Part shown: positions 1-20,000 of the stretch, in pieces
Position numbering within the stretch: the first letter of the stretch is position 1
Layout of the letters: every line of letters starts with the position of its first letter
DNA from: Catajapyx aquilonaris
Taxonomy: Eukaryota
Length of the DNA: 20,000 nucleotides
Reading direction: 5' to 3'
Assembly (NCBI GenBank): GCA_000934665.2
Contig: JYFJ02001944.1
Coordinates: 46,038-66,037 of the forward strand
Position numbers and translations under genes: made by a program
The notes under the pieces: generated by a model
Told to the model about the DNA's origin: nothing
Database searches by the model: none
Seen by the model: only the letters and a program-made list of their open reading frames with translations

Positions 1-108
1 AACTTAATAGTATAATTCAGCTGGGTTAGCCTGAAACAAAATGTGAGAAATGTCGAGACACCATATCTGTATGATCGTAGCAATAAAATTCATTTTTGCT
101 ATTCGCAG

Positions 109-699
109 AAACTTAATCTGGACCCAGGCAAGTTCCTGGAGCTGGAGCTGGAGGCTTGGCTTCTGCAACAGCTGCTCATCCTTGGTTCGAAGCGGGACCA
201 GAAGGTGATTGCGACTCCGAAGCAAGGCTACCTGGTTGTCCCGAAGTCCCAGGCGGAGGTCGACTCTGGCTCATTCCTTGTCGACCCGTCGCTCGTCCCG
301 CTTGAGCAGGGATCAAAATTGGAGCCGGACCCACCTGACCTGGAGGAGAGTCAGCATGATTTGTCTGCACTCTTCCATGCGTGGCATCAGAGCCTGCAGG
401 CTGAAGTGTCATCATTTGCGGCTGGAGAGACTCAAGTTAGAAATCTGTATCAGGAGATATCGAGGATGAGCCCGGAGGAGTGGGAGGCCAGCAGGGTCAG
501 AGGTACAGAGGATGTGGCTTCGTCAATTCAGAAGGAGCTCTCGATGTTGAAATGCGAGGAAGACGAGCAGGTGCCAAATCCGCCCCTGGTGGCCAAGCTG
601 GAGGAAGAGGCGCAGGCGCTTGAAATGATGATCGTCGAGGATAACTGGACAGAAGATTCCATGCAGCATTTCTACCCATCTAATGAAGTGCAAGAATAG
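109..699 (+). CDS. Terminal coding exon of an unidentified protein (acidic, probably helical C-terminus); earlier exons lie outside the window
   Basis: Acceptor TTTTTGCTATTCGCAG ends at 108. The open frame KLNLDPGKFLELELEAWLLQQ...HFYPSNEVQE runs to TAG at 697-699 with GC-rich codon usage, then an AT-rich 3' UTR follows. Family not recognised. Confidence 0.75.
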   Translation, partial: KLNLDPGKFLELELEAWLLQQLLILGSKRDQKVIATPKQGYLVVPKSQAEVDSGSFLVDPSLVPLEQGSKLEPDPPDLEESQHDLSALFHAWHQSLQAEVSSFAAGETQVRNLYQEISRMSPEEWEASRVRGTEDVASSIQKELSMLKCEEDEQVPNPPLVAKLEEEAQALEMMIVEDNWTEDSMQHFYPSNEVQE

Positions 700-1268
700 A
701 TCGATTGAGAATCGTGCATGGTTTCAGGTCATCTTTGTTGTTGTATGTGATATTATTATTCACGAAGGACATTGAGAAAATTCCGCATTGTTAGCCTGCA
801 ATACAAAATTTTAACTAAGTCCTTAATTTTAATGAAGATATTTGCTGCTACAATCATTTGTAAATTGGCAATTTTTATGCATGTGTTGTAATTTTTGTAA
901 TGATGTAAATGTATCAATGAGTCTACTCTTGCTACAATCGTACTCGAAGAAATATTGTGAACTGATGTCCAAGCTCTTACCGAGATCTCATTGTAACCTC
1001 TGAAAGTTTAATGAGGAATATTTTGTTAGATGTTGAGAGAGGTAATTTTAATCCATTCACATTTTAGAAAGAATGTTATAGCCTACCTGTGCTGCTTCTT
1101 ATTCATTTTATAGAAAGCTATATTATTTATTACATATTTATTTGTACAGTTCACACAGGATGCCGTTGTTGACATTGTAGTGAAAGAAAATTTTTCCCTT
1201 ATTTTGATATGCAGGGACATATTTGAAAATGTTTGTCCTTTGCCCTTCAAATCTGTATTACTATTGTA

Positions 1269-1274
1269 AATAAA
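1269..1274 (+). terminator. Candidate polyadenylation signal of gene 1
   Basis: AATAAA at the end of a ~570 nt AT-rich tract after the stop codon. Confidence 0.45.
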
Positions 1275-2044
1275 TATTGTCCAACGCAGTGATCGGTGCA
1301 GTAATTTGTTTACTTCTGCAGCGACCCATCATGTGCCTTCGGTGAAAATCTTTTTAGCAATTCAGTTCGGATCACACTATACTTTAATAGCTAAAATTGG
1401 TGCGAAAGCCCTGAGGCACAATTATTATATTATTCCCCTCAGATACGCCCACAAATAAGACTACCTGTACGTCAAAACAGTAAAAACATTTTGTAACCTT
1501 GCATGTGAATATGGTAGGCCCCTTATCTTGTTTGATTATGAGCACTTGAAGCGAGGATAAGATGATCAGTCAGACTTTTTTGATGCCACAACTTCAGATT
1601 TATAGAGCATGATGAGGTAATTAATTTCAAATTGCGAATATGGAGCATGTGAGTTACGCTGCAGCAAAGTAGAGCAGACGTGGATTTTTATGCTCTAAAT
1701 TAAGTAATTAATGACGTTGGTGTAATATTTTAGCATTTTTTTTTTGAAAAATCATTACAGGTTACAGGGCTGTGGAAGTGAATCTTTGGTTGACTCGTCG
1801 TACTTGATGTAAGTAATATTTTTTTTTGGAACATTGTTGCTGTGTATCAGTATGCGTCACATACTGTGAACGCTGGCTGATTCCCCCACACACTTCAAGT
1901 AAAAGTGACGCCTCTGGATTATTATCAGCATGTATGTGTCTTGCCAAATGCAACTCTTGATAACAAGAGTACCTTGAACCATATTTGCTCATTGTAACAG
2001 CCTAGTTGCTGGTTGTCACTCACACCGTTAACATTCAACCAAAG

Positions 2045-2096
2045 ATGGGCAGCTGTTATCTTCTGGGCTTCGTGGCACTGGCCTTAATCGCCACAG
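2045..2096 (+). CDS. Multi-domain defensin-like (CS-alpha-beta) secreted protein, exon 1 (signal peptide)
   Basis: AAGATGG start context; encodes MGSCYLLGFVALALIAT plus 1 nt; donor CAG|GTAATT, phase 1. Confidence 0.85.
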
Positions 2097-2315
2097 GTAA
2101 TTTCTAGGTTAATCCAGGATTTTACTAACACAAGGTGGTGCAAAACCACAAGTATAATGCGTATTGTGCTGTAGGACAAGTTATAAAATAACAATTTAAT
2201 TACTCCATACAATTCAATGGTGTATATTCGGATTGTTATCCACATAAATCATTCCTAAATATTTTCTTCACTATGTAAATCATTCACAACCAATCCTTGA
2301 ACTATAATTATACAG

Positions 2316-2446
2316 TGAGCTCCCTTCCAACTGGTGGTGGTACCATCCTGGTGTACCAGTCCAAAAATGGCGAAGACGTGTTCATAAAGGCGTACCCGGC
2401 TGGGTACAGCAAGTGCATGAAGACGTGCGTTGACAATGGCCAAGAT
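2316..2446 (+). CDS. Multi-domain defensin-like protein, exon 2
   Basis: Acceptor TATACAG; in frame from exon 1 gives VSS|LPTGGGTILVYQSKNGEDVFIKAYPAGYSKCMKTCVDNGQD (likely signal cleavage VSS-LP); donor GAT|GTAAGT, phase 0. Confidence 0.85.
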
Positions 2447-2566
2447 GTAAGTAATCACTAAGCAACAACCTCTGGACGTAATCTCGAGGTCATCATTGTC
2501 ATCATCATCATCAACAGCCGTAATCACTTGTTTTGTTTGACGTCAATCAATTTGTATATCTGAAAG

Positions 2567-2821
2567 GCGTGCGACCACAGATGCAAGAATCCGCAGGAGG
2601 TGCTGAAGGGCATCTTGTCCAACTGCACTCAGGAGGAATACGATGCTTGTGTCGATTACTGCCACTCCGTTGGTATCAACTCGACCACGTGTTTCGGCGA
2701 TGGGAACTGCCTGTGCGTCGAGATGTACGGAAACGACCTGCTGAAGACGAAGATGGCCAAGCAGGAGACGGAGGAAGAGTGTGAAGACTGCGACGCATAT
2801 TGCGACCAGCTTCCTTCGCAG
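2567..2821 (+). CDS. Multi-domain defensin-like protein, exon 3
   Basis: Acceptor TGAAAG; ACDHRCKNPQEVLKGILSNCTQEEYDACVDYCHSVGINSTTCFGDGNCLCVEMYGNDLLKTKMAKQETEEECEDCDAYCDQLPSQ; donor CAG|GTATAC, phase 0. Overlaps ORF 2600..2866. Confidence 0.85.
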
Positions 2822-2921
2822 GTATACACTATACACACCTGCGTAGTCTTAAAGGAAATTAAATAAATTCAAGGGCATGACGCACACCCATCAGTGTGAC
2901 CGCACATTTTAATAATTACAG

Positions 2922-3059
2922 GAAGTGACATGCAGCCCTCCCGTCGGATGCGAATGCGACTCGGACGAAGCCGGTACCATGTACCTGCTAGGTGACGACA
3001 AATGCACGCCAGAAGAAATACAAGAGTGTCACGACCGATGCGTCGACAACGGATTCAAG
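2922..3059 (+). CDS. Multi-domain defensin-like protein, exon 4
   Basis: Acceptor ATTACAG; EVTCSPPVGCECDSDEAGTMYLLGDDKCTPEEIQECHDRCVDNGFK; donor AAG|GTCCGA, phase 0. Completes the domain 2 cysteine pattern. Confidence 0.85.
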
Positions 3060-3113
3060 GTCCGAAACTAATTTACGTATATAATAACACATAATTATTA
3101 TAGAAGCTCTATT

Positions 3114-3680
3114 ATTTGTTCATTTCATACCCATCGAGAAGAAAATACTGACCTTATTCGATTATTGTGGGTATGAAATGGACAAGCAAACAAACTGTGT
3201 CGAATTTTCGTCCCACTGCTATACGCGTAGTTAGCCTACTGGCTAACTTAGCAGTACCAGTGCCAACATTATTATTGACACTGCTAAGTTAATAGCAGTA
3301 ACTATAGCAGTGCGACGAAAATTCCACCCATCGTCTTTTATAAAAGCTTTTTTTTTCTTTCCATTTTACACCTTATTATTCATACCCATAATAATAGAAT
3401 AGTGTTTTCTGGGTATGAAATAGTAATGAATGGTGGACAAACAAACAAACTTATATAAAAGACAATGTTCGTTTGCTTGTCCATTTCACATCCATAAGTT
3501 ATTATACCCATAATAACCGAATAAGTATATTATTTTCTTCCTGATGGACCGGACAAACAAACTTTTATCCTTTATAAAAGCTTGTTTGTTTGTTTGTTTG
3601 TTTGTTTGTTTGTGTGTTTGTTGTCCATTTCATACCCATTTCATGCCCATAATATAATTATGAACCATTTTCTTCTTCAT
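3114..3680. repeat. Cluster of about four degenerate short foldback units in intron 4
   Basis: Recurring TTTG(C/T)TTGTCCATTTCATACCCA and its reverse complement TGGGTATGAAATGGACAA(A/G)CAAAC; TTTATAAAAGC spacers; (TTTG)n at about 3582-3620. Confidence 0.6.
3196..3330. mobile_element. MITE-like palindromic element
   Basis: Terminal inverted repeats GTCGAATTTTCGTCCCACTGCTATA / TATAGCAGTGCGACGAAAATTCCAC (2 mismatches) and an inner pair AACTTAGCAGT / ACTGCTAAGTT. Confidence 0.65.
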
Positions 3681-3713
3681 GAGAGTTGATACAACCAGTT
3701 TTTCTTGTTACAG

Positions 3714-3755
3714 GACGGCACGTGTCTGATCCCAGGCTTGTGCTCATGCGCTTAA
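3714..3755 (+). CDS. Multi-domain defensin-like protein, exon 5 (terminal)
   Basis: Acceptor TTTTTCTTGTTACAG; DGTCLIPGLCSCA* completes domain 3 with exactly the spacing of domain 1; AATAAA follows at 3801. Confidence 0.85.
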   Translation, partial: DGTCLIPGLCSCA

Positions 3756-3800
3756 ATCGACCTGATAACATCTGAAAGTTGAAGTGTTGAACCAATGGTT

Positions 3801-3806
3801 AATAAA
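3801..3806 (+). terminator. Polyadenylation signal of the defensin-like gene
   Basis: AATAAA 45 nt after the stop codon, followed by a GT/T-rich tract (TTGTGTATGTTG). Confidence 0.65.
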
Positions 3807-3935
3807 AATCGGTGCATTACAATATTGTGTATGTTGCCTTTTTTAAAACAAAAAAAAATGTCCGTTAGTGGCCCCTCGTGTGCTGCCTACATTAAAATCA
3901 AGCCTCTCTTTCTGTGTGTGTGTTTCATTGGAGCG

Positions 3936-4042
3936 AGGAAAAGTGGAAGTGTGGCGCATGCGCTGTTTGAGGGAAGGTTTAGAGCGGGTGGTCGCAAACC
4001 ATGGAAGGAAAACTAGGGTCGCCCTCAGATCTCTTTTCAGTT
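3936..4042 (+). promoter_or_regulatory. Candidate promoter of the sushi/F-lectin gene
   Basis: NRF1-type palindrome GCGCATGCGC at 3954-3963, an ETS-core GGAAGT just upstream and Inr-like TCAGTT at 4037-4042. Confidence 0.5.
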
Positions 4043-4145
4043 GACGGTTGAGGGTCGAGGAAGTGAGTTGTTGAGCTTTTTTCCCCCCCTTTTCCTTTTC
4101 CCCCCCATATGGCCTAGAGCTGGACACGCGCTCATTTGCCTACAG
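4039..4145 (+). other. Candidate non-coding first exon (1a) of the sushi/F-lectin gene
   Basis: Follows the promoter motifs and ends in a consensus donor CAG|GTGAGT at 4145/4146. The start is inferred from the Inr. Confidence 0.5.
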
Positions 4146-5799
4146 GTGAGTCGTGGTGTTATAAGCACATGTACATTATAATAAGAAATTATATGCTAAT
4201 ATTTGGTGGCGCCTCAGGGTCGCTCCTTGCTTACACACGTAAATGATAAGAAAAAAAAAGTTTGTTTGTAAACGAGGTCTAACGGAAGGATGTTCAAAAA
4301 ATTAAGCCAAAATAGTTCAATTTAATTTTCTTTGTTACTTTGGTTTGTTAACAGTCTGAGCTCTCCAATTGGGAAAAGTAACAGTTTGATATAATATTGC
4401 TGTAATATATCGTATGTGCAGGATGGTACAGTACCCAAGTACAAGATCATAAAAAGGCTAAGTGAACAGGCTGTTGACCCCAGTAATTAGTTTGAAGAAA
4501 AGAAAATCTGTTGGAAGAAACTGCCACATAAGGCCTACTCATCTAATAATAATAATAATGGTTCGCTTAAAAACAATTCGTCTTGTCACAAACATTTAAC
4601 TTTAATTGCACAATTGTAGTCATCAGCGTCTTGTACTGTCTTATCGTGTATGCTACATATTTAGTATTAAAAGTTGTAGGTTTTGGTATGTAGCCTTCGA
4701 GTGTATTTACCCCTCCGGCTATTTACGACGCTATTGCTCTCCCACATTTTTTTGAAGTGAAGGGCGCCTTTTTTTGATGATATCTCAGCACCTTTTATTT
4801 ACAAAAATTGATCAGTTTTTGCATTCGAATTTTCCTCAATAATGTTAGCACAGAGACTAGCCTGTAATAGCCTGTATAGGAATACACTTTTATCCAGCTT
4901 TTTTATTGTAATACTTTATACAAATATTTTTGATGCCATTCCCTTCAACCTGAACTTTTTTTCGTCCATGTTCTGTTTAAGTGTTGACATGTTATTTTTT
5001 ATAACTCATAAAATGATGTACTGAATCCAATTTTAGGCGTTGGTTCCATCTTTTGTATATTTAAAAAAAACACGCTTTAAATTGCTCGGTACGTTTAACA
5101 GTATTGTCTCGAATAGCTGTGACGCAACAGAGGGTTATACCGAACAATCCGACAAAAAATTTAGACAAAGTCTCCACCTCTCCAAAAAATTGTGAAAGCG
5201 TCTCAGTAATACACGAAATATCCTTGTACTTGCCAAGGATTCTTCACATATGAGACAATGATAATAAAAAAAATGTCAGTGCGGTTTTCTCGTGAATCAC
5301 ATCAGAAAACTGACGGAATTTTCTCGAAAAAAAAGAGACCACACACTCGCTGATGACATACACGCAGAGATTATTTTTTTCCCTCCACACATCCTGCTTT
5401 TGAGTGTCTAACAGTGAGTTTACTTTTCTCCGAGGTATATATCGAGGGTGTGTCTCCCGAGTGTGAAGAAATGAGATACCACGTGAAGGGAAACGATAAA
5501 AATAACGCAAGTTTTTCAACTCGACGAAAAACTTTAGGGGGGTAGAATTTTTTTCTATCTGACTCAGCTTAATGTGTGTGTGCTGTTTTGAGGGTTGTCA
5601 GAAATTTTTGGCAAGCTTTGGGAATCTGGTATCGTAAAAACGTCGCGTGTGAGACGCGCTGATTACTAGGTATCTTTATAGGACAAAAAAAAATAATGAG
5701 AAGAAAAAAATCCGACCTTGTTAACCACCTTCAATCGCAAGTTCAGATAGCAATTACTGCACTTGTGTAATAAGAAAAGTGTAGGAAAAATCTCTGAAG

Positions 5800-6520
5800 A
5801 CTTAGAGAAAATAAAGGAAAAAAATCACAATTAACTAACATTCGGAGCGACGTGTAGAATCACAAATTATTAAAATCTCCGATTATTATAGTCATTCCAA
5901 AAATAAAAAATTATTTTAAAATGACTTGACTAACTTGTAAGAGAAAATCCCCGTCAACATATGAAACAACGTATATAAATAAAGGAAAAATCGCAGTAAT
6001 TAAATAATATATTTGGACCGATTTGTATAATATCGAAAATTAAATCGAAGCCATTAGGACAATCTCCGAATATGTTTACGCATTCCCAATATTTTTATTA
6101 TTTATTATATTTATTTTAAAAATGTGATAGCTATAAGAGAAAATCTCCGTCAATATGTAAAACAACATAACTAAATATCAGGATATTAAAATAAATTATT
6201 TTTTCGGACTAAATGTGTAATACCGGTAAGTTACTGCAAATTAAATCGAAGCAAGATCAGGAAAATTTCTGATTACGGACAGATATTCCCAAAATATGCA
6301 AAAAGTTATTAGAAAATAAATTGGCTAAGAAAAACTAGACTCAACATATAAAACAGCAACGACAGTGATTAAATAATACATTTGGACTGATATGTATAAT
6401 ATTGCAAATTAAATCGGAGCATTAATCTCGGAATATGTTCAGGCATTCTCCCAATACGACAATTTATATTAAAATAAGTTGGCTAAGAGAAAATCTCCGC
6501 CAACACATAATAACATATTT
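5800..6520. repeat. Old degenerate tandem repeat, about 4 units of roughly 160-200 bp
   Basis: Variants of GAGAAAATCTCCGTCAACATAT at about 5941, 6137, 6325 and 6485; AAATTAAATCG(A/G)AGC at about 6037, 6238 and 6406. Confidence 0.65.
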
Positions 6521-6613
6521 TCCCTTAATTTTGCGATGATACAAGCGGTACTTAAAATGTTGAAAGCGCATCAATTAAAACCAGAAGTGTCGGATAATCT
6601 TCCCACCAACTTT

Positions 6614-6632
6614 TGTGTGTGTGTGTGTGTGT
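6614..6632. repeat. (TG)n microsatellite
   Basis: Direct reading. Confidence 0.8.
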
Positions 6633-7225
6633 CTGGTGTATTATATGAGCGTTACTCTTTCCCACCGCAGCGTAATAGTAACTGTACTCATCTTAGGTAA
6701 TCTCACCTCCATTTTTTCCCCCCTTCACTTTCACCAAAGTTTTTCAAACTATGGCCATTGATCTCTAACCATTCGAGCCGAAAAAAAAGACGGACCATTT
6801 TACTCCTCTCCTTGCAAACCACAACCGGAAGTCGTCCCCAAATTATACATCGTCATACACCAACCATGACCTACTAAAAAAAACTAGGCGTATATTTCCG
6901 GTAAAGCTCATCAAATTTAATATTTTTTTTTCTCTCTCTCTCTACCAAAATGTGTCCACTTCCTTCTTCCGCGACTGTGACCATCATGTGGAAATGGTCG
7001 CTACGGGATCTTTGTTAGAAAACTACCGGGTAATTAATGTACAGAAGGGATGGTATTAAAAAGTGTCCGTCACTCGAGTGACGATTTTTTTCTAAGTCGT
7101 GGTTACAGGAGCAGTCAAAACCTCTCTCTCGTTTTAAAAATTCGGTCGACCTGAACTGGAGTAATTAGGAAGAGCGGGCGTCATGCTTCGGAAGCCCATC
7201 CGTACTCTGGTATAGCACAAGGTTC

Positions 7226-7366
7226 AGTGTCTCGTCGTGTGTACAAAGAACTGCTCAAAGTACACAGTTAGAGCCAGAAAGTTACAGTGAATAAAATAAA
7301 AATAAACAAATACACAAAATGTAATACGAAATAGTATCAAAACCAGTATAAGTGCATCTGTCCGCG
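7226..7366 (+). other. Candidate alternative non-coding first exon (1b)
   Basis: Inr-like TCAGT at 7224, an A-rich leader and a donor GCG|GTGAGT at 7366/7367. Confidence 0.35.
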
Positions 7367-8568
7367 GTGAGTCATCAGCAGTGCGCCATCTATGTCAGGC
7401 ACATGGTACTTTGTCATAAACATATTAAACTTCACAATTACCGGTACGAAAAATCATGAGTTGAAGAAAAGTGACGTCACTTTGGTGATGACGTGTTCTC
7501 GCACAAATTGGCGAAAATTATTTGCGATTCATGATGCGATTACTAGCGTTAGAAGCCCGGTAATTCAGGCGGAATGTTTGATATTGTGTTAGGGGATGCT
7601 GAGAGTTGAAGTCAAAATTGAAACTTTAAATTGGTTAGTCAGTGATTGTTCATGTTGCTGTTTTTTTTTGCCATTATGTCGAGGGGGGGAAACCCCGCTG
7701 GGAGTACAATTTGCAAATTTCGTTTTGCACCGATTTTATAGCCGAGGCGAATGTCCGAGAGATTTCTGTCGATACGCATCTGACTTATCACGGTCTTCCG
7801 CTATACGCATCGGTACAATGTTTTAATTAAAAGGCGTTCTCATGTACCCTGCGTAATTAAACGGATGTGGTACGCCATATGCAAGGGGGGGCCCTCCATA
7901 GGTTTGGTCATAAATTAGGTACTAAAAGCTGTTACAGGCTTGAGTCATACAAGCTGTCAGACGACTCATCTTTATAAGTATACACTGAACTGTGGAAAAT
8001 CACTCCGCTTTTGGAGGTAAATAAATATTGCATAGAATAAAATTAATAATGTGTAGTTGCGTAGTTTATTAGTTTCATTAGCTACCCAGTTTATTAGTTA
8101 CAACTTATATAGATTATAATCTATATAACCAATAAGCTTTGTAACTAATAACACTAAAAACTAACTAATAAAATAATTATAAACTAATGTAACTAATAAA
8201 CAATATCATATTAATACATAAATGCGTGTCTATACCATCATGTTACTTTTCGAGCGTTATCGTTGTAACTTATTGCAACTCCAATAATTTTTAATGGTTG
8301 TAACGGTCTGTTACAATGGTAGCTTCCAAAACATCCGTTGTAATCTCTCTAGGTTAGTATTATTACTTAACAGGTGTTTTTTTTTTTTATTGCCTGCCAT
8401 ATGAAGACCATTAGGTCGTTTCCACATTGCAGGTCACTTGCGACGCAGATGTCAGAAGATGACCCGACCTGACCTGACCTAAAAGAGACGATGGCAGCCA
8501 ATCCTTCGAGCCAACCTGTCCGTCCCTAAGGTTTTTTTCCCCCTATGCCAAAAACATCTCATCCGAAC

Positions 8569-8617
8569 ATGAGACGACTGGTAATCGCCTGCTTATTCAC
8601 TGCAGCCATCGTCAATG
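8569..8617 (+). CDS. Signal-peptide exon of the sushi/F-type lectin (furrowed/CG9095-like) gene; exon probably 8433-8617
   Basis: MRRLVIACLFTAAIVN plus G, then donor G|GTAAGT (phase 1), joins in frame to 18890 giving ...IVNG|MQPKQC. Acceptor CATTGCAG ends at 8432. An alternative in-frame ATG is at 8545. Confidence 0.75.
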
Positions 8618-10514
8618 GTAAGTTACAGCCGAAAGGAAGTGATTGTCCACCCCAGCAACCGCAGAGGCAACAAGTCCGGGTTGCTGGGGCGAACAATCTT
8701 GTATTACTTGGAGCAAAAATGTAGGTGAATGATAACATTTTATGATCAAAACATTGCACCAGTAACGTTATCGCAATTTTTTTTGAAGCCATTTACCGCA
8801 CTCCACTTGCAATATTGTTGCGTAACTGAACTTGCGATTACAGCTAGAAAGCAATGGAGGTTACGTGTGTGAGCGAAAGGCGGGTTAACAGTTTATTTTG
8901 AGTGTAAGTGAGTGTGACTATAGGACGTGTATGAAAGCCATAGCATGACACATGTCAGTGCACTTTGACGCATGCAGGAAGTACAATAGTAATGGGTATA
9001 CTATTTGAGTGTACACAACAGTTTCATAATATAAAACAGCACATGTTTAAGGAGAAAGGGAACATTAGCTGAAACAGTGTTTAAAACATTATCATTCACA
9101 TGCTGGGTTTACTTAAACTATTTGAATTCCGTCCAATATTTCGCAATATTTCCATAAATCTCCGGTCGCGTGAAAGAATGCAATCTGCTGATAGCTCCAA
9201 CAATGACTCCTTTATTCAACACGTCTTATGACAATGGACATATTGTCTTGATAACAAGAAGACGGCACATTTCAAAACCGCCCACTTTGTTTCGCAGCCG
9301 TGTGAAAATAATTCTCCCTCCCCAATAATTACAAGCAAATATTGCGTGTCCTTATCCATTATTTCAGACAGGTTTTGACACGCTCAGTGATATAGTGACA
9401 TAAGACCAGTGAATGAAGCCTGTCATGCAAGACTATCGTGACAATATTATATGTCGAGCTCTGTACTACCCAAATAATTCTGCTGACCCACTCATTAAAA
9501 TGTGACGGATTTTCAAACGTTTTTCCCGCCCAAATTCTTATCGTCATATTTAGTCATCCGACTATTAATAGTGAAAAAAGGAAGTTGAGTTGAAGGCAAT
9601 CTCTGACTTCCTACCAAAACTTCGTCTTGGCAGGAAATTTGGGGAGGGGGGGAGGGGGAGGACTATGACCTTACACGAGAGGTTTCGTAATGACCCGAAA
9701 AATTCCTTTCTCTTGGAGGTCTAGACAAAAGGGCAAATATTGGCACGTAGTCAGATCGTGAGGTCATCTCCTTCCCTTTTTTCATGAAAACTAGAAAAAA
9801 AAATAGTTACGCATTTTTTTGGGGGGATACATCAGACAAGCTCAACCTCACATGACTTCGAGATATAAGGGACACATCATTTTCAAACAACATCTGGTTC
9901 TCTCAAGTGACAAGGGAAGCATTCACTACTGCATGGAAGGAGATAACGTAACTTTATATCTACCCTAACTATCTTCTGGGTCTAAGTAGTCCTCAGAAAA
10001 AGAAAATGTGTGGCCCAAGGAACTTATGACACGCACATGGTTAGTCCCAGCAGCAGGCGAAATAATATCACAGCATATTTCTGTACATGTCGGATGTACA
10101 GGGTGAGTCAGCAACCGTTGAATTCTTCTTCAGTGTAATATCCTGACATGTGACACTTGCGAATTCCGAGACAAAAATGGCTCGTCAGTGTCTACATGAT
10201 GACGTGTACATTGCTTCTGTAGGGGAATGGTTGCTAGGGAAGGAGGTTTCACGCTCTGTTGCTCTTCTCCTGTTTCGAAAACTACATCAAAGGAAGGTTC
10301 GCATGAAGGGGAGAATCCACAACATTACGGTCATTTATCGCACCCTTCCCTTTTCCCCAACCCCATCACATTACGAAATTGAATATGCACACATGAGGGG
10401 AAAAGGGGGGGTGAAAGTTATTGTACATGTTATTCGTTTATTAAAATCAAATTCTGACCAGTTGACAGGATGCGGGTATACACACGGGAGAATTCAACCA
10501 ATTTCAACCCCTGC

Positions 10515-10671
10515 CAGTCAGGTGTCGAAAAGAGTAACGTAGCAGAAGCTCAAATTAGCCTCCTAGTGCGCACCCATATTCACGCAGCACAATGGAGCTG
10601 CGCGAATGTGGGTGCGCACTACGTCCTCTCTTGGAGGCTAAATTGGGCTACCTTCTTCATTTCTGCGACTG
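10515..10671. mobile_element. Small palindromic MITE (same family as 19144-19239) with a nested mini-hairpin at 10566-10619
   Basis: GAGTAACGTAGCAGAAGCTCAAATTAGCCTCC ... GGAGGCTAAATTGGGCTACC. The central insert AGTGCGCACCCATATTCACGCAGC / GCTGCGCGAATGTGGGTGCGCACT matches the TIRs of the 16735 and 18091 elements. Outer limits approximate. Confidence 0.6.
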
Positions 10672-11354
10672 TGCAGATTGACCAAATAAGCAGTGCTTTC
10701 TAGGGTACGGATTTTTGTTTACGCTCATATAGAAAGCTCTGAGCGAAAGTGACCATATGCGCGTGAAAGTGAGTAGGCCTACCAATTATCACTTAATTTC
10801 GCCCTCACGTTTTTTTTTGTCTGCGTTTTATAATTTCACTCCCGATAATAATAATTGTAGAGTTCAATCCTCTGCAGCACCTTAAACCCTACTTTCGAAC
10901 ACACATCCCTGTGAATTCAAAAACCACCCCACGCAACTCAGTTTCCGCCAAGATCCTTCCGGCATCTTCTTTTTTCTTTCAATCCCTTCTTCATTCTTTA
11001 TACATTGTTGTGTGTGGGGGTCTCTAACTCCCTTCAAAAGAAGAGACTCGTGTTTGGCTCTCCTACTTTCAGTCACGGTCTGCTGTAACTCCGTGCTTAC
11101 CTTGAACGGCCCCCTTTTCAGCATTGTCTCTTTCTATGTCTTTTGTGGACACTGCTATAGTAGCAGCAGCTCTTTGCTAAATTACAGCCTCTTCTTCTTC
11201 TTCTTCTTTTTTTTGAATTTTTTTGGCGGGGGGAAGATACCGGAAGTTTCAGCGGAAGTTGAGCTGACAAGCTGTGATGACGTCAGTTGGAAGTTAGGCT
11301 GAGCGTGGCCTTGAGATTTCGGGCAATTTCAATGAGATTCAAGCATAGCATATA

Positions 11355-11577
11355 ATCATAAAATAACTTAATAAAATATTACAAAAGATAATTAACTTAA
11401 TAGCTAGCTAATAAAATAACGAAATAAATAACTAAAATAACTATAAGTAAAAAATTAAAATTAAAAATACAAAACTGATAAAATAACTAAACAGCTAATA
11501 AAATAACTGAAATATCTAATAAAATAACTAAATAACAATTAAAATGAATAACTAAATGAAATAAAGTATAAATAATA
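11355..11577. repeat. AT-rich low-complexity (AAATAACT-like) tract
   Basis: Direct reading. Confidence 0.6.
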
Positions 11578-11775
11578 CAGGGTGACTCTAATAAGTCAGG
11601 ATACATCTAGGTAATTTGACTGTATTGTTGGTTTTCAGCTGTACCAACTCCCAAATGCGAACAGTATGAAGTTCTACTTTACTGACTGACAACAATCTGC
11701 CAGTTGGCACAATTATTGGAAACCAACAATATACCATCCAATTACAGATAGCATCCTGACTTTAGAGTCATCCTG
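11578..11775. mobile_element. Tc1/mariner-type MITE
   Basis: TA|CAGGGTGACTCTAATAAGTCAGGAT ... ATCCTGACTTTAGAGTCATCCTG|TA; inverted similarity extends inward (TATTGTTGGTTT / AAACCAACAATA); TA target duplication. Confidence 0.75.
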
Positions 11776-14259
11776 TATAATAAGTATAAATAATAATATA
11801 ATAAATACCGGATTAAACTGACAGTAGCCTACAACAATGTCAACAGCACGTGCACTAGTTTACTCAACAATTTTTGCGACATTTTCTCGCGTGCTCAGAT
11901 ATTATACAAGGTGCAAGATCTCGACCTACTTGTTTCTTTTTGCACAACACGCGGAAGGTGTCTAGTTCGAAGGGAAGTGTAGCTCTACATTTTTTTTTCT
12001 GAACCGTATGAATCATCCTGTACCTGCACTTCCCTCAAGGTCACGGAATTGCGAATAAATGTCGTGATTCAATGTCCTGCCCTTTTACAGGCCCCGCAAT
12101 CTACCAGACCGTGTCCGACCCCGCATACATTTTGACGATTTGTTCATGTTTCATTCATGAAGGATGAGACTTGTTAAGTCGGGATCACCCTGTACTTAGT
12201 AAGAGCCAGCTGCTTGAATTTCTCTCTTAGTCAAAATAAAAGGAGGCCATTTTTGTAACCGGAGGCAATTTTCTTAATCTTTAATGGGAAAGCTGCGCCC
12301 TTGATTCAATTTGTCTGAAGCCCACGCACCCTTCCCACACTGAACTCACTGTTTGTCCCACAAAATAATGCAGGGTACAGGGTATGCAACAATGAGACAC
12401 CAAGGACAGTTCCCCGGACAAAAATGCTCTCAATATAAATAATAAAAGGGGCCGACCTCGTTGATGTCACACACACAACAAACGATGTTGCATAACCATG
12501 TCCAATCAAGACCAATCACGATTCAATCGCGACAAGATGCAACGCGTTTCCTGCGTAAAGTGCTCGAGCATTTATCGGCAATCTGCAATTGAAAGTGATA
12601 CATATGCAGTGATCGCAAATAATTGTAAAGGTCAGTTCGGTTTGAGTTTATAAACGAATCTATTGTTATGCGGATAAGCCTTGGAGAGAGGGTGACATTA
12701 TAACTGTTAGTAGAGTGACACCCAAAAATAGAAGTTGTTCCTCCCACGAAGGAGCATGGAAGGGAGCCAAGACAACAATACGCGAGTGTAATTTTAGGAT
12801 TGTGTAGTGCTTTTAATTATATAAGAGAAGGGTCAATCCCCTCCAGGTTTTGACCTGCATTTTAGCAGTCAAGTTGAAGGAACCGCTGGGCAACCGAATT
12901 TTTATGGGCACAGTTACTTTCCTAAAGCATACAGCGTAACAAAAGTCGGCAAACATTATTCGTGGATTGTTGACCAACAAAAAAAGAGAGGCGGATGATG
13001 TTTACCAGTGGCTTTAAAACCTCTTAAGAAGTGAAGGGCATCTGGCTTTTACAAACGTCTATTTTTACTCCGGTACAAAATGACGGTATACAACAATGGC
13101 TTACAACAATATGATTAAAGGCAAGGTTGACTATCAGTCTGGTGGTGGAAATTTATTTTTAAAAAAGGGCATAGTAACAGTTACAATTAATTACAAGTCA
13201 AGTTGCCAATTCTTGAAATAAAGATTATTTTAAACACATGCCCAAATAAATAATTATTAACTACTGCTCAACGCTGGTTGTATTTAAATTTGGTTTTGCC
13301 CAGTTTATATACTGATAAAATGTATTACATAACATGTGCGTGATGTATACAAAAAGTTTCGAATTAGCAGACAATCGACCTTACATTACTAATTGAAGGT
13401 CGAACTACTTTGAACCGAGTTGAACAGTGCTTGTGCAATTGAACGAGGTGCAAATTATTGTCACACAAATCACGGACTTGAAGACAACAAGTGCCATCCA
13501 AAATGTTCAACAATATTATGTTAACGATCATCTCATATTAATCCAATCACCTGTCAGGTAACGCATCGATAAATGTGCTGCAATTATGATACGATCTTGC
13601 GCGTAAACGTATTATTAAAACGGCTAACGTTTCTGCAATTACACTGTACTGATTACGCGACAGTACCGGTCAGGTTATCGGAGCACCCTAAAACCACTTA
13701 ACGGTAACTTAATCATTATGCCTCAATTGGCACAATTCGCAAAAAAGCAAAACCGTTGCAATGAAAAAAAAAATGTGCGTTGAGCCACGCAATATTTCAA
13801 GACATTAATGAGTCCTCTTTCCCTCCAACTGATTAAATCGGGGCCCCATTCTCGCTCATCAGAATTGCTTCGCATAAAGCTTCGGTAACAATATCAGACC
13901 CTGCACACACTCTTATAATTTAAATCAAAAAACGGCGGCACGTAAGCCGATTTAAGCGTAACATATAGGGAGAGGGGCGCGCAACCCCTTTTCCTCTCTG
14001 CGAATCCAGCTTAGCAACGTGCGTATTTTTCTACCCTTCCACATTATTAAACTCTCTCCCTCTCCCTCTCCCCCTCCCCCTCCGTATGACTCACCCCTTT
14101 GGTTGATTAATCAATTACGCTTGCCAAGCACATCTCTTATTCCCCAGCATGCAGCTTCACAAATGTGACACCGTACAGAGGGAGGGGGAGACATACCTGC
14201 ACTGCATTGCTAAACACGTTCTTCACTGACTCAGCTGTGTCCAGCTGTGTGAAAAAAAT

Positions 14260-14820
14260 TATCAGTCATTTTATTTTATTCGGCTATTTCATTTAGTAGT
14301 TTTTATTTATTTATTATTTAGTTATTCATTCATAGATGTTTATTAGTTAATACTGTATTAGCTATTTATGGGCAATTTTCAATTTATTAGTTATATTATT
14401 GGCTATTTATGGGCAATCTATTAGTATACTATAAGGTATTGGCAATTTAATAGTACTTTATTGGCTATTTATTAGATATAGTTATTGGCTATAATAAATA
14501 AATAGCCACTAAATTACTAATAAATTGCCAATAGCTAATAACTGCTAAAACGAATAAATAACCGAATATAAAATAATCGAATAAAATGTACTAAATAACT
14601 GAATCAAATACCGGTACGTATACTAAATAACTGAATAAAATAGAAAAAGATAATAAATAACTAAATAATCAATAACTAGCCAACTAATAGTTATTGGCTA
14701 TTTATTAAGTTATTTATTGACTAGTTATTAGCCACTTATTCGACATTTATTAGCTAGTTATTCGAGATTTAGTTAGTTATTTATTATTTTTATATTTGAT
14801 TGTTTTATAATTATTATATT
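14260..14820. repeat. AT-rich foldback/low-complexity block (TTATTGGCTA / TAGCCAATAA-type motifs in alternating orientation)
   Basis: T-rich, A-rich and T-rich segments built from the same short motif. Confidence 0.55.
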
Positions 14821-14832
14821 CTATTTACGCAG

Positions 14833-15044
14833 TAAACTGTAAAGCGCCATAAAGTATTAAAAGAGAATTACTTTAATGCTCTTGTGATGCTCTTGTAATG
14901 TTTTTTTGTTTGCTAAAAAGCAACTAAAACATTAAAGGAGAATTACAAAGGCATTAAGAGAGCATTACAAGGGCATTAAAATTGATGCTCCATGGGAGAG
15001 GCAGTATAGTGATGCTCTTTTAATGTTCTGCGGTTTACAGTGTA
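14833..15044. mobile_element. MITE-like palindromic element
   Basis: TAAACTGTAAAGCGC..ATTAAAAGAG versus CTCTTTTAAT..GCGGTTTACAGTGTA; inner pair TTTAATGCTCTTGTGATGCTCT / AGAGCATTACAAGGGCATTAAA. Confidence 0.65.
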
Positions 15045-15137
15045 TAGTTATTTATATTTAATGAGACAGTTAGAAGGCCATAGTAGAACATGATTAATTT
15101 TTAAATAAAATAAATGAACTGAGGGGAGCAAAAGGAT

Positions 15138-15231
15138 TGCCCCAGGTGAGGCTCGAACTCACAACCCCGGCATAGCTCAGCAGCATACTGACTTATAAGT
15201 ACCGTGCGCTAACCGATTGCGCCACTGGGGC
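15138..15231 (-). tRNA. tRNA-Ile-TAT: tRNA-Ile(TAT) with a 20-nt intron (15174-15193)
   Basis: Minus strand GCCCCAGTGGCGCAATCGGTTAGCGCACGGTACTTATA[AGTCAGTATGCTGCTGAGCT]ATGCCGGGGTTGTGAGTTCGAGCCTCACCTGGGGCA. Full cloverleaf, intact A and B boxes, intron after position 37, C32:G anticodon-intron pair, TTTT terminator at 15130-15133. Confidence 0.95.
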
Positions 15232-15876
15232 ACCTGATGTAATGAGTACCTCGCAGTGACAATGCCTCTGCAGCGCATGACTTCATGAGGAATATATACA
15301 GGTCACTTTACGGCCAGATTTTTGGCGATCAGTAGCGAAAACTGGGGAATAACGAGGAAAAAAATTGCACTTTAAAAAACTGCATCATTTCATACGTGCT
15401 TGCATTATCAGTTATAATAATTGCACCTGAAATCTATATATTTTTTTGCGTAATATTTTGTTGATTTTGATTTTAAAGATCTGGTAGCCTACTTCTTGGC
15501 GGTCGGACCGTTGAAGGGTCGGACACACATAGAAGCACATGGTTGCGCACTTGGACGTTACGTATCTTATACTTAGCGGTATTAAATTGTACCAACATTA
15601 AATGAATGTTAACAAACGGACTAACACACCCTCTTATTTTCATAGCAGACTACATGCTACACGTGGTAGTACTGTATTATCCAGTTAGCATATGACGAAA
15701 GGCATCGGAGAAGCGAGACGGTAGTCGAATCGTAGATATTGACGTCAGGAAAAAAAAAGCACTGACTTTCACAAATTAAATTTATGAATTAAATTCCATA
15801 AAGGAGCCTCTAATAGGAAAAATGACCAATAACATAAAAATAACAAAATAAAATAAAAAACAACATGGGAAAAAAA

Positions 15877-15950
15877 TGCCCAAGTGAGGCTCGAACTGAC
15901 AACCCCGGCATAGCTCAGCATACTATAAGTACCGTGTGCTAACCGATTGC
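15877..15950 (-). pseudogene. 5'-truncated tRNA-Ile(TAT) pseudogene retaining a shortened intron
   Basis: GCAATCGGTTAGCACACGGTACTTATA[GTATGCTGAGCT]ATGCCGGGGTTGTCAGTTCGAGCCTCACTTGGGCA; lacks the 5' acceptor strand and has D- and T-stem mismatches. Confidence 0.8.
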
Positions 15951-16219
15951 ATATGCTTTCTCTCATGCCCCTCACAATAATGATACGGTCATGTCAAAAT
16001 ATGATTAAGCGGAGTACACGCTCTCATTGCCTAGCCGGAGCTTCAAAACAAAACCACGATGCAATAAAACAAGTGCGATGTCATTATTATTTGGATCCCC
16101 CCAAAAATGCGGGCAAAGTTACATAATTACAACTGCCAACTTTATTAGTGTTGTCATTAATATCGTGCATTGTCAGCCACGTGTGAAGAGAATTAACGCT
16201 CCACATCTCCCAATATAAC

Positions 16220-16232
16220 CCTCTCTCTCTAG

Positions 16233-16267
<35 letters not shown>
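16220..16267. repeat. (CT)n microsatellite, interrupted
   Basis: Direct reading. Confidence 0.8.
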
Positions 16268-16268
<1 letters not shown>

Positions 16269-16515
16269 AAACTATACATTATGTGAGTCAATGGATCAAT
16301 TTCTGTTGGTGCCACCACGTCGTATATGGGCTTGGTTGTTGTCCCACCATGTGAGTCACAAAAATCATTATTGAGCACCAAAACCTCACCAGGATCACAG
16401 GCGCCACGTGGTTACTCACAATGCACAGAAAAGGGGTTAGTCAACTTCCATAATAAATCTTGTACACTCACAATAGGATCTCCATAAAAATATTTTCATA
16501 TTGAACCACAGTCTA

Positions 16516-16720
16516 CATAAATATTACCTCATTTTTTTGATGTTCAAGTGGGTATGTAATGGCCACGAAGCCAAAATATGGACAAACAAACAAGAAAACT
16601 AGCCTTTCATAATATTGTAGATAAATAAATAAATATTACAAATATTATAAAGGCCTATAGTTTCTTTTGCAGATTTGGCTTCAAACCCATTTGAACATAA
16701 ACAACGAGCAAATATTTATG
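16516..16720. mobile_element. Degenerate ~205 bp foldback element
   Basis: Nested inverted pairs CATAAATATT/AATATTTATG, ATGTTCAAGTGGGT/ACCCATTTGAACAT, GAAGCCAAA/TTTGGCTTC and GCCTTT/AAAGGC. Confidence 0.6.
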
Positions 16721-16734
16721 CATATGAATTTTTA

Positions 16735-16966
16735 ACGAGCGCAATGGAGTGCGCATCCACATTGGTTACTCCCCAGGTGACAAAATTAGTAGTTAATTAA
16801 TTATTAAAAATTAATTCGGACTCATAGCCATATTCATCTCCCAAGCATAGCGCTGGAAATAAGTACAGCGCTTATTTACCAGTCCCTCCACTATACAGAG
16901 AGCTATCATTCATAATTCCAACCGTGCAAGCTGCGCGAACTGTGGTGCGCACTCGGTTGCACTCGT
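16735..16966. mobile_element. MITE family A, copy 1
   Basis: Ends ACGAGCGCAATGGAGTGCGCATCCAC / GTGGTGCGCACTCGGTTGCACTCGT; internal sequence aligns with 18091-18430. Confidence 0.7.
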
Positions 16967-18090
16967 CAAAAAAAAAACAAATCGACTAATTTTTCATCAT
17001 TTTAGAGTCCAGGTTAAATCTGAGTCAGGGTCAACTCCCCAAGTGTGCTAACGACAGACTGAAGGTCTTCCAACTCTTCCCAGCCCACTAGTTCGTAACA
17101 AGCAGATTACAATGTCGCCTTGTGGTCACCATATAGCGCCCCCCCACACTATAAAAGGTGCGCGTCCTTCACGGTCGCAGGTTTCTTACCCGATGATCTT
17201 GAAGATTAAACCCAAGAAAAAACCATCAAAGTCAATCGAATTGTCAACAACCAGATGTGCTGGACCGGACACAGCAAAAAAAAAAAAAAAGTGACCATGA
17301 CCAAAATTTTGTGTCGTGAAGTTGTACTTGAATCATTCTCACAATTGCTCAAGACCGTAGTTTCAAACAATGGCGCTAATTAAATAGTAGGAACCTGCAA
17401 AAAAGAAAAATATGGGGACTGTGGCGTGTTTCACGTGGGAAGTGACCGTTTCGCAATATTCCCATCCTATGGGTCAAGATCCAGATAATACATTCTAGGA
17501 AACAAAAAAAAAAGACATAGGGTTTAGCCTGCGCTACTGTGCACACAAGAAAAAAAAGAAGGGGGTCTGGATTGAAGATAATAGTTTCATAAGCAGCTTC
17601 CTGCCGCTTTTAATGTCATAATTAGCACACTGAAGTTCGCACTTCCGCAGTTTTTGCGCTCTTCTTGGGAAATAATTTGCCATTAATTCAAATTAACACA
17701 TAATAATTTTTGACTGATCGGTTTGTAATCAAAACATGACTGGGGATACGTTACAACCTTCGGTTAACTTCCATGGTTTAAATCTCACTTGGCAATCACC
17801 TGCTTCCGATCCCAAGTTAGGAGAGGGTGTGTTTCATAATAAGGAAGTAATCATCTCGCAGTTTACTTCCATCCTTTGACTCTTTGGCATTACGCAATAG
17901 GCTCTACCACCCAAACTCCATCTACCAAGCAAGAACAGTCTGTTCCACTCCGTTTAACATAAATCATGATTGGTGTGTGTAAAAGCGTACTTGTAATGAG
18001 ATTGCTTTCACTTGTGGGCGGTTCACCAGACAGAAGCAATCACGTGTTTCTGATTGTTGTCGTAAATAATTCTAAAGATGAAATTTTTTA

Positions 18091-18430
18091 ACGAGCACAA
18101 CCAATTGCGCACCCACACTCGCGCAGCTCCATTGTTACTCCCCTGGAGGCTGGAGAGCCAAACTAATTCAGCCAAAATAATCATAGTAATTAATAATAAA
18201 ATAAAATAACTAAGGCAAAATAATTCAGAATTGTAGCCTGAGTTTAGTTTCAGAGCTAAGGCAAATGTCGGTCATGTTGTTCCCCCCTCATCAAGCGTAG
18301 CGTTGGAAATAGTGTAGCGTTGATTTACTAGTACACACACTATACTCTATACAGAGACCTTGCCAGCTATTATTGATAATTCTAACCGTGCATGCTGCGC
18401 GAACTGTGGTGCGCACTTGGTTGCGTTCAT
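18091..18430. mobile_element. MITE family A, copy 2
   Basis: TIRs ACGAGCACAACCAATTGCGCACCCACACTCGCGCAGC / GCTGCGCGAACTGTGGTGCGCACTTGGTTGCGTTCAT; shares CAAGC.TAGCG.TGGAAATA and CTATACAGAGA with copy 1. Confidence 0.7.
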
Positions 18431-18889
18431 CTATATTTTATACCTTACTCATACTGTCCAAATATTAATAATTTTCGGTCTTGTACCACCCCTGGCCATG
18501 GCTGTATTTCCTAGATTTCACTTCACGATCTATACGATTGCACATTGAAAGCCTGTTTACCCAGCAATTGAAAGGGCGGTGCAAATAATAGAGGAGCAAC
18601 AATTGCATCTCCGGTGCGAGAAAATGTGTGGGTGTAGACGTGGGCGGCAGGGTTTAAATGTCGGCGGTAAGTGTCAAAGTCATACAGAGTAATCAGCACA
18701 CCGGAAGAAATTACGGGCACGTTTGATTAAATTTGTCGGTTATTACAATGAGCGAGAAAATGGCGGCGGAAATTACCGGTAATTGTTGAAAGGTGCGTAT
18801 GAATGAAAGTGTTGACATTTTCCTGAATGCTTTGGTGATTAGTGATTACTGCCGTTTTTGTTAATTAAAATGAAGACAAATATTTGCAG

Positions 18890-19075
18890 GTATGCAGCCA
18901 AAGCAATGCGGTCCTCCGGGTCGTCCTGCCAACGGATCAGTGAGCAACGGACCTTCCTTGTACTATCCCGGAGAAGAAGTCCGGTACTCATGTGACCACA
19001 GCTTCGTTCTGATCGGCACAGAGGTCAGGAGGTGCCGAGACGACGGAACCTGGACAGGACGGATACCCAGATGCG
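18890..19075 (+). CDS. Sushi/CCP domain exon of a furrowed/CG9095-like protein
   Basis: Acceptor TATTTGCAG; QCGPPGRPANG...YPGEEVRYSCDHSFVLIGTEVRRCRDDGTWTGRIPRC has the four Cys and the Trp of a CCP domain; phase 1-1 exon; donor G|GTATGT. Confidence 0.9.
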
Positions 19076-19143
19076 GTATGTCACCCTTTGGTGCTAATAA
19101 TTTCAGTTCAATCTAGTGCCAAATGTGTCATACACTGGTCGTA

Positions 19144-19239
19144 CAGTCAAGGAGTAAGGTAGCACACTTGAAGCTGAATTAGCCTCAAAGACAGGCGCAC
19201 CTGTCTTGGAGGCTAATTTGAGCTTCAGGTCTTTGACAG
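19144..19239. mobile_element. 96-bp palindromic MITE within a 189-bp intron
   Basis: TA|CAGTCAAGG ... CTTTGACAG|TA termini; core hairpin TGAAGCTGAATTAGCCTCAAAGACAGG-CGCA-CCTGTCTTGGAGGCTAATTTGAGCTTCA. Confidence 0.65.
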
Positions 19240-19264
19240 TAAGGGAACTGTTTTATGTCCACAG

Positions 19265-19453
19265 AACTGAACGTGGCCAAAGAGAAGGAAGCTCGACAAT
19301 CAGCGACCCTCTGGAGCTACGCGGCCGAACTGGCTGTCGATGGAAACCCTGAATCGTGCAGTTTCACCCCCAAGAGTGTGGACAACCGTTGGTGGCAGGT
19401 GGACCTCGGACAGATGTACGACGTGGAAGCCGTTGCAGTCACAATCAGTCAAG
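19265..19453 (+). CDS. F-type lectin (FTP/fucolectin-like) domain exon, N-terminal part; the gene continues beyond the window
   Basis: Acceptor TTTTATGTCCACAG; ELNVAKEKEARQSATLWSYAAELAVDGNPESCSFTPKSVDNRWWQVDLGQMYDVEAVAVTISQ shows the NVA..QS..AVDG..C..T..WW.VDLG F-lectin signature; probable donor AAG|GTTGGA. Confidence 0.85.
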
Positions 19454-19770
19454 GTTGGAACTATTTCTCACTATTTTCAACCCCGTGTTAATAATTGCCA
19501 ATTATTACAAAACACATCCCGGACGGACGTGGAGCATATTAAACACGCCCGGAACAAAAAGGGGGTCTTCTGGTCACCGCCGCCGGTAGAGAGAGAGATT
19601 CGAAGTTAGATGAACCCCAGGGGCCAGAACTAGGTCACTGAACGTCCGGGAACCAACCCATTGTTACGAGAGGGTCTTCTCTCGCACATGGAAAGGGAAA
19701 GGATTGTTTTTAAAAAAAAGTACTATAGGGATAACTATTAAATCTGAAAGAAAATTAAGAAAAAAAATAT

Positions 19771-20000
19771 GCGGTTCGAGAAACATTCGCTTCGCTCGCA
19801 TTTTTTTCCATGCCTGCGGTTCGAGAAACATTCTCTTCGCTCGCATTTTTCCATGCTTGCGGTTCGAGAAACATTCGCTTCGCTTGCATTTTTTTCCATG
19901 CCTGCGGTTCGAGAAACATTCGCTTCGCTCGCATTTTTTCCATGCCTGCGGTTCGAGAAACATTCTCTTCGCTCGCATTTTTCCATGCTTGCGGTTCGAG
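19771..20000. repeat. Tandem minisatellite, 43-45 bp unit, at least 5 copies, running off the window
   Basis: GCGGTTCGAGAAACATTC(G/T)CTTCGCTCGCAT(5-7)CCATGC(C/T)T with units starting at 19771, 19816, 19859, 19904, 19948 and 19991. Confidence 0.9.

Follow-up and report, generated by a model that had tools for sequence, protein, structure and literature searches.

A transcribed five-exon gene of Catajapyx aquilonaris encoding a putatively secreted, anionic protein with three tandem defensin-like units

Modules of the defensin fold almost always occur singly and are cationic, and the locus described here raises the question of what a protein would do that appears to carry three of them, all anionic, in one chain. 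An earlier note on this stretch of 20,000 nucleotides of Catajapyx aquilonaris DNA, which we refer to as the window, had proposed a hidden gene for a secreted protein with three tandem anionic units of the cysteine-stabilized alpha-beta (CS-alpha-beta) type. The locus is a five-exon gene of a metazoan that is transcribed and spliced. Our reading is that it encodes a secreted anionic three-module CS-alpha-beta protein, probably unprocessed and non-lytic, which acts as a multivalent extracellular binder, and we give this reading as a whole a probability of roughly 55%.

When joined by coordinates on the + strand, the five exons (Table 1) form 618 nt corresponding to 205 codons and a TAA stop codon, and all four introns have GT..AG borders, which confirms the gene model of the earlier note. 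Intron 1 is in phase 1 and introns 2-4 are in phase 0. Exon 5 is preceded by a pyrimidine-rich AG acceptor and is the only + strand occurrence of C-x5-C-x-C in the window downstream of exon 4, besides a chance match at 3595 within a (TTGT)n run. That microsatellite occupies 3582-3622 (TRF) of intron 4, in which the MITE-like inverted repeats extend over about 3116-3654, with 23 inverted-repeat pairs whose arms include 3131-3174/3504-3547 and 3168-3185/3621-3638. Another 22 ORFs of 70 aa or more in the window have no Pfam match at E<=0.01, and tRNA genes are absent.

Table 1. Coordinates of the gene and its parts in the window
Feature	Coordinates	Strand	Description
Exon 1	2045..2096	+	Initiation codon with the hydrophobic leader; 17 codons and one further base, with a phase-1 intron after it
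Exon 2	2316..2446	+	N-terminal region; ends with a degenerate first half-unit, C-x3-C and 6 residues
Exon 3	2567..2821	+	Second C-x3-C, entire unit 1, acidic linker 1 and first half of unit 2
Unit 1	2624-2716	+	Inside exon 3, unspliced
Exon 4	2922..3059	+	Unit 2 (second half), acidic linker 2, unit 3 (first half)
Intron 4	3060..3713	+	Enlarged by nested MITE-like inverted repeats and a microsatellite
Exon 5	3714..3755	+	Unit 3, second half (x3-C-x5-C-x-C), then a single Ala and TAA
AATAAA polyadenylation signal	3801..3806	+	45 nt past the stop codon; read from the sequence

Transcription is documented by a public run, X1 (0.42 of the words), the kind of which is not recorded and which we read as RNA because the introns are missing from it. 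The run yielded one intron-less contig of 546 nt, with no mismatches and a depth of 320 that is not a measure of expression, joining exons 2, 3 and 4 at the predicted sites. Two of the four junctions that the earlier note had proposed to look for in transcripts are therefore present, 2446|2567 and 2821|2922, both GT..AG, the second being given as 2818|2919 in the contig mapping (cut +3). Exon 2 is covered with no other letters, introns 1-3 are uncovered, and for these three introns the run contains the spliced form only. Junction 1 (2096|2316) is implied indirectly, by the first 18 letters of the contig, which are likely placed on 2079-2096, and by a bin depth of 57, equal to 319.9 x 18/101. 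At its other end the contig stops at 3057 with two unaligned letters, and 3714-3822 is uncovered, so junction 4 and exon 5 rest on the sequence; over 2045-2078 at the 5' end of exon 1, over exon 5 and over the 3' UTR the coverage is blank and speaks neither way. Low-depth X1 contigs with loose ends map to intron 4.

The translation reproduces the three six-cysteine units of the earlier note with the spacing C-x(7/2/7)-C-x3-C-x9-C-x5-C-x-C, and all three, each 26-31 residues long, carry the C...C-x3-C...C...C-x-C signature of the CS-alpha-beta or cis-defensin class. Of the 23 cysteines of the protein, the leader has one, the N-terminal region four and each unit six. Acidic and basic residues (D+E/K+R) number 5/0, 6/0 and 6/2 in units 1, 2 and 3, exactly as claimed, corresponding to net charges of -5, -6 and -4, and two acidic linkers, 21 and 15 residues long, lie between the units; the whole protein contains 34 Asp+Glu versus 13 Lys+Arg. 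The hydrophobic leader of the earlier note is apparent as Kyte-Doolittle nine-residue means of 2.2-2.9 at residues 4-11, and its two N-glycosylation sequons lie at N80 (NCT) and N99 (NST). The full-length chain would be ~20 kDa, glycans not counted, and the mature chain of about 185 residues would have a pI of 4.2. In a six-frame translation of the window the complete six-cysteine pattern matched once, at the unspliced unit 1, compared with no match in 200 block shuffles. The window has six occurrences of the half pattern C-x5-C-x-C versus a shuffle mean of 0.6, and three of these six come from the latter halves of units 1-3; a match at 1143 (+), in AT-rich non-coding sequence, is attributed to chance.

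An AlphaFold2 model of unit 1 alone consists of a helix and a beta-hairpin (pLDDT 84.8; all five models 82-85), although it was made from a single sequence with no alignment and AlphaFold2 may just have recognized the cysteine pattern. In the model, the helix (5-17) bears the C-x3-C, and the strands at 22-27 and 30-34 bear C4 and the C-x-C. When the PDB was searched with this model by Foldseek at E<=10, 24 of the 26 matches were by title defensins or scorpion K+-channel toxins, including drosomycin (TM 0.57/0.52) and insect defensin A; none was significant (best E 0.69, TM 0.5-0.68), the domain being too small for significance, and unrelated chains were interleaved. With VIA-align, defensin-type peptides made up seven of the top ten rows and 18 among the 50 rows listed, with a best Z of 3.5 and unrelated chains again interleaved. 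Most of the structural neighbors of unit 1 are scorpion K+-channel toxins, and nasonin-1 is also found among the neighbors. A CS-alpha-beta fold, which the earlier note had assigned to all three domains, is thus supported, if weakly, for unit 1, the unit that the model covers, and the predicted structure does possess a helix together with a hairpin. A model covering all of exon 3 (85 aa, pLDDT 68.3) was dropped in favor of the single-unit model; it had no significant Foldseek match, with drosomycin at rank 22, and in VIA-align unrelated alpha/beta folds dominated (Z<=4.5). An alignment of unit 1 and the separate half-units made with MAFFT was discarded, the second halves being out of register.

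No relative was detected in 1.84 billion protein representatives, in Pfam, in PDB sequences or in a metagenome scan. The 85-aa peptide of exon 3 gave seven candidates in the word-indexed "longer" search, none at E<=0.01, and none in the "near" search. With phmmer, which can miss short cysteine-rich domains, it matched two of the 1.84 billion representatives at E<=0.001, both of them unrelated repeat proteins matched by composition; X-tox proteins, whose presence in that library was unchecked, were absent among the matches. The metagenome scan with the same peptide produced 42 pattern matches and a single tblastn "relative", which came down to 13 residues matching by coincidence in an unrelated frame, and an ESM Atlas search returned nothing usable. 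Unit 1 had two chance matches (E>1) among PDB sequences. Pfam defensin and toxin families were not matched at E<=1 by exons 2-4, nor at E<=10 by unit 1, exon 3 or exon 4, and the arthropod defensin profile (Defensin_2, PF01097) did not match at E<=10. When the spliced protein was compared with the window by local tblastn, the gene itself was the only match. Thus, with exon and unit queries, no characterized family was matched in the protein representatives, Pfam or the PDB, and because no relative was found there is no conservation support for selection or function. That a transcribed gene escapes searches of the protein collections suggests that it has been missed by annotation.

The layout of the gene bears on the origin of the array. 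The N-terminal C-x3-C-x7-C-x3-C segment represents a degenerate fourth unit, and when it is counted, three of the four units have a phase-0 intron (introns 2-4) exactly six residues past C3. Units 1 and 3 share 7 of 27 non-cysteine residues (permutation p about 0.0007), and the N-terminal half-unit shares 5 of 17 with unit 3 (p about 0.001). The intron at a fixed offset and the degenerate fourth unit therefore argue for growth of the array by internal duplication, in which the duplicated module would have extended from intron to intron.

From C2 onward, insect defensins have the spacing C-x3-C-x9-C-x5-C-x-C, and the units described here are identical in this respect to arthropod defensins (Defensin_2, PF01097; insect defensin A, PDB 1ica) and to drosomycin (1myn). 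Insect defensin A and drosomycin have the helix and two-stranded sheet predicted for unit 1 and are its best Foldseek neighbors, none of them significant. In contrast, arthropod defensins are single-domain and cationic, whereas the protein described here has three domains, two N-glycosylation sequons and a pI of 4.2. The closest architectural analogs are the X-tox proteins, tandem CS-alpha-beta proteins of 3-11 motifs that include Spod-11-tox, Gall-6-tox and a three-motif X-tox of Heliothis, and that are reported from Lepidoptera only (PMC2728511). As described there, they are secreted single chains of tandem imperfect motifs joined by spacers without conserved cleavage sites, arose by lineage-specific duplication of a defensin unit, are not a store of antimicrobial defensins, and so offer an earlier case of a tandem CS-alpha-beta protein that is neither processed nor antimicrobial (PMC2728511). 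However, X-tox domains are cationic, with the consensus C-x4-C-x3-C-x7-G-x-C-x3-K/R-C-x-C (PMC2728511), whereas the units here are anionic, have C1-C2 spacings of 7/2/7 and a C4-C5 spacing of 5, lack K/R before C5, and have the G-x-C before C4 in one case out of three. Nasonin-2 and nasonin-6 of Nasonia vitripennis, with 4-5 tandem nasonin-like defensin domains, likewise combine small defensin-derived disulfide domains in one secreted protein through exon-level duplication (PMC2853521). There, a nasonin domain is one exon between phase-1 introns (PMC2853521). Here, phase-0 introns split the helix-to-strand loop in two of the three units and in the degenerate N-terminal unit, so that a single exon holds the final part of one unit together with the beginning of the following one, and there is no sequence match to nasonins. 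The bi-domain plant defensin MtDef5 (PMC5700942) likewise links a pair of cis-defensin domains through a short linker within a single chain; it has 8-Cys domains and is described as highly cationic and antifungal, and no relationship is implied.

We propose that a leader of about 20 residues would route the 205-aa pre-protein into the secretory pathway, and that the mature chain would consist of an N-terminal region with a decayed defensin unit followed by three CS-alpha-beta modules on acidic linkers. The cysteines of the units would be paired in disulfides. The protein most likely remains intact, as the "defensin rosary" of lepidopteran X-tox does, and would serve as a disulfide-locked multivalent binder, with a protein, some cationic ligand, or a metal or mineral surface as its partner; binding is the most likely function. 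Because the modules are anionic, the protein most likely does not mount a cationic attack on microbial membranes, and it is reasonable to infer, with the earlier note, a role different from cationic membrane lysis.

The alternative that survives best, though we consider it unlikely, is an anionic antimicrobial or antifungal effector acting intact, for example through cation bridging or specific binding of a cell wall precursor. The predicted fold of unit 1 is of the defensin type, and anionic CS-alpha-beta proteins are on record in AfusinC, described as an active defensin (PMC6181372), and in a defensin-like gene of Bombyx that is cited in PMC2853521. Against an effector are the net charge of about -21 across the whole chain, linkers included, the lack of any match to a Pfam defensin model, and the loss of antimicrobial activity reported for X-tox (PMC2728511). 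Slightly less probable is an acidic extracellular matrix or mineral-associated protein of cuticle, eggshell or a calcified structure, with the defensin modules as stable beads. The pI, the excess of acidic residues, the acidic linkers and the leader would all suit such a protein, as would the high contig depth in X1, the one run that contains the gene, although depth is not a measure of expression; however, the acidity is moderate and evenly spread with no Asp/Glu runs, and the Pfam search was without a match of any kind, so that no chitin-binding domain was detected.

We think it improbable that the protein is a toxin-like or salivary or venom modulator of another organism's ion channels or enzymes, built on the scaffold of scorpion K+-channel toxins. 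Those toxins do predominate among the structural neighbors of unit 1, but pore blockers of K+ channels with this fold depend on basic residues, and units 1 and 2 are devoid of Lys and Arg. A tandem, bivalent toxin is known from one arthropod venom, as presented in PMC9950431. The similarity seen here is to the fold and not to any toxin family, with no sequence match in the PDB or Pfam. A still poorer candidate is the polyprotein that the earlier note had offered as an option, a precursor cut into three separate defensin-like peptides. Three complete units are indeed set apart by linkers, and multi-peptide precursors are common among invertebrate antimicrobial peptides. The option is nevertheless unsupported, because there are no dibasic (K/R-K/R) convertase sites in all 205 residues, for which reason we regard the protein as probably unprocessed; the acidic linkers show no conservation as cleavage modules, and the similarly built X-tox is stated to yield no bioactive defensins (PMC2728511). 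The least probable alternative is a look-alike cysteine pattern in another disulfide-rich fold or in a young gene without a settled function, for which the non-significance of all structural matches, a possible bias of single-sequence models and the lack of a homolog that could show purifying selection can be cited, but the insect-defensin spacing C3-x9-C4-x5-C5-x-C6 is exact in all three units, in the model C-x3-C falls within the helix and C-x-C on the final strand, and the frame is intact through five exons of a transcribed and spliced gene.

Returning to the secreted, multivalent binder, its novelty has to be stated with restraint. Reuse of the defensin scaffold in tandem is rare but not unprecedented, and of the possibly undescribed family that the earlier note had envisaged, the absence of a detectable relative and the newness of the combination hold, whereas tandem CS-alpha-beta proteins and anionic defensins had both been published already. 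The protein is apparently an orphan variant of a known tandem CS-alpha-beta kind, and what is new is this combination and a family with no detectable relative. A bolder and decidedly tentative view is that it is the first member of a so far undescribed family confined to one lineage, whose scaffold multiplied in a history separate from those of X-tox and the nasonins and became acidic, producing a non-microbicidal binder or neutralizer of cationic partners, such as cationic peptides of its own or of microbes, a metal or a mineral face, with the intron in the helix-to-strand loop recording the growth of the array. Few lineages are known to have tandem arrays, whose function the X-tox paper leaves as an open question in its conclusion (PMC2728511). 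The intron-in-loop layout of the present gene would be a clean record of array growth by duplication of an intron-to-intron module, and an independent anionic three-unit array, if true, would amount to the second or third natural experiment with a defensin scaffold multiplied after the microbicidal role was lost.

The gene under study very probably exists with the architecture that the earlier note had proposed, a five-exon gene on the forward strand encoding a secreted acidic protein with three successive six-cysteine, defensin-like (CS-alpha-beta) units. Reading positions 1800-4000 of the window and joining the five proposed exons gives 618 nt, equivalent to 205 codons and a TAA, and all four introns start with GT and end with AG, so that the gene model stood as proposed. 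Intron 1 is in phase 1 and introns 2-4 are in phase 0.

Exons of the tandem defensin-like gene and repeats within its fourth intron
Feature	Position	Strand	Remark
Exon 1	2045-2096	+	joined by coordinates
Exon 2	2316-2446	+	joined by coordinates
Exon 3	2567-2821	+	joined by coordinates
Exon 4	2922-3059	+	joined by coordinates
Exon 5	3714-3755	+	joined by coordinates
MITE-like inverted-repeat arms, intron 4	3131-3174/3504-3547; 3168-3185/3621-3638		examples
(TTGT)10 microsatellite, intron 4	3582-3622		

The public sequencing run X1, compared as assembled contigs (Logan contigs, 32 million letters), contains 0.42 of the words sampled from 2000-3850. One X1 contig of 546 nt, with a depth of 320 and not one letter differing from the window (aligned on 1500-4500), covers 2312-2446, 2567-2818 and 2919-3057. 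The intervening gaps of 120 and 100 bases both have GT..AG ends, an orientation that fixes the forward strand for the gene, and the second cut fits as well three bases rightward, at 2821|2922. Two of the four junctions (2446|2567 and 2821|2922) are exactly confirmed by this contig, from a run of unrecorded kind. No X1 contig covers introns 1-3; the run therefore holds the spliced rather than the genomic form, and from this we infer that the contig is RNA-derived. The contig carries 18 extra letters at its 5' end, and the depth of 57 in the bin 2005-2105 equals 319.9 x 18/101; this arithmetic, in place of a listed joint, fits a position of the 18 letters at the end of exon 1. The contig ends at 3057 with two unaligned letters, and X1 cover is absent at 2045-2078, exon 5 and the 3' UTR, so that the fourth junction (3059|3714) is predicted from the logic of the sequence.

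That logic is as follows. Exon 4 ends six residues past the third cysteine of unit 3, and with the x3-C-x5-C-x-C added by exon 5 the x9 loop is complete and exactly that of unit 2. This last exon is preceded by a pyrimidine-rich acceptor, closes with TAA, is followed 45 nt further downstream by AATAAA, and holds the sole forward-strand C-x5-C-x-C located 3' of exon 4 in the window, a match to the (TTGT)n microsatellite aside. Read-through of the exon 4 donor would meet a stop after three codons and deprive unit 3 of half its cysteines. At 654 nt, intron 4 is longer than introns 1-3 (219, 120 and 100 nt), but nested MITE-like inverted repeats and the microsatellite make up approximately 3116-3654, and the remaining ~115 nt are similar in length to the neighbouring introns. 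Low-depth X1 contigs with loose ends map onto the inverted repeats, which points to copies of the MITE-like element elsewhere, perhaps transcribed.

The translation contains 23 cysteines, one in the leader, four in an N-terminal region (C-x3-C-x7-C-x3-C) and 18 in the three units, where the claimed spacing C-x7/x2/x7-C-x3-C-x9-C-x5-C-x-C was found again in the joined product. Our recount likewise agrees with the claimed acidity of the units (Asp+Glu versus Lys+Arg 5/0, 6/0 and 6/2), and both claimed N-glycosylation sequons are present, at N80 and N99. Translated in all six frames, the window shows the complete six-cysteine pattern once, in unit 1, which lies within one exon, and none of 200 block shuffles, made to gauge chance, shows it. 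Of the half pattern C-x5-C-x-C the window has six copies, where the shuffles average 0.6, and three of these copies are the second halves of units 1-3 in the correct frames. Residues 4-17 are strongly hydrophobic, and the leader would be cleaved after Ser20. The mature chain has 34 Asp+Glu versus 13 Lys+Arg and a pI of 4.19; net charges are -5, -6 and -4 for the units and -3 and -4 for the linkers, and the N-terminal region (residues 21-80, net +1) is the sole near-neutral part.

Folding by AlphaFold2 from single sequence was confined to exon-internal pieces, exon 3 (85 aa) and unit 1 (39 aa, 2618-2734). The exon 3 model (pLDDT 68.3) places a helix across C-x3-C of unit 1 and a hairpin across its fourth cysteine and C-x-C, followed by one more strand and a helix across the first half of unit 2; structure searches with it returned nothing informative. 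The unit 1 model (pLDDT 84.8; all five models 82-85) has a helix at 5-17 and strands at 22-27 and 30-34. Its Foldseek search against the PDB gave 26 matches at E<=10, none of them at E<=0.001, with TM-scores of 0.45-0.68. Judged by their titles, 24 of these matches are either defensins or scorpion K+-channel toxins, which belong to one fold class; among the 24 are drosomycin, insect defensin A, Centruroides defensin, tamapin, scyllatoxin, agitoxin, nasonin-1, oyster defensin and plant defensins. Against 48,161 representative chains, VIA-align reached a best Z of 3.5 (AtLURE1.2, mytilin); defensin-type peptides occupy seven of its first 10 rows and 18 of all 50 listed, with unrelated chains interspersed. 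The helix, the two strands and the neighbours expected from the earlier note were thus obtained for unit 1, but significance was not; the predicted defensin-type fold, from a model built without an alignment, is coherent and statistically non-significant.

Pfam returned no family at E<=1 for exons 2-4 and no defensin- or toxin-type family even at E<=10. Word-indexed homologue searches, PDB sequences and the ESM Atlas yielded no relative, and the window contains no paralogue. The sole phmmer matches of exon 3 among 1.84 billion representatives, two repeat proteins, were rejected, as was the single match of a metagenome scan, a coincidental one of 13 residues. Short cysteine-rich domains readily escape such searches, and the gene is an orphan only in the sense that nothing was detectable in those we ran.

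Tandem CS-alpha-beta proteins have precedents. The lepidopteran X-tox proteins carry 3 to 11 cationic motifs of the consensus C-x4-C-x3-C-x7-G-x-C-x3-K/R-C-x-C, are secreted by haemocytes upon infection, and are described there as having neither conserved cleavage sites nor antimicrobial activity, their function being still open (PMC2728511). Nasonin-2 and -6 of Nasonia repeat a defensin-derived domain four to five times, with one domain per exon and phase-1 introns (PMC2853521). A bi-domain defensin is known from a plant (PMC5700942), and anionic defensins have already been described (cited in PMC2853521; PMC6181372). The Catajapyx gene departs from the X-tox consensus, from the cationic character of its motifs and from the nasonin exon rule, and therefore belongs to neither family, yet it follows the same building principle. 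In the open-access literature we found neither an anionic tandem CS-alpha-beta protein nor a tandem one with introns within its units. Of the possibly undescribed multi-domain family suggested in the earlier note, the particular combination of features and the lack of a detectable relative stay new; neither the tandem arrangement nor the anionic charge is new by itself.

We read the array as grown through duplication of an intron-to-intron module, because intron position and phase are shared and some of the units show identities. Introns 2, 3 and 4 are each in phase 0 and lie exactly six residues past the cysteine equivalent to C3, the third of a unit, in the N-terminal region, unit 2 and unit 3; such an intron is missing from unit 1 only. 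Compared in one register, units 1 and 3 agree at 7 of 27 non-cysteine positions (permutation p ~0.0007), and between the last 19 residues of exon 2 and unit 3 in its first half the agreement is 5 of 17 non-cysteine positions (p ~0.001); outside the cysteines, unit 2 is no nearer to the other units than chance (p ~0.29). The duplicated module would comprise the second half of one unit, a linker and the following unit's first half, which is the make-up of exon 4. Later loss of one intron would have merged two modules into exon 3, and the first unit would then have degenerated, keeping four cysteines whose present layout suggests a C-x3-C / C-x3-C helical hairpin.

Elsewhere in the window, forward open frames at 18874-19116 and 19243-19491 match Pfam Sushi (4e-13) and F5/8 type C / NedA-like galactose-binding domains (4e-9 and 2e-7), and probably belong, as exons, to a gene for a multi-domain extracellular protein that extends past the window end. 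These domains mark the genome as metazoan. A tandem array at 19770-20000 (45-nt unit, 5.2 copies, 92% matches; alternative period 88 nt), probably a satellite or minisatellite, reaches that end and is free of stops in several reading frames of both strands. The window is richest in GC (0.46) where a forward open frame of 227 codons lies, at 16-699; Pfam gave nothing significant for this frame (best E 0.14), which is possibly the last exon of a gene upstream. An AT-rich tandem repeat at 11409-11575 (unit ~20-24 nt, ~7 copies, 72-88% matches) sits in the gene-poor stretch from 4 to 18 kb, which contains all but two of the 22 ORFs (70 aa or longer) that were tested, none with a Pfam match.

We propose that the protein would enter the ER, form 11 disulfides (three per unit as C1-C4, C2-C5 and C3-C6, plus two in the N-terminal hairpin), be glycosylated at or beside unit 1, and be exported as a single acidic chain, its three rigid beads joined by flexible acidic linkers. 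Among the less likely rivals, an antimicrobial acting as the intact anionic chain would have company among the anionic defensins, but a surface that is anionic throughout speaks against an electrostatic mode of attack on anionic microbial membranes. A polyprotein processed into its units would suit the tandem layout; dibasic pairs are absent from all 205 residues. Toxin-like secretion would agree with the scorpion toxins among the structural neighbours, and an acidic matrix protein with the low pI. A look-alike of the fold would account for the non-significant scores, less readily for the cysteine spacing seen in all three units. Non-microbicidal members of the fold class work by specific protein recognition, for example as pollen-tube attractants, self-incompatibility ligands, channel toxins and enzyme inhibitors, and the first three of these occur among the VIA-align neighbours of unit 1. 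Together with the anionic surface, this favours a multivalent extracellular binder, and we give the whole reading, functional class included, a probability of about 0.55. By analogy, the Catajapyx protein may find its closest functional counterpart in X-tox.

Follow-up and report, generated by a model that had tools for sequence, protein, structure and literature searches.

How do several small disulfide-rich modules come to be encoded in a single chain, and can introns that interrupt those modules at equivalent points be used to recombine them at the RNA level? The gene-level origin of tandem disulfide-rich proteins, among them multidomain defensins, bivalent toxins, and secreted cysteine-rich repeat proteins (SCREPs), is poorly documented. 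In this study, we analyzed a 20-kb stretch of DNA (the window), which contains on its + strand, at positions 2045 to 3755, a real, expressed animal-type gene with cysteine-rich repeats. An earlier note on this DNA had proposed that the gene arose by internal duplication of an intron-split unit and that its introns could serve as a splice system for shuffling half domains. We find multiple lines of evidence for the duplication and no support for the shuffling. The reading that we favor, to which we assign a probability of about 0.7, is that of a constitutively spliced gene for a secreted, acidic, tandem array of cis-defensin modules that arose by serial duplication of a phase 0-0 exon and that acts as a multivalent binder.

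RESULTS

Joining the GT..AG-bounded exons gives a five-exon gene whose coding sequence is open throughout (618 nt; 205 codons plus TAA) and encodes a protein of 205 residues. Exon 1 (2045-2096, 52 nt) supplies the ATG and a hydrophobic N-terminus that, judged by eye, resembles a signal peptide, and it ends in phase 1 at intron 1 (2097-2315, 219 nt, GT..AG, phase 1). Exon 2 (2316-2446) encodes the N-terminal region and the helix half of a degenerate first unit, U1, with a CxxxC-plus-six-residue stretch at 2414-2446 and with Ala43 in place of the first framework Cys. It is followed by intron 2 (2447-2566, 120 nt, phase 0), which has the donor GAT/GTAAGT and a weak AAAG acceptor. Exon 3 (2567-2821; 255 nt, 85 codons, phase 0-0) encodes a second CxxxC (Cys63/Cys67), a complete and intron-less six-Cys unit, U2 (Cys81 to Cys111, 2624-2716), and, beyond a linker, the helix half of U3 (2780-2821). 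Intron 3 (2822-2921, 100 nt, phase 0, donor CAG/GTATAC) leads to exon 4 (2922-3059; 138 nt, 46 codons, phase 0-0), in which the strand half of U3 (2922-2957) is connected through a linker to the helix half of U4 (3003-3059). Intron 4 (3060-3713, 654 nt, phase 0) has a weak donor (AAG/GTCCGA) and a strong acceptor and is enlarged by nested inverted repeats and a (TTGT)10 microsatellite. The coding part of exon 5 (3714-3755) encodes the strand half of U4 (xxxCx5CxC), with the cysteine spacing of U2 and U3, followed by Ala and TAA; judged by motif position, an AATAAA at 3801-3806, starting 46 nt past the stop codon, is the likely poly(A) signal. Intron 4 and exon 5 are predictions that follow from sequence logic only.

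Transcript evidence came from a public run, X1, which is kept as contigs and whose kind is unrecorded; we took it as RNA-derived only because a contig in it is spliced. One 546-letter contig, at a depth of 320, contains the joints 2446 to 2567 and 2821 to 2922, both GT..AG and with 0 other letters; the latter is reported in the X1 alignment as 2818 to 2919 ("cut +3"). Introns 2 and 3 are thus confirmed base for base by one spliced contig, which matches exon 2 without a mismatch, aligns with exon 4 up to 3057, and ends at the exon 4 border with 2 letters unaligned. Its first 18 letters account for a depth of 57 in the bin 2005-2105 (320 × 18/101), a value that fits the exon 1-exon 2 joint; intron 1 is weakly supported by this contig, with a side of 18 to 22 nt. 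The joint 3059 to 3714 is found in no X1 contig, and nothing of X1 lies on 3714-3830 (exon 5 and the 3' untranslated region [UTR]). The start-codon region likewise has no X1 contig, so the missing cover of exon 5 may be an assembly effect. No X1 contig enters intron 4 at 3060-3115.

Introns 2, 3, and 4 all lie in phase 0, each exactly six codons after the second Cys of a CxxxC (Cys55 plus VDNGQD, Cys140 plus DQLPSQ, and Cys186 plus VDNGFK). This register had been described in the earlier note, and it is borne out by the gene model and, for introns 2 and 3, by the X1 contig. The chance of two further introns falling in the same slot is about 1e-4 in a gapless 32-column register with three phases. 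When the whole window was scanned for CxxxC plus six residues followed by GT, and for AG followed by xxxCx4-6CxC, only the three and two sites of this gene and two microsatellite artifacts were returned; shuffled windows gave a mean of 1.23 sites (100 windows). The ends of exons 2 and 4 are similar in DNA, as had also been noticed: the 15-mers at 2426-2440 and 3039-3053, which begin 21 nt ahead of their respective exon ends, agree at 12 of 15 bases and differ at three third codon positions, all of them synonymous.

The protein consists of one degenerate four-Cys unit (U1) and three six-Cys units (U2, U3, and U4) with the pattern C..CxxxC..C..CxC. The framework spacing CxxxC-x9-C-x5-C-x-C is identical in U2, U3 (Cys133 to Cys158), and U4 (Cys174 to Cys204), which align without gaps, while U1 is without this framework and has only CxxxC..CxxxC. 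The claim that each intron separates a helix half from a hairpin half therefore holds for introns 3 and 4 but not for intron 2, downstream of which lies the second CxxxC and not a strand half with CxC. A first domain without an intron had been described; a complete intron-less unit does exist, in exon 3, but it is preceded by the degenerate U1, which is split by intron 2. We tested unit similarity by 1,000 shuffles with the cysteines held fixed. The observed score was reached by 3 shuffles for U2-U4 (13/32 residues identical), by 30 for U2-U3, and by 108 for U3-U4, which is not significant alone. The helix halves of U1 and U4 also match (K-x-x-P..CxxxCVDNG; 39/1,000 shuffles). In DNA, the units are 43 to 51% identical, and introns 1 to 4 show no similarity to one another beyond shuffles and therefore no sign of recent duplication or gene conversion. 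From these two features, we judge the duplications to be old.

U2, the sole unit contained in one exon, was folded alone (2609-2731) with AlphaFold2. The model (pLDDT 81.3; helix 8-21, strands 25-30 and 33-37) predicts a helix packed on an antiparallel beta-hairpin, the cis-defensin (CS-alpha/beta) fold, with structure matches that are weak. Foldseek against the PDB gave 30 matches at an E value of ≤10 and none at ≤0.001, the best E value being at least 1.1; going by title, the first 19 matches include at least 18 peptides of the cis-defensin fold. The matches include drosomycin, insect defensin A, scorpion defensin 1, tamapin, scyllatoxin, nasonin-1, and cobatoxin, several of them with a root mean square deviation (rmsd) of 1.3 to 3.3 Å over 26 to 32 columns. 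With VIA-align (48,161 chains), the best Z score, 3.4, was shared by mytilin (rmsd 1.8 Å, 31 aligned) and AtLURE1.2, followed by nasonin-1M, termicin, drosomycin, ASABF, and plant defensins; about 20 among the best 50 matches have the cis-defensin fold, again by title. Atlas look-alikes of U2 were scorpion short-toxin clusters (Toxin_5 and Toxin_2) at 0.76 to 0.84, below the lead threshold of 0.9. A model of the whole of exon 3 (pLDDT 68.3) had no meaningful neighbors in Foldseek or VIA-align because the exon is not a folding unit.

Sequence searches placed the protein in no family. Pfam-A hmmscan returned none at an E value of ≤1 for exons 2, 3, and 4 and none at ≤0.01 for the stop-to-stop frames containing them, and by this measure the protein does not appear to belong to the named families Defensin_2, Gamma-thionin, Toxin_2, and Toxin_5. 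For exon 3, a word-indexed search for longer proteins containing it found none, and an atlas query gave no usable match. Exhaustive phmmer of exon 3 against 1.84 billion representatives returned two matches at an E value of ≤0.001, both of them unrelated repetitive proteins. The one match of phmmer against PDB sequences, a lysozyme at an E value of 2.3, is due to chance, and a metagenome locus (L001, 52% GC), whose short match is centered on a 9-residue identical word, is no relative. The searched libraries contain no homologue, and the duplication history is therefore read from this gene itself.

The mature part of the protein has 188 residues and 22 cysteines. The protein is acidic (pI 4.19; 34 Asp plus Glu versus 13 Lys plus Arg), with module net charges of -5, -6, and -4, linkers of 15 to 21 residues between modules, and two N-x-S/T sites. 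Dibasic pairs (KR, RR, KK, or RK) occur nowhere in the 205 residues. The hydrophobic N-terminus, a signal peptide as judged by eye, suggests that the product is secreted, and it would probably remain a single uncleaved chain.

We looked for the joints that exon skipping would create. The earlier note had stated that skipping stays in frame and in register, and the first part holds for all skips. A well-formed product with an even Cys count results only when exon 4 is skipped, which leaves 16 Cys and a complete chimeric six-Cys module; skipping exon 3 leaves 11 Cys and skipping exons 3 and 4 leaves 5 because the exon 2 helix half lost its first Cys. None of the joints 2446 to 2922, 2821 to 3714, and 2446 to 3714 is present among the contigs of X1, a single run at contig level, where rare variants are dropped and rare isoforms may be hidden. 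The motif scan found no alternative half-domain exons elsewhere in the 20-kb window.

DISCUSSION

The growth of this gene by repeated internal duplication of one exon is well supported. The duplication of an intron-split unit, as had been proposed, is upheld by the shared intron position and phase, the gapless units, and the Cys-fixed shuffles. In the model that we propose, the repeated element is an exon of symmetric phase (0-0) that would run from the beta-hairpin half of module n through a linker to the helix half of module n+1, and the array would have grown by serial duplication of this exon via unequal crossing-over in the flanking introns. Because the duplicated exon straddles two modules, each duplication would add one whole module plus an intron at the same spot, and the modules would be rebuilt across exon junctions by splicing. 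Exon 4, with its 46 codons, would represent one repeat unit, and exon 3, with its 85 codons, may represent two (38 plus 47 codons) that were fused by loss of an intron within U2. The same pattern could in principle have come about if intron-less modules were duplicated and introns were then inserted at one and the same proto-splice site in three independent events. Two of the three junctions do read AG/G, U2 has no intron, and proto-splice sites have been invoked for intron positions shared by fungi and amphioxus (PMC4165938). This course of events is nevertheless extremely improbable, because the same slot, one of about 96, would have to receive an intron three times (roughly 1e-4), the exon 2 junction, GAT/GCG, is no proto-splice site, and a single intron loss in U2 explains the pattern more simply.

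Other readings of the gene concern the splicing of its 3' half and the cutting of the chain. It is unlikely that the 3' end is wrong or variable, such that exon 4 is joined to an exon outside 1500-4500 or intron 4 is retained and 3714-3755 is a relic. The weak intron 4 donor (GTCCGA), the lack of X1 cover on exon 5 and the 3' UTR, and the 2 unaligned letters at the contig end would fit this reading, and retention of intron 4 would bring a stop after three codons (GFK-VRN-stop). However, position 3714 is preceded by a strong pyrimidine tract and CAG, the frame that opens there reads xxxCx5CxC at the U2/U3 spacing and then one residue and a stop, with AATAAA 46 nt downstream, and the window has no other hairpin-half exon. 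Moreover, no X1 contig runs into the intron at 3060-3115, and although the mRNA must have a 5' end, the contig that stops short of exon 5 does not reach that either. The break of that contig exactly at the exon 4 border could mark a branch in the assembly graph, which would fit a reading in which regulated exon skipping through the in-register phase 0 introns recombines module halves at the RNA level. In favor of skipping, the 0-0 symmetry of exons 3 and 4 keeps every product in frame, the acceptor of exon 3 (AAAG) and the donor of exon 4 are both weak, and the exon 4 skip would yield the complete chimeric module. We regard regulated skipping as very unlikely all the same: the one deep X1 contig has constitutive joints and no skip joint is seen, two of the three skips leave an odd number of Cys, at most three extra isoforms are possible, which is no combinatorial repertoire, there are no duplicated alternative half-domain exons in the window, in-frame skipping is formally open to every gene whose exons are symmetric, and our literature searches turned up no example of this fold in which half domains are exchanged by splicing. 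The suggestion of a combinatorial splice system is therefore not supported, and the peptide diversity that it was to generate is a poor fit to the lack of dibasic processing sites and the pI of 4.19. A joint reading, in which a regulated exon 4 skip gives a three-unit isoform with a U3 helix/U4 hairpin hybrid and U1 arose by conversion in situ from alpha/beta to a helical hairpin (CS-alpha/alpha-like), with the second CxxxC replacing the hairpin half, is likewise very doubtful. If true, it would offer a living example of fold change and of RNA-level half-domain recombination in the defensin fold; unless isoforms are shown, the gene provides no new mechanism of diversity generation. As for cleavage, there is little chance that the chain is a polyprotein from which separate defensin-like antimicrobial peptides are released. 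Multicopy antimicrobial peptide precursors are known in invertebrates, and the tandem modules with their linkers of 15 to 21 residues would suit one. Nahymenoptaecins and nasonins serve as examples (PMC2853521). Against this, there is no KR, RR, KK, or RK site, and the modules, at charges of -4 to -6 and a mature pI of 4.19, are unlike cationic antimicrobial peptides.

The acidic pI and the absence of dibasic sites thus point to a multivalent binding protein rather than an antimicrobial peptide precursor. On sequence grounds, the product most likely works as a single, multivalent binder rich in disulfides, in the manner of a SCREP-type ligand or inhibitor serving defense or secretion; a membrane-active cationic peptide, or a chain that is cut to release peptides, seems unlikely. 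In the strict sense of a small cationic peptide released from a precursor, an antimicrobial defensin is not what we found. The architecture is that of a SCREP, with a hydrophobic N-terminus, three canonical units and one degenerate unit, and no convertase-type dibasic site. SCREPs are described as secreted, uncleaved chains of tandem, independently folding disulfide-rich modules with short linkers, for which multivalent binding has been proposed (PMC6262176 and PMC9885460), and this protein resembles them and bivalent venom peptides in its tandem disulfide-rich modules, short linkers, predicted secretion, and probable lack of cleavage. In its main text, the SCREP review never uses the term "defensin."

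U2 to U4 share the six-Cys framework C..CxxxC..C..CxC with CS-alpha/beta peptides (mytilin, insect defensin A, drosomycin, termicin, ASABF, plant defensins, LUREs, and scorpion short K+-channel toxins), which top both U2 structure searches, and U2 has the helix and hairpin of this fold in its predicted model. A G-x-C motif before the fourth Cys is typical of this fold; here it is found in U4 only. Unlike these peptides, the protein has no sequence-family match (Pfam at an E value of ≤1; phmmer against the PDB), its modules are anionic and not cationic, and its four units lie in one chain without processing sites. It would be an orphan, strongly acidic, multimodule addition to a fold whose known members are for the most part toxins and small cationic peptides.

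Other secreted precursors that carry more than one module of this fold are nasonin-2 and nasonin-6 of Nasonia vitripennis and the two-domain fungal defensin pochlasin2, whose origin has been ascribed to exon duplication (PMC2853521 and PMC4165938). In the nasonins, the introns are in phase 1 and lie between domains, so that each exon is a whole domain (PMC2853521, Figure 11 legend). In contrast, the introns here are in phase 0 and lie within domains, with none between them, and the duplicated exon is therefore out of register with the fold. Intron positions vary in the defensin fold and include phase 0 introns inside a domain (PMC4165938). Bivalent spider toxins have been traced to duplication within an exon, without introns, in a 2026 study whose authors state that intron-driven repeat formation is unreported for such toxins (PMC13172734); here, introns mark the repeat unit. 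The locus would represent a different route to tandem modules of the defensin fold, in which an out-of-register exon was duplicated, modules are assembled across splice junctions, and one module lost its intron. Work on the evolution of gene structure and on multivalent mini-protein scaffolds could draw on this locus.

In Dscam1, mutually exclusive alternative exons occur in arrays and encode halves of a small disulfide-containing domain. As in Dscam1, the exons here encode domain halves, and exon exchange would give a chimeric domain. In contrast to Dscam1, there is one copy per exon, with no spare cassettes in the 20 kb and no alternative junction in the X1 contigs.

No relatives were found for an open reading frame at 16-699 or for an F5/8C exon in the window, and no tRNA was found there. 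Only the F5/8C exon and a Sushi exon, also present in the window, suggest a metazoan.

Gene model and intron register

The window is eukaryotic DNA (GC 30-48%), and within it five exons bounded by GT..AG, at 2045-3755 on the plus strand, join into a 618-nt open reading frame encoding a 205-residue product. The exons, all on the plus strand, lie at 2045-2096, 2316-2446, 2567-2821, 2922-3059 and 3714-3755, the fifth being placed from the sequence itself. The hydrophobic N-terminus of the product, judged by eye, looks like a signal peptide. It is followed by an N-terminal stretch of 33 residues and by four cysteine-rich units: a four-Cys unit, U1 (Cys51xxxCys55 ... Cys63xxxCys67), and three six-Cys units, U2 (Cys81-111), U3 (Cys133-158) and U4 (Cys174-204), which share the spacing CxxxC-x9-C-x5-C-x-C.

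Intron 1 is in phase 1 and introns 2, 3 and 4 are in phase 0. An earlier note had placed introns 2 to 4 in phase 0, six residues past the second cysteine of a CxxxC motif, and the gene model agrees exactly. The two 15-mers compared in that note (2426-2440 and 3039-3053) differ at 3 positions, all of them synonymous third positions. U2 lies wholly inside exon 3, without an intron. With a register of 32 columns and three phases, the chance that two further introns would fall into the same slot is ~1e-4, and the shared slot of introns 2 to 4 is not due to chance. When the whole window was scanned with two motifs combining a half-domain and its splice site, only five sites of this gene and two microsatellite artefacts were returned (mean of 1.23 sites over 100 shuffled windows in the control).

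Probable origin of the modules by duplication

The proposal that the gene arose by internal duplication of an intron-split unit is supported by the shared slot and phase together with the similarity of the units, and can be refined to duplication of an exon that straddles two modules. U2, U3 and U4 align without gaps, with 13 of 32 residues identical between U2 and U4. In shuffles that kept the cysteines fixed (1000 trials per pair), the observed score was reached 3 times for U2-U4, 30 times for U2-U3, 39 times for U1-U4 and 108 times for U3-U4. In the U1-U4 pair it is the helix halves that agree (K-x-x-P ... CxxxC-VDNG), and U1 has Ala43 where the first Cys is expected. Since no intron lies between modules and one lies inside three of the four, the repeat unit would be a phase 0-0 exon made up of a hairpin half, a linker and the helix half of the following module. 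Exon 4 (46 codons) would then be a single copy, and exon 3 (85 codons) two copies, of 38 and 47 codons at the equivalent split, presumably fused through loss of the U2 intron. The duplications are old, as the introns of the gene show no similarity to one another and DNA identity between units is 43-51%.

The earlier note also had each intron part a helix half from a hairpin half. This does not apply to intron 2: in U1 (2414-2446, then 2570-2584), a second CxxxC comes next and replaces the xxxCx5CxC strand half. A CxxxC..CxxxC pattern resembles the helical-hairpin (CS-alpha/alpha) peptides, and U1 may be an in situ fold change.

Fold assignment

Sequence searches left the protein without relatives. 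Pfam gave no family at E<=1 for exons 2-4, the PDB sequence search gave no genuine match, and phmmer, run exhaustively with exon 3 over 1.84 billion protein representatives, matched only two repetitive proteins that are unrelated. Word-indexed searching, the atlas queried with exon 3 and a scan of metagenomes yielded nothing or a chance word match.

U2, the sole complete unit within a single exon, was folded alone (41 residues), giving a model with pLDDT 81.3, a helix at 8-21 and a hairpin at 25-30 and 33-37. Foldseek gave this model 30 PDB matches at E<=10, none of them reaching E<=0.001; drosomycin, cobatoxin, insect defensin A, scorpion defensin 1, tamapin, scyllatoxin and nasonin-1 stand at the top of the list. 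In VIA-align, which covered 48,161 chains, the best two were mytilin (Z 3.4, rmsd 1.8 A, 31 aligned) and AtLURE1.2 (Z 3.4); next came nasonin-1M, termicin, drosomycin, ASABF and plant defensins. Such weak scores are expected at a length of ~35 residues. Given the enrichment of one fold among the matches and the cysteine signature, the cysteine-stabilised alpha/beta (CS-alpha/beta) fold is the best reading of the U2 model. Atlas look-alikes from scorpion short-toxin clusters (0.76-0.84) agree with this assignment as a lead only.

Transcript evidence and the 3' end

Contigs of X1, one public sequencing run considered RNA-derived because its contig is spliced, were aligned to 1500-4500 of the window. 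A contig of 546 letters at depth 320, with no letter differing from the window, carries the joints 2446->2567 and 2821->2922, both GT..AG. The bin holding exon 1 has depth 57, which by our own arithmetic equals 320 x 18/101 and so puts the first 18 letters of the contig on the end of exon 1; this fits an exon 1-exon 2 joint. The contig stops at the border of exon 4 and intron 4, with its last two letters (3058-3059) unaligned, perhaps because of a polymorphism, an artefact or a branching assembly graph. X1 cover is zero on 3058-3115, exon 5 and the 3'UTR. Because the start-codon region is uncovered as well, the missing ends probably reflect an assembly effect.

Exon 5 is predicted from features of the sequence: a strong acceptor, a frame that yields xxxCx5CxC spaced as in U2 and U3, with a stop two codons further on, and an AATAAA beginning 46 nt downstream of that stop. 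The donor of intron 4, GTCCGA, is weak. This intron is five to six times the length of introns 2 and 3 because it contains, within 3116-3654, nested inverted repeats (arms 3131-3174/3504-3547, 82%; 3196-3223/3303-3330, 89%; 3168-3185/3621-3638, 100%) and a (TTGT)10 array (3582-3622). Further X1 contigs match parts of 3194-3331 with loose ends, so the repeat is dispersed and MITE-like. A contig of depth 2.9 spans 3316-3665 within the intron without mismatches, as would be expected from traces of unspliced RNA or DNA.

Proposed splice-level shuffling of half-domains

The earlier note had further proposed that exon skipping stays in frame and in register, which could form a domain-shuffling splice system. 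Every possible skip does keep the frame, and a sound product results only from skipping exon 4 (159 residues, 16 Cys, one hybrid module); loss of exon 3 leaves 11 Cys and loss of exons 3 and 4 leaves 5. No skip joint was seen in the X1 contigs over 1500-4500, which may conceal rare forms, and no alternative half-domain exons were found across the 20-kb window. In-frame skipping follows automatically from duplication of a symmetric exon and thus is no evidence of a system. With two unsound skips, no skip joint and no spare half-domain exons, the shuffling system is unsupported.

Likely function and comparison with known systems

The mature protein, 188 residues long with 22 Cys, has a pI of 4.19 (34 Asp+Glu versus 13 Lys+Arg), two N-x-S/T sites and no dibasic pair. 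Its acidity, lack of convertase sites and several modules per chain argue against both a cationic antimicrobial peptide and a polyprotein precursor. By analogy, these features would suit a disulfide-rich protein of the secreted cysteine-rich repeat protein (SCREP) type that binds multivalently (PMC6262176 and PMC9885460).

Excerpts of PMC2853521 trace Nasonia nasonin-2 and nasonin-6 to exon duplication, their domains being separated by phase-1 introns, whereas introns 2-4 of the Catajapyx gene are in phase 0 and inside modules. Intron positions vary in the CS-alpha/beta fold, and phase-0 introns interrupt the domain itself, within the helix in fungi and within the c-loop in amphioxus; pochlasin2 is a two-domain form in fungi (excerpts of PMC4165938). 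Bivalent spider toxins arose by within-exon duplication, without introns (excerpts of PMC13172734). In the portions of the literature searched, we found neither a multi-module CS-alpha/beta protein with a duplicated exon straddling modules nor half-domain splicing in this fold. Within a known fold, the gene product stands as an acidic, multi-module orphan, and the exon-module register of its gene is unusual yet explicable.

Other features of the window

A 227-codon open frame at 16-699 (+) encodes an acidic, Leu/Glu-rich sequence and sits where the 5' end of the window is richest in GC. Neither a Pfam family nor, by word-indexed search, any relative was found for it, and an upstream gene may have its last exon here. 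A Sushi/CCP exon (18874-19113, +; Pfam E 4e-13) is followed by an F5/8 type C (discoidin) exon (19243-19488, +; Pfam E 4e-9 / 2e-7), and a search found no close relatives for them; a neighbouring gene that encodes a secreted or adhesion protein probably begins here. A 45-nt tandem repeat at 19770-20000 (5.2 copies, 92% matches; alternatively an 88-nt period) extends past the window end, and all six frames are open over it. The gene-poor middle of the window contains several A/T-rich tandem arrays with periods of 15-24 nt, at 11409-11575 and 14432-14981.
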